Assembly: GCA_951406725.2 (NCBI GenBank)
Contig: OX597820.1
Location: 112,468,001 to 112,532,000, forward strand
DNA length: 64,000 nt
DNA from: Octopus vulgaris
Taxonomy: Eukaryota
Direction of reading: 5' to 3'
Shown here: piece after piece, positions 1 to 64,000 of the stretch
Position numbering within the stretch: position 1 is the first letter of the stretch
Layout of the letters: the number at the start of each line of letters is the position of its first letter
Made by a program: the position numbers and the translations under genes
The notes under the pieces: generated by a model
What the model saw: only the letters and a program-made list of their open reading frames with translations
What the model was told of the DNA's origin: nothing
Database searches by the model: none

Positions 1-869
1 ATGGATCCTTCTATCTACTACATATTACTAATATTTTGTTTAAACAACCCAAGGGGAATAACCCATACCACCTGCAGATTTTAGCGAAGTGATAAGCTGA
101 CCTAATTCTGCATTTCACTACTCACAGTTTTGAACTACTTAACATTATTATTGCATTTCCTTAATTTGAATCTTAAACATTAAAGACTTCATTCATACAT
201 TTCTATACATACTTTTTTGAATGCCCATTATTCCGATGATTCTGTATTTTTACAGTTACACTTTTTCCATGACAGTTGATAAATTTTTTATTCCACAACG
301 TTTTTGTAGTGTCTTCATGAAGGCATAGTGTGGATTTGATTCTTGCTTGCTAAATTTCACTTAACACTTCAAAAGTGCTTTTCTCGCAGTAAAACAATAG
401 TTTTTTCTGTGAATGGCAGCAGTTATACATTTCCCAGATGCCTTCACAAAGCAGATTAATGTCTTTGCCTCTTGCCAACCTCCGACAACCTCTCTCACCA
501 ACCTCCTACAATCTCTCCCTCTTCTCCAGCTGACAGTTTTTTGTACTTTTTCACAACGGAAAATACTCCTTTTGTGGCAGTTCTAATGAAATTGCTTTCT
601 TATATCAGAGTAATAAAGCATTTCAATAGAACATTGTAACCCCCAGGAACTACCAAGTACACTAGCTAGTATATATATATATATACACACACACACATAC
701 ACCTTGTATAAATGCGTATCTACAAAGAATACATAAGCATATGTATATCTAATAAATGATTCATTACATTTACTGTTACTGATCAACACTGATGTTAATT
801 ATCTACCAACAAAACATCTTTTAGGAAACGTATCCTATTTGAACAGTTGACTCCCTCACCAACTTTACT

Positions 870-1034
870 TCAGGTTAACAGACAGACATCCTCTCCCCCA
901 TTTATTTTAGCACTACTAAAACAGCCTCTGCTTCTTTCAGCCAGAATGCTGAAAATCCACTTCATATCCAGAAAATGCTCCTCCTCCTCCTCATTGTAAC
1001 AGCCATTGCTGCTGCCACCACAGCTGCGATTTTT
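870..1034 (-). CDS. ARNTL: Candidate terminal exon of BMAL1/cycle (reading frame uncertain)
   Basis: Acceptor ttag after a ~95-nt (CT)n tract. The phase-0 frame is open to TGA at 870-872 (KNRSCGGSSNGCYNEEEEEH...). Another frame gives AAAMAVTM (stop 962-964) and the third gives VDFQHSG (stop 937-939), resembling BMAL1 EAAMAVIMS...[10 protein letters not shown]. Confidence 0.4.
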   Translation of the reverse strand, partial: KNRSCGGSSNGCYNEEEEEHFLDMKWIFSILAERSRGCFSSAKINGGEDVCLLT

Positions 1035-1041
1035 CTAAGTT

Positions 1042-1082
<41 letters not shown>

Positions 1083-1087
1083 AGAAG

Positions 1088-1123
<36 letters not shown>

Positions 1124-2192
1124 GAGAGGGAGAAAGAATCAGTATACAAGAAAAAACAGTAGTTCAGTTAGTGTAGTGTTAGTATATCTAATGAGTGGAC
1201 ATTAAAAAAAATCAGCTAGAAATAATTAGACAATAAAGAAAAAACATTACTAGCCAATGACTATTAATTTTTGAAATTATTTCAGTAATCAAAGACATGT
1301 TTAGGTTTTAGTAGACCTCCTTAGTGAAGCATCAACCTCATCATACATGTTGAAATTGTGATGAGGGAATCACTAGATAAATGTACAGTACTGGCTGGTG
1401 GAGAAAATTACAATGATTTAGAGAATAAATTATTGAGATACCTTCTACTTTAAAAGCATTTGTTAAATTAGTGTTAATGAAGTGGGCATTGAGAAAATAA
1501 GTATGCTTAATTGAAGTGCTGTGTAATCTAGCTGGCAAGCATTAGTCAATTGACACTTAACACTCTAACCTCTTTTAATGTCCTAATATCAACAACAACA
1601 ACAACATTAGCAACAACAATAAACTGTTTGAACAAATGAGGGAGCCTCTTCATAGTCATTCACCTTGCTAGTAATAGCAACCAAAATGTATGTATGTACA
1701 GAAATGTATATGTGTGTGGATTTCTGTATCTGTATTTAGGTAAAAACTTATGTTAGGTCACTCTTGAGTGCTACAGGTAATACGCAGTACAATTTGTTGC
1801 ATGGTTGGATCAACAGTGACCAAACTGGCAACCCCACCAAGCCTGCTTGGTGAGGAGGGGTACTTTTGGATGCCCTGCATAATAAAACAAGACCAGTTAC
1901 AGATCAGATGAAGCTTTCAAATCTCTGCCGACCTGTTGGTGTCCTTTGGTGAGAAAAGCATAAGAATCATCACTATGAGATCAAAACCTACAGTCAATGA
2001 AGCTACCAGTCATCTCTTTATGTTTGTCACTAGATTCCAGTTACTGATGCTTAGAAAGTAGAATGCGTATTGTGCAAGCGTATGTCATTTTAATCTAATG
2101 ATGTAGAGATGTTCCATTCCATCTGGTTCATCTAATTTCTCTGTTAAAGTCCTGTGGTGATGAAAGAGTAGCAATGTATGCAGACTTTTGTC

Positions 2193-2588
2193 GAGTGGCT
2201 GTGTGGTAAGTAGCTTGCTTACGAACCACATGGTTCCAGGTTCAGTCCCACTGCGTGGCACATTGGGCAAGTGTCTTCTGCTATAGCCTCGGGCCGACCA
2301 AAGCCTTGTGAGTGGATTTGGTAGACAGAAACTGAAAAAAGCCCATCATATATATGTATATATATATGTTTGTGTGTGTGTGTGTCTGTGTTTGTCCCCC
2401 AAATATCGCTTGACAACCGATGGTGGTGTGTTTACGCTCCGGTAACTTAGCGGTTGGCAAAAGAGAATGATAGAATAAGTACTAGGCTTCCAAAGAATAA
2501 GTCCTGGGGGTCGATTTGGTCGACTAAAGGCGGTGCTCCAGCATGGCCACAGTCAAATGACTGAAACAAGTAAAAGAGTTAAAAGAGT
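2193..2588 (+). mobile_element. tRNA-derived octopus-type SINE; further copies near 4386-4760, 53851-54252 (-) and many partial ones
   Basis: A-box GTGGCTGTGTGGTAAG, B-box-like GGTTCAGTCCC, internal microsatellite, tail GACTGAAACAAGTAAAAGAG. Confidence 0.85.
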
Positions 2589-3392
2589 ATATATTACAAA
2601 TCACCTGCTGCTCTGAAATGACTCTTGGAGTCATTTCAGAACACACAAAAGTAATGAGAATAACGAGGATGACAGAGATGGAGAAAGGCAGCTGTTATCT
2701 GTCAAGATGAAGTGATCATCATTTATATTAACCATTGTAAAGTTATATCCATTTGAGCCAATTCCATTGAATTTAAATGCATAAAAACAGTAGTGTGTGT
2801 GTGTATGTGTGTGAGTGCATATTTATGTAAACTGGTGTCAAATTTTGTCTTTTCATATCAAATTTGATTGAATCAAGATTGGAAAAAAATAGTAGAGGCA
2901 TTCCTACTATTTCTCCTGGAATTCTCCTCCATTCACATGTGCAACCACCATGTTTTCTCAGTATTTCTTTTTTCATACAACTATTATCGAGTGACAGATC
3001 TGAGCTGATATAATGACTGACAACATACTTTGAAAATAAATGAATGAACGAATGCACTGACAATAGGAATTAATTATATCTGTGCTGCAATCACCTTACC
3101 ACCCACCCACCACAGTAAGGTAAAAATAGTATAATTATAAAAATAAAAGGTACACCTTATTATATCTCAAATCATACACTAGTACCCTATAAAATATATA
3201 TTTTAAGTAATACAAGTCTAAATATACCTAACTGATGAGAAGGTAATGGCTGGGACTACTTTGTATTTTTGCATCAGTAATGTATTGGAATTAAACAGCA
3301 TCAACAGCGACAACAACAATAACAATAACCATTTGTTGCAACAACTAGGAACATCAAGAGCAACAAAGATGACAACAAAAGTAACAACTTAC

Positions 3393-3456
3393 TTGTACCT
3401 GTATGGATGAAGGTCCAGGAACGCTGCTGCTGTCTGCAGTAAATGCTAACCTGTTA
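3393..3456 (-). CDS. ARNTL: Probable BMAL1/cycle exon, Ser-rich C-terminal region
   Basis: Pyrimidine tract plus ttcag acceptor, gtaagt donor, 64 nt, phase 2 to 0 fits the upstream exon; (S)NRLAFTADSSSVPGPSSIQVQ. Confidence 0.7.
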
Positions 3457-3887
3457 CTGAAGAGAAAGGAAAAGAATCTTTGATTAGATATTTACAGCAT
3501 GAACATTTTGGTTAATCTTTTGAAATTTAGCCGGTTTTTTATCCTTTTATTTACATATGACTAGAGAACCCTTTGCCTGCTGTTCACAGTACAACACATT
3601 AGCAAACATCGTGATAGAACAAACACAATTGAACAATATAAAGGTCAGCTTAGGTCAATTTGAATGTCCAATTATTTTTCTTCTATCTCAATGCATGGTT
3701 GTTTTATGGTTTTATTTAACAGAATTTCATTGTCAGTGTATAGCACATCATTTGATCCATTTACTTAATTTTTGTATTTAGGAATGGTCATTTTGCCAGT
3801 TTAGCCGATAAGAACACACACACTATATATTTGGTATTATTTTGCTTCAGCATTATTTATTTTTTACATTAATCTTAATCTTATTTC

Positions 3888-3932
3888 GGCCAGAGTTCTT
3901 TCGTCACACTCCTGTGACCTCATCAGTGGTCC
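3888..3932 (-). ncRNA. Minimal type-I hammerhead ribozyme motif, family A
   Basis: GGACCA CUGAUGA G [GUCACA-GGAG-UGUGAC] GAAA GAAC UC^ UGGCC: core boxes, 6-bp stem II, short stems I and III. Confidence 0.75.
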
Positions 3933-4026
3933 TTTGCTTTCTTCTTTATTTGTGTGTCTCTCCTTACTAACATTTGATAAAATGGCTGACCACTAGTAAG
4001 GAGAGACACACAAATAAGAAAGCAAA

Positions 4027-4071
4027 GGTCCACTGATGAGGTCACAGGAGTGTGACGAAAGAACTCTGACC
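4027..4071 (+). ncRNA. Minimal type-I hammerhead ribozyme motif, family A
   Basis: GGUCCA CUGAUGA G GUCACA GGAG UGUGAC GAAA GAACUC UGACC. Confidence 0.7.
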
Positions 4072-7000
4072 GAAATAAGATTAAGATTAATGTAAAAAAT
4101 GAATAACGCTGAAGCAAAGTAACACCAAATATATAGTGCGTGTGTTTTTATTGGCTAAACTAGCAAAATGACCATCCCTAAATACAACAATATCTGTTTC
4201 AACACACGATTTCACATCAAAAATCTTGCAAAACAAATATATATACTTAATTTTTATTTTTTATATTTTATCTTTCATTTTTATTTTAATGAATTCTACA
4301 TCATTAACCAGTTCCTCTTGTAGAAAAGTAACATACTACAACTACTAAAATGTATCTTAACAGAAATAAATGGAGATGTAGGTGTAGGAGTGGCTGTGTG
4401 GTTCATAAGCTTGCTTATGAACCACATGGTTCCGGGTTCAGTCCCACTGCATGGCACCTTGGGCAAGTGTCTTCTGCTATAGCCTTGGGCTGACCAAAGC
4501 CTTGTGAGTGAATTTGGTAGATGGAAGCTGAAAGAAGCCTGTCATATATATGTGTGTGTGTATATATCTATATATATATATGTATGTATGTGTGTCTGTT
4601 TTTGTCCCCCCAACATCGCTTGACAACCAATGCTAGTGTGTTTACATCCCCATAACTTAGCAGTTCCATAAAAGAGACCAATAGAATAAGTACTGGGGTC
4701 GATTTGCTTGACTAAAGGCGGTGCTCCAGCATGGCCACAGTCAAATGACAAGTAAAAAAGTATTAAAAAATGCAGTACCTTTTGACAAGTCACCTGATGA
4801 GATACAGCTGCACATTCAATGCACAACAACTGTTTGTATAGAATCTCACTCAAGAAGCACCAATGCAGACAATTTTTAACGCAATGGCTGCATGCCCCTT
4901 ATGAAAAAGGACACTGAATAGTTATGAAATATTGATAGTGTTACAGTGCCTCCTTTGAACAAGCTGTAGTAACTGACTTTCTATTCCATTCTTTGTATTT
5001 AACCTGACTAACACATAATAAGCCAAGTTTGTTGTTTTTAAACTGGAGTTGTATAGCATGTTACCTTACTGGAATGTTCTGTCTAATCTTGATGTAGGAC
5101 AAAGTGTATTTAATGCACTGATTAACAAACTTTATCAATCAATTAATGAGTTACTTGTATTTTCTATATAAGCCTTATTTATGATAGAGAAACTACTTTT
5201 ATCAAGGTTCCTTGACTGATCCTATATCATTGTTATTATTATTATTAAAGCAGTGAGTTGGCAGAAGCATCAGCATGCTAGGCAAAATGCTTAATGGAAT
5301 TTCTTCCATCTTCATGCTCTGAGTTCAAAGTCGACTTTGCCTTGCATCCTTTCAGGGTCGATGAAATAAGTACCAGTTGAGTACTGGGGCCGATATAATT
5401 GACTTAACCCCTCCCCAAAATTGCTGGACTTATACCAAAATCTGAAATCATCATCATTATTATTATTATTAATATACCATTGTGTGTGTGCATGCATTAG
5501 CCTGCTACCTGTTATTCTCCGGTAACAATTTGTCATGCAAATGCCCAACCAGATTCTGACTGCAAACTACCACAGAGAAAGAAGACCTAAACAAAAACCT
5601 TCACAAGAACCACATCCATTGATAGAATAATCTATCTGGTATGAAATTTGAAATCATAGAAAAGAAGCCATCAAAAGTATTGCAGCAAGTCTTACTGGCT
5701 TCTATGAGAAGTGTGGTGGTCTTGCACTACAAATGTGATTGACTTTTATGAGTGCAGTTGGTATTTTTTTCTGGGATTTCTTTCTTTCTAAAAGTTTAAA
5801 ATTTGCTTTCAAGTTACTCCAAAGCCAAATAAATAAGGTATGAAAGAAATACTAAAATGTAGAAAATATATTCTCATTAAAATGAAAATCCTGGCAAGCT
5901 TGCCAAAAATGTTAATTTTCTTTCAAGTTTTCCCAAATGACTTTAAGCTTAGCTCAAAAGAATGACAGACTGACTTGAAATTCCAGGGTCACCTGCCTTA
6001 CAAATGTACATAACACACACATGCACCTTTTATATATGTGTGTGTGGGGTGGGGGTGGCGTGTGTGTGTGCACGCACGCGTGTGTGATACAAGTGTCACA
6101 ACAAATATATTTATACTAATTATAGTTACACAAAGACTTGATTCTACATACACTTTTCTTTTTCATGTTACCGATAGGACCTGAATTTATGCAGGTTTGT
6201 CAAAATGTTATTTTTGTTTCTCACTGAAGAGAAATATTTTAAAAGCATTAAAATAATTTAACTGCCTCCAGAATTTTTCTTTTTATATATTTTCTTTTAG
6301 TAGACATTTTTTTTTTCTGTTCTCTCTCTCTCTTTTTGCTCTTTAATAAAACTAATCAGTTTACCCAAGAATAGTACAACCATAGCTACTGCTTTTCAAT
6401 TTTTTTTCAACATTTTCCAAAAAACATTACTCACTGAATACATACATCACTGGCAATCTTAAGTAACTTGACTTTTCTTACTGATTTTTTTTCCATGAAA
6501 ATTTTGATGAGTCCTTCATTTTCGAGCATTTGTCAAAGCTTAACTGTTATTACCTTCACATCCCCACCCCACCTTTGTCTTCATCTCTATTGTTATGTAT
6601 CTGATGCTGTACTATTTCAATAACCCTATATTCATCCTAGACCAGCTTCCCATCAAACTGTCAGTCTTCTTAAATATCATGACTCACATGGCCACTGAAA
6701 TGGATCACATGACCCAGCAAATACATCAAACTTGGCAAAACAGGAATATGAAATTGCTCAGCAGAACTGAACAAAGAACCATTGTAATCTTCTTAGCCCC
6801 ACAACCATTCTTTCTTTGTTCCTAGCTGACTGCCAACTATACACTCAAACCATGGCTTATATCACTTTTCTGGTAAACATTCAGGAAATAGATTCAGTGT
6901 CAGTTAACCAGTGAAGTGCTTCATTGTTTATCTGTCCCCAGTTGGTAATGAGATGAACTTGAAAGATCACAAAACCCTCTATGTAAATTCTCTGACCTAA

Positions 7001-8985
7001 GCGTCAGTTATTCATATTATGATTATTGCTCATCACATGTCCTATTTCTTTGAAATGTTCCCCACCTTCCCTTTTTTATGTGGCTTTTAAGAAAAGTGTT
7101 TTTTATTATATGCTTTGATCTAACTGGCATACATTTTAGTGTAAAGTTATCATAAGCAAATGTGTGCTGCTCACTTTTCCATATTCACAAATACAAATGT
7201 TCAGGTTAATGTGAGGTTATTTCAGAATGAAAATACTTGTTAAATATATAGGTAACTGGCAGAGATGTCCAAGCATCATCTGGAATGATTTGTGGTTATT
7301 CATTCCAGCTTTCTATACTCTGAGTTTAAATCCTGCTGGAGTTAACTTTGCCTTTTATGTTTCAGATTTGATAAATAAAGTATCAGTCAAAATGTCTGAA
7401 TTGTTAAAACATTAAACAAGAATTCAAATTCCACCTAGGTACTGGTGGCCAAGGTTAATCATGAGAACACCTCATCCAACCCACCAACTGAATAATATGA
7501 ACAAGTAGGCCTCCAAGCAGCACATATAAACAGGAAACATCATACTGAAGCTTCACCCAGCAGTAGTTGACAACAACTGAATAAAATACAAGTTTCAGAA
7601 ATGTTTTACCTCGTTTTCTATTGACTAAAATTTCTCCTTTCTCTTTTTGAGTAACTTTCTTTAGCTAACAGGGTACATATTCCTTATGTATGTATATTTG
7701 ATTTTTTTTTTTTTAGTTTTATTTCAGTTCTTCCCGAGAGAGTTCAAGCCAGTCACTAAAAAAGTGACAAGACTTTTGGAATTAAGAGAATTCCTGGTGT
7801 TTGTAAATATGAGGTTGAGCTGGTGTGTTGGTTAAACTTTCAATACACACACACAAGTGTGTGCATCTATACACATAGCAATCTCAGATGGAGAATTTTG
7901 GCATGTCTTACAAATCTTCACTGTGGCACTAATAGATTGGATTTGGAGAATTAGCATCAGTTTCTTTTGCACTTTCTCTATGAAACCAAGTATTTCTGGG
8001 TTCTTGTGCAAATTTGTGGGTACATAACCTGATGCACCTATGATGATGATGACGATGATGTATGTATGTATTTGTGTGTGTGTGTATGTAGATAATACCT
8101 ACTGCCTATGTATATGAGAGTAGATGTACCTTACATACATGCATGTATATAGAGAGAACATACAGATACATACCATTAAAACACTAACATGTATACACAT
8201 ATCAAAAATAGTAGGTTGATCATTGAGCTGGTTTAAATACTGAGCTATTTCTACTTTTTAAAAAATCTCTGAAGTTAATGTCACTAAAGTTAGCGATGGA
8301 GGTCAGTTATTTGTAAATTCTGGTTTCAGATTCTGATTGGAAACTCAAGAGAAATGAATTACAGTATGTTGTGACAGCACTGTAAAATTATGAAGTGTTT
8401 TGTAGGTTTGAAGTGGAAGGTTTGACTCATTCTCAGGCCTGGAGAATGTAACATGAAAGAGAAACAAAGTCAGTCTTTAGTTTCAGATCAGTATCTTTCC
8501 GTTATCCTGGTTTCCCTGGCCCAAATCTGAAGATTGGTTCTAATTATAGGCTTCCATGTAATGCTGCTGTGAAACTCGTCACACACAGGTATTTATTTAC
8601 TCATGGGATAGCTTACTTTACTGTAATATAAACTATCAATAAAATTGGTAAAATAAATCATACAAACGTCTTAATATATGAGTCATTGCATATCTGACAT
8701 GTATTTAGGCATCTTTGTGTTTGTATCACTTTGTCAAGATTCAGACAAAAAAAATTTAAGTACGAAAGAGCCCCTTTTTCTTGGAGACATTCTTTAAATA
8801 TTATTGTTACAACTACAATTAAAAGAAAGCATGCCTACATTTCAATACTATTTTAAAGACTTTAATAGCATTATCTAAAATAAAACGAGGATGAAAATAC
8901 CTGAATGTTTAAAAAATCTTAAGATGAATGATATGTATGTGCATGATGGGCATGCAATTTAAAGTGGCGATAACAATATATACAC

Positions 8986-9047
<62 letters not shown>

Positions 9048-10833
9048 AGGATATGCTATCTATCTGTGTGAGTGTGTAATTTCTGTTGGGAGGCGGAAAC
9101 TGTGACCATGACTTTCGTAGTTCTGTGATTCGCGAAACTAATGACGTTAATGTTCTGATTGAATGAGTCCACATGTTCATGGAGGATCTTTCGATCTACA
9201 GCTGATGTTCACACCACATGTTTTCGGACGATTTACCTCCCTTGAATCGGTTCCCTCGCTCCATTCTCATATTTCGTTACAAGTCGGCACTAAATTCTTG
9301 TGAATCGAACCCGCAATCATTCTCTTTACATCTTTGATACTTTTTTTTTAAAAAGCAAAGAAAAAAAAAAAATTATATCCGCACATACAAGCAGTGCGCC
9401 AGTGTGGAATAAATTATATAACGCAATAAACTATACACGAAAGAAATTAAAGGCCTTCTCCAACCCAGGAGCTCAAAAGTATTCCGAACAACTCAAATCT
9501 AATTTTGGTCTGACAAAGATCGAATGATTGAACTTACAAGTTCCTCTAATATTTTTAGACTCTTTAAAATTTATTTCGTGGAAACACTCTACACTCCCCA
9601 GTGACTGTATTCATGACAAGGTTTCGATTCCCAGTTCTAATTATTTATGTTGCTATTACCCGAGATGAATGTCATTCTTCCATGTGAATCCAAGGTCTTC
9701 TGGCTTACTTCAGAACTTATTATAATTAATGATCTTCAGTAATAGGAAAATAAAGAACTGAATCAAATGCCTTATCTAGTTTGGCATCATATTGTTCTGA
9801 GTTCAAATTCTATTGAGGCATATTTTCAGATTTTTCAGGGAACCAAAAACAATTTGGGGTTTAAACCAGGTCACATATCAATCTACGTTCTATGAATGTG
9901 TGGCTGTGTTCAATAGGTGTGTGTGTGTGTGCTACTTGTGTATTTTCACGTAGACTGACTAGTTTCATCTAGTCTGCTACATTCAGTTTTCGAGTGTAGC
10001 CATATCACTTCATTTTCGTTATAAATATTCTTGAGTGTAACATGAATAATACAAATCTCATTCCCCTATATTCCTATAAATATGTTTTCTATCGCCTGTA
10101 TAGAGAAATCACTCAGAACATCACGCCACCGTGGTAGTCCACCGTTTACACACTTGTATAAAAAGAAAAAGAAGTTTGATAGAAAAGCCAGCGTATTCTT
10201 GGTGTAAAATGGTAAATCCACATATCATAGAGGGGATTATTGTTTGAAAGAAAATGAAATTTTATGATGCTTTACTCAAAAACATTTACAACGTAAGTTA
10301 AATTGTCTTGGAATGGAAATAAAAACCCCAAATTTTGGAGTTACCAAATCTCCAAATAATAATTCATACATTCATTAAATCGCCACCCAAACAATTGTCA
10401 AAATATTCTGCAGTCGAAAGCTGAACTTTTAACGTCAATTTGAAAAGTCATTTTAGAATTATCTCCCTTGACATCATCCCTTCCTTTCTATTCCGAACAT
10501 ATTTACGGTCTTAACTCGTCCCGTCCAGCCTTCGTTATTTTCACTTGCTCTAACCGAGAAAGACTATGCAGGTCAGTATGAGTTCGTCTTACTCAGAGTG
10601 TCTCTCTGTGTAGATGAATACAGGAGTTGTATATGTTTCTGTTATCTAAGGTGTCTTAGATAATCCGGGCAAGGTTGTATGCAGTCGCCCATGCATACCG
10701 GATTTGTGTCTTGGAGGGTAACTTTCTAGGTGCAATCTCATGGTCATTCATATAAATATATGTGTATATCTACACATACATACATGTGAACGCTTGTTTA
10801 CAAAGAAATGTGTATAACTGTATGTAAACCTAC

Positions 10834-10900
10834 CTTATTGTTTCAGTGGCTTCTTCAGCAATTTGTCTTCCTATTCGGCCAGCACCCGTCCGTGTACCTG
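10834..10900 (-). CDS. ARNTL: BMAL1/cycle exon, conserved C-terminal motif
   Basis: 67 nt, phase 1 to 2; (A)GTRTGAGRIGRQIAEEATETI matches BMAL1 GTRAGAGKIGRMIAEEIMEIHR. Confidence 0.92.
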
Positions 10901-11163
10901 CTGTGATAAAAGGTAAAAGGGGAAAACTCATTATGCATATACATAGTGATGATGATGGCAACGATAACGATGCTGCTGTTGCTGATGATGATGTTTGCAA
11001 TATGTTTTTAGTAAAAATATAACCACAATATAAAGTGACAAGTGACAGTAAATATGTTTGTTTGTTGGGTGATTGTTAAGGGCTCTCAGAGGCCATGGAA
11101 ACAATTCCTTTCCTCAGATAAACCAATGAAAAAAATACTGGGTCAGTTATTGTTATGATATAA

Positions 11164-11852
11164 TCATCATCATCATCATCATGCTAGCATGGGTTGGACG
11201 GTTCGACTGGGGTCTGGGAAGCCAGGAGGCTGCACTAGGCCCAGTCTGATCTAGCAGTGTTTCTACAGCTGGATGCCCTTCCTAACGCCAACCACTCCGT
11301 GAGTGTAGTGGGTGCTTTTTACGTGCCACCGGCACAGGTGCCAGGCGAGGCTGACAACGGCCACGATCGGTTGGTGCATTTTACGTGCCACCGGCACGGA
11401 GGCCAGTTGTGGCGGCACTGGCAACGGCCATGTTTGGATGGTTCTTTTATGTGCCACTGGCACTGGTATCACAACTACAATTTCCACTGATTTTTGATCG
11501 ATTTCGATTTCACTTGCCTCAACAGGTCTTTGCAAGCAGAGTTTTGTGTCCCAAGAAGAAAAGGTATGCATAAGTGGACTGGCTACATCCCAGGTAGAGG
11601 CCACGGGTTATGGTCTCACTTGTCCTGCCAGGTCTTCTCACACACAGCATACTTCCAAAGGTCTCGGTCACTAGTCATTGCCTCGGTGAGACCTAATGTA
11701 TGAAGGTCATGCTTCACCACCTCGTCCCAGGTTTCCTGGGTCTACCTCTTCCTCAGGTTCCCTCAACCACTAGGGAGTGGCACTTTTTCACACAACTATC
11801 TTCATCTATTCTCGCCACATGACCATACCAGTGCAATCGTCTTTCTTGCACA
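11164..11852 (-). mobile_element. 3' end of an abundant RTE-like LINE with a (GAT)n tail; further copies near 26553-27127, 34069-34292 (+), 46044-46400, 55727-56120, 57850-58137 (+), 62488-62870
   Basis: Shared CATGCTAGCATGGGTTGGAC...GGATGCCCTTCCTAACGCCAACCACTCC; ORF end [24 protein letters not shown]. Confidence 0.8.
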
Positions 11853-13855
11853 CAAAATATTTTAAAATAAATTATTGTCTGATAAAAGCTACCCAAAATC
11901 ATTAACAATAACATCCTTATGGATGAAGTCTCCATAGCTGGAAAGCTGATCACACAAAGATGATCTGTACTTAATATAGCATATATAGATACTGTTCTGG
12001 AAATGATCAGCTAGTACCAGTGTTTGAGTTGGTTTTTGCTGTGTGATAAAGCAGCTGAGATAGATAGGATTAAGGTTAGTAAACAACATTAAACAACATC
12101 AGAGTTGAGGTAGTTATGGTTAGAAAGACGATCACACAACAATGATCAACTGAAACTAATACATTATGGTGTACAGTTCTGTGGGTATCCACACAAACTT
12201 ACTTTGTTGTTGTTTCACCTCAAGTCATCCCTGATCAAGTTGACCTACGAGCGACATTAATCCAGCTTTGATCGTACAATATTTTTACAAACATATATCA
12301 ATGAGTACCTTATCCAATGAGTACCTTATCCAATGTGTCCTTCCCTTTTTAAGGTTTTTTGACAAAAGTGAAGTTTTCTCATTGACTCAGTATTTCGTTG
12401 GGAATTGATATACAATAACAAAGCGTTATATATAACTTTACTTTTGATTTTATATTTTTTGTGGAGAGATACTAATTTATTTGAATTGCTAATCATATAA
12501 TCCATTAAACTGTTTATTAATTTACCTTAGCTAGTGCCACCTTCTATCATTGATTCAGTATTCAACTAAGATGTTGGTGAGAGCTAACAGATACTGTTCA
12601 AAACGCCCCCTAGCCATGGCTATCATGCCTTTCCTTTAAATAAGTTGTTTCAGATGGTAAAGATTTTACTAAGATTGTATTTGGTAACTTATATAAACAA
12701 GATAAGAGATTATGTCCTACTTTGGTTCAACTGGTACTTGCTTACATGTTAGAAGACATAGATTTCAATGCTATACAATCGTTAGAAATTCATCATCAAT
12801 GTTTTATATCTGATTTTCCATACTGGTATGTGTTGGACGGTTTTTCTGAGGGAGTGTTTTACAACTGGATGCCTTCTCTGTTGCCAAACTTTTTAGTCAT
12901 ATCTTATGATATGCAGGACATGGTATATTCATTCATTCTAAATCTGGGATGTACATGGTTAATACATTTAAGCTCATTTGTTCGCCATCTCTTCCCCTCT
13001 ACATCTCTCTCTCTCTCACTCTTCCATCCTGCACATTATCTTCCTATTTTCTGATCTTTCTACTGGTCTATTATACGGTTGCTCGCCACCATTCCTGTGC
13101 TGCCACTTATCACCTCTTCTTTCCTGAGTTATTTCTTTTACCTTCCCCTGTATTGATATTTACTATCAACCACACCTTTACCCTTGGACATCATTCACAA
13201 CAGTTATCCCAACCCCCAGTTCTAATCATCTGTCACTCTTCTCTCACACTCCTACGTTATTCTCCTCTCATACCCTTCCTCATCCTTGGTCTGTATTCTC
13301 TCTTATACTCACATTCTTGTATCTCTGGAGTATATTTTGGCACCTTGTTCCACTATCTTTATTTTCTTTCCAGTTACTTCTACATACTCTGATATAATGT
13401 GAGGTAGCTATGTAATCTCTATAGTAAGACAGGTGTACCTGTCCCTGTATCATCCTTTCACTTCTCAACACTAGGCATAAAACCACTGCTCCCAAAGGGG
13501 TTTCTTCCTTTTCTTTGCAAGTTACATGGTGACCTCACTTGTGCCAGTATCATGAAAAGGGATCCAACACACTTTGCAAAATGGTATTGTAGAACAGATA
13601 AGAGGATTGGGTGAAATAATCATATAGCAAGTTGCTGTTTTGTAAATTGGTTGGCATTAAGAGGAAACCTTGTCAAAGCAGATATTGGATTTCAATGTAG
13701 TCCTTAGCTTACTGGATCTTGTGAAACTATCCAACCCACGTCAGCATAAAAGACAGGCATTACATGATGATGATGATGGTGGTGGTGGTGGTGGTGGTGG
13801 TGGTGGAGAAGAAGAAGAATAAGAAGAAAAAATAGAAGTGGTTATTAATACTAAC

Positions 13856-13965
13856 CAGACTGTGCTTCTTCAACTTTATTAGATGACGTACTTTCTACAG
13901 CAGCATCAACCTGCATTTGTTCACTTGATTCTGCTGCTTGGTTGGAACTTGTGACCTTTGGCATT
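13856..13965 (-). CDS. ARNTL: BMAL1/cycle exon, low-complexity post-PAS linker
   Basis: tctttcag acceptor, gttag donor, 110 nt; phase 2 to 1 exactly bridges the flanking exons; open frame MPKVTSSNQAAESSEQMQVDAAVESTSSNKVEEAQS; no recognisable homology. Confidence 0.8.
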
Positions 13966-14031
13966 CTGAAAGACAATTCATTTGAGAATGGTTTTAGCTG
14001 CTGGAATCATTTAACCTTTTGTTAACTAGCT

Positions 14032-14722
14032 GCCTGCTAACCAGCGCATCGATCAGTGCTTTTCCAGTAGCGCGGCGGCGCCAAAGCCATCGTTGGTAGC
14101 TCTGCATGCGGCCTGGGCTTGCCGTTGCCGCCACTCCCCATTGTGGCCGCGTCCGGCTGCCGCCCCCTCGCGGTGCAGTCGTGACATGGTTGCGGTGTCG
14201 GTTGCAGAGCGGCACTGGTGACTCGGTCGGCTTGGCCCGCATGAGCCCAGCAGTGGCACGCCGTCGCGTCTGGGCCAGTTGGTTGGTAAATGCAGCGCTT
14301 CTTAGAGGGACGGGCGGCAGAAAGCCGCATGAAGCAGAGCAATAACAGGTCTGTGATGCCCTTAGATGTCTGGGGCCGCACGCGCGCAACACTGGAGGTA
14401 TCAGTGGGCGCGTCTCCCTCGGCCCGAGAGGGTCGGGAAACCTCTGAACCACCTCCCGTGATAGGGATCGGGGCCTGGAACCAACCCCGTGAACGAGGAA
14501 TTCCCGGTAGGCGCGGGTCATCAGCCCGCGTCGATCACGTCCATGCCCTTTGTACACACCACCCGTCGTTACTACCAATCGAACGGTCCGGTGAAGTCCT
14601 CGGTTCTGGCTGACGAGTCCGCTTACACGTGGCGGCGTTCCGCACTGTCGTTGGTGCATTCTCTGATGGCCCGGAGAAGACAACCGAACCTGATCGCTTA
14701 CAGGAAGTAAATGTCGTAACAA
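14032..14722 (+). pseudogene. 18S rRNA pseudogene fragment (V7 to just short of the 3' end), antisense within a BMAL1 intron
   Basis: Universal SSU motifs CTTCTTAGAGGGAC, GCAATAACAGGTCTGTGATGCCCTTAGATG, GCCCTTTGTACACACC, GGAAGTAAAxGTCGTAACAA; ~250-nt GC-rich V7 insertion; substitutions at invariant sites (CCGCCC>CCACCC, AAAAGTC>AAATGTC); truncated on both sides; no ITS1. Confidence 0.95.
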
Positions 14723-14766
14723 ATAAAAGTTGTAACTTTTGATGATACAAAATATAGATTATAATC

Positions 14767-14925
14767 TATAATCTATATTTTGTATCTTTTCATTTTTCTT
14801 GCTCACTTACATTCTGGTGTTTGCTAAATTTTCTTGAGAACATACCTTCCTTATTTGTAAGACCATAGTGGATCTTCTTCTAGCATAATGGATGTCCACT
14901 TACAGGTCATCCCTCTTATATGTAT
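14767..14925 (+). mobile_element. 3' part of a Penelope-like terminal repeat (family of the 54.3-54.7 kb element)
   Basis: Aligns by eye to 54513-54680 (shared TTTTCATTTxTCTTGC, TTTTCTTGAGAACA, TAGCATA..GxTGTCCACT, GTCATxCCTCT). Confidence 0.75.
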
Positions 14926-15054
14926 GTAATATAATTTTTTCTGAAACTTCAGATTTTTCAATATGTTAGACTACTGGTTTTAAATTGATATTAAATAAAT
15001 TAATATTCAATTGTTCACCCTTTTTATTTTAAATTTATATATATATATATATAT

Positions 15055-15785
15055 TGTTATATTTCGGAATGGTCATTTTGCCAGTTTAGCCAATAAAAAC
15101 ACAGGCACTATATATTTGGTGTTATTTTGCTTCAGTGTTATTTATTTTTTACATTAATCTTAATCTTATTTCGGCCAGAGTTCTTTCGTCACACTCCTGT
15201 GACCGCATCAGTGGTCCTTTGTTTTCTTCTTTCGTATTTGTGTCTCTCCTTACTAACCGTCAGCCATTTTGTATTTCTATTGTATGTCTTCATTTGCGCA
15301 TGCTTATATCTCTATGTGCGTTTATGTTTAGTTAGTGTGTGTGTGGGGGGGGGGGATGCCTGTAATATTTGTATCTTCTGTTTATATACGTTCATGTAAT
15401 TTGTTTTTGTTGTTGTTTTTGTTTATTCTTATTTTGTTCATGTGTTTACATCCACTTATTATTATCATTACGTATGCTTGTATGTATGTATGTATAACAA
15501 CAATACTAGTAATAATAATAATAATTAAAAAAATCTTTAAAATTAAACAAAAAAAAACTTATATAGTTATTTATTTCTATTTGTTTATTTATCTGTGTGT
15601 TTTATTTATTATGTTTTTGGTTTTGTTTATATTGTAACCAGTTTATGGGGATCCTCTACCGTCATATGTTGTGGTGAGTTCCATTCCAGTTTCCTATTCT
15701 GGCTAGGTTTATTTTCTATTATGTGTGTAGCTTCTGTAATTTGTCTGATTGTTGCATCTGTTCTATAAATTTCTATATCATGTTT
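15055..15785 (-). mobile_element. 5'-truncated Penelope-like element, family A: ORF 3' end, UTR and hammerhead-bearing terminal repeat
   Basis: 15627-15785 translates ...[26 protein letters not shown]..., like the R-x-x-EA-x-x-I...P-x-LN end of PLE GIY-YIG domains; family A repeat at 15055-15340 with a mutated core (CUGAUGC, 15173-15217); flanked by (TA)n on both sides. Confidence 0.75.
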
Positions 15786-15924
<139 letters not shown>

Positions 15925-16486
15925 ATGATAAATAAGCATGTAGTTACATATAGTGTATATATAGCAATATATAATGTACACACTGGAAGTTGAGCTGATA
16001 ACCCTCATAGCAGAGATAGAAGTGTTCAGTTTACATGACTATGTAATATATCAGACATGATATGTTATCGTGTATAATAATCTGCTGTGGTTTAATGACT
16101 ATACATCAATTAGCTAACATAATATCTGACTTACTCAGATATATCTATGATGAGATGGGAAGAGGAAAAAGATAAAGATGAGTTTCTCCCAAACTACAAT
16201 GGACATGAATCAGTCACAAGAGGAGGCACAAAGCCAGAGATTTTAAGGGGACAGGTTAACCAGTGCTATTGACATCAATATTTAACTAATACTTTATTTT
16301 ATCAACCCCAGGAGAAAGGCAAAACTTGATCTTAGCAAAGTTTGAACTGAAATGTGAAGTGCTAGGACTGATATAGCAAAACATTTTTTTCCTACCCTAT
16401 AATCATTCTGCTTGCTTGATTGACAAAAGAAACAACATTAAAATTCAACAATAGTAGTAGTAGTAATAGTAATAAAAATCACTTAC

Positions 16487-16637
16487 GGAACAACAGTGTT
16501 CGTAGTCACAATATATTCCACATCCTTCGTCCAAGGGTTCCGGAAACTAAAACATTTTGACCATAAATGCAGAAATGTTCCATCTTTGGCTTTAAACTGA
16601 AATATGTGTGTCTCAAGTTTGTCTTTAGTTTGTAAAA
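16487..16637 (-). CDS. ARNTL: BMAL1/cycle exon, PAS-B/PAC
   Basis: 151 nt, phase 1 to 2, gtaagt donor; (V)LQTKDKLETHIFQFKAKDGTFLHLWSKCFSFRNPWTKDVEYIVTTNTVV(P) with the conserved NPWTKxVEYIV. Confidence 0.96.
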
Positions 16638-18851
16638 CTGAAATGGAAGTATAAGTGGACAGTCAGCGATTGATAATTAGACAGAGATTTTAGATTTCAA
16701 AAATCATATGTGATATGTAGTTGTTTTAAAGAACTTAGCCATAAACAAAAGCTGAAAATATTTGGTATTCAACATCATAAAGAATGGTAATGAGTAGAAA
16801 GCTGAAAAATCTGTCAAGCAGTCACAGTTAAAGTTGGTCACAAATGAAAGGCTAGAGGCATTTGTTAGAATATTGTTTTATTAAATACAGGTCATAAATA
16901 AAATCTGAAAATTTTCTGTGACCACATTGAGTAAGATCTTTTCAAAGACAGGTCAGTAAATGGCTGTAGTTAAAACGATAATAAATAAGAGGTCAGCGAT
17001 GCTGTTAAGGAGTTCTTATAAATATTTGTTGGATGATGTCTGTTAGTCCTATTTCAGGACTCACAATGTCTAAAGGGTGATCACCACTTACTGTATATTT
17101 TCAGAGAGAGTTGGATATGAATAAACAAGTATTTCGTTATCTATTGAGCTAGCCTAAAAGTTACAAAGAAAGTAATAGACTGAAAGACTGGTCTCAAAAG
17201 GTTGTCAACTAAAAGACTGGTCAAAGAAAGGTTGGCCATAGAAAGATCCAGAGTAATTGATTCGTTAAGTGTCTTATGGATGTTATGATTATTTTGTGTC
17301 ACACATGGGATTCAAAAGACAACAGTTTTACAATCTTTGGCAAATTTTGAAGAAGAAAAGCTTACAGATTACATTTAAATCCCCATTGCAGTAAGGTTAT
17401 GATTGTATTTAATTTAATGGTATGGGTTAATAGTTATATTATTTAGTAAATACAATGTTTATACAATGAATGACATAGAAAAAATATATTACTACATTGA
17501 AGTGCCATACACCTGAGTTGTGTTATATGTTATATTGCTGAGACAGGACATTTTTGTGTATGATTTAGAATGTATGTCAGTCTGCCTCCTTACCTGTTAT
17601 CTTCTACTTTCATGCAAATGTACATAGATAATTCTGTATGGTTATATATGTACATAAATATGTGCATATTTGTCAGTTTGTAACTCTAAATTTGCTTATG
17701 AACCGAAACACATACAACTTCATGTGAGATAAAGAAAGAAAATCATTTTGAAATGTTTGTGTGTGTGTGTGTGTGTGTGTGTCGATATGTATCATAGAAG
17801 CATTACAGCCATTTAAAGAATATATTCAAACAGAAGATGATTTCAATGTTTGATTAATTTCTACAGATGAACCTAAACATATTTCTGGGCCTACAGATGA
17901 ACCTAAACATATTCATCCTTAAGCATGTCAATAGTTCCGTTATAACTAAATACCCACGAAAATACTATCTTCCCTTCCTGCGTTTTTCATGCTAACTTCT
18001 GACCCTCCACCAACTTCATGTGCTCCATTGACTGAACATGTTACAACATATCACCACACCCCTCTTATGTATTATTGCATCTATGAGTCTTACTTCACAT
18101 TTTTTCCATGTCTTCTTAGTAACAGTTAGGACATCTGACCATAGAAAATCTGCCTCAATGAATTCTGCCTGACCTATGTAAGCATTGAAAATTGGATGTT
18201 AAAATGAAGATGATGATGATGTCTTTCTTGTGTTGTTTTTTCCCTCTGCCATTTGTACTGTTTGCTATTACCATACAGCCCCCTTTCAACTAGAATGTGT
18301 AATCCATTCTTATCACATGTTTATAGCATTACAGACGTGCATACATACTGGTTGATGCCATTAATACCCAGCTGCTCACATCACTCACTTGCACTCTATT
18401 TTATCACTCACCAAATACTCCATACACATTACTCACATCGTATTACCATACAATATCACCAATTTACTCATTGTCTCTAACACAGGTAACAATTCTCTGA
18501 ACATTTAGCTTTTTCCTACTCTAGCTACAGATACTTCTGTAAACTTTCAAACTGTGTACACACACACACACACACATACACACACACGTAAACAACAGGT
18601 TGTGCTGTGCACAACGTAGATAAATCAAGGGTTGAACAGAACAAACACAACAAGGAGAAAACCCAGCCTTTTAACATTGCAAAACTGCTAGGACGTTCTG
18701 GACATTGACTGAGGAGGAAATCAGCTGCAAATGTTCCGGGTGCCTTGTTTTTGTCCAGTTTCCCAATTGTTATGTTATCGTCTAGTTTTCTGTATGTTGT
18801 GTTTTTTGTTGGTTTTCCACTTGTGGTGTTTTCTCCTTGTGTTCTTTTTGT

Positions 18852-18883
<32 letters not shown>

Positions 18884-18990
18884 TGTATGTGTGTGCATGT
18901 ATGTGTGTGCATATGTGTGTGTATATATATATACATAGATATATATATATATGTATGTATATGTATGTATGTATATGTATGTATGTATAT

Positions 18991-19045
<55 letters not shown>

Positions 19046-19452
19046 CAAATATAGATATAAATATATATGTAAACAAATGACGTGTATTGTGCTACATGGA
19101 TGTATTAAGGGTTGGACAGAAAGGATACAAGGAGAAAAGTCAGACGAAAGCAGAGTAAATGGGAAAGTAAGCATAAACTAAATGGACAGGAAATTAGACA
19201 ATGACACAATATGCAGAATATTCAGTCAAAAGCACAAACTATCATAGCAGTTTCACACCAATTACCTTCGATACTGCTTAATTTTACAGGTGCCAGTACT
19301 TTTATTAAGCTACTGGGAAAAAAACTAGTGAATGTGTGCTAAGACAGAAACAAACAAGACATTATATAAATACAAGAGACAGCGGATTATACATATATAA
19401 CAGTATGAAGCCTTATGACTTTATACAAACTAGAAAGAAAATAGTAATAATT

Positions 19453-19898
19453 ATATATTTGTTTTGCAAGATTCTTGACGTGAAATCGTGTGTTGAAACA
19501 GATGTTGTTGTATTTCGGAATGGTCATTTTGCTAGTTTAGCCAATAAAAACACACGCACTATATATTTGGTGTTAATTTGCTTCAGCGTTATTCATTTTT
19601 TTACATTAATCTTAATCTTATTTCGGTCAGAGTTCTTTCGTCACACTCCTGTGACCTCATCAGTGGTCCTTTACTTTCTTCTTTGTGTGTCTCTCCTTAC
19701 TAATGGTCAGCCATTTTATCAAATGTTAGTAAGGAGAGACACACAAATAAAGAAGAAAACAAATGACCACTGATGAGGTCACAGGAGTGTGACGAAAGAA
19801 CTCTGGCCAAAATAAGATTATGCTGAAGCAAAGTAACACCAAATATATAGTGTGTGTGTTTTTATTGGCTAGACTGGTAAAATGACCATTCCTAAATA
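19453..19898. mobile_element. Second fold-back family A element, opposite orientation to 3772-4240
   Basis: Same arms and same spacer, reverse-complemented; hammerhead motifs at 19625-19669 (-) and 19764-19808 (+). Confidence 0.85.
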
Positions 19899-22800
19899 GT
19901 AATAATTATACGTATACCACAAATACAACTGAAAGAGCTTTGCAGTTCTTGAACAAACTAAGTGGGGTTGCACAAAGAGAAAATAGAGTAAGTCTTAGAG
20001 AACAGCATGGATATAGCAAAAGCGTGACCAGTCTCGTCAAAGGTAGGACAAAAAAGGACACCACTTTTCTGGGCACCTGTCATGTAGTATGGAATAGGAA
20101 GTGTTGAGAGGGGAAAAGAGGGGGTGACAGAGAGAGAGAGAGAACAAAGCAGAGCAAGAAAGAGAGAGAACAAAGAAACCGCTATGATATTTTGCATCTT
20201 TGAAGAGGAAAGCTAAGCTGTGAATATTCCATGGATTGTACCGTTGTCTAATTTCCTGTCCGTTTAGTTTTCTTCTACTTTTTCGTTTACTCTGTTATCG
20301 TCTAACTTATTCCTTGTTGTATTCTTTCTGTTCAACCCTAAATATATAGGTATATATATACATGTATATATGTATATATAGGTATATATATATATAGATA
20401 TATAGGTATATATATATGTATATATGTCTGTGTTTGTGTTTGTCTCCCACAACTACTTGACTATGGGTGTTGTTTTGTTTATTTGTTTACATCCCCTAAC
20501 TCTAACACTAACCCTAAACCCATAACTTAGTGGTTTGGCAAAAAAAGACCAACAAAATAAAGACAAGGCTTAAAAATATGTACTGGTATCAATTTGTTTA
20601 ACAAAACCCTGCAAGGTGGTGCCCCAGCATGGCCACAGTCCAATGAGTGAAACAAATAGACAATAAAAGACGATACAAGGCATGGCTGTGTGGTAAGAAG
20701 CTTGCTTCCTAATAATGTGGTTCTGGGTTCAGTCCTACTGCATGCCACCTTGGGCAAGTGTCTTCTACTATTAGCCTCAGGCTGACCAATTGTTGTACAT
20801 ACATACATACATACATATGTATGTAGCCCATGTGGACCCATGCGAGCGGAAACGACCACTCGGAAGTCCTCTACGACGGTGGAGTTATGATTTCAGGAGG
20901 ACGATTGGGATCACATGGATGAGAAAGGCGCGATCCAGGGAGGAGTGGACAGTGTGCTGTGACCAGCGGTGTCAACTGGATGCCCGACGGACTGGTTGGT
21001 CAAGATGATCAAGGTGATATATGTTTGTATGTTTGTTTGTATGTATATGTCTGTGTGTGTCTTTGTCTCTGTCACCCCATTACCTTTGGACAACTGGTGG
21101 TGGGTTTACATTCCTGTAACTTAGTGGTTTGGCAAAAGAGACTGATAGAATAAGTACCAGGCTTAAAAAAAAAATTTGTCCTGGGGTTGATTTGTTCAAT
21201 TAAAACTATTCAAGACGTTGCTCCAGCATGGCCATAAGCAAATGACTGCAACAAGTAAAAGAATTTATACATACTTCCAATGACAACCCAGTGTCACACA
21301 TTTCTATTTTGCACCAGGCAAAATGTATTTTCCTTCTGAAAGCCTCTATACAAGATACTGACCCAAATCCTTCCCTCTTAGAACCACACAGACTCATCAG
21401 TCTAGCACAGGTTATCGGCTGCCCTATTCTGCCTCCCTTCATTGGCACAAATATAAAGAGAAAACAACCCTTGGTGATATGGCTTTGATATAAAGAAACT
21501 ACCACATCTGATCTGTGGGTTGTTGTTAACAGCGTATGTTGAGAGAAAAATAACTGCTACTACTACCACCACCACCACCACCACCACCACCACTACTACT
21601 ACCATCACTACTACAACCATTACCACCACTGCCACTGCTACTACCATCACCACTGGCACCGTCACTACTACTACTACTCTACCACCACCACCACCGCCAC
21701 TACCATCACCCCCTCATCCCACTTCTTCCAAAACAACAACAACAACAACACAATATTCCATAACCATGTCTCATTCTATTGCATTATCCAGAATGGAAAT
21801 GTTCTTTGCGACTACTCCACAATAATATGTTTGGAATTAATAATCTTCTTGAACATTTTATCAAATTTGATTTCTTGTCTCCGATCATTATTGATGTCAT
21901 TAATTTCTGCTCTTTCTCTATTTGCTCTTTTCAACTCTCTAATTGTACATGATTGTACTGCTGATCATATCGCTTCTGATTAAGTGCTACATGACAATTT
22001 ATCAAATTCTGCTTTAGGTTAGGATGTTTCCTTCATTTATTTACTTCACAGTAGTAGTAGTAGTAATAATAATAATAATAATAACAACAGCTTTTTTTTT
22101 GCTTCATGTATGTTAATGTCATGACTGTACGTATATCTCTTTGTGTTTTGTCAAGTACTGAGGTGCTCAAGTTATGCCAAACTTCATTGAGCTACTTCAG
22201 TTTAGTTCCTCCTCCACCGCCTCCTCCTCCTCCTCTCTCCTTCAACACCACCAAGAGCAGCAACAGCGTGGAGGCGCACTGGCCCAGTAGTTAGGGCAGC
22301 GGACTTGTGGTCGGAGGATTGCGGTTTTGATTCCCAGACTGGGCGTTATGTGTGTTTATTGAGCGAAAGCACCTAAAGCTCCACGAGGCTCCAGCAGGGG
22401 GTGGTGGCAACCCCCTCTTTTGCTCCAACTTTCTCTCACTCTTTCTTCCTGTTTCTTGTCCCCAACTTCCTACACAACCGCTGAGCCTGGATGCGCATTC
22501 ATCCATCCGTCGATGCTCTCGGTGTCGGGGGTTGACCTGCTTTCTCTTCTGCAGGTCTTACGAATAGCAAAGGACCACATTTCGGACTTCTCCCATCTTG
22601 CGAGCTCTGGGACAAAGACCGTTCGCTCAACAGCAACAGTACCACCACCAGCAGCAGCGGCATGGGTTGAGAGTTTGACAGGATGTGATGAATCCAAGGA
22701 TAGTATCATGCTTCACTTTTTACTTTGGCATCATTTTTACAATCTGATATTCTTCCTAATGCCAACAACTTTGACTCGTGTTCTAGCAGCTTTTTTTTGT

Positions 22801-23499
22801 GCTGCCAACACTAGTGAGATTTGCTCAGTTGGTCCATTGATTGGTTGAGAAAAATCAAACGACCTGGAGAATTAATGCTACTTTTATCAGAGTCATTTCT
22901 GGTTTTCAATAATGAACCTATAATGACTACAGGAAACAGCTGGAAGTCAAATTTATATATATATATATATATATATATCTTGAATTTTAAGATTTTGTTT
23001 AGGCATAAAATTTCTAATAACATGGTGTTAGAACTTAATATACATATGCTTTACAAAAAAGCATTAGTTGAGTGCAGAGCTTAATATGAAATTATATAAA
23101 TGACAAGGAATAAGAATTACATAATAAACTTCATTGGCTTACAGCTGTTTCTGTTATAAGATGCAGTGCACTCAAAGGTGAGCACTTGTGCATCTCCTTA
23201 TAGCTTCCTCTGCTTCTTTTTATTCTTTTCACTCTCTCTAGATTTTAGATTCTCTCATTTTCTATTTGTCTCTGGTGATGTCTTTTGCTGTCTTGGTTCT
23301 TACAGTCAGTTTCTCAAGACCAGTTATATATGTTTAAATGTGCATTAATATACACACATATTCCATCTATTTTTTATGTATGTGTATGGACAATTATTTA
23401 ATTTCATATAAAGATATTGATACAGATATATAAGTATACCCCGCCACATACTTATGACTGTGTGTGTGTAACATGCATGGATGTATGTATGATAAACAG

Positions 23500-23876
23500 G
23501 ACCTTAGGCTCAATTCCCACGGCTGTGTGAAGCTGCTGGAGACTGTGGTCAATCCCTGGTTGGAGAGAGTTGCTGCTGGAAGGCCATATGCATGGCAGCA
23601 GGATTTGGCTCCTTGCCACACCTCCGGAAAGACGTGGTTGTTGGAGAATTTCTACAACTTTACCAGCAAAAATTTCTGGCCTCCTAATTCCATTTATTCT
23701 AAATACCACGGATTACTATGTGTGGGGTGCAGTTGAGAAAGACACCAAGGTCGAGCTTGTGGCCAAGATCAAGGACATGTTCTAAGATTTTTCCTCAAGG
23801 TCAGTGGAGAATGCATGTACCAGGTTCTGGAGTTGTCTTGAGGCCATGTGAAAGCTGAGGGTGGCTACTTTGAATA
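23500..23876 (+). mobile_element. Tc1/mariner-superfamily transposase remnant
   Basis: RPYAWQQDLAPCHTS, NFWPPNS, DYYVWGAVEK; same family as 47477-47855. Confidence 0.85.
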
Positions 23877-24196
23877 TACTGTTATCTTCCTTATATTTTT
23901 CTTTTTGTTTTCTTTTCCTTTTATGCAAACTTTCAAATCTAGTCCGAACTCTCTGTAGGTCTGCTTAACCATTGTTCCACATCAACACCAACACAACCAC
24001 CACCAGCACTGGATATATCATCTTCTCAGCAAAGGATTACAAAATGCACAGCATGATTTTGCAACAGACCAAAACATGGCCTAGATTGTTCTACCATATT
24101 ACTTTTGAGACTTGTGTATGATAGGGCTGCTGTAATAAAGCTGGCAGTTGACAATATCAGCCACAAAAGCCATGGCAACAAATGCTCACACACACA

Positions 24197-24253
<57 letters not shown>

Positions 24254-25276
24254 TGCAACCCCAAACCTATAACCAGTGAGCAAAAGATTTTATTGTAACC
24301 ATTTGCAGTAAGTGAGCAAAACACTAACCAACCACACATCTTTCTTTCACAAACCACCAAGGTTATTCTCAGTTTCTAGGAATATATGATGAGGGGGGGG
24401 GGGGGAGAAAAAATTGAGAGATAGGGGGGGAGTGAGACAGAGAGAAAGAGAAAGAGACAGATCAAATAACTGAGTGGGAAAAACTAGAGAAAGTGAAAAT
24501 GAACTGGAAAAAGGTCTAGAGATGCAGATAGAGAAATAGATAGAGAGGATATCTGTTTGCATGCGTGTGTGTGTGTGTGTATGTGAAGGAGAAAGAGAGA
24601 GAGAGAGAGAGGGAGAGGGAGAGAGATAATGATGAGACAGTGAAAGTTCCGGAGACAAAGAGAAAAAGAGACGGATAAAAAGTTTAGGTTATCATTTGAT
24701 GATGAGATAGACACAGCTTCCAAGAAATTGGTGTATTTGCATTTTAGATTTTTATCTTCCTATGTATGTGTATATGAATATGTGTGTGTGTGTGTGTGTA
24801 TATATATAATATTTGTGTGTGAGTATGTATGTGCACATGTATATATAACTTGGTGTGTTGTTTTTCTCTCTCTTCTTGAATGTTGCCACATTATGCGGTC
24901 TGACTCGTAAGTGGATGGCAGTAATGAAGTTAGCTGTCCGACAAATTGGAACAGAGTCAAAACCAATTCCTGACACTAATTCCACAACTACAGACGTAAT
25001 GGCAGTTTTATAACAGTTGGAACTGGCTGGAGATACTAGTATGAAACACTGTAGAATGGTATGAGCAACAGGATATTTTGGGGTTTCTTCTCTGAGGCTG
25101 TTAGTGGTGAAAAGAATATTGTATACACCTTCTCTTTTAATCAGAGTGGAATTTTGTATCTAGCTTGTTGTTATTATTGTTGAGCTGCAGATCAGTCTTG
25201 CTTGAACAGGGCATAATCAAAGATTTCCCATCTCTGACCATTCCTCATTTATTTATTTATATATTTATTTAGTTAT

Positions 25277-25571
25277 TGTTGTATTTAGGAATGGTCATTT
25301 TGCCAGTTTCGCCAAGAAAAACACACGCACTATATATTTGGTGTTAATTTGCTTCAGCGTTATTTATTTTTTACATTAATCTTAATCTTATTTCGGCCAG
25401 AGTTCTTTCGTCACACTCCTGTGACCTCATCAGTGGTCCTTTGCTTTCTTCTTTCTTATTTGTGTGTCTCTCCTTACTAATGCTCAGCCATTTTGTATTC
25501 CTATTGTAAGTGTCTTCATTTGTGCATGCGTATACCTCTATGTGTGTCTATGTTTAGTTAGTGTGTGTGTG
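25277..25571 (-). mobile_element. Solo family A PLE terminal repeat with an intact hammerhead core (25395-25439)
   Basis: Near-identical to 15055-15340 and to the left arm of 3772-4240. Confidence 0.85.
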
Positions 25572-25745
25572 TGGGGAAAGTTATTTAGTTATTCATTTAT
25601 TTCAAATATTATCAATATATACAGGCATAGCTGAGCAGTTAAGAAGTTTGCTTCTTAACCATGTCATTTTTGGGTTCAGTCTGATCAAACTGTTGTGAAT
25701 GGATTTGGTTGGCATAAACTGAAAGTATGTCATTTATGTGCATGC

Positions 25746-25781
<36 letters not shown>

Positions 25782-26447
25782 GCGTGTGTGTACATATATA
25801 TGTATGTGCATGAGTGTGTGTGTGTGTGCATATGTATGTGTGTATGTATCTGTGTGTGTGTGAGTATGGGTGTGCTTCATTGTTTTGACATCATATGATA
25901 ATTGTAAACTAGTGTCACCATCATACAAACAGTGTTTTACATTTCCAATCATCCATGAAAACATGTCTGGCCTGTGTGAAATATTATGAGGGTAGGCTGA
26001 AATGTTCAGAGACTGAGTATCAAGGAGTGATGCTAGGACTGTGAACTCTTGCATGCATTAATTTCAACTTTCCTTATCAATAACTGCATTCTTTCTTTAT
26101 TTCATCAGAATTTGTTATGGAAAATGTTCTACTGCAGGATGCTCATTGTCTTGCTAGCCCTCACCTGCTTCCAAGTATGGTAACATTTCCCCATGGTCAG
26201 ACATGGAAATGAATGACAAAGCTTGTCTCACTGTGACAATCACTTACAACTAACATATGATGTCAAGACATGGAGACTCAAATATACACATTCTCTCTCT
26301 CGCCTGTGTTTGTCTGTGTAATGGTCTCAACCACATGGTTCCAGGTTCAATCCTACTGCATGGTACCTTGGGAAAGTGTCTTCAACTATAGCCTCAGGCA
26401 GACCAAAGCTTTGTGAGTGGATTTGCTAGATGGAAACTGAAAGAAGT

Positions 26448-26548
<101 letters not shown>

Positions 26549-27192
26549 GTATATCATCATCATCATCATCATCGTCGTTTAACGTCCATTCTCCATGCTA
26601 GCATGGGTTGGACGGTTCGACCGGGGTTCTGGGAAGCCAGAAGGCTGCACCAGGCTCCAGTCTAATTTGGCAATGTTTCTACAGCTGGATGCCCTTCCTA
26701 ACGCCAACCACTCCGTGAGTGTAGTGGGTGCTTTTTACGTGCCACCTGCACAGGTGCCAGGCGGGGCTGGCAACGGCCACGGTCGGATTGGTGTATTTTA
26801 TGTGCCACCGGCACGGAAGCCAGTCGAGGCGGTTACCACCAGGCCAGGGATCCTGGCTGGTTCAATTCGGTTTCGATTTCGCTTGCCCCAACATGTCTTC
26901 GCAAGCATGGGGGGTTGGCATGGGTGTCTGTCACCGGATGAGGTTCTATATCGACTTCGCTTGCCTCAACCGGTCTTTGTGTCCAAGGGAGGAAAGGCAT
27001 TCATAAGTGGGCTGGGCTCACTTGTCCTGCCTGGTCTTCTCACGTACAGAATATTTCCAAAGGTCTCGGTCTCTGGTCATTTCCTCAGTGAGGCCTAAAG
27101 TTCGAAGGTCGTGCTTCACCACCTCGGCATGTATATATATATATGTATATATATATATGTATATATATATATGTATATATATATATGTATAT

Positions 27193-27240
<48 letters not shown>

Positions 27241-27486
27241 TTATATATATTTGTGTGTATGTATCTGTGTTTGTCCCCCCACTATTGCTTAACAATGAAT
27301 GATGGTGCGTTTACATCCCAGTACCTTAGCACTTCAACAAAAGAGACTGATAAAATAAGTGCTAGGCTTACAAAGAATAAGTCCTGGGGTCAATTTGTTC
27401 GACTAAAGGTGGTGCTCCAGCATGGTTGCAGTCAAATGACTGAAACAAGTGAAGGAAAATATATATATATATATATATTATTAGTG

Positions 27487-27527
<41 letters not shown>

Positions 27528-27610
27528 CTTGTGTGTAGCAGTACTAATAACCAATCATTTGACGTCAATATACATATTCTTTAGAATAGTGCAGCACATA
27601 ATAAAATCAT

Positions 27611-27776
27611 TGAATGGCAAGGGAACAGGAATTATGTAATCAAGTTCAATAGCCTACAGTTGTTTCTGCTTTAAGGTGCAGAGTACTAAACACTCAGCTC
27701 TGAGTGCACTTCTTATAGTAAGAACAGCTGCAAGCTAATGAAGTTAATTATGGAATTCCTGTTCCCTTGTCATTCA
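27611..27776. repeat. Decayed fold-back element; related copy at about 23101-23205
   Basis: Inverted arms TGAATGGCAAGGGAACAGGAATT / AATTCCTGTTCCCTTGTCATTCA; the 23.1 kb copy keeps GAAACAGCTGTAAGCC (hammerhead 3' half) on the minus strand. Confidence 0.6.
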
Positions 27777-28034
27777 TTATATGTGTGTGTATATAAACAC
27801 TACATAAAACATATATCTATGTGTATATGTGTATTTAAATATATCATTATCATTGGCATCATTATTTAATGTCTGTTTTCCATGCTGACATGGGTTAAAT
27901 GGTTTGACTGGATGGTAAACTGGAGAGCTGCATCAGATTCCAGTCTGTTTTTGTTTCATCTCTACAGCTGGATTCCCTTCCTAACAATAACCACTCCACA
28001 GAGTGTACTGGGTGCCTCTTATGTGTCACAGACA

Positions 28035-28268
28035 CTAAAGCGGCAAGCTGGCAAAAACATTAGCACGCTGGGCGAAATGCTTAGCAGTATTTCGTCTGCT
28101 GCTACGCTCTGAGTTCAAATTCCGCCGAGTTCGACTTTGCCTTTCATACTTTCAGGGTCGATTAAATAAGTACCAGTTACATACTGGGGTCGATGTAATC
28201 GAATTAGTCCTTTTGTCTGTCCTTGTTTGTCCCCTCTATGTTTAGCCCCTTGTGGGCAATAAAGAATT
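28035..28268 (+). mobile_element. Third SINE family; further copies near 5248-5445, 30420-30550, 41700-41895, 59450-59645
   Basis: Shared GAGTTCAAATTCCGCCGAG.TCGACTTTGCCTTTCAT..TTTC.GGGTCGAT..AATAAGTACCAGTT. Confidence 0.75.
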
Positions 28269-28627
28269 GTATGTGTTACAGGCACAGGTGCCTTTCATTG
28301 TCACTGGCACAGGTGCCTTTTACATGTCACTGGCACTAGGCCACAATCATGATTTCACTTAGCTTGATGTGTCTTGTCACGCACATAAACTCATCAGAAA
28401 TCCTGGTCACTGTCATTTGTGAGGCTCAACATCTGAAGATCCCGTTTCACCAGCTCTTTCCACATCTTCCTGGGTCTACCTCTTTCACAGGCTCCTTCCA
28501 CAATTACAGATTAGAACATTTTATACAGCTGTTCTCATCCATATTCATGACATAACCATACCAGTGCAGTCTTCTTTCCAGCAACCTACAATGCAAGTAT
28601 ATGTGTGCGTGTGTGTACATGCATGCA

Positions 28628-28682
<55 letters not shown>

Positions 28683-28708
28683 CTGAGAGAGCAAAAGAGA
28701 TAACTTAC

Positions 28709-28815
28709 CTTTTCTGTGTATGTCTGCCATGTGTGAAATATCGTCTTGGTGATAATATTCATACACTGATGTCCCTAATAGTTCTTGTGGCAAATAACCT
28801 AATATTACTGTTGCC
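28709..28815 (-). CDS. ARNTL: BMAL1/cycle exon, PAS-B
   Basis: 107 nt, phase 2 to 1, gtaagt donor; [35 protein letters not shown]. Confidence 0.96.
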
Positions 28816-28854
28816 CTGAAAAAGCCAGTGAGAGAAAGTATGAATTAGATGGTT

Positions 28855-28898
<44 letters not shown>

Positions 28899-29287
28899 TG
28901 GCCTGATGCAAATACCAGGCAGTGGCTCTCATGGCTTCTCATCTTAACTGATTGGAAGTGTTTTCATGTACAGTGTTTTGTCTTGGAATGAAAGATGGGC
29001 TACAGCAAATATTCTGCTCAATACCACAGATTTGCTTGTCAGTTGTTTGACCATAACCACTTGAGCATGTCCCTTAGCATGTCCCTTAGCATGTCCCTTA
29101 GTTGACGATATGTGCATCTCTGATCATGAGCAGAAGTAGTGGAGGAGCATCAAATCTATGTGTTGAGAAGAATTCTTTGGGGGTTTGGATAATTCACCTT
29201 TGGAAACATGGGTGTTTCATTCAAAATCCTTAAACAACCCTTATTCAGGGACCTTTTGAGGGTATGGCATAAAATTACCATAAGACA

Positions 29288-29740
29288 ATGTCGTTAAATT
29301 TTCTGTGGAATAATGAGGGATTCAAATACTTAGGAGTGTTGCATGATGACAAGATTATGAAAAGGAAAATGAGAGAGAAAGTCATTAAAGAATACAAATG
29401 GAGAATTAGAAGAATGGTGCTTGAAACAAAATTAAATGGAGGGAACATCACTAAATCCACAAATACACAGGCAATGACAGTATTGAGACACTCTGCCCCC
29501 TTTCTGAAATGGACAAGGACCAAACTCCAGAATACGGGTAGAAGAAGTAGAAAGCTTCTAACAATGCACAACATATTCCATCCTAAAAGTAAAACTGGCC
29601 AAGAAGGGAAAGTGGTGGAGGATTACCAAATGCAGAAGATACTGTTGGCGCTGCAATACTGGATATGAAAAATTATGTTGTGCAAAATAAAGAAATAATA
29701 CTTTCAGCAGATACCCAAAATGTGACTGAAATAGTATGCT
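29288..29740 (+). mobile_element. Non-LTR retrotransposon fragment, RT C-terminal region (R4/Dong-like)
   Basis: FKYLGV...KEYKWRIRRMVLETKLNGGN...RKLLTMHNIFHPKS. Confidence 0.75.
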
Positions 29741-30031
29741 AATGATTCTATCAGCTTACTACTACTATTACTACTACTACCACTACCACTACCACCACCA
29801 CCACTACTACTACTGTTGCTGCTGCTGCTGCTGCTACTACTACTACTATAGGCATAAGGTCTGAAATTTTATGGGAAGTGACTATAGTGTATTACATTGA
29901 TCCCAGGGTTCGGCTGGTACAAAAAGATAAAAGCAAAGTTGATCTTGGCAGAATTTGAACTCCGAATGTAAAGATGGATGGAATGCCACTAAGTATTTTG
30001 CTGGTGCTATTGATTCTACCAGGTCACTGCC

Positions 30032-30074
<43 letters not shown>

Positions 30075-31040
30075 TAATAATAATGGTTTCAAATTTTGGC
30101 ACCAGGCCAGCAATTTCAGGGGAGGGGGATTACATTGACCCCAGTGTTCAACTGGTACTTATTCTATTGATCCTCAAAGGATGAAAGCTAAACTCAAACT
30201 TAGCAGCATTTGAACTCAGAACATAAAGATGGATGAAATGCCTCAAAGCAGTTATGATTCTGTCTGCTCACCACCTTAATAACAAAAATAATGATGATGA
30301 TGATAACAACAACAACAACAACAGAATCTATGTAATCCGAAAAAACGTTCTGATGAATCCTTCTGACCATTTTATTTACTCTGTGAAATTCTTTAAATCT
30401 TTATGGCTGTCTTTGCATCCTGAGTTCAAATTCCACCAAGGTCGACTTTGCCTTTCATCCTTTTGGGCTCGATAAATTAAGTACCAGTTGCATACTGGGG
30501 TTGATCTAATTGACTGGCCTCCTCCCCCTTATGCCTAGAGTAGAAAGGAATATAGGTTGATTCTACTCTCAGGTAATTATAGCAGCCTAGCAGTATTATA
30601 GATAGAGGAGTGATAGGTGTTAGGGGATGAGAATTGGGAGAAATGCTTGACAGGAGAGAGAGAGAGAGATAGAGAGGGGTGGGTGGGACAGGGCCCTGCA
30701 CATAAAGTATATCAAGTTGTTTTTGGGATATCATTTTTGTTGTGATGGATGGATCTTTGAGCACAACAAATTTCCAATTATCTTGACCGTCTGTCATCTC
30801 GTCTGTAATGCTTAGCATAGATTACATGTGTGTGTGTGTGTGTATACATGCATGTACACACGCATGTATAGTTGAAATTGTTTGCACGAATTAAGAAATT
30901 CACAATCAAAATAGAATACACAAGGAAAGTTTAACTGAGTCTAAAATATTTATTTAAACAAAAATTTACAGTTCCAAAATAGAACTTAAAGTATTCTTGG
31001 AAAAAGTTTCTTTGGAATTGAATAGAATGCAACCTGTAAC

Positions 31041-31074
<34 letters not shown>

Positions 31075-31462
31075 CACACGTACATTCATATTTAGAATTG
31101 TGTGTATATATGCAATATGTATGTAAGTAAAAACATGGATATAATTGTGTGTACATTATATATATGTGTGAGTATGTGCATGTAAAACATATATATGATT
31201 TTGAACCAGCTTATGTACCACACTCCCTCACACACACACATGCACGCAAACATCCACCCATGTACCAGTATATATCATTGTCGTCTATACTTAATACTAT
31301 TTTCACATCTTGACTTTTTTTAGAAACTCAGATTTAAGAGACACTTTCAAATCTAGTAAATAGCTTCCACTGTGATAATAGTTCATTTGAACCACTATGA
31401 TACATACTACATACTTACATGCATGTATATGTGTGTGTGTGTATACACACATATATACATAT

Positions 31463-31532
<70 letters not shown>

Positions 31533-31776
31533 AATTATTTGAGGGAATATTAATCCTAACTTACAGGGAAAAATTCAATTTAGAAATACTAAATCAAATT
31601 TCACACAATATTTATACCAATTATATACGTTTTTATTATTTTTTTGCATTTTACTTAATCATTAATCATTGGTATATTATTATTATTTTTATTTTAATAT
31701 TTCTATTATATGTAATTTTCTAGATGGTGTAATTTAATCGTTCATTTTGAATTGATAAAAGGTGTTTTTTAATCTA

Positions 31777-31824
<48 letters not shown>

Positions 31825-32461
31825 TATCTGCATGTGTGTATATGTATACATACTCACATGTACAGACATACTAATGTACATGATGAAATACATACATACA
31901 TACAATCTGTAGTTGAAACCAGGTTTGAAAATCTGAACAGATAACAATATGCAAAAGTAACATAATGAAAAATTTTCCCAAGCAAGCAGCCAAACTTACA
32001 TGGAACTGGTCTTAGTGAAAAGGGAAATAAGTTGCTTGGGAAACACTTTTGAAGTCTTTGTCCTTTCACTTTTTCAATGAAAACACAGTGAAGGTGTAAA
32101 CTCACATTTCTATACACATAAAAGCCATAACAATTTTCTCATAATGCACCAATCTCACACTTTCTTTCTGTACATATATGTATATGGCCTTGATAAAGAA
32201 ATATGTGATTATCTGTAAAATAAAACTTGGATATCTTAAATGCCTGTTCTCCTGATATCTATTAATTTATATATATATTAATCGAAATATTATACATCCA
32301 TTACACATTACAGTTGATCTTACCAACTGGCTTCATGCTAGGAATTCAATGGATTGTTAAATAGCCTGATTATATAACGCTGTGCTCATTAGAAGTAGCC
32401 ATTATGGAATGAAATATGGCAACTACTCTGTATTGTTGGAGGTGGATAGACACATCTGGTT

Positions 32462-32494
<33 letters not shown>

Positions 32495-32977
32495 GTATGC
32501 AACTATAAGTATTTTGTTAAATGTTTAATAAATTTAATAAACATATACTTAATAAACATATGTTTAATCTCACAGTGACAACTCTATCAGTGGACTAATC
32601 ACAGGATTTTTGGCAGCTGAAAATGAAGTTCCTCTCACTAGTTTTAGGCTTTTTTGAGAATCATTGGGGATTGCCTAACTGACCTCCCAAAAGGTGAATT
32701 TAGGATAAAAGTAAATTGTTATTGGAGTAAAAAATATATATAAAAAAGTGTATAACATACATACATACATACATGCATATACATACACGCACATATATAT
32801 ATTAATGGAAGTGTACAGTTTAATATGTCTATTATGGCTATATCAGTTTCACACTGAGGGTTCAGTGGATGTTAGATAGCAGCCTGATTATGTGACACTG
32901 CACTCTTCAGAGATGATGCTTAACACACCTAGTATAAACAGATTTGTAAGATTGGCCTTAATGGATATATAATACTG

Positions 32978-33179
32978 TATATTTTGATTAATATGACCAC
33001 TGTATTGACAAATATACAAGTGCATATTTTCCTGAGTTATAGATTCTTAGATGGTGGGGGGACAAATACAGATACAATAACACACACACACACACATATG
33101 TATGCCATCTAAGAATCTATAAGTCAGACAAATATGCACTTATATTTGTCAATAGAGTGGGTATATTAATCAAAATATA
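32978..33179. repeat. Inverted repeat, ~75-bp arms, ~50-nt spacer
   Basis: TATATTTTGATTAATAT...ATAGATTCTTAGATGG / CCATCTAAGAATCTAT...ATATTAATCAAAATATA. Confidence 0.85.
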
Positions 33180-33635
33180 TATGTGCATGTATGTATGTAT
33201 AAAATTAGAGAGATTAAATTGACAATCCAGTAATTTATTTATAAATTTTACACACTCTTTTGAAGGAATTATTTTCCTTTGTTTGTTAATATATATAAAT
33301 ATATATATATAATATGTTGTTCCTGAAGAGCCATAGCCAAAACAAAATATATTTTATCAGATAAACAAATGCGTATGCATCTGCCAATTTGACAAAATGT
33401 TTTGGTCATGTAATTTACATTATGTAACCTTTTAATTACCTTATGTTAGTAAAAGGTACAAAAGTTGATGTAACTAATTATCTACTCACAAGGCTTTGGT
33501 TTGCCTGAGGCCATAGTAGAAGACACTTGCTCAATGTGCCATGCAGTGAGACCGAACCCGGAACCATGTGGTTGGGAAGCCAGCTTCTTACCACACAGCC
33601 ACTCCTGTGCCTATAATATATATATATATATATTC

Positions 33636-33753
33636 TTAAACAAGAATATTATTGACAGTGACTTCGAAGTTTTGGTTGGTTAAGCCATCATCTGACAATG
33701 ATGGCTTAACTGGCCAAAACTTTGAAGTCCCTGCCAATAATATTCTTGTTTAA
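33636..33753. repeat. Fold-back with a hammerhead relic at its centre
   Basis: ~56-bp inverted arms; GAUGA-U-GG...CC-aAA ACUUCGAAGU C with a perfectly palindromic stem III. Confidence 0.6.
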
Positions 33754-33973
33754 CCCTTTAGCATTCAAGCTACTCTATCAAAGCAATGCTTATTGACTCA
33801 TATTGTTTTGAACTAATCATGCATTATCTTGTAGCTTTGAGATTTCAATGATGTGATTGTATACTTTTAGAATGACATTCTAGGGTAGGTGTGAAAGGCC
33901 AGACCTGGCCGGTTTGAACATAAAACAAGTAAGATTATTTTGACTGGATATGACCAGTTTGAATGCTAAAGGG
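33754..33973. mobile_element. piggyBac-type MITE
   Basis: TTAA on both sides; TIRs CCCTTTAGCATTCAA / TTGAATGCTAAAGGG. Confidence 0.85.
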
Positions 33974-34336
33974 TTAAGAATAATGAATTTGTACTCTACA
34001 AAACTATAAAGTAATCCGTCAGATTAATGTAAATTTGGTTTTATTACAGCTGAACATAAAAACTAGCTTTAAAAAGCACCAACCGATCGTGGCCGTTGCC
34101 AGCCTCGCCTGGCACCTGTGCCGGTGGCATGTAAAAAGCACCCACTACACTCACGAAGGGCATCCAGCTGTAGAAACACTGCCAGATTAGACTGGAGCCT
34201 GGTGCAGCCTCCTGGCTTCCCAGACCCCGGTTGAACCGTCCAACCCATGCTAGCAGACGTTAAATGATGATGATGATGATGATGATGATGATAATTATTG
34301 TCACATATCATATGCCTGCAGTGCATTGATGACTCA

Positions 34337-35310
34337 TCAACAAAAGTCGTTCTGACTAAGTGCAAGTTCTCCAGCTGCCTTGCCACTCTTGTCCAGCCAG
34401 CTCATAATATTGTCCACCCATTGCATTCTTTGGTCCTCTTGATCTACTATCCTCAACTCTCCCTTCCATGATAATATTTTCCAAACCTCTGCTTCTTCGA
34501 ATATGGTCATAATAGATGAGGTTTTGTTTTTCCACAATGTTCAGAAGTCGTCTTTCACCTCTTTCATGTTGTAACACCAATTCATTTATCTGATGATCCT
34601 TGTATGAGACTTGTATAACATTCTCCTATCCACCCACATTTCAAATGCATTGATTATAATCTCTTCAAATTTGTTCAGAGTCTGTGCTCCACAACCATAA
34701 ATACCAATTGGCCAAATGAAAACTTGCACTAACCATGTTTTTAAATTAACTGGGGCACGTTTCCTGGTTCAGACGTTACCAAGCTTTTCTATGGCTGTTC
34801 TTGCCATGGCTAGCTGTGTTCTAATTTCTTTCTTACATGTTGCTTCACCAGAGATTTGGGCTCCAGGGTATTTGTACTATTCAGCCTGTTTGAGCCCCTC
34901 ACAGCCCAGTTTGATGTTACCATTTATTTTCTCTTTTCCAATAACCATGACATTTATTTTCTCATGGCTGAGATAATGACCATGAGTGTTTGATGCCTTC
35001 TTGATTCTCTTTACTATTCTTGGCAAGTGAAGCAGTATCCTCTGCATACCTTTGATTAGAAATATGGAAGTCACATATTATTGATACCATCTTCTTGCAT
35101 TGTTTCTAGCATTATCCACTCAGTGTAGATGTTGAACAATTCAAAAGCCTTTCTGTAGTCAATGTAGCAAAGGAAAGTTGTAAGGTTGTGTATTCTTGTT
35201 TTTTTTCTGTATATCTTTCTGAAAGATTTATAGACCAATGTTTTAGTGCTGCTTGTAAATTCATAGCCCCTATACCTGAAAAACAGCCAAATTTCTACCT
35301 TGTAGTATTA
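34337..35310 (-). mobile_element. Decayed RTE-type LINE fragment
   Basis: Broken frames with LIYYDHIRR..LENIIMEGRVE..RSRG and INVMVIGK, typical of RTE ORF2 ends. Confidence 0.7.
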
Positions 35311-35682
35311 TTGGTATCTACACTTGTAGTATTATTGGTATTTGATTTATTGATAGAGAAGGGCTCTCTGTGAGATTGATTCCAGCTAATGTCAGCTTTG
35401 CCTTTCATCATTTTGGGGTACTTCAAATACAGCATATAGCATTGTGCCAAGAATACCAGCCTAGTACGTTTTTGGTTATTATCTCACATCTAAGCAGGAA
35501 CTGTATATAAGGAGGAGGTAGATAAAACAGAAACTACACAATGTGTAGAGTGAACAAAACAAAACAGGAATTATACACCACAATCACCACTGATTACTAG
35601 ATATTTTTACTTTTAGAATAAATGTGTGTGTGTGTGTAAACTTTCCATAGAAGTCAGTTATGTGCCAGAACTAATTACCTAC

Positions 35683-35938
35683 CTGTGGTCTATGTATGTA
35701 AACTTGCCATCAATACTATGTCGGGAGACATATTCTGTGGGCCGCATGTGAATTGCACCGCTTTCAGGTAGATTGTATGGACTAAATGCCGGCAATGTCC
35801 GACCAACGGCCACCAAACAGCTTAAGTTACACAGTTCGTTGTCATTTTCCACTTCATCCTCACCTCCAATGTCCATTCGTGTTGGTGGCCAGGATTTCAA
35901 GTACCCTGTACAGTGAATTATGCAGAAGTTTTTTCTGT
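35683..35938 (-). CDS. ARNTL: BMAL1/cycle exon, end of PAS-A, linker, start of PAS-B
   Basis: 256 nt, phase 1 to 2; (D)RKNFCIIHCTGYLKSWPPT...CNLSCLVAVGR...EYVSRHSIDGKFTYIDH(R). Confidence 0.96.
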
Positions 35939-36420
35939 CTGTAAAAATTTAAAAAAGCAAAAAAAAAAATATATATATATATATAACCGAAAAGAAACAA
36001 AAGTTGATTGAAGAAATATGTTAATAAAGGGGTTAAAGTGATATGAATTAAAACTTTCCATCAAAATTTTATGTTAATTTATGCTCCAAGAGCCAGCTTA
36101 ATTATTAAAAAATTATTTTACTAATTTCTTCTATATTTTCAAAATTAATTGCAGCAAAGAGTGCATATTTCAAGAGAAATATGGTAATAAAGGGGTTAAA
36201 GAAGGATGTTCTTCTTAAGTATGTTTTAGAGGGAGAGAGAAACAAAGAGAGAGAGAGGGAGAAGAAAGGGGGAGAGAGAGGGGAAGATAGTGAGAGAGAG
36301 AGGGAGAAAGAGAGAGATGATGACATTGATTTATATATATAACTATGTTGATGTTGATGATGATGTATGTATGTTTGTGTGTGCGCATGTGTGTGTATAC
36401 ATATATACATATACACATGA

Positions 36421-36451
<31 letters not shown>

Positions 36452-36459
36452 TATTCATA

Positions 36460-36490
<31 letters not shown>

Positions 36491-37027
36491 TAGTTTTCCT
36501 GTATACGATTGGTCAATTTATGATGCGACTATCAATGAATTCAACTTCCTCTTAATATCACATGAATATCAATCAATCAATGAACCACAGCCTCCTAATT
36601 AGTATTGCATGATTAGTTAAACTGTGTCACTGCCTATATTGGTACTCTCATTAGATTTATAAAAAGCTGTGAAATCTACTATAGTCATTTAGCCAGTTTT
36701 AAAAAGATTAAGTTTTTCACCTGTATTTTTGTCGCTAGGTAACACAAGTATGAGTGTGTGTGTGTGGGATGGGGGGAATTACTCCTCAACAAAAATATTG
36801 GAGCCTATCAGAAGATTACCAACAGAAGACTTCACTTTGCATATACAAAGTGAAAGAGTCTCTTGATTGGCTAATGTGCATGTGTGTATGTCTATGTCTA
36901 TATATATATATATATTCATGTGTATATGATGGTGACGATGATGTACGTATTCAAATGTATATATATTATTTCATATATGTATGCATATATAGATATTATA
37001 AATAGATAAAAATATGTGCACTTTTAC

Positions 37028-37204
37028 CTGATTTTCGTTTTTTATGGGAATGCTCAGCTTCAACATCTTTTTCTACCTTGACAGCGCTGGGAACAACGTC
37101 TGCAGATTTATTGACACATTTCATCCGACAGAAGAATGAGCGTCTGGCACCAGAGCAGAGTTGAGTGGGTTTCTGAGGTAGTTCTGTTCTCACTGGAAGC
37201 ATGG
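37028..37204 (-). CDS. ARNTL: BMAL1/cycle exon, PAS-A
   Basis: 177 nt, phase 1 to 1; (T)MLPVRTELPQKPTQLCSGARRSFFCRMKC...HKKRKS carries the BMAL1/CYC motif LCSGARRSFFCRMK. Confidence 0.96.
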
Positions 37205-37265
37205 CTGTAATCACAAGAGAAGATATATTAACATAGCTGAGGAATAAACCCTTCTTTGTGAGATA

Positions 37266-37663
37266 CTAGCAGTATCGCCCGGCGTTGTTCGGATTTGTAA
37301 GGGAAATAACTATATAAGCATTTTTAGAGAGTTATAGCCAAACAATAGCAAAAAAATGCATTAAAAATGGAAAAAAAATGATGGTAAATTTTTTTTTAAA
37401 TCGTCGACTCATCGTAGACATTTTTAGAGAGTTACTTCCCTTACATAATAGCGAAAAAATGCATTAAAATGGAAAAAAATGATGGTAAATTGTTTTTTAA
37501 ATCGTAGACTCATCGTAGACGTGCGCTAATACCCAGAAGGGCTCGATATGAATCACGACTATAAGATACCCGCTTTTGGTTACACTGCACCGCAAAATGT
37601 GGGAGTAGTTAGGAATCTAAATTGTAGGAGACAGACACACAACTTCTCTTTTATATATAAAGA
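37266..37663 (-). mobile_element. Non-autonomous Helitron
   Basis: Minus strand begins TC, ends CTAG, inserted between A and T; GC-rich subterminal hairpin-like CCGAACAACGCCGG; internal ~100-bp duplication; 61 nt upstream of a BMAL1 exon. Confidence 0.75.
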
Positions 37664-38520
37664 TAAAGAAGAAGTTTTTTTTTTCCTTTTTGTGTTGGTT
37701 ATGTGGAAGGGTTGAAAGCTAGCAACATTGTTAATGTCACTGACAACAAACATATATAAAGCAACATGTATGTTAGTCAATGCTATATGAAGAAACTTGG
37801 TCAGACTTAAAGTACTTTTGTCCCAAAATGGTTATTAAGTGACTGTTATGTAACTGCAGAGCTAAAGTTCTTTCTATGACACCAGAAAGTTGCAGGAAGC
37901 CGGATTTAAAATAGTTTGTCTGACTATCTAGTCACTGTAATATTTTCCTTAAGAAACATATTTCTACTGAAAAGGATTAAGTAACCTTATAGTTTAATGT
38001 TAAATTATTTTTATATATAACCTAGCATAAAACAAACATTAATATATATATATGTATGTGTGTGTGTGTGTGCATGTGTGCACCTTTTTCTTGACATCAT
38101 GTGATGTTTATAAATGAGCATCACTGTCATACAAGCAAAATTGTTCATTTCCAGTCTTCCATGAAAAACATGTCTGGCCAAGGGGAAATATTTTATTATC
38201 TTGCTTGGAAACTGGCATCCAGTTGGAGAACATCTTCCTCAACAAATTCTATCTAAGTCCATGTAAGCATGGAAGAGTAGACATTAAATGATGATGATGA
38301 TGATGATGATGTAATTAACAGATAATTAGGCTGATTACTTGTGGAATCTACCATTTATGAATTTCAGATAACAGATCAACACTACCTGTATTTTCCAAAC
38401 ATTGGTTTGTATTTCTGACTTATTGCATATACACCCTCCCAGTAGGTGAATGTAAATATTTATAGATAGATGGAACTGGTGGAAGAAAGATCTTTCCAAA
38501 GAAAATGTGATTCTACTTAC

Positions 38521-38638
38521 TTTTTGCATCAATGTACCGTTCTCTTGGCGTTAGATCTGAAGAGCTAAGTTGTTCTTTGATTTTGCCAATGTCTCGTGGA
38601 TGAAGAATATCAAACAAACTTTGGCCAATTAAATCGGA
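38521..38638 (-). CDS. ARNTL: BMAL1/cycle exon, PAS-A
   Basis: 118 nt, phase 0 to 1, gtaag donor; [39 protein letters not shown] matches BMAL1 [36 protein letters not shown]. Confidence 0.96.
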
Positions 38639-39071
38639 CTGAAAATAGAAACAACATAAGAGATCTAAAAACAAAACACAAAAGAATGGTTAAAGCTACT
38701 GTGATGATCAATAGTAATCAAAGATATTATTTCTTGCCAACATAATCAGAATTATGTGTGATGTGAAGGAATTGGTTGACAAATTATTATTTTTTCTTTT
38801 TGTTTTTCATTAGCTTAACAATCAAAGTTGTTTCTTTTTCAAAACTATCTTTGATAATTTTGTTTGTTTGGAACTCAGTGAGTTTACTGTTCAGCTTCTT
38901 CATAGCTCAACTCTAACTAAAATTACTAACAACGTTTCTAGGGGAATAAATTACAGAGATGATTAGTAAATAAGTCTACCATCAGGAACCAAAATAAGAG
39001 CCGTTGGGATTTCTTTGGTTGCACTCTATTCCCTTTTATGCTTTTCATCATATATGAAAAGCAAAAATTAA

Positions 39072-39286
39072 CCCTTTGGCATTCAAATTATTCTGTTAAG
39101 CAGAATACTTATTTATTTATGTTGTTTTGAATTAATCATGCATTATCTCGCTGCTTCTAGATTTCTATGATGTGATATTTTTTGGAGGACATTGTATAGT
39201 AGGTATGAGAGGCTGAATTTGGTCAGTTTGAACATAAAACATGTAGAATATTTGGACCTGATATGGCTGGTTTAAATGCAAAAGGG
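39072..39286. mobile_element. piggyBac-type MITE, same family as 33754-33973
   Basis: TTAA flanks, CCCTTT...AAAGGG ends, shared interior (TAATCATGCATTATCT). Confidence 0.82.
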
Positions 39287-39479
39287 TTAAGGAGCAGGGA
39301 ATGGAAATGAGTGTTTTATAAAACAAAGTGTTTATGAGTTCAAGTTTGTTTTGTTTTTTTAATTAGAAAAATTTCTATTCATGGATTTCATTGTCACAAG
39401 TAACGTGGTAAATGATATTATTTATTTGATTTGATTTTTTCACTCTTCCTAATTAGTGGTATCAATGTTTTAGCATACT

Positions 39480-40470
39480 ATGTGGAGACCAGCATGCCAA
39501 AGAACAGACCCAATGTCTCCTCTGTGTGGTAGGAGGTTGAGGTAGGATCTGCACTCCAGCCTCACAAACCCTCACCAGCAACAATCTCTTGTACAAATGC
39601 CAAAAATTCTCTCCTCTAGGGAAGTACCTCATCAACCTATAGGCATGTTGCATGAAGTGAGTGGGGCAAATCTGTCAAGACCCCTCTCTGCTAAACAGAG
39701 AAAAATCTGGAGAACTGGATGGGTTGGAGGGTTGTTGTCTGAGTTGTCATCGGTCAGGAATGGAAACCACAGTTCAACTTGAGGAGACCTTTTCAGATGG
39801 GGACCTGAAATGTTCTTTCTCTGATGGATGATTCCTGTTAGCCTCTAATGTCTTTGAAATTCAACTGTTTGCGAGTTACTGTGGTGGCCCTATCAGAGGT
39901 GCATGAGCCAGGGAGAGGTGACATTACAACCAGTGGTTACACCTGCTACTGGTCTGAGTGGCATGTTAGTGGGGTGGCAGTTGCAGTGGCAGACTGGCTG
40001 GTTCCAATGGTATTAGATATAACACCTGTCAATGAGTGTGTTATGTGGTGGAGGATTCAGCATTTTTCTGGTCGTTGTTTCCCTTTTTGCAGTGTATGTT
40101 CCACCTGCTAGGAGTAACAGGTCAATGAGGAAGACAGTCTACACCCAGCTGTGCTCTGTCACGGAGAGTATCTCCAGTAGGGACACATCTCTTCTAGGTC
40201 ATGGGAGATTTCAGTCCTTCAACTGGGATTGACAGAATGGGATACAAGAGTGTTGTTGGTCTTTTTTGATCTGGTACTTGGAACTATAGTGTTGTGATGC
40301 TCCTGGACTTCGCCTAAAGCTATGGACTTCACATTGTTGGCTCCTGGTATGAACGTTCTGAGCTTGGATTGGATACTTGACCAAATGGAGGCTCAATTGA
40401 GTTGTGGCTCATTCATTGGCGAAACTTGGACTGCAGACCTAAATTTTGATGATGATGCAGTTATTCTTGC
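39480..40470 (+). mobile_element. Decayed RTE-type LINE pieces (APE endonuclease and RT)
   Basis: VVALSEV...SGYTCYW...GVAVAV (APE); GIQECV, DLNFDDDAVILA (RT). Confidence 0.65.
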
Positions 40471-41196
40471 AGTTATTCTTGCTTTTATCTGTGTTTGTCC
40501 TCCCCACCACCTCTGTTTGACAACCAGTATTGGTGTGTTTACATCCCTGTAACTAAGCAGTTTAGCCGATAGAATAAGTACCAGGCTTAAAAGAAGAAAA
40601 TAAGTACTGGGGTTGATTCATTCAACTAACAAAATCCTTCAAGGTGGTGCCCCAGTATGGCCCCAATCTAAAGAATGAAACAAGTGAAAGATACAAGATA
40701 AAAAGATAACAACAAATTTTATGACTGACGATGGCATATGTCTGAGTTATACATAATTATCTATTTTGAAATAGGTTGGAATTAGATGTTTATGGTACGT
40801 CTATATTGTTGGGAGTAAGGTGGGTTGAAGTGGTGGTGGTGGGGGGGGGCAGCTTTATAGCAATGCCTTGGCATGAGAGAGCATGGTCAAAACACATTTG
40901 ATAAACTGATGATGATGATTATGATAACGATAATGATGGTGGTGGTGATGGTGATGTGGATTACAGTAAGGAAATAGTTACTGACAATATCAGTAATAAT
41001 TTGACACTGTGCATATGCTATTTGTCTATACTTCTTGTAGAGAGAGGTAGAAGGAGGAGAGAGAGGGAGGGAAGAGAGAAATGTATAGACAGACAGACAG
41101 ACAGACAGATAGATAGATAGAAAGAGAGAGAATATATGAGGCAGAAATTAAGAGAGGAAAAAAGAAAAAAGGAAACAATGAGATAGATAGATAGAT

Positions 41197-41238
<42 letters not shown>

Positions 41239-41319
41239 AACGAGAGAGAGTGAGGGTGAGAGAGAGGTAAAGAATGTGAGAAAATAAAATGGTGTAAATT
41301 GGAAATAAAGAAGCCATAC

Positions 41320-41412
41320 CTGTGAAAAGTTTAACGTTCTCTTTACAGACTGTGAGACATATAGTATTTTGCCTCTATCACAGCTTACAACAAACAGGAA
41401 TCCATCAGCAGC
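41320..41412 (-). CDS. ARNTL: BMAL1/cycle exon, start of PAS-A (most 5' exon found in the window)
   Basis: AG/GT bounded, 93 nt; translates [31 protein letters not shown], matching vertebrate BMAL1 [23 protein letters not shown]. Confidence 0.96.
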
Positions 41413-43009
41413 CTATTGATGAAACAGAGGTGAAGATGAGTAAAATTAGAGAGAGAGAGAGAGAGCAGAGGTCAGAGAGATTTTAACTAAAATTTATTTG
41501 GTAACACAACATGGGAAATATGAACTGTATTATTTAATCAACTAAATAGTTTGTTGTTATTATTGTAGAATTGCTTCTAATTAAGTATGATATTCACCCA
41601 AAAGTGGATGTCTGTATACAATAAATTGAGTTGTGGGATGGATGTCCAGGTCCAAAGATTAGGTTGGCCAGTGCAATTGGAATATTCTGGTTCTGTATAA
41701 GGTAGCAAACTGACAGAATCATAAGCACGCAGGCCACAGTGCTTAGTGACATTTCTGAATTCAAATTTTACTGAGGCTGACTTTACCATTCATCCTTTTG
41801 GAGTCATTAAAATAAGTATCAGTTGAGTACTGGGTTTGATGTAATCTATGCACCCTCTCCCCCGAAGTTGCTGGCCTTGTGCCAAATTCTGAAATCAATA
41901 TTCTGATTCTCAATTAAATTAAGACCAGAACGTTGTTGATATGATGTCAAGGTATCTTGGAATGGTCTCTCTATTTCCATCTGCAAGTAGTCATGTGATT
42001 TGAACTGCGGAATGTCAGGAGAACATTCATTAAAAATCTTCATTCAGTGTAAATGAAGTGTTTCAATCAAAAAGGCTGATGGTGTCTCAGCATCACTCAC
42101 AAAGACCTTTGTCACTTGCTCATCAGTTATCTATCTAAAGCTAGGTATGGCTATGGTACGTCTGAACTTAGAGCTTGCATCACCTGTCTGTGAGCTCAAA
42201 ATCTTAACCACATAGTTACATGCTTTCACACACACACACACACACAGGCACACATATATATACATTTATAAATGCATGCACATTTTTATATTCCTTTTTT
42301 GCTATAGGGTAAGAAGCTACATTTTGCATAGAAACATGTTTCAGAAAAACACTCCTCCAAATTACCATCACCATTTCCTGTTTTACACATCACCATACTC
42401 AAAGCCAGCGAAACTCCAATAATTGGATAAAAAATTTGATTGATTTCCACAAATCAAATGAAGGTGATGGATATAAATTATATTTTTGTTCTGCAAATAT
42501 GATTATATAGCCATTTTATTGTGGATTTATTTAGTCACATACAAGCTGTTCAGGCCATGCTTATGGCTAAGTCTGTTTACATTCATACACTATGAGAAAG
42601 AAGTGTATGTATATTGTGTCAGCACCTTATATCCTTACATATCAATACTTTAATATTTGTTTGGTTCTACAGGTGCAGAATCTGAATATAAAATTAACAA
42701 TAAGATACCGAAGTCTTTATTTAATATGATTGTTTTACTTTCACATTGTCCTTGTGTTAGTCATTGGGGTGAATACAAAATCCAGACAAATATACTGCAA
42801 CAATCGTATTTTCACTTGTGAGTGTGAAAAGGAGAGACAGCATCCATAACTCTTTTATGGTATGGGATAGCTAAGTGCATAGAGATAGTTATGTGTGGTT
42901 TGTATGATTAAATGTTCCATTTGAGATTTTTGGTAGGTGAAAGAAAATATAGGGTGGGATTTTTAGAGGGTTGCAATCAGGAAAAGACATGTTAAGTAGA
43001 GTGTTGTAG

Positions 43010-43551
43010 TTCAGGGAAAGACAAAAAGTTAACAGAATCAATGACATGGTTATGTGCAGACCCTTCTGAAGTTCCAAGTGTTATGCAAACAAAATTTCCT
43101 GCAACTGTCATGGTTTTAGGGGTTGTCAGCAATGAAGGACATGTGATGCCTCCTTACTTCTTTTCACAAGTTAACTCTGCTGTCTACATTGAGGTCCTGG
43201 AAATAATTGTTAAACCCTGGATAGACAGTGTATGCAATGGAAAAGTCTGCACTATCACATATGGCTTTAGTAACACAGGAATGGATGGCTGAAAATTTTC
43301 ATGATCACATAACCCCTAACATTTGGCCTCCTAATTCCCCAGATCTCAATCCATTGGATTATTGCATGTGGAGTGTTGTTGAGAGAGAGAGAGAGGTCAA
43401 CAAACACGCCCATAACACCAAAGATACTTTGAAAGCTGCCATAGTCAGAGTAATGTCCAACATGAACCAGGACCACTTGATTTGAGCATGTAGATGATTT
43501 AGATCTCATATAGAAGCAGTTGTTGAAGCTGAAGGTGGCTGTATTGAATAA
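43010..43551 (+). mobile_element. Tc1/mariner-superfamily transposase remnant
   Basis: TKFPATVMVLGVVSNEGHVMPPYFF, WPPNSPDLNPLDYCMWSVVE, terminal AEGGCIE-stop; frameshifted. Confidence 0.88.
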
Positions 43552-44190
43552 CATTAGAGAAAAGGACGTTTATTTCTATCCTCATAGCATTTTTTGATAA
43601 ATAAATTTATTATCTCTTATTATGTATCTGTATTTTTTTATAAACATAAACCTGTCCTCAAATATCTTACACTCTATATATGTATATATATTGTTTGCTC
43701 ATTACCATCATTTAATGTTAAATTGTATTTAGATACAACTTAACATAAAATCAAATAATATATACACATACACACACATATATATATACATATACATGTA
43801 TACACATGCACACACACACACACACACATACACACACATAACATATTTTCTAATGATTTTTCAACAACCAATGAGATCTCGGCCACTAATCATATTTTGA
43901 TTTGTTTACAAATAATTTTTTTTATATACATCGATGGTGATGATCATGATGATAATGATGATGATGATATCGTGCTACTTCACTCCTTCAGTTGTTTGAA
44001 TAATTGATCAGCAACACAGAACTCAGAGATACAATTACAGAGGCTGTACCTTCTAATAATATACATACTTACAATACACACACACACACACACATATGTA
44101 TATATATGTGTGTATTTATATATATATAGAATCATTTGTAGAAATACATAAATCTAGAGGAGAAGCACACTCTAAGATGTAGAGCAGTTA

Positions 44191-44410
44191 ATATTATAGT
44201 GGGGTATGCTGGTTTATGGGGTTACCCTGGGTTTCTCTCTCAAAGGGAGTTTAGCCTTACAGCATATCTCCAGACCCGAAACTCTACTGGCCTGAGACCT
44301 CTTTAGAATATATTTTAAGATGTTTCAGGTCAGCAATGTTTGGGGTCAGAAGATACACTGTAAGGCTAAACCCTTTATAAGCAAGAAACCGGCCTGCTCC
44401 ACTATAATAT
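44191..44410. mobile_element. Decayed fold-back element with a hammerhead relic (44219-44277, -)
   Basis: GGGU CUGGAGA ...long stem II... GAA ACCC-A-GGGU A^ ACCC; the other arm reads CAGAAGA, suggesting ancestral CUGAAGA. Confidence 0.6.
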
Positions 44411-44429
44411 ATATATACATATATATTTA

Positions 44430-44562
44430 CAGTAGAACCTTGGTTTTCAAACAACTCTGATCACGAATAAATCGTGCTTTATATATATATCTATATATAT
44501 CTATATACATAAAACATGATTTATTCGCTATCAGAGTTGTTTGAAAACCAAGGTACTAACTG
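44430..44562. mobile_element. Tigger/pogo-type palindromic MITE
   Basis: TA flanks; CAGTAGAACCTTGGTTTTCAAACAACTCTGAT / ATCAGAGTTGTTTGAAAACCAAGGTACTAACTG. Confidence 0.75.
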
Positions 44563-44674
44563 TATATTTAATGTCCAACATATATTTTTTATTTTTATTC
44601 TCATATTTCCCTTTATACTTCCTATATCTCTCCCTTTCCAAAATAACTTCTTATACTGAACTCTACTATTTCCT

Positions 44675-44720
44675 TCTAAGATGATGGGATATCCTTTATA
44701 TCCCTGAAACAGCTGTAAGA
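44675..44720 (+). ncRNA. Degenerate hammerhead motif
   Basis: UCU aaGAUGA U GGGAUAU-CCUUU-AUAUCCC U GAA ACAGCUGU A^ AGA: perfect 7-bp stem II and palindromic stem III, but core CU replaced by AA. Confidence 0.6.
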
Positions 44721-45652
44721 CTATCATTTTCTTTAGAAATGTCCCAGAAATTTCACACTGCTTTGGTTTTGTTATCTCATTTCATTTAACATATACATGC
44801 TCCCACATGGTTCATGTTAGAATCCTCACTCATACTATTATTGAGCCAGGAGTCTAACAACAGTCCTTCTAGAGCACTTACATAGCCTTACCTGCCTTTT
44901 GGGTCTTCTGGATACCAAAACCTCACACACACACACACACACACATATATACACACAAACAGAGAGAGCTTAGATATAAACATATATATATATAGAAAGA
45001 GTGAGAGAGAGAGAGATTAGATATAAATATATATATATACGTACACACACAGATATATATATATATATACACACATACACAGATATGGATGTATACACAC
45101 GCACACACATATAAACATATAAATATATACATATATCTGCAATACAAGGTATGGATAGGCAGCATAAAGCAGTGTCTCTCCAGACTAAAACTATAAATAT
45201 TAATAATATAAATATTAATTATTAATCTGGAAAAAAAAATGATTTCCAGTTCACTGTATGAATGTTAATTTAATGAAAGGAATTCAGTGTGTAATTCAAT
45301 AAATGATTACTCTATTGATGTGAGACAGACACAATTTCCACAGTCTTTCAAGTTCAGTTTATAAAACTACATGCACAGCTTATTAAATCCATATGCTGTG
45401 ATTACATCTCCAGAATGAATGAAATGTAAGTGTATGGAAAGCAGAAATTACTCTGCTTTCTTTCTGTATCAATACAGTATGATCAGTGCATGTGTGTGTG
45501 CATGTGTGTGTGTGCGTGTGTGTGTAGTTATATTGAAATAATGAGTGCATGTATGTGTGTTACAGTGAAAGGTTGAGTGGGTTGGGGATGCATACAAACC
45601 ACTGAATATTTTCATTCCTACTGATACACACACACACACACACACACACAAT

Positions 45653-45754
45653 ATCAAAGGACATACTAAGTATGTCTACCTGTTGGAAATAAACAATCAA
45701 AATAGTTTTGACTGTTATTTCCAGCAGGTAGACATACTTAGTATGTCCTTTGAT
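45653..45754. repeat. Near-perfect ~100-bp palindrome with nested palindromes
   Basis: ATCAAAGGACATACTAAGTATGTCTACCTG...CAGGTAGACATACTTAGTATGTCCTTTGAT. Confidence 0.9.
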
Positions 45755-45922
45755 TAATTTTAATCCTTCAGTTATTTAATGCTTTTTTTGAGGGGGTGGG
45801 GGGTCTACAATCGCCTATTTTATTGCTTCTGTTATTATCATTTTTAAATTGTTACATTAGATAATAGTAGAGTCAATGATATCTTTGCAAATATTTTCTC
45901 CTGAATTATTTGCTCCATATTG

Positions 45923-45971
<49 letters not shown>

Positions 45972-46402
45972 CATGCATGCATGTATGTAAGTATGTATAT
46001 CATCATCATCGCCATCATTTCACATTTCACTCAAGTTGTATATCATCATCATCATTTAGCGTCCGCTTTCCATGCTAGCATGGGTTGGACGTTTCAACTG
46101 GGGTCTGTGAAGCCAGAAGGCTGCACCAGGCCCAGTCTGATCTGGCAATGTTTCTATGGCTGGATGCCCTTCCTAACTCCAACCACTCCGTGAGTGTAGT
46201 GGGTGCTTTTTATGTGCCAGACAGGGCTGGCGAACGGCCACGGTCAGATGGTGCTTTTTACGCGCCACTGGCATGGGGGCCAGGCGAGGCTGGCAATGGC
46301 CACGATCGGATGGTGCTTTTTACGCGCCACCGGCATGGGGGCCAGGCGAGGCTGGCAACGGCCACGATCGGATGGTGGCACGTGCCACTGGCACGTAAAC
46401 AA

Positions 46403-46464
<62 letters not shown>

Positions 46465-46495
46465 GTGCACAAACACACACACATGTATATGTATG

Positions 46496-46723
46496 CAGTA
46501 ATCCCTTGCTATATTATGGTTCACCTATCGCAGTTTATTATTTAAGCTTACATTGATTACTCTGTGGCTTTGTTTTGCAATTATAATAAAATAAATATAT
46601 ACAAATTATAAAAATAAATAATAATAAAAAAATATATAGGATGGTACTGTTTCTACTTTATGGATTTTCACCTATCGCAAGGGGTTTTGGAACATAACAC
46701 TCATAATAGTCAAGGGATTACTG
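46496..46723. mobile_element. Tigger/pogo-type MITE
   Basis: TIRs CAGTAATCCCTTG / CAAGGGATTACTG followed by TA. Confidence 0.75.
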
Positions 46724-46807
46724 TATGTGTATGTGTTAATGTTTTTGTCTGTCTGTCTACCTGGCTCTCTGCCTGTCTATATGAGTTTGTTTATCTGTAT
46801 ATGTATA

Positions 46808-47955
46808 CACAGTGTGTTTGGGCAAAATTTGATCATTTTTTTATGTCTCTTTTTTTCAGGAACAGCTTGATGTATTGGTGAACAGTGTTGGAGAGCATAA
46901 ATAGGGAACCTGTAGTGGAGAAAAAGTGAGCTGACATGGAGGAATGGCTGTCATCTGAATACTGGAAAAGAGCTACATGTATTACAATGATTTGCACCAG
47001 CTGCTAACACCATGACTGCTGCTCAATGTTCTGTGAACACTGTAAAGCAGCATTTCTCAAACAGGGTTCCCTGTAACCTTAGGGTTTGCAAAAGATTCTT
47101 AGGGGTTCCACAAGAAAGAGTGAGATAAGCTAATGCTAATTACATGATCATAATATTACTATACATGCACAACATCATCCTATCTAACCTATTATGTTAT
47201 CAAAAAGATATAACAACCATATATATATATATTTATATATATATATATGATATCTAACACGTGAACTACAATGTATATAACTTTTTTTGTGCAAGGGTCC
47301 CATGAGACATGTAATTCATTTTAAGGGTTATGCAAGGGAAAAAAGGTTGAGAAATACTGCTGTAAAGGCTGTATGTAAGACATGACATGGACAGCTGCAA
47401 TAAGGACTACAAAGCTGTGGGCCTGCAGGAAGGCACTGTATTCTGACTGCATCCACATGCCACATCTTTGAAAAGGGCCTTAGGCTCAATTCAGATGGCT
47501 ATGTGAAACTGCTGGAAACTGTGGTCACCCTGGCTGAAGAAAGTTGCTGCTCAAAGGCCATATGTGTGGCAGCAGGATTCGGCTCCTTGCCATACCTCCA
47601 GAAAGAGTCAAAAGTGGTTGCTGGAGAATTTCTACAACTTCACTAGCCCCAATTTCTGGCCTTTAATTCTCCCAATTTTAATCTCATAATTTACTGTGTG
47701 TAGGGAGCAGTTGAGAAAGGCACCAACACCAAGCTGGTGGCCAAGATCAAGGAGGTGTTAAAAGATCTTCCCAGGGACACAGTGAAGAATGCATGCATCA
47801 AGTTTTAGACCCATCTTGAGACTATGGTGGAAGCTGAGGGTGACTGCTTCAAGTAACCTGTTATCTCCCAGCCATAGTTCATATTTTTGATACTTTAAAA
47901 TACTTTTATTTTTGTATGAGATATTTTGTTTTCTTTTCCTATTTATGCAAACTGT
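46808..47955 (+). mobile_element. Internally deleted Tc1/mariner-superfamily element interrupted by a MITE
   Basis: 47477-47855 is homologous to 23500-23876 (WQQDSAPCHTS); outer boundaries approximate. Confidence 0.7.
47048..47359. mobile_element. hAT-type MITE
   Basis: TIRs CAGCATTTCTCAAAC / GGTTGAGAAATACTG; 8-bp target duplication CTGTAAAG at 47040-47047 and 47360-47367. Confidence 0.88.
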
Positions 47956-47956
47956 T

Positions 47957-48470
47957 GTGGAGGCGCAATGGCCCAGTGGTTAGTGCAGCGGACTCACAGT
48001 CGTAGAATCGCAGTTTCAATTCTCATCCGGGCATTGTGACTGTTTATTGAGCGAAAACACCTAAAGCTCCACAAGGCTCCTGCAGGGAGTGGTGGTGAAC
48101 CCTGCTGTACTCTTTCACCACAACTTTCTCTCACTCTTTCTTCCTGTTTCTGTTGTACCTGTATTTCAAAGGGCCAGCCTTGTCACACTCTGAGTCATGC
48201 TGAATCTCCCTGAGAACTACGTTAAGGGTATCCATGTCTGTAGAATGCTCAGCCACTTGCACGTTAATAAATGAGCTGCAACGTCATTGGTGCCAAGCTG
48301 TATCGGACCCTTTGCCTTTCCCTTAGATAACACTGGTGGCATGGAGGGGGAGGCTGGTATGCATGGGCGACTGCTGGTCTTCTATAAACAACCTTGCCCG
48401 GACTTGTGCCTGGGAGGGTAACTTTCTCGGTGCAATCCCATGGGCATTCATGACAGAAGGGGGTTTTTAC
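47957..48470 (+). mobile_element. Second tRNA-derived SINE family; partial copy at about 22268-22455
   Basis: GTGGAGGCGCAATGGCCCAGTGGTTAG head with A/B-box-like motifs; shared GTTTATTGAGCGAAAxCACCTAAAGCTCCAC. Confidence 0.75.
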
Positions 48471-48675
48471 ATTTTGTTTTTATGTCATGGTTGTAAAACA
48501 TGTGTCACTATCATACAAGCAATCTAATTTGTTTCCAGTCTTCCAATAGAAACGTGTCTGGCCATAGGTAAATATTTGGCAGTGGCTTTATCTCATATCC
48601 AAGACTGCATGGAGGACTAGGTTGGTTTTTGTCGAGCCTTTCTCTTATTAATAATGAGATTATTGTACACAGTGC

Positions 48676-49010
48676 TCAGGTGCACCACATCTTGTCAAAA
48701 GTGCGTATAAAGTATATGCAGTAATGTACAAATGTCTGGAAAGCAAATAGTGCATGAGTCAGATACATGCTTGCGTGTGTATGGAGGGGGAGAAAATCAG
48801 GTGTAGTGTTGGCGAATCTCAGGAAGCATGGAAGTTTTGAAGGATGCAGTGCTCCAACAACTAACAACTGATGCAGGCAGTTTGTTCCATGCTTCAGCAA
48901 CTCTCAGCATGAAAAAAATGTTTCCTGAAGTCATGGGAGCTGTGCTGTTTTCTGACTTTGTAAACATGTCCACGGGTGTTAGATGGGTGGAGTTTGAAAA
49001 GGTGCTGATC
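48676..49010 (-). mobile_element. 3' end of a CR1/L2-type LINE
   Basis: FFMLRVAEAWNKLPASVVSC.STASFK, typical ORF2 terminus. Confidence 0.75.
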
Positions 49011-50164
49011 TGATCTACTAAAACTGGTGTCTGCATTAGTCACATGCACACACACACAAAAAGACTAAAAAGTCTAAAATACAAAAGAAAAATTTTTAAA
49101 GCCTCCCTACTCATACTCACAGAGGCATGTGGCCCAGTAGTTAGGGTGTTGGACTCATGATCACAAAATTGCAGTTTCAATTCTTAGACCAGGTGATGTG
49201 TTGTGTTTTTGAGCAAAACACTTCATTTCACATTGCTTCAGTCCACTCAGCTGACAAAGGCGAGTAATCCTGCGATAGACTAGCATCCCATCCAGGTGGG
49301 GAATATATACACCATGAAACCAGGAAGCCAGCTCTTGTGTGTCAGCATGACTTGAAAAGGTAACTTTACCTTTACTTTTTTAGGGTCTTACACTCATGAT
49401 CATAAGAACAGGGTTTCAGTTCCAAGACTGGGCAGTGTATTGTGTTCTTAAGGAAAACACTTCATTTCATGTTGTTCCATTTCCCTCAGCTGCAAATGAG
49501 TTCCAGCAATGACTGAGAAATTAACCCTGTGAGAGACTGGTGTCTTATCCAGGGAGGGAGTGTTGTTATCCCAGCCACTTACACTCTATGGAAACTGGGC
49601 TAAACTCCAGTGTTATGGGTCCTAGGGCTCATAACAGACCTAAATAAGTCTCATACACATATGTGCATAGAGCTTACATGTATGATAATAAGGTTATAAG
49701 ATAGCAAGATGATGTAAAAGTGATTGGATTAACAGACCACAAGTGTGATGAGCTAAATCCCAGCTTAGTAAAAGGCGAGATTTCATTCATTTCAGGTTTT
49801 TATTTACAATAGTGCAGCTTAGAGCAGCATAAATCAATAGACAGGAATTGTATGTCGAGTGACAACAAGGGTTGGGTGGTGAATGTGGTGTTTGTGTCTG
49901 CATGTGGATATATGTGTGTGCATAAGGTGGCATATATATGTGCATGTATGTGTGCGTGTGATGTGTGTGAGTGTGCATATATGTATATCTGACAGTATGT
50001 GTTTTGTGTGTGTGTGTTTGGCAGCACATACAGGCATGTGTTTGAATATGTGTGTCAACATATGCATAGCTTTGTGTGTGTGTGAGTGCAAAAAGATGAG
50101 AATTGCCTGTATGATGTCTAGAAATAACATATGTGTATGTGTGTACCACATATGCATGTGTGAG

Positions 50165-50203
<39 letters not shown>

Positions 50204-50400
50204 GCACAGATCAATGCACCAAAAATTATATACATATATAGAAAAGTAAAGAGGGAAGTGAAAAGGAGGTTAGGGTGGTGTGAGAAAGGAAAGAGAAAAG
50301 GAAAAGATGTTGAGAATGAGACAGAGAAGATGAAACAGAAAAAGAAAGAAAAGTAAAAGTAGTTAGAGAGAGAGAGAGAGAGAGATAGATAGAGAGATAG

Positions 50401-50463
<63 letters not shown>

Positions 50464-51221
50464 AAGGTTCAAACCAAAAGTGTGTATGCTACCAGTATGG
50501 GTGGGTGTGTCAAACATGCCCCTCCTACCAGTCAAAGAAGCAGATCACAAAATACAAGGGTGGAACAGTTTGTGTCGGTGAGGTAGTGGTTTGTAATCAT
50601 GGAACAGAGATAGGGAAGTGAACTGTGAAGTATAGATAAAAGAATATAATTCTGTGTGGATGTGTGTGTGTGTATATATGTGTGAGTGCGTCTGTGTGTT
50701 TGTGAAAGAAAGATAGAGATGACAAGAATGTTGTGAGGGATTGTGGGAAGGTTGAGCAAAAGGGTTATATAGAAGAGTGGCAGTGGTGGTGGTTGTAGTA
50801 ACAGTGAGAGAGAAAGAGAGAGAGATAGAGATAGAGAGAGAGAGAGAGATGGGGAGAGAGAGCAGTCAATGTAAACATCACCAGTGTCTTTACTAGATGA
50901 AGTAAAAGTACATACCTGTCACTTCTACTAGTATATCAAACATACACATGCACACACTCATTTACCTTGGTCTTTGTCTACACACACACACACACACATT
51001 TACATATACACACGTGTCTAGACAGACACACATAGATATACATATATACACTCTTATTGTGAACAGAAAGATAATTAACTTTTAAGCACATATACATACC
51101 TAGCTTAGAGTCTCTTTCTTTCTCTCTTACGCTCTTCTCTCTCTCTCTTTCTCACCCTCTCTCTTACTCTCTCTCTCTCTCTCACATACAAATATAAAAC
51201 CCATAGAAACACATGCAAACA

Positions 51222-51339
51222 TGTATGCATGCATACATACATACATACATACATACTTGCACATACATACATACATACATACATACATATGTACAGATAT
51301 ACATACATACATACATGCATGCATACATACATACATACA

Positions 51340-51370
<31 letters not shown>

Positions 51371-51379
51371 GTACATACA

Positions 51380-51410
<31 letters not shown>

Positions 51411-51471
51411 GTACATACATACATATGTACATACATACATACATACATACATACATACATACATACATACA

Positions 51472-51502
<31 letters not shown>

Positions 51503-51902
51503 GTACAGATATACATACATACATACATGCATGCATGCATACATACATACATACATACATACATACATACATACATACATACATACATACATACATACAT
51601 ACATACATACATACATACATACATACATACATACATACATACATACATACACACATACATACATACATATGTACATACATACATATGTACACACATACAT
51701 ACATACATACATATGTACATACATACATATGTACAGACATACATACATACATACATATGTACATACATACATACATACACACATACATACATACATACAT
51801 ATGTACATACATACATATGTACAGACATACATACATACACATATGTACATACATGAATACATACATACATACATACATACATTCATACACACACACATAC
51901 AT
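51222..51902. repeat. ~680-bp (TACA)n microsatellite array
   Basis: Tetranucleotide run with periodic TATGTACA interruptions; source of the long spurious ORFs. Confidence 0.97.
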
Positions 51903-54438
51903 GCGTACGAACTAGTCATAGCTAGACATGGTTCATGGTAATATACATATTTATACACAATATCACAAGTAATACACAGTAATACGAAAGACATACTTAC
52001 ACACACATACACACTGATACCAACACAAACAGCTTACACATTTAGTAACACACATAAACACATATGCATACCCTTGTACATACAAACATATGAACACACA
52101 TATGTATACATGCAAATAGATAGCTACTAACTGTCAGAGAACATATATACATATATATATATATACACATACAGGCATACGTACATACATACATATATAC
52201 ATACATGCATATATATATGCTTACATATATATATATCCTTGTATGTATATATAATACACACACACACACACACACTCACACACACGCACACACACACGCA
52301 CACACATACACACACACACACACACACATATATACGCATAGTAAGAAATACTTACAGACAGTGCCCTGGAGCTACATGAAAACAAAACATAGCAAAAACA
52401 CGCATGCACACATACACATATACACTCACAGACACATGCACACACAAACACACATACACGCAAACACATGCACACCATCACATTGAGATTTTCATATAAG
52501 AGTGAACAATAATACAAACAGAAATATCAACATAGCTAACAACACACCCCAAAATATATATGCAAGCATATATGCAGACATATCTACACATACAAATATA
52601 TACCAAATGCTCATATATCATACATAGACACTCACATAGACACAGGGAGCCATATAGTAAAACAGAAACACACACACACACACACATGTAGTAATATACT
52701 AAAACACCCAGATACAGTGACACACCACATACCAAAACACACACATATACATATATGTATAATGACATACAAAAACACATACATACGGACATAGATGTAT
52801 TATAATCACATGCAAAACACACATACATGCACTGACATATACAGTAACAGTAAAACCTCACACATACGTAGACGTATTGATGCTTACAAAAACACTCAAA
52901 TACAAACATTAACAGTAAAACACACACATGTAAAAGCAAACACACATATGGACACAAATGGTCACAGTGTAACACACACATAGATATACATACAAATGCA
53001 CATATAAACTGATGAGGTGGGGTGGAGGAGGAAAAGTAGAATGATGGAAGAAAGAAGCAATTATCACCTGTGGTGTTCCTGTCCACCCCACCCCCTGCTA
53101 CTGTCACCCCTCTCTCTCTCTCTCTCTCTCGAATCTCTGCAATAATAGCACTGCCATTTCTGAAACTATCTCCATGCTATATTGCACCTTGTTTAGGTGT
53201 GTGTGTATGTGTATGTGTGTGTGTGTTTGTGTGTGTGTGTGTGGAAATAAAAGAGAAACATTCAGAGGTACATAAGGATAAAAATTATCTGACTTCTCTG
53301 AACACACACATTCACACGCACACACACACACACACACACATGCACATGCACACACACACACACATGCACAAATACATACAAACATAGTCAGAGCTTTGCT
53401 TTTATCTCAAATTAGTGCTTATGATGTGTAATATATACACACAAACACACATATATATACACACAAACACACACACATACATGCATTTATATATGTGTAT
53501 GCATACATGCATGCACACACACACACACATATCATCATCATCGTTTTAACAGTCATTTTTGCATGCTTGGATGGGTTAGACAGAAATTGTTGAAGCAGAT
53601 TTTTTTACAGCAGGATGCCCTTCCTGTTGCCAACCCTCACATGTTTCCAAGTTAGGTAATATTTTCTCCATGCCAAGACATGTTTTCAAGGAAGACTGAA
53701 AATGAAGGACATGGCTTGTAAGTCAGTGACGCTTGACAGAATTGAAGATGACAGGCACATACATATATACATGAACCCATAGAGATACACACCCAAATGT
53801 AAATATGTATGTATACATGTGTATGTGTGTGCGTGTATATATATATATACTCTTTTACTCTTTTACTTGTTTTAGTCATTTTGACTATGGCCATGCTGGA
53901 GCACCGCCTTTAGTCGACCAAATCGACCCCGGGACTTATTCTTTGTAAGCCCAGTACTTATTCTATCGGTCTCTTTTGTTGAACCGCTAAGTGACGGGGA
54001 CGTAAATACACCAGCATCGGTTGTCAAGCAATGCTAGGGGGACAAACACAGACACACAAACACACACACATATATATATATACATATATACGACAGGCTT
54101 CTTTCAGTTTCCATCTACCAAATCCACTCACAAGGCTTTGGTTGGCCCGGGGCTATAGCAGAAGACACTTGCCCAAGATGCCACGCAGTGGGACTGAACC
54201 TGGAACCATGTGGTTGGTTAGCAAGCTACTTACTACACAGCCACTCCTGCGCCTATATATATAATTTATTTAAATTGGCTGTGGTAATTTAACTGCAGAT
54301 TAATTTCCGACCTCAGAGCGCCAAAGTGAAGACATTTGAAAAATACACCCAAATATAATTTGTAGAACTTTATACATGTTCGATTTCGGTTGAGCATTCT
54401 GTATCTAGTTCTGGAAATTGTGTTTTGTAAGTGACAGA

Positions 54439-54511
54439 CTATGCTGATGATCTTGCAGATATTTGCATGTTTATATACGTAAATATTAACAAGTGAAACC
54501 ATGGTACATAG
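54439..54511 (+). ncRNA. Type-I hammerhead ribozyme motif, family B, intact core
   Basis: Stem I CUAUG/CAUAG; CUGAUGA; long stem II (CUUG...CAAG plus extended hairpin); GAAA; palindromic stem III ACCAUGGU; GUA^ cleavage predicted after 54506. Confidence 0.88.
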
Positions 54512-54676
54512 GTAATCGTTTTTTATTTCGTATATTTTCATTTGTCTTGCATATCTTTACATTTTGGCATTTTGCTGAGATTTTTTTCTTGAGAACACAT
54601 TCTTCGTGGTAATGACAATTTTACGTCTATGTTTAGCATATAGGGTGTCCACTGTAGTCGTCATTCCTCTAAATTT

Positions 54677-54741
<65 letters not shown>

Positions 54742-54945
54742 TAATGTAAACAAGAAAAATAGAACTCAAAATATGAGTATATGTATATTTTTATTAATGT
54801 TTGGCAGAAGCAACGGAGTGATTCAAGGGCTGAGAGTTTTATGCGTTGGCACTCATCAAAGTTTGACAAGTGCCGACACATGAAACTCTTGGACCTTGTG
54901 TCATTCTGTTACTTCTACTAAACATTAATATGTATATAGATATAC

Positions 54946-54980
<35 letters not shown>

Positions 54981-55470
54981 TGTGTGCGTGTGTGTGTAAT
55001 TATTTATTTAATAAACACAATATATACTTTTATGAGCCACTAATAGTTTCATGTGATGAAGACGTCTCAGACAGCATTTTTTAGCATATCAGGGTATAGC
55101 TTTTATCTTCTCTTTTTTTTACTTGTTTCGGTCATTTTGGTGCGGCCATGTTGGGACACCACCATTTTAAGTTTTAGTCAACCAAATCAACTCCCCGATT
55201 TCTTTTTTAAGCCTGGTGCTTATTCTATCAGTTTCTTTTTGCCAAACCTCTAAGTTATGGGGACATAGACAAACAAACATCAGTTTTTAAGCAGTGGTGG
55301 GAAACAAACACAGACCTAAAGATATACACATGTAGACACACTCACACATATACAACAGGCTTCTTTCAAATATATATATATATATATATATTTCCATATA
55401 TACATATATGTGTATATATAAATGTTTTTTATCATAAATTAATTTAGCATTTTCTACCTTGACTTATTAT

Positions 55471-55515
<45 letters not shown>

Positions 55516-55536
55516 TACGAAATAAAAAACGATTAC

Positions 55537-55609
55537 CTATGTACCATGGTTTCACTTGTTAATATTTACGTATATAAACATGCAAATATCTGCAAGATCA
55601 TCAGCATAG
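55537..55609 (-). ncRNA. Type-I hammerhead ribozyme motif, family B, identical inverted copy on the BMAL1 sense strand
   Basis: Reverse complement of 54439-54511. Confidence 0.88.
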
Positions 55610-56118
55610 TCTGTCACTTACAAAACACAATTTCCAGAACTAGATACAGAATGCTCAACCGAAATCGAACATGTATAAAGTTCTACAAATTATATTTGGG
55701 TGTATTTTTCAAATGTCTTCACTATATCATCATCGTTTAACATCCACTTTCCATGCTAGCATGGGTTGGACAGTTTGACTATGGGCTGGCGAACCAGATG
55801 GCTGCACCAGGCTCCAGTCTTGATCTGGCAGAGTTTCTACAGCTGGATGCCATTCCTAACGCCAACCACTCTGAGAGTGTAGTGGGTGCTTTTACGTACC
55901 ACCGGCACGGGGGCCAGTCAGGCGGTACTGGCAACGACCTCGCTCAAATTTTTTTTTGTTACACATGCCAACGGCACAGGTGCCAGTAAGGTGTTGCTGG
56001 TAATGATCCCGCTTGAATGGTGCCTCCTACATGCCACCGGCATGGAAGCCAGTTAGCCGCTCTGGCAACAATCATGCTCAGATGGTGCTCTAAACACCCT
56101 ACTAGCACAGGGCACAAG

Positions 56119-56155
<37 letters not shown>

Positions 56156-56165
56156 TACCATGCCA

Positions 56166-56268
56166 GGGCAACTGATACCAGGACAGCTCAATCCTGGACA
56201 ACTCATGTCAGGCAACTCATACCTGGACAATTGATATCTAGGACAACTGATATACAGGACAACTAATA
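56166..56268. repeat. 15-bp minisatellite, about 7 units
   Basis: Consensus GGACAACTGATACCW, head to tail, no unique spacers. Confidence 0.8.
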
Positions 56269-57141
56269 ACAGGTATAAAGAGATAAAGATTTTTTGAAAG
56301 AAATTTTGGTGTGTGTGTGCACGCATTTGGTAAAGGAAATCTTAAATCAGGACGATAGCTGACAATTAAAGAGGCGAGACCCTAGTAAACCAATGATGAT
56401 AATACGGGGGAAATTTTATCATGGGATACTATAGTTAGATATTTTAAACAATATTGCCATATTGTATAAAGTTAAAATTTAGGGTTATTCAGAAGATTTT
56501 AAAGAAAAATATTATAACAAGAAGATAAAATTGTTTTGAATACTTTTGAGTATATACCAAATTTCACCACAATAGAGGGAGGAAAAGAAATTACATAGAA
56601 GTAGTTTAATATTTATACATATTATATACTTAAATATCAACTTTATTAGATGGTATCTTTTGAGATTGATCATTGGTATTTACTGGTATTAAATAAAGGA
56701 GTACTGAGGCAAAAGAACATACTAACTATATATTAATTAAATTATAATCTAAGCAGTTTATTTTAAGTAGTGAAGATACTGGTATTGTTTTATATAAGCT
56801 AAGTATGAATATATAGGGGTACAAAAATTAAATTTATTTAATAAATAAAGGCTATTATATATGTGTGTGTGTGCGTATTTGCTTGTGTGTGTATGTGTGT
56901 GTGATGGACTCTCCCATCAGTTTTAACATATGAAGATCTGACAACCTGCACTTTCTTTGTCAGTCATAATGCTTATGTTAAATTGAGTCTCACCAACGAT
57001 TTGCAAAGAAGCCCACAGATGCTGCAAGTATGAGGATTATGGTTCAGTGCAGGCAGTATACTTGCAGCCACTTTTCACCTTTGTCTTGCACCCCTTGGCC
57101 TCATATGCATATATGTATATATATATATATATATATGAATA

Positions 57142-57174
<33 letters not shown>

Positions 57175-57257
57175 AAATATGAATAAAATATGAATTATAC
57201 TGTGAAATTTGATTTAATAGTAGATTGAATTTTTCCCTGTAAGTTTGGAGTTATACT

Positions 57258-57309
<52 letters not shown>

Positions 57310-58768
57310 GTATCTATGTATATATTTTTATACATACACACATACATACACACACATACACGTACACACACACGATAGACTTTTTTCAGTTTACATTCAC
57401 CAAATTCATTAACAAGGTTTTGATTCAGTGGAAAGCAAACATCTTAGCCACTCGTGTATGGATGTATGAAAGTGTTTGGTCTAGTGCTTAGGGTTTTGGT
57501 TTCACAATGATCATTGGCTCAGTTCCTGGACCAGCAAGCGCATTATTTCCTTGAGCAAGACACTTCATTTTGCTTCACTTTCAGCTTATTCACTCCAAAA
57601 TAAGTAACATAGTCCAGTGCAGTTCTCTTCCAATCCAGCGATCTCATTTTTGATATTCTGTTGGATGAAGACTGTAGAGCTTAGAGAGTTCTATGTCTGC
57701 TTGTGATTAAATAGGTACCAAAAACTGCAAGACAAACCATGGTACATGCAACCAAATCATACTGGCTTGCATGTGATGGCTAAGCTTTTTCCGATTGCAC
57801 ATGCATATGTGTGTGCACGTGTGTGTGTGTGTGTGTGTGTCTGTGTGGTGATCGTTACCAACGTTGCTTCACTGGCACCTGTGCTAGTGGCACATGTAAA
57901 AAGAGTCGAGTGAGGTCATTGCCAGTACTGCCTGACTGGCTCCCGTGCTAGTGGCATGTAAAAAGCACCCACTACACTCTCGGAGTGGTTGGCGTTAGGA
58001 AGGGCATCCAGCTGTAGAAACTCTGCCAGATGAAGATTGGAGCTTGGTGCTGCCATCAGGTTCGCCAGCCCCCAGTCAAAATCGTCCAACCCATGCTAGC
58101 ATGGAAAACAGACGTTAAGCAATGATGATGATGATGACATAGCTGCTCTCTTGTCTCCAGGGTCATGACACATTTTCTTAATGGGATGTCAATTCTGGAG
58201 AATTGAAGATTGCTTGATAATATATCTCCTTATTGTTCAAAGTTGGTTACCACATTTGCTGTTAGGCATTTGCTTATCTTCTGTTGAAGTGAAGACAACT
58301 TTCAAGAGATGAAAAATTTATCTTGTATAGTGTTTCATAAATCATTCATGCAAAGAATGACAACAAAGAATGGTTAACAAATAGAAGTATTTCTCCTTTT
58401 TAAAATCTATGTATGTGTGTGTGTAGACATCAGTGAATGAGTGACATCAGTGATGGGTCCATCTTCCGACAGGTAACTGTAAGTATTATGATAAGTTTTG
58501 GCTCTCTATACTTTAGGATCTCTGATGGCTGTTATTCACTCCTGAGAATTTCCAATCTTTGAGCAGGTGCACTTTCTCTTCAACTCCCTCCTAGAAAATT
58601 GGAGTATCTCCATGTTCTCTGTTATTCTTGTTGCTGTTAAAATTGTTGAGAATGTTGCTGTCATGATGGATATTTAATGCTATACATTCTGAAAAATATA
58701 CCCACTCTACTGAGAGATATATGAGTGCATCTTTTCCCTGACTTATGGTCTCTTAGATGACTCATGTA

Positions 58769-58951
<183 letters not shown>

Positions 58952-60320
58952 CAACAGTCTTTTTTCAGATTCTACCAACTCTATTCACAAGGCTTTGGTT
59001 GGCCTGAGGCTATAGTAGAAGACACTTGCCCAAGGTGCCACACAATGGGTTTGAGCCTAGAATCATGTGGTTGAGAAGCAAACTTCTTACCACACAGCCA
59101 CTTTGAGAAAGTATGAAAAAAATCCTCTTAAAGGGGTATCTGTGAGTGGATATAGTTATAAACAATACCATTAAGTTATATAAGGGTAAAAAAACCTATT
59201 GGATGGTAAAAAATGGCTGAAGGAACATGAACTTGGATCTGCTGTACTCAATGTAAACAGGTTTACTTTCTTTTCAGAACAAAGCATCTAATTTGATGAA
59301 AGACGGTCTGAAGACTAATATAATCATTAATATGTCTGCCAAGAGAGTAGATGATGCAGGTTCAAGTCCTTAGGTAGCTTTCAACCTTTTGTCCCATCCC
59401 TGATGATTTTTAACCTAGTATATTACATGCTAACATAACTGCAGTCGGGTGGTGAGCCAACTGAATTATTAGCATGCTGGGCAAAATGGTCAGTGGTATT
59501 TCATCTGTCTTCACATTCTGAGTTCAAATTCCACTGAGGTCGACTTTGCCTTTCATCCTCATAGGATTGATGAAATAAGTACTAATTTAGTACTGGGGTT
59601 GATGTAATCGATGTACCCCTTCACCCAAACTTGCTGGCCTTGACCATTAAACTGATTGACCAATAAACTGATTTATTACATGTATATGAGTACTTTAGTT
59701 TCAGGTAAATTTTGACAGACAAGCAACCATGGCTGTGTGGTAAGTAGTTTACTTCCCAACCACATGGTTTTGAGTTCAGTTGCACTCTGTGGAACCCTGG
59801 ACTAGTGTCTTCCACTATAGCTTTGGGCTGACTAAAATCTTGTATACGTTGTTTAAAAGTGTTTAGTTACAAAGAAATTATTTTAAAAATCTGCCGGTCA
59901 AAGCGAAAAGATCCCTGAATTGTTGTTATTTATCGCTAAAATTGTTTAAATTCTATTTTATTTGACAAAATGCCTCAAATGCAAGACTCTATGTAATAGT
60001 GTTGAGTCACTCAATTAATGAACCAATCAGTCCTTTAAAATATTTATCTGTCTATTTATTCAGTTAATTACTTTTAATGTTATTAAGCTAAAAGTGGAAT
60101 GAAGGGAGGTAACTCTGGGTTATTAAGGTCTAATTAGAATAACACTCAAAAATTTAGGTCCATTATTCAATCAATCAATCAACTGATTAATTAATTAATC
60201 AGTTAATTTATTGGTTCTGTAATTGGGTTGCATATCAATGCCTGTATCTATATACATACATATGTATATACAATATTTATATATATATATACACATACAT
60301 ACATATATGTATATATGCAA

Positions 60321-60359
<39 letters not shown>

Positions 60360-60530
60360 TGCACATAGATACATATATATACACACATAATTAAATGTAA
60401 ATTATAAGCTAGTCAATGTCTATAAAAATAACCATCCAGCCCATGCTAGCATGGAAAACGGACGTTAAACGATAATGATGATGATGATATACATACATAC
60501 ATGCATATATATATATATACATGTATATTA

Positions 60531-60566
<36 letters not shown>

Positions 60567-60978
60567 TGTATGTATGTATGTATGTATTCCTCATTTATAT
60601 ACCTTTTCATTCCTACATAATTACAATAATCTGAAGATAAATTGATTATTTAAATTCCACTATTACTTTTCGTTTGATAATTTTCTCTTTCCTCTGTTTA
60701 TACTTTGTCTAATGAGAATAATATAATACACCTAATAATAATAATAATTGATTCCTTTGTATACATATACATATATATATAAATGTATAGCTATGTATTT
60801 ATGTATATGTATGTATGTATATGTAAAAATGTGTATATATGTATGTATTTATATTTATAATTTAACCTTATGAACTTTCTAAACTTTCTTACGAAGCCCA
60901 GAGGCACATCCAAGTACCTTAATCTTATCTACCAAATACTTCAGTTCACTGAAGGGATGGAAGTAAAGTGGGGTACTA

Positions 60979-62249
60979 CGAGGGGTGTTTGAAAAGTTTT
61001 GAGCCTAACCTAGAAACGGGCTGCTAGGTAGCTGAAACAATTTTTTCTGGTAAGTACAGTCTTTTCAGAGTATTCTTGATCATTTTCATGATTCTGATAT
61101 TTTAATTTTTTTTGTTTCAGATTTTTGAATAAACAAGTGTCGAGGTTACAAGGAAAATGGAGAAAACAACAGTGTATCATGCTGTCATAAAATACCTTCA
61201 TTTGAAAGGCATGACTCCATCAGACATCCATGAAGATAAGGTGAGAACCTTAACAGACAATGCTCCTTCATATGCAACAGTCAAACGCTGGGTAAATGAA
61301 TTCAAACGTGGCAGGGAGAGTGTGGAAGATAATCCCACACCAGGGAGGCCTCCAACTGCAACCACCGAGGACAACATTGACCTTGCTCTTGGTATGATAA
61401 TGTAAGATCAACAAATATCATGTCGCCAAATAGCTGAGAGACTGGACATCTCAAATGAAAGAGCTAACAGCATTGTGACAAAAGAACTTGGATTCTCAAA
61501 GGTTTCTGCAGGGTGGGTCCCTCGCTTTGTAACTAAACTCCTGAACAGAAAAGCATTAGGTGCACTTTGTCCACAAGCAATCTGTAACTGTTTGAAGCCG
61601 ATGGAGAGAATTTTCTTGCTCATTTCACTACTATGGATGAAAGTTGGGTCCATCAGCCTGAAACCAAAGAACAATCAAAGCAGTGGAAGCTCACATCTTG
61701 TCCTACTCCAAAGAAGGCCAGGGTCATTCCTTCAGCTGGAAAGGTCATGGTGTCTGTTTTTTTGGATTCTCAAGGTGTCTTGCTGATCAATTACCTTGAA
61801 AAGGGTCACACCATGACAGGGCTGTATTATTCTCAGCTACTGAAATGCCCCCGAGAAGTAATCAAAGAAAAAAGGCCGGGAATGCTCACCAGAGGAGTCC
61901 TTTTTTCATCACAACAATGCTCCAGCCCATTCGTCAGTGGTTGCCATGGCAACAATTCGTATTTGTGGATACGAACTTGTTCCCCATCTGCCTTATTCAC
62001 CAGACTTATCCCCCTCTGACTTTCATCTATTCCCCAAAATGAAAAAAAGCCCTGGCTGATCACCATTTTGCCAGTGACGTTTCTTGGAGTCACAAACAGA
62101 AGGGTTCTTCTACGCTGGGATAATGGCACTTCAGCACCGCTGGAAAAAGTGTTCAGCCATCGAGGGGGACTCTGTTGAAAAATAAATCATCAGAAGTCTT
62201 GTACCATGTTTTGTTCTTTTGAGGCTCAAGATTTTTCAGACACCCCTCG
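60979..62249 (+). mobile_element. Full-length but defective mariner transposon
   Basis: TA target duplication at 60977-60978 and 62250-62251; ~28-bp TIRs CGAGGGGTGTTTGAAAAGTTTTGAGCCT / AGGCTCAAGATTTTTCAGACACCCCTCG; transposase remnants from 61157 with WVPR, MDESWVH, YSPDLSPSDFHLFP; stops and frameshifts. Confidence 0.95.
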
Positions 62250-63099
62250 TATGACCTCTTGGCTGAAACAGCTGTAAGAAACTATTCTACTTTCAATGTT
62301 CTACGTTACATATTTTAATAATTACTGGTATTTTTATATGTGTAAAGCATAAAATGTTATACATGTATGTATATTGTTATAATAATTTTAAAAAAAAAAT
62401 AAATAGACGTAATATAATGTCTAAAAGTTGATGAATACCACCTCTTGATCCCCTCTATTTTTTATTGCTGTATATATATATATATATCATCAACATCATC
62501 ATCATTTAATGTCAGTTGTCCATGCTGGCATGGGTTAGATGGTTTGACTGGGCTGGCACACTGGAAGGCTGTGCCAGGATCCAGTCTGATTTGGCATAGT
62601 TTTACACAGCCAGATGCCCTTCCTAATGCCACCCACACCAAGAGTGTAATGGGTACTTTTATGTGCCACCGGCAGGGGTGCCATTTGCATGACACTAGAG
62701 TGCATTAATGTGCCAGTGGCACGGATGTCAATTTGCATGACACTGATATCTGCCACGACTGTGATTTTGCTTGGTTTGCTTGGGTCTTCTTCTCAAGTAC
62801 GACGTAATGCCAAGGCCTTGCCTATTTCCTCCATGAGGCTCAATGCTCGAAATGAACTCAGCCACATTGCCTCTATATTAAGTAGAAAGTTTCCTATTCT
62901 TTACTTTACTTGAAGTAATAGTTTGTCCTATACTTTTACAGGTGTAATAACTTGTCCTGTACTTTTCCAGGTTTATAATCTTCAGAATACTATTTCTCTT
63001 GCTCGTATTTTTCCATGTAATCCATGATTATCCAGGCATTGCTGTTAATAATGTGTCAATTAATAATTTAAGATTTTACCTTATAAAAATACATATGTA

Positions 63100-63138
<39 letters not shown>

Positions 63139-63139
<1 letters not shown>

Positions 63140-63314
63140 TTTATTTTAAGCAGCAGAAAATTCAACAAAATCTGTTACTCTGAGTTTCTCGTTGCCGTTC
63201 ATCAGACAGTTTTTGCCGTTCATCAGACAGTTTTTCTAGCAAAAACTGTCTGATGAACGGCACAGAAACTCAGAGTAACAGATTTTGTTGAATTTTCTGC
63301 TGCTTAAAATAAAG
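63139..63314. mobile_element. Fold-back PLE-type element, family C, hammerhead motifs at 63172-63209 (-) and 63246-63281 (+, stem II partly deleted)
   Basis: CUGU CUGAUGA ACG-GCAA-CGA GAA ACUC-A-GAGU A^ ACAG; inverted arms with an internal ~21-bp duplication; (TA)n flanks. Confidence 0.82.
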
Positions 63315-64000
63315 CATATTACTCTACCACTGGTATTTGAGTACTCTTTTTTCCACCTTGTTTCACATTTATGTGTTTACTCCGGTATATATATATATAT
63401 ATATATATCATCAGTAGAAGTTAGAGAGTAAGTCAAAAGCTGAGAGTTTCGTGTATTGGCACTTATCAAACACAAATTTGTCCATTGTCACTCTGTAACT
63501 TGTGATGAAATAACTTCTAAAATACAAAATTTTGTAATAAATGTTAAGAGTAAACTCTGTTCTATGTGACACATTCTACCAGTATTGGAAGTTTGAAAGT
63601 GTTTAGTTAAAAAAAAAATAACTAAATAATCTGTACGTCTAATTGAATAGATCCGAAATGGAGGAAAGGCAAAGTCGACCTCAACGGAATTTGAACTCAG
63701 AACGAAATACTGCTTCTAAATTATGAAATTTTTTCAAAAACGTTATGAGTGAACCCTGTTCTATGTGACGCATTCTACCAGTATTGGAAGTTTGAAAGTG
63801 TTTAGTTAAAAAAAAAAATTAATGAAGTAATCAAAGTCAACCTCTGTGAAATTTGAACTCAAAAACGTAAAGACAGACAAAATACAGTTAAGCATTTCAC
63901 TCGACGCACTAACTTAGAAAGTAAACGTTGCTTTTAGGAATATATTCTTTATTCTTATAGCTGAAGCATTACTCTCTAACTTACTGACAGGAAATTTTGT

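What the first reader, a model, noticed from the sequence alone, without database searches (positions are those of the whole stretch)
14032..14925. 18S rRNA fragment fused through a snap-back hairpin to a PLE repeat: possible Penelope-made rRNA chimera
Seen: the 18S piece stops at ...GTCGTAACAA (14722), about 30 nt short of the mature end. It is followed by a 7-bp hairpin (14725-14740), a perfect 20-bp/3-nt-loop hairpin (14744-14786), and then sequence homologous to the family B repeat, in the same orientation, starting only about 10 nt downstream of where that family's hammerhead is predicted to cut. Established: template switching yields RNA-retroelement chimeras (U6-L1 type), and PLE insertions often carry inverted 5' ends. 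Inference: PLE reverse transcriptase copied a ribozyme-cleaved RNA and jumped onto 18S rRNA, or end-joining repair captured rDNA during the insertion.
Basis: partly seen in the sequence, partly recalled or inferred. Interest (0 to 1): 0.72.

Follow-up and report, generated by a model that had tools for sequence, protein, structure and literature searches.

The report
rRNA captured by Penelope-type insertion
A decayed 691-base copy of the end of 18S ribosomal RNA is joined to a jumping repeat whose family carries a predicted self-cutting RNA, and the two were likely written into the genome in one copying event; similar rRNA-plus-retroelement fusions recur in this genome.

Summary
The junction is real: a short-read contig from a separately labelled organism spans it. 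The 18S piece (14032-14722) is a retrocopy. Eleven of 17 dispersed pieces found without selecting on their end stop in the same 12-nt linker before helix 45. Repeat B (14769-15035) is a non-autonomous 540-nt hammerhead repeat with Penelope-type insertion anatomy; no protein-coding partner was found. Both parts have the same age (4.1% and 4.2% non-CpG divergence). The fillers are short re-copies of the adjoining ends, and the '7-bp hairpin' is a re-copy of the 18S end. Elsewhere in the genome, 7 of 77 rRNA pieces sit directly before SINE starts (0.2 expected). One abuts B in the same order (L305), and one sits between two inverted arms of another Penelope-type end (L208). One-event capture is the best reading (0.6). 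Sequential insertion at one TA tract remains possible (0.22) because no empty site was obtained. The ribozyme-cut step is unsupported, and which enzyme copied the 18S is unknown. The scan earlier noted an 18S-LINE chimera in another genome. The locus is a dead insertion; the recurrent pattern is the interesting part.

The parts
13856..13965 (-). Putative 110-nt host exon (AG before, GT after, open frame); the insert lies about 65 nt upstream of its acceptor, antisense to the gene
   Evidence: Single copy in the genome; open frame; boundaries read; no RNA evidence
14020..14031 (+). Left filler or microhomology: 10/11 match to the start of the 18S piece, then one extra base
   Evidence: fraction of 5737 window stretches scoring as well: 0.0002
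14032..14722 (+). 5'-truncated 18S rRNA retrocopy (array positions 1956-2664 of 2698), ending in the helix 44/45 linker
   Evidence: non-CpG divergence 19/467, CpG transitions 46/224
14723..14736 (+). Direct re-copy of 13-14 nt from the end of the 18S piece, in the rDNA version that predates the window copy's own A>T change
   Evidence: 12/13 match, null fraction 0.001 of 3110; organism E contig has G at 14723, which extends the match (one contig of depth 3.9, may be an error)
14737..14743 (+). 7-nt filler of unresolved origin (snap-back on the re-copy, end of a possible target duplication, U tail, or remnant of B -6..-1)
   Evidence: Sequence; fold; target-duplication match not significant, null 0.13
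14744..14761 (-). 18-nt inverted copy of the first bases of repeat B (short left arm)
14762..14768 (+). 7-nt direct duplication of the start of repeat B (centre of the hairpin)
   Evidence: Sequence
14769..15035 (+). Repeat B forward arm, from 6 nt below the family's predicted hammerhead cut to the family's usual 3' end; this copy lacks the ribozyme
   Evidence: 4353 first-look candidates, 87-92% identity among the 40 scored; non-CpG divergence 11/259
15036..15054 (.). (TA)n tract, the usual target at B's 3' end
15055..15350 (-). Separate copy of repeat family A with a hammerhead-like core, ending in the same TA tract; independent insertion

Best explanation
This is a dead chimeric retro-insertion in which an 18S rRNA fragment was likely reverse-transcribed onto the end of a hammerhead-family repeat's cDNA while that repeat was being inserted at a TA tract. 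Shown: the anatomy, the equal ages, the re-copied fillers, the 18S end hot spot and the sister chimeras. Inferred order on the bottom strand: a Penelope-like protein primes in the TA tract and copies B RNA to near its 5' end. The cDNA stutters 7 nt and folds back for 18 nt. It then lands on 18S RNA in the single-stranded linker before helix 45, stutters 14 nt, copies about 700 nt, stutters 11 nt and is joined to the left target. The enzyme that copied the 18S (PLE RT, a LINE RT, or a repair polymerase acting on the open intermediate) is not determined. A ribozyme-cut template is not needed.
For: Ages: 18S 19/467 = 4.1% (95% CI 2.5-6.3), B 11/259 = 4.2% (2.1-7.5), Fisher P = 1.0. RNA origin: 11 of 17 pieces from the search that did not select on the end stop at 2654-2665; 17 of 27 overall, 0 of 27 inside helix 45; four 28S pieces stop at the mature 3' end. 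Three short direct re-copies in one structure; re-copies of 7 nt or more are seen at only a few of the 40 other pieces' ends. Sister cases: 5 of 40 pieces lie 0-8 nt before a SINE start, 0.10 expected, 0 on the mirror side, and 2 of 37 in two later sets, 0.096 expected, P 0.004. L128, L198 and L215 split one pre-existing repeat as a unit. L208: coeval 28S piece between two inverted arms of a Penelope-type end. L305: 28S piece, filler, trimmed inverted B arm, forward arm, TA tract, the same order as here; chance 0.004-0.017. Junction shared with organism E.
Against: No empty site was obtained. No target duplication flanks the whole insert, and no TA remnant lies left of the 18S, although only 11 of 30 B insertions have one either. 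A 9/10 gapped repeat flanks the 18S alone (null 0.13). The confidence intervals on age are wide. None of the other 16 hot-spot 18S pieces abuts B, so the 18S end needs no PLE to explain it. 0 of 83 other B loci hold rDNA. The second set gave 0 of 17 SINE fusions. In L305 the upstream 28S part is 9.2% diverged against 3.5-4.3% for B, so that case may be sequential. The usual inverted B arm starts at 150-169, which points to priming from target DNA, whereas this arm starts at 18.
Confidence: 0.6

Rival explanations
1. Two separate insertions at the edge of one TA tract: an ordinary 18S retrocopy, with a 10-bp target duplication, went in first and B later inserted 2 nt further right.
For: Gapped 9/10 repeat either side of the 18S. 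Family A used the same tract independently. Several rRNA pieces border microsatellites. Each partner shows its family's usual end marks: L066 re-copies its 18S end with no B, and 24 of 29 other B copies have an inverted arm.
Against: The repeat is not significant (null 0.13 of 1745) and is separated from the 18S start by about 11 nt. Ages are equal. The left arm does not start at B's usual second priming site. Random adjacency is about 0.004-0.017 per 77 pieces (shared microsatellite targeting is not modelled and would raise it).
Confidence: 0.22
2. B first made a long palindrome (as in L027 and L036). A later break in the left arm was patched with 18S cDNA by alternative end joining, and the rest of the arm was lost.
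For: L027 and L036 are palindromes centred at the same place with arms of about 190 nt. Direct and snap-back fillers fit synthesis-dependent end joining (papers seen as search listings only). L052 and L272 show 18S pieces patched into existing repeats.
Against: No remainder of the arm lies left of the 18S; ages are equal; it needs two rare events.
Confidence: 0.12
3. A piece of rDNA was captured as DNA during repair of the insertion.
For: Dispersed DNA-level rDNA pieces that run into ITS1 and spacers exist in this genome.
Against: The end falls in the 13-nt hot spot shared by 17 of 27 free pieces, while helix 45 has 0; DNA breaks would not cluster this way (inference).
Confidence: 0.03
4. RtcB ligated a cut 18S fragment to the 5'-OH end of ribozyme-cleaved B RNA before reverse transcription, as for U6/L1.
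For: RtcB needs a 2',3'-cyclic phosphate and a 5'-OH (PMC6789731, passages); hammerhead cleavage gives a 5'-OH (established knowledge); four T follow the 18S re-copy and B starts near the cut.
Against: Ligation predicts a clean joint at B -6; instead 46 nt of re-copied and inverted filler intervene and bases -6..-1 are absent or doubtful.
Confidence: 0.03

Closest known systems
[quoted passage not shown]
   Same: rRNA fragment 5' of the retroelement, mostly in the same sense (83% of 18 cases there), a few hundred nt long, recurrent breakpoints in the rRNA
   Different: Here the RNA is 18S (that paper's main text has no '18S' occurrence; supplements not seen), the partner is a non-autonomous hammerhead repeat, an inverted arm and fillers intervene, and no target duplication or empty site is shown
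U6/L1 chimeras formed by RtcB ligation (PMC6789731; passages read)
   Same: Cellular RNA joined 5' of a retroelement in the same sense, with a few T near the joint
   Different: U6 joints are clean; this joint carries templated direct and inverted re-copies
Tailless retropseudogenes (PMC5322556; passages read)
   Same: Retrocopies ending at hot spots in single-stranded regions of structured RNAs
   Different: Only 2 human 18S cases were reported there, tied to L1; here 17 loci share one 18S hot spot and gapped target duplications are mostly not detectable
Penelope-like elements and metazoan non-LTR retrozymes (PMC8557442 passages; PMC11167929 parts 1-2 of 4; PMC7229834 passages; bioRxiv 10.64898/2026.07.22.740005 part 1 of 5)
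   Same: Type I hammerhead-like core, partial tandems, adjacent inverted 5'-truncated copy, two preferred 3' end points, AT-rich or microsatellite targets
   Different: B's monomer is 540 nt (retrozymes about 300 nt), no linked ORF was found, cleavage and circular RNA are untested, and capture of rRNA was not found in the passages read

Membership tests
RNA-retroelement chimera (U6/L1, 28S/L1 type) | Cellular RNA piece lies 5' of the element in the same sense | tested here: met
   an 18-nt inverted arm and fillers lie between
RNA-retroelement chimera (U6/L1, 28S/L1 type) | Both parts have the same age | tested here: met
   4.1% vs 4.2% non-CpG, wide intervals
RNA-retroelement chimera (U6/L1, 28S/L1 type) | One target-site duplication flanks the whole insert | tested here: not met
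   The left flank does not repeat the TA tract right of B; a left TA remnant is also missing in 19 of 30 B insertions
RNA-retroelement chimera (U6/L1, 28S/L1 type) | Both parts absent together at an orthologous empty site | tested here: inconclusive
   Organism E carries both junctions and organism B the left one; the distant organism C gave no contig over the site
Penelope-like element (repeat B) | Type I hammerhead motif in the terminal repeat | tested here: met
   Core motifs conserved; 6 of 12 pairs change on both sides, mostly through one older relative; Rfam finds none in 8 loci; cleavage not tested
Penelope-like element (repeat B) | Partial tandems and adjacent inverted 5'-truncated copy | tested here: met
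   540-nt wrap-around copies; inverted arm in 24 of 29 other copies, several from one subfamily
Penelope-like element (repeat B) | ORF with RT and GIY-YIG endonuclease | tested here: not met
   0 of 30 GIY-YIG loci carry B (30 of 6136 candidates); no linked ORF in 83 B loci, one separate fragment about 1 kb from L033
Metazoan non-LTR retrozyme (repeat B) | Non-coding, low-GC repeat unit with a type I hammerhead, in tandem | tested here: met
   mostly about one unit per locus, few longer
Metazoan non-LTR retrozyme (repeat B) | Monomer of about 300 nt | tested here: not met
   540 nt against about 300 nt in PMC7229834
Metazoan non-LTR retrozyme (repeat B) | Self-cleavage and circular monomer RNA | not testable with these tools
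   Needs bench work
Tailless retropseudogene (18S piece) | 3' end at a recurrent internal site, no poly(A) tail | tested here: met
   17 of 27 at 2654-2666
Tailless retropseudogene (18S piece) | Own target-site duplication | tested here: inconclusive
   9/10 gapped match, null 0.13

The most novel reading that the evidence does not exclude
Penelope-type reverse transcriptases jump onto abundant host RNAs when they run out of template, so PLE and retrozyme insertions capture rRNA at their 5' joints (this locus, L305, L208). The shared 18S end point marks the first entry site upstream of helix 45, or a natural truncated 18S species in the germ line.
Probability: 0.35. Interest if true: 0.7.

Novelty: new variant of a known kind. 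Interest (0 to 1): 0.5.

Why it matters
How PLE insertions finish at their 5' end is described as still undefined (PMC8557442, passages read). Chimeras of this kind are fossils of that step. If PLE-type insertions capture rRNA, the U6/L1-type chimera pathway extends to the telomerase-related class, and purified PLE protein (PMC11167929) makes it directly testable. The sharp 18S end hot spot also records which part of 18S RNA is open to reverse transcriptases in the germ line. The locus itself is a decayed intronic insertion with no sign of function.

Tried and rejected
Rfam scan for the hammerhead in 8 B loci: only microsatellite-driven hits. Search for an autonomous partner of B: none in 30 GIY-YIG loci or 83 B loci; PF26215 is not in that library. 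Empty site: organism C contigs do not cover 13888-13999 or the filler, which proves nothing; a single-copy-depth organism C contig at the 18S start could not be tied to this locus and was set aside. Pile-up of B 5' ends at the predicted cut: not seen. Target duplication around the 18S: not significant. Match of the hot spot to published 18S decay intermediates: human intermediates lie at 1682-1685 and 1809-1810 (bioRxiv 10.64898/2026.04.26.720784, passages), while the hot spot corresponds to about 1825-1837 by counting from the 3' end (human length recalled), so no match. ARAGORN finds no tRNA in the six SINE loci, so 'SINE' rests on copy number, a fixed 5' start and short length. Pfam gives no hit for the ORF end upstream of family C. 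Rows dropped: 27 of 69 rDNA pieces by fixed rules (length 30-1100, inside mature rRNA, next 100 nt under 58% GC), then L205 (followed by rDNA-like sequence), and the window for the SINE count; L121's end was trimmed by hand by 13 nt. My notebook says 22 of 30 inverted arms; the recount is 24 of 29 non-window copies.

Full report
OBSERVATION. Bases 14032-14722 match 18S rRNA (Rfam) and are 625/709 identical to the tandem rDNA array on C20. On that array the piece covers positions 1956-2664 of an 18S ending at 2698, so it stops 34 nt short, at the base of helix 45. The 20-bp hairpin at 14744-14786 is perfect. The repeat that follows runs from 14769 to 15035 and ends in (TA)n. It has 4353 first-look candidates in the genome, and the 40 scored are 87-92% identical. 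One contig of organism E spans 14653-14816 with 6 differences and no gap. Contigs of organisms B and E span the left junction. The junction is therefore not an assembly artefact and predates the split from organism E. A putative 110-nt exon on the minus strand ends about 65 nt from the insert.

WHAT REPEAT B IS. B is a 540-nt unit that wraps around in partial tandems. Copies that extend upstream carry a type I hammerhead-like core with a two-pair stem III. Six of 12 named pairs change on both sides across 15 rows, mostly through an older relative at window 54433-54530. Rfam does not detect it and cleavage is untested. The predicted cut is 6 nt upstream of 14769. B arms end at two preferred points, about 150-169 and 265-285. 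Of 29 other copies found by their 3' part, 24 carry an inverted arm at the 5' truncation, several of them from one subfamily. This is the insertion anatomy described for PLEs (PMC8557442, passages; PMC11167929, parts 1-2 of 4). The genome holds many GIY-YIG ORFs, some in 781-aa open frames. None of 30 such loci carries B, and none of 83 B loci has a linked ORF. B therefore works like a non-autonomous PLE or retrozyme, with its partner unidentified.

THE RIBOZYME STEP IS NOT SUPPORTED. Forward arms start at scattered places: 5 of 30 upstream of the cut, 5 at 0..10 (one is the window), 20 further down. Second arms end within -8..+10 in 2 of 25 cases. In vitro the anole PLE used mainly uncleaved RNA (PMC11167929).

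THE 18S PIECE IS A RETROCOPY. I kept 42 of 69 dispersed rDNA pieces by fixed rules and dropped one more. Of 27 free 18S pieces, 17 end at 2654-2666, none at 2667-2694, 5 at 2695-2702 (two of these may run into old ITS1) and 5 upstream. The pattern searches could only find pieces that reach 2655 or 2662. The set, which did not select on the end although it favours long overlaps, gives 11 of 17. Four 28S pieces stop at the mature 3' end. Such clustering fits RNA templates, not DNA breaks (inference). A likely reason, from recalled knowledge and untested: dimethylated adenosines in helix 45 block reverse transcriptases that enter at the very end, so the A-rich linker upstream is the first productive entry. 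The published human decay intermediates lie elsewhere.

THE JUNCTIONS. It keeps the ancestral base where the main copy later changed. Organism E has G at 14723, which extends the match (one low-depth contig). The left flank ends in a 10/11 match to the 18S start (0.0002 of 5737). B begins with a 7-nt duplication and an 18-nt inverted copy of itself. Seven bases (14737-14743) stay unexplained. A 9/10 gapped repeat either side of the 18S could be a target duplication but is not significant (0.13 of 1745). Such fillers fit either a stuttering reverse transcriptase or synthesis-dependent end joining (papers seen only as listings).

AGE. Non-CpG divergence is 19/467 (4.1%) for the 18S against the array and 11/259 (4.2%) for B against the majority of 45 copies chosen for likeness to the window. 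Intervals are 2.5-6.3% and 2.1-7.5%. The 88% versus 92% raw identities reflect CpG decay (46 of 224 sites).

SISTER CASES. Five of 40 free rRNA pieces lie 0-8 nt before the natural 5' start of two abundant SINE-like families on the same strand (0.10 expected, none on the mirror side). Those families were picked after seeing the flanks. Two later, unfiltered sets gave 0 of 17 and 2 of 20, together 2 of 37 against 0.096 expected (P 0.004). Three are single events by their flanks: L128 splits one (GATA)n tract, L198 splits a copy of another SINE, and L215 lies in a short duplication inside a SINE. For PLE-type partners, L208 holds a 416-nt 28S piece between two head-to-head 5'-truncated arms of another hammerhead family (C); the arms differ from the family majority at 4/112 and 3/91 sites and the 28S is 4.0% diverged. 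Family C follows a GIY-YIG-like ORF end in L272 (Atlas score 0.97 to clusters with GIY-YIG on 15-19% of members; no Pfam hit). L305 shows a 28S piece, a 12-nt AT filler, a trimmed inverted B arm, a forward arm and a TA tract, the same order as the window; random chance is 0.004-0.017 for 77 pieces. Its upstream 28S part is more diverged (9.2%) than its B arms (3.5-4.3%), so it may be sequential. Against generality: 0 of 83 other B loci hold rDNA and no other hot-spot 18S piece abuts B.

MECHANISM. Best reading (0.6): one event in which B's cDNA, after stuttering and folding back, continued on 18S RNA and was then joined to the left target. The anatomy, ages, fillers, hot spot and sister cases are shown. 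The order of steps and the enzyme are inferred. Rivals: two insertions at one TA edge (0.22), later patching of a broken B palindrome with 18S cDNA (0.12), DNA capture (0.03), RtcB ligation (0.03). The empty site would decide and could not be obtained.

COMPARISON AND NOVELTY. It works like the 28S/L1 and U6/L1 chimeras but does not meet their target-duplication criterion, so membership is not claimed. I found no paper on rRNA capture by PLE or retrozyme insertions in searches of an open-access library. Subscription papers and preprint supplements were not seen, and the 28S/L1 supplements may bear on 18S cases. Earlier scan notes report an 18S-L2 chimera in another genome and a U6-RTE chimera in this one (unchecked). 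Verdict: a new variant of a known kind; a dead locus, but part of a recurrent and testable pattern. Interest 0.5.

Noticed in passing
L128, L198, L215, L057, L209, L301, L288 (G000, various contigs): rRNA pieces fused to the 5' start of two abundant SINE-like families; three split a pre-existing repeat as one unit
   Followed up: yes
L208 (G000:C15:2150635-2151030): 28S piece at the centre of an inverted pair of family C hammerhead arms, coeval with them; the clearest rRNA capture in a PLE-type insertion seen here
   Followed up: yes
L305 (G000:C27:12339356-12339589) and L298: 28S pieces abutting the outer end of an inverted arm of B (L305) or of an older B relative (L298)
   Followed up: partly
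L272 and L273 (G000:C6:7703010 and 7718560): Young (99%) antisense 18S piece inside a family C copy with a 6-nt microhomology, present twice 15 kb apart
   Followed up: partly
L287, L288, L289, L297, L300, L302: Six of 20 28S pieces end at array positions 6583-6585, just before an AU-rich loop that may be the 28S hidden break (recalled); part of this may be an alignment break in a fast-evolving loop
   Followed up: no
window 54325-54537 and 55511-55723: A 213-bp, 100% identical inverted repeat from an older B relative whose forward arm is only about 70% like B; the perfect identity suggests recent conversion or an assembly effect
   Followed up: no
L078, L080, L086, L088, L090, L092, L095, L104: A B subfamily that propagates a fixed inverted junction (forward from about 86, inverted 72-152) with shared extra upstream sequence
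   Followed up: no
L181 (G000:C5:7247002-7247607): 632-nt 28S piece, 100% identical to the array, ending at the mature 3' end, with an inverted re-copy at its 5' junction: a very young retrocopy
   Followed up: no
G000: Many copies of a GIY-YIG ORF in 781-aa open frames with identical scores, suggesting a recently active PLE family
   Followed up: no

What the first reader, a model, noticed from the sequence alone, without database searches (positions are those of the whole stretch)
54439..54511. Best intact ribozyme candidate: family B hammerhead with long stem II and a U.U pair at its base
Seen: CUAUG-CUGAUGA-U-CUUG[CA GAUAUUUGCAUGU UUAU AUACGUAAAUAUU AA]CAAG-U-GAA-ACCAUGGU-A^CAUAG. Stem I is a perfect 5 bp, the core is complete, stem III is an 8-nt palindrome and the triplet is GUA. 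The canonical G10.1-C11.1 pair is replaced by U.U. The unrelated motif at 44675 has the same U...U closure, so it may be a real architectural variant rather than decay (inference).
Basis: partly seen in the sequence, partly recalled or inferred. Interest (0 to 1): 0.78.

Follow-up and report, generated by a model that had tools for sequence, protein, structure and literature searches.

The report
Retrozyme hammerhead lost and regained G-C
This is a real hammerhead (self-cutting RNA) motif inside a 534-base jumping repeat with hundreds of copies in this animal genome; its odd U·U pair is shared by most copies, likely arose from the normal G-C pair and later changed back, and would probably slow rather than abolish cutting, which nobody has tested.

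Summary
The motif is exactly as described. It is the type I, palindromic-stem-III (dimer-type) hammerhead of a 534-nt non-coding, Penelope-style repeat (retrozyme-like): 314 exact-core matches in the genome, 0 in the control. U10.1·U11.1 is not private: 74 of 86 and 27 of 46 copies in two samples not chosen on the core. Nor is it a fixed architecture. The copies form one ladder: G-C (older sister family, oldest clade), then U·U (most copies), then G·U, then G-C (youngest). Core and loop letters never change along the ladder, and stems I-III covary during the U·U phase, so the fold stayed under selection. Cleavage is not shown, and insertion ends do not pile up at the cut site (1 of 98). Natural U10.1·U11.1 is already published (Perreault 2011). 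The 44675 family is mostly A·A there, so it is not independent support. This copy is a truncated dead end with a perfect 213-nt inverted duplicate 1 kb away, in an intron of a BMAL1-like gene. The scan noted similar mismatch and long-stem-II hammerheads elsewhere. New variant of a known kind.

The parts
54271..54684 (+). 5'-truncated copy (about 420 of 534 nt) of the non-coding hammerhead repeat (family B); its 3' end runs into a (TA)n tract at the family's commonest 3' end point
   Evidence: blastn to the 534-nt unit, 89.6%; unit length from tandem copies L014/L015; (TA)n at 54679-54739
54439..54511 (+). type I hammerhead motif; core 54444-54450 and 54495-54498; predicted cut between 54506 and 54507 (GUA)
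   Evidence: sequence; descriptor 2 hits vs 0 in 100 shuffles; covariation
54451..54451 (+). U10.1, opposite U11.1 at 54494; G10.1-C11.1 in the oldest and youngest subfamilies
54452..54493 (+). long stem II: 4 bp, CA/AA internal loop, 13-position distal helix (A·C mismatch 54467/54478 specific to this copy), 4-nt loop
54498..54505 (+). 8-nt palindrome (stem III); predicted to pair between two ribozymes (-11.2 kcal/mol) and not within one
   Evidence: palindrome kept at 8, 9 and 10 nt with compensatory changes
54429..54521 (+). extended stem I: distal 6 bp (54429-34/54516-21) and 4x4 loop CAGA/GUAA; candidate tertiary partner of the stem II internal loop (inferred)
   Evidence: loop majority letters unchanged in all four groups
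55511..55723 (-). perfect (213 of 213) inverted duplicate of 54325-54537 with a second identical hammerhead at 55609-55537; lies between a (TA)n tract and another repeat; same sense as the host gene
41317..41412 (-). context only: PAS-A exon of a BMAL1/cycle-like gene; a bHLH exon lies about 79.7 kb in window coordinates (beyond the window), so the hammerheads sit between these exons, most likely in an intron
   Evidence: phmmer to BMAL1 chains, E 3e-10; short-motif scan of the window plus neighbouring DNA

Best explanation
The motif is the type I hammerhead of a 534-nt non-coding repeat family that is likely a retrozyme copied by Penelope-like element (PLE) enzymes, and its U10.1·U11.1 pair is an inherited family state that likely replaced G-C, was tolerated during much of the family's spread, and later reverted through G·U to G-C. 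Shown: sequence, copy number, unit structure, covariation, ladder tree. Inferred: tandem or multimeric transcripts pair two ribozymes through the stem III palindrome and cut slowly at GUA. Uncleaved multimers or re-ligated circles are then reverse-transcribed from two preferred points (about unit positions 284 and 364-374) into (TA)n-type microsatellites, with random 5' ends and inverted 5' pieces. The conserved CAGA/GUAA and CA/AA loops likely dock and help offset the weak U·U pair. This particular copy is probably inert: it is sub-unit length, has one ribozyme per strand, and any transcript through the locus would fold it into a 213-bp duplex with its inverted duplicate.
For: 314 vs 0 core matches; 546 vs 0 for a 3'-flank motif. 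534-nt cyclic unit with copies longer than one unit (15 of 98). 235 of 287 3' ends fall at two points, and 197 of those 235 are followed by microsatellite, against 14% background. No PLE-like ORF was seen joined to the unit in the 70 longest of 118 filtered ORFs printed for the family's loci (judged by eye). An abundant autonomous RT-GIY-YIG-type PLE family exists in the genome (GIY-YIG recognised by recall). U·U in 74 of 86 and 27 of 46; U11.1 in 93-96% of depth and no 10.1 variant row at 4% or more in runs of two other organism labels. Covariation: 95 two-sided cells vs 39 shuffled, 0 of 500. Among 137 U·U copies, 11 of 12 common alternative pair states stay paired, three of them by double change. 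0 of 12 core and 0 of 12 loop majority letters differ between the older sister family and the youngest clade, against 79 of 327 flank letters. Tip length falls along the ladder (rho -0.37, p 7e-8; youngest 0.037 vs U·U phase 0.056, p 1.6e-6). The sister family has G10.1 with C or U (13 of 17 parsed) and roots the tree in the G-C clade. Perreault 2011 reports natural U10.1-U11.1 and cites it as the best-tolerated mispair.
Against: No cleavage data. 5' ends do not pile up at the cut site: 1 of 98 exactly, against about 0.9 per base just downstream; only 2 of 4 hits of a targeted pattern were true cut-site ends. Core conservation alone is weak statistically (about p 0.04-0.08 per test). Tool control (a) ignores relatedness, and some U·G states are CpG decay. 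Oldest clade vs U·U tip lengths differ only at p 0.07, and the root rests on FastTree support of 0.79 for the ingroup. The autonomous PLE examined shares no sequence with the unit, so the helper is not identified.
Confidence: 0.72

Rival explanations
1. The U·U ribozyme was catalytically dead or nearly so. The family spread from uncleaved multimeric transcripts, and the fold was kept for another reason, such as recognition by PLE protein or RNA stability.
For: About 80 of 98 sampled copies read through the cut site and there is no 5'-end pile-up there. Metazoan PLE hammerheads cut poorly in vitro, and non-cleavage roles are not excluded (PMC4209133). Reversion to G-C in the youngest clades suggests U·U was worse.
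Against: The catalytic core and GUA triplet are unchanged through the U·U phase, and the palindrome was repeatedly rebuilt by double changes. Read-through is also expected from re-ligated circles. U·U is reported as the best-tolerated mispair.
Confidence: 0.13
2. U·U is a selected attenuator or a true architectural variant: slower cutting leaves more-than-unit templates and so raised copy number.
For: Most sampled copies belong to the U·U phase (158 of 198 on the tree). U·U also appears as a 2-copy clade in the sister family. Non-paired 10.1/11.1 is the norm in family C.
Against: Only about 12% of sites changed across the U·U phase (50 of 427), so two given sites stay unchanged by chance about 77% of the time. 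The lineage later went back to G-C. The sample is biased toward U·U by its flank anchor.
Confidence: 0.08
3. The two U's do not pair. They are insertions on each side (the known extra base after A9 plus one before G12), and the C-G pair below acts as 10.1-11.1, restoring the 4-pair spacing of the older sister family.
For: The sister family has 4 pairs between A9 and the CA/AA loop, and the U·U form has 4 Watson-Crick pairs plus the U's. An extra base after A9 is typical of PLE hammerheads.
Against: The two positions change together to G-C at both ends of the ladder, with G·U intermediates, and 5-pair G-C forms exist. C10.1-G11.1 would be the inverted orientation, recalled as poor for activity (own knowledge).
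Confidence: 0.05
4. The minus-strand duplicate is a host-recruited intronic ribozyme acting on the BMAL1-like pre-mRNA.
For: 55609-55537 is sense to the gene and lies between its bHLH and PAS-A exons.
Against: There is no same-strand partner for the palindrome; the perfect complement follows 973 nt later (-359 kcal/mol duplex); the duplication is very recent or an assembly error.
Confidence: 0.02

Closest known systems
Animal non-LTR retrozymes (Cervera & de la Peña 2020, PMC7229834; Li, Clavereau & Pollet, bioRxiv 10.64898/2026.07.22.740005)
   Same: Short, AT-rich, non-coding repeat unit with one type I hammerhead per unit; species-specific sequence; coexists with autonomous PLEs; mollusc examples known (Mytilus, 350-390 nt).
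   Different: 534-nt unit, mostly dispersed permuted partial copies with inverted 5' pieces rather than long arrays; long two-part stem II; U·U at 10.1/11.1 in most copies. circRNA and cleavage not shown here. The preprint's sampled species (parts read) include no mollusc.
PLE-associated hammerheads with small palindromic helix III (Cervera & de la Peña 2014, PMC4209133; Lünse et al. 2017, title seen only)
   Same: Type I, short proximal stem I, larger-than-usual helix II, palindromic helix III predicted to work as a dimer.
   Different: That paper's consensus has an extra base after A9 and a highly conserved G10.1-C11.1; family B has neither in its U·U phase, and it has an extended stem I with a conserved 4x4 loop.
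Natural U10.1-U11.1 hammerhead variant (Perreault et al. 2011, PMC3088659)
   Same: Same mispair at the base of stem II, described there as natural and as the best-tolerated mispair (citing Ruffner 1990).
   Different: There it is a rare variant. Here it is the majority state of a several-hundred-copy animal family with dated G-C, G·U and U·U subfamilies.
EN+ Penelope-like element insertion pattern (Craig et al. 2021, PMC8557442)
   Same: 5' truncation, partial tandems, inverted 5' pieces and microsatellite bias.
   Different: No ORF seen attached; helper element not identified.

Membership tests
Hammerhead ribozyme, type I | CUGANGA and GAAA boxes and NUH triplet in a three-way junction closed by stem I | tested here: met
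   0 of 12 core majority letters change across the family
Hammerhead ribozyme, type I | Helices I, II and III supported by covariation | tested here: met
   (95 vs 39 two-sided cells; slid controls 10-24)
Hammerhead ribozyme, type I | Paired 10.1-11.1 (usually G-C) | tested here: not met
   U·U in this copy and in most paralogues. Usual rather than absolute: a natural U-U exception is published
Hammerhead ribozyme, type I | Match to an Rfam hammerhead model | tested here: not met
   no hammerhead family among 6 matches at E<=10 on 54380-54560
Hammerhead ribozyme, type I | Site-specific self-cleavage after H17 | not testable with these tools
   indirect test (5' ends at the cut site) inconclusive: 1 of 98, 2 of 4 targeted hits
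PLE-type dimeric hammerhead | Short palindromic helix III, unstable in the monomer | tested here: met
   monomer pair probability 0.0, duplex -11.2 kcal/mol; palindrome kept in all subfamilies
PLE-type dimeric hammerhead | Extra base between A9 and G10.1 | tested here: not met
   G-C subfamilies have G directly after A9
Non-LTR retrozyme | Short non-coding unit with one type I hammerhead, found as tandem or more-than-unit copies | tested here: met
   534-nt unit; tandem L014/L015; 15 of 98 copies over one unit
Non-LTR retrozyme | No own ORF (non-autonomous) | tested here: met
   no PLE-like ORF joined to the unit in the 70 longest of 118 ORFs printed, judged by eye; the unit closes on itself
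Non-LTR retrozyme | Expressed as linear and circular monomer RNA | not testable with these tools
   no run on record as RNA held the stretch; only contigs could be laid
PLE-mobilised element | Fixed 3' ends at microsatellites, variable 5' ends, inverted 5' pieces | tested here: met
PLE-mobilised element | Sequence link to an autonomous PLE pLTR | tested here: inconclusive
   one autonomous family checked (12 loci, flanks of 1.5 kb), no similarity; other PLE families not checked

The most novel reading that the evidence does not exclude
The family is a dated natural mutagenesis series of the hammerhead's most conserved stem II pair (G-C, U·U, G·U, G-C) in a build where two conserved internal loops (CAGA/GUAA in stem I, CA/AA inside a long stem II) form an undescribed tertiary contact that keeps a U·U ribozyme active; the weakened U·U phase was when the element made many of its copies, so ribozyme speed tunes retrotransposition.
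Probability: 0.2. Interest if true: 0.7.

Novelty: new variant of a known kind. Interest (0 to 1): 0.42.

Why it matters
What hammerheads do for Penelope-type elements is still open. This family gives time-ordered natural versions of one ribozyme that differ at 10.1/11.1 in an otherwise conserved fold. One can therefore measure how much cleavage speed a retrozyme needs in order to spread, and whether an internal loop inside a long stem II can replace the usual loop-loop contact. It also shows that descriptor searches requiring a paired 10.1-11.1 (as in Perreault 2011) and Rfam models miss whole animal families (at least 314 and 648 exact-pattern matches for families B and C here). The U·U pair itself is not new, and this copy is probably inert.

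Tried and rejected
Chance motif: rejected. Private decay: rejected. U·U as a trait shared with 44675: rejected; that family is mostly A·A. Rfam: no hammerhead match (none in the 150 of 265 rows shown). Cut-site footprint: no pile-up; 16 of 98 ends lie in the 18 bases 3' of the cut, which may reflect the T-run or the base of stem I, and I do not count it as evidence. Expression: no RNA holder listed. Runs X1, X3 and X14 are only guessed to be RNA and are contigs, so they are not used for expression; small-share runs that I did not lay are not used. Autonomous partner: a PLE fragment near L237 led to a large young family with no similarity to the unit. RNAalifold inside a script returned no structure, so pairs were counted on a named structure instead. 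An IQ-TREE run timed out and was replaced by FastTree. Lünse 2017 and Nelson & Uhlenbeck 2008 are not held. File 1 of the PMC4209133 supplements could not be searched, and bioRxiv supplements are closed; either may list similar variants.

Full report
OBSERVATION. The 73 nt at 54439-54511 read as stated. A hammerhead descriptor with 10.1/11.1 left free finds only this copy and an identical one on the minus strand, and nothing in 100 of 100 shuffles. The second copy lies in a perfect 213-nt inverted repeat, 54325-54537 / 55511-55723. Rfam gives no hammerhead match at E<=10, and folding energy is ordinary (z -1.21), so the support is comparative. The genome is a 2.8-Gb eukaryote; its repeats look octopus-like to me, which is recall and comes from no call.

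THE ELEMENT. The motif belongs to a repeat family: 1256 first-look candidates, 314 exact core-pattern matches vs 0 control, and 546 vs 0 for a 3'-flank motif. Tandem and more-than-unit copies define a 534-nt unit that closes on itself; 15 of 98 flank-selected copies exceed one unit. 5' ends are scattered and often carry an inverted piece. 235 of 287 3' ends fall at two points, and 197 of those are followed by microsatellite, against 14% at random. This is the insertion pattern described for endonuclease-bearing Penelope-like elements (PMC8557442, passages). I saw no PLE-like frame joined to the unit among the 70 longest of 118 filtered ORFs (by eye). One young autonomous PLE family with long frames is abundant in the genome (RVT_1 at E 8e-4) but shares no sequence with the unit in 12 loci. 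The window copy covers 54271-54684, about 420 nt.

THE FOLD IS UNDER SELECTION. On 99 copies (the window, 83 picked by flanks, 15 picked for G10.1; alignment), the named structure has 91.9% paired cells and 95 two-sided changes vs 39 in shuffles (0 of 500; slid controls 10-24). That control ignores relatedness. Double changes occur in stem I (U-A/C-G), distal stem II (two positions) and stem III, where the palindrome is kept at 8, 9 and 10 nt. Among the 137 U·U copies alone, 11 of 12 alternative pair states at 8% or more stay paired and three are double changes; some single U·G states are probably CpG decay. Between the older sister family and the youngest clade, 79 of 327 flank majority letters differ, but 0 of 12 core letters and 0 of 12 letters of the CAGA/GUAA and CA/AA loops; each alone is only about p 0.04. 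That these two loops dock is inference.

THE U·U PAIR. Two samples not chosen on the core: 74 U·U, 5 G-C, 3 U·C, 2 G·U and 2 other of 86 (the anchors exclude the youngest subfamilies, so this overstates U·U); and 27 U·U, 11 G-C, 3 G·U and 5 other of 46 parsable ribozymes among 98 sites (the other 52 were truncated or not parsed). All 51 genome matches with non-U at 10.1 split, by hand count, into 15 G-C, 18 G·U, 8 A and 10 C. In runs of two other organism labels U11.1 holds 93-96% of depth and no 10.1 variant reaches 4% (contigs, reference-biased). A tree of 198 unique copies (of 239 alignments), with both positions masked, is a single ladder: a short-stem G-C clade (12), a U·U phase (158 copies, 137 U·U, including the window copy), then G·U and G-C (28). 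Tip length falls along it (rho -0.37, p 7e-8); the last group is clearly youngest (0.037 vs 0.056, p 1.6e-6), while the first is only marginally older (p 0.07). An older sister family found by chance in L063 has G10.1 with C or U in 13 of 17 parsed copies, U·U in 2, and 5 of 22 unparsed. It roots the tree inside the G-C clade (107 of 198 ingroup copies used; FastTree support 0.79). The likeliest history is therefore G-C, then U·U, then G·U, then G-C. About 12% of sites changed across the U·U phase (50 of 427), so its persistence needs no selection for U·U; tolerance is enough.

THE 44675 ARGUMENT. That motif is a decayed copy of another family with 648 pattern matches vs 0. Of the first 100 listed, the junction reads A·A 69, A·G 19, U·U 6, A-U 3, and G·G, U-A and G·A 1 each (hand count), always above a G-C pair. 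This fits the PLE consensus CUGANGAH-G...C (supplement passage) with one extra base before G12, so it is a different phenomenon and not independent support for U·U.

MECHANISM. In the monomer, stem III has pair probability 0.0, while two palindromes pair at -11.2 kcal/mol, as for dimer-type PLE and newt hammerheads (PMC4209133). I infer slow cleavage in multimeric transcripts, circles or uncleaved multimers as templates, and PLE reverse transcriptase priming at microsatellite nicks. A test suggested by an earlier scan note gave no support: 1 of 98 5' ends falls exactly at the cut site, against about 0.9 per base just downstream, and about 80 of 98 copies read through it. A targeted pattern gave 4 hits, 2 of them true cut-site ends; two more such ends turned up in G·U-clade loci (L081, L098). 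Cleavage in vivo is neither shown nor excluded.

THIS COPY. It has an intact core but one private mismatch in distal stem II and two wobble changes in distal stem I. It lies between the bHLH and PAS-A exons of a minus-strand BMAL1-like gene: 54439 is antisense and 55609-55537 is sense. Either strand's transcript would contain both arms, a -359 kcal/mol duplex, so it is probably inert. The arms are identical while the copy is about 4% from its subfamily, so the duplication is far younger than the insertion, or an assembly error; I could not test which.

WHAT IS KNOWN. Perreault 2011 (PMC3088659; passages and section 8) reports natural U10.1-U11.1 and cites Ruffner 1990 (not read) for it being the best-tolerated mispair. 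Cervera 2014 (parts 1-2 of 4, plus supplement passages) covers PLE hammerheads with palindromic helix III. Cervera 2020 (PMC7229834; passages and section 14) and Li et al. (bioRxiv; parts 1-2 of 5) cover retrozymes as non-autonomous PLE derivatives. I also saw passages of PMC6765202 and PMC11014351. Lünse 2017 could not be read (title only). Searches listed no paper on this family or on a G-C/U·U/G-C series in an animal repeat; subscription papers are not covered. The scan has noted related cases before: a C·A 10.1/11.1 retrozyme in another genome and long-stem-II hammerheads elsewhere in this genome; a look-up with this sequence found no look-alike note.

VERDICT. A real hammerhead of a retrozyme-like family. 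U·U is inherited, tolerated and reversible rather than a new architecture, and activity is untested. New variant of a known kind; interest 0.42.

Noticed in passing
family C (window 44660-44730; L201-L210): At least 648 hammerheads with an unpaired A·A, A·G or U·U between the core and a G-C-closed stem II, with an 8-nt palindrome and GUA triplet. Either a non-paired 10.1/11.1 or an extra base before G12 on top of the usual PLE extra base; possibly odder than family B.
   Followed up: partly
window 54325-54537 / 55511-55723: Perfect 213-nt inverted duplication 973 nt apart, with the second arm at a (TA)n tract: a recent local re-insertion, template switch or assembly error. It would form long dsRNA (a possible editing substrate) in the BMAL1-like pre-mRNA.
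   Followed up: partly
window 41317-41412 (-), with further exons near 37145, 35813, 28799 and 16548; bHLH exon about 79.7 kb: BMAL1/cycle-like clock gene spanning the window on the minus strand.
   Followed up: partly
L134, L137, L150, L178 and relatives: The oldest family B clade has G10.1-C11.1 but a variable, often mismatched second pair (C-G in 5 of 12), as if a pair was inserted and repaired before U·U arose; the youngest clade shortened stem II again.
   Followed up: partly
window 3926(-), 4033(+), 19663(-), 19770(+), 25433(-): Family A minimal hammerheads with the usual extra base and G10.1-C11.1, two as head-to-head pairs.
   Followed up: no
window 14192-14722 (+): Divergent 18S rRNA fragments (Rfam SSU, E 1e-11), probably a pseudogene piece, next to an old 74% copy of the family B 3' region at 14776-14989.
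   Followed up: no
window 54840-54860 (-): Degenerate hammerhead-like box of another repeat between the two inverted arms.
   Followed up: no
L300-L311: Young, abundant autonomous Penelope-like family (4362 candidates, open frames up to about 1300 aa), often in inverted pairs.
   Followed up: partly
window 61406-62019 (+): Mariner-type transposase remnant (Transposase_1, E 5e-18).
   Followed up: no
L025-L030 (G000:C7:58.74-58.96 Mb): Six near-identical family B loci in three inverted 13-kb pairs: a segmental duplication.
   Followed up: no
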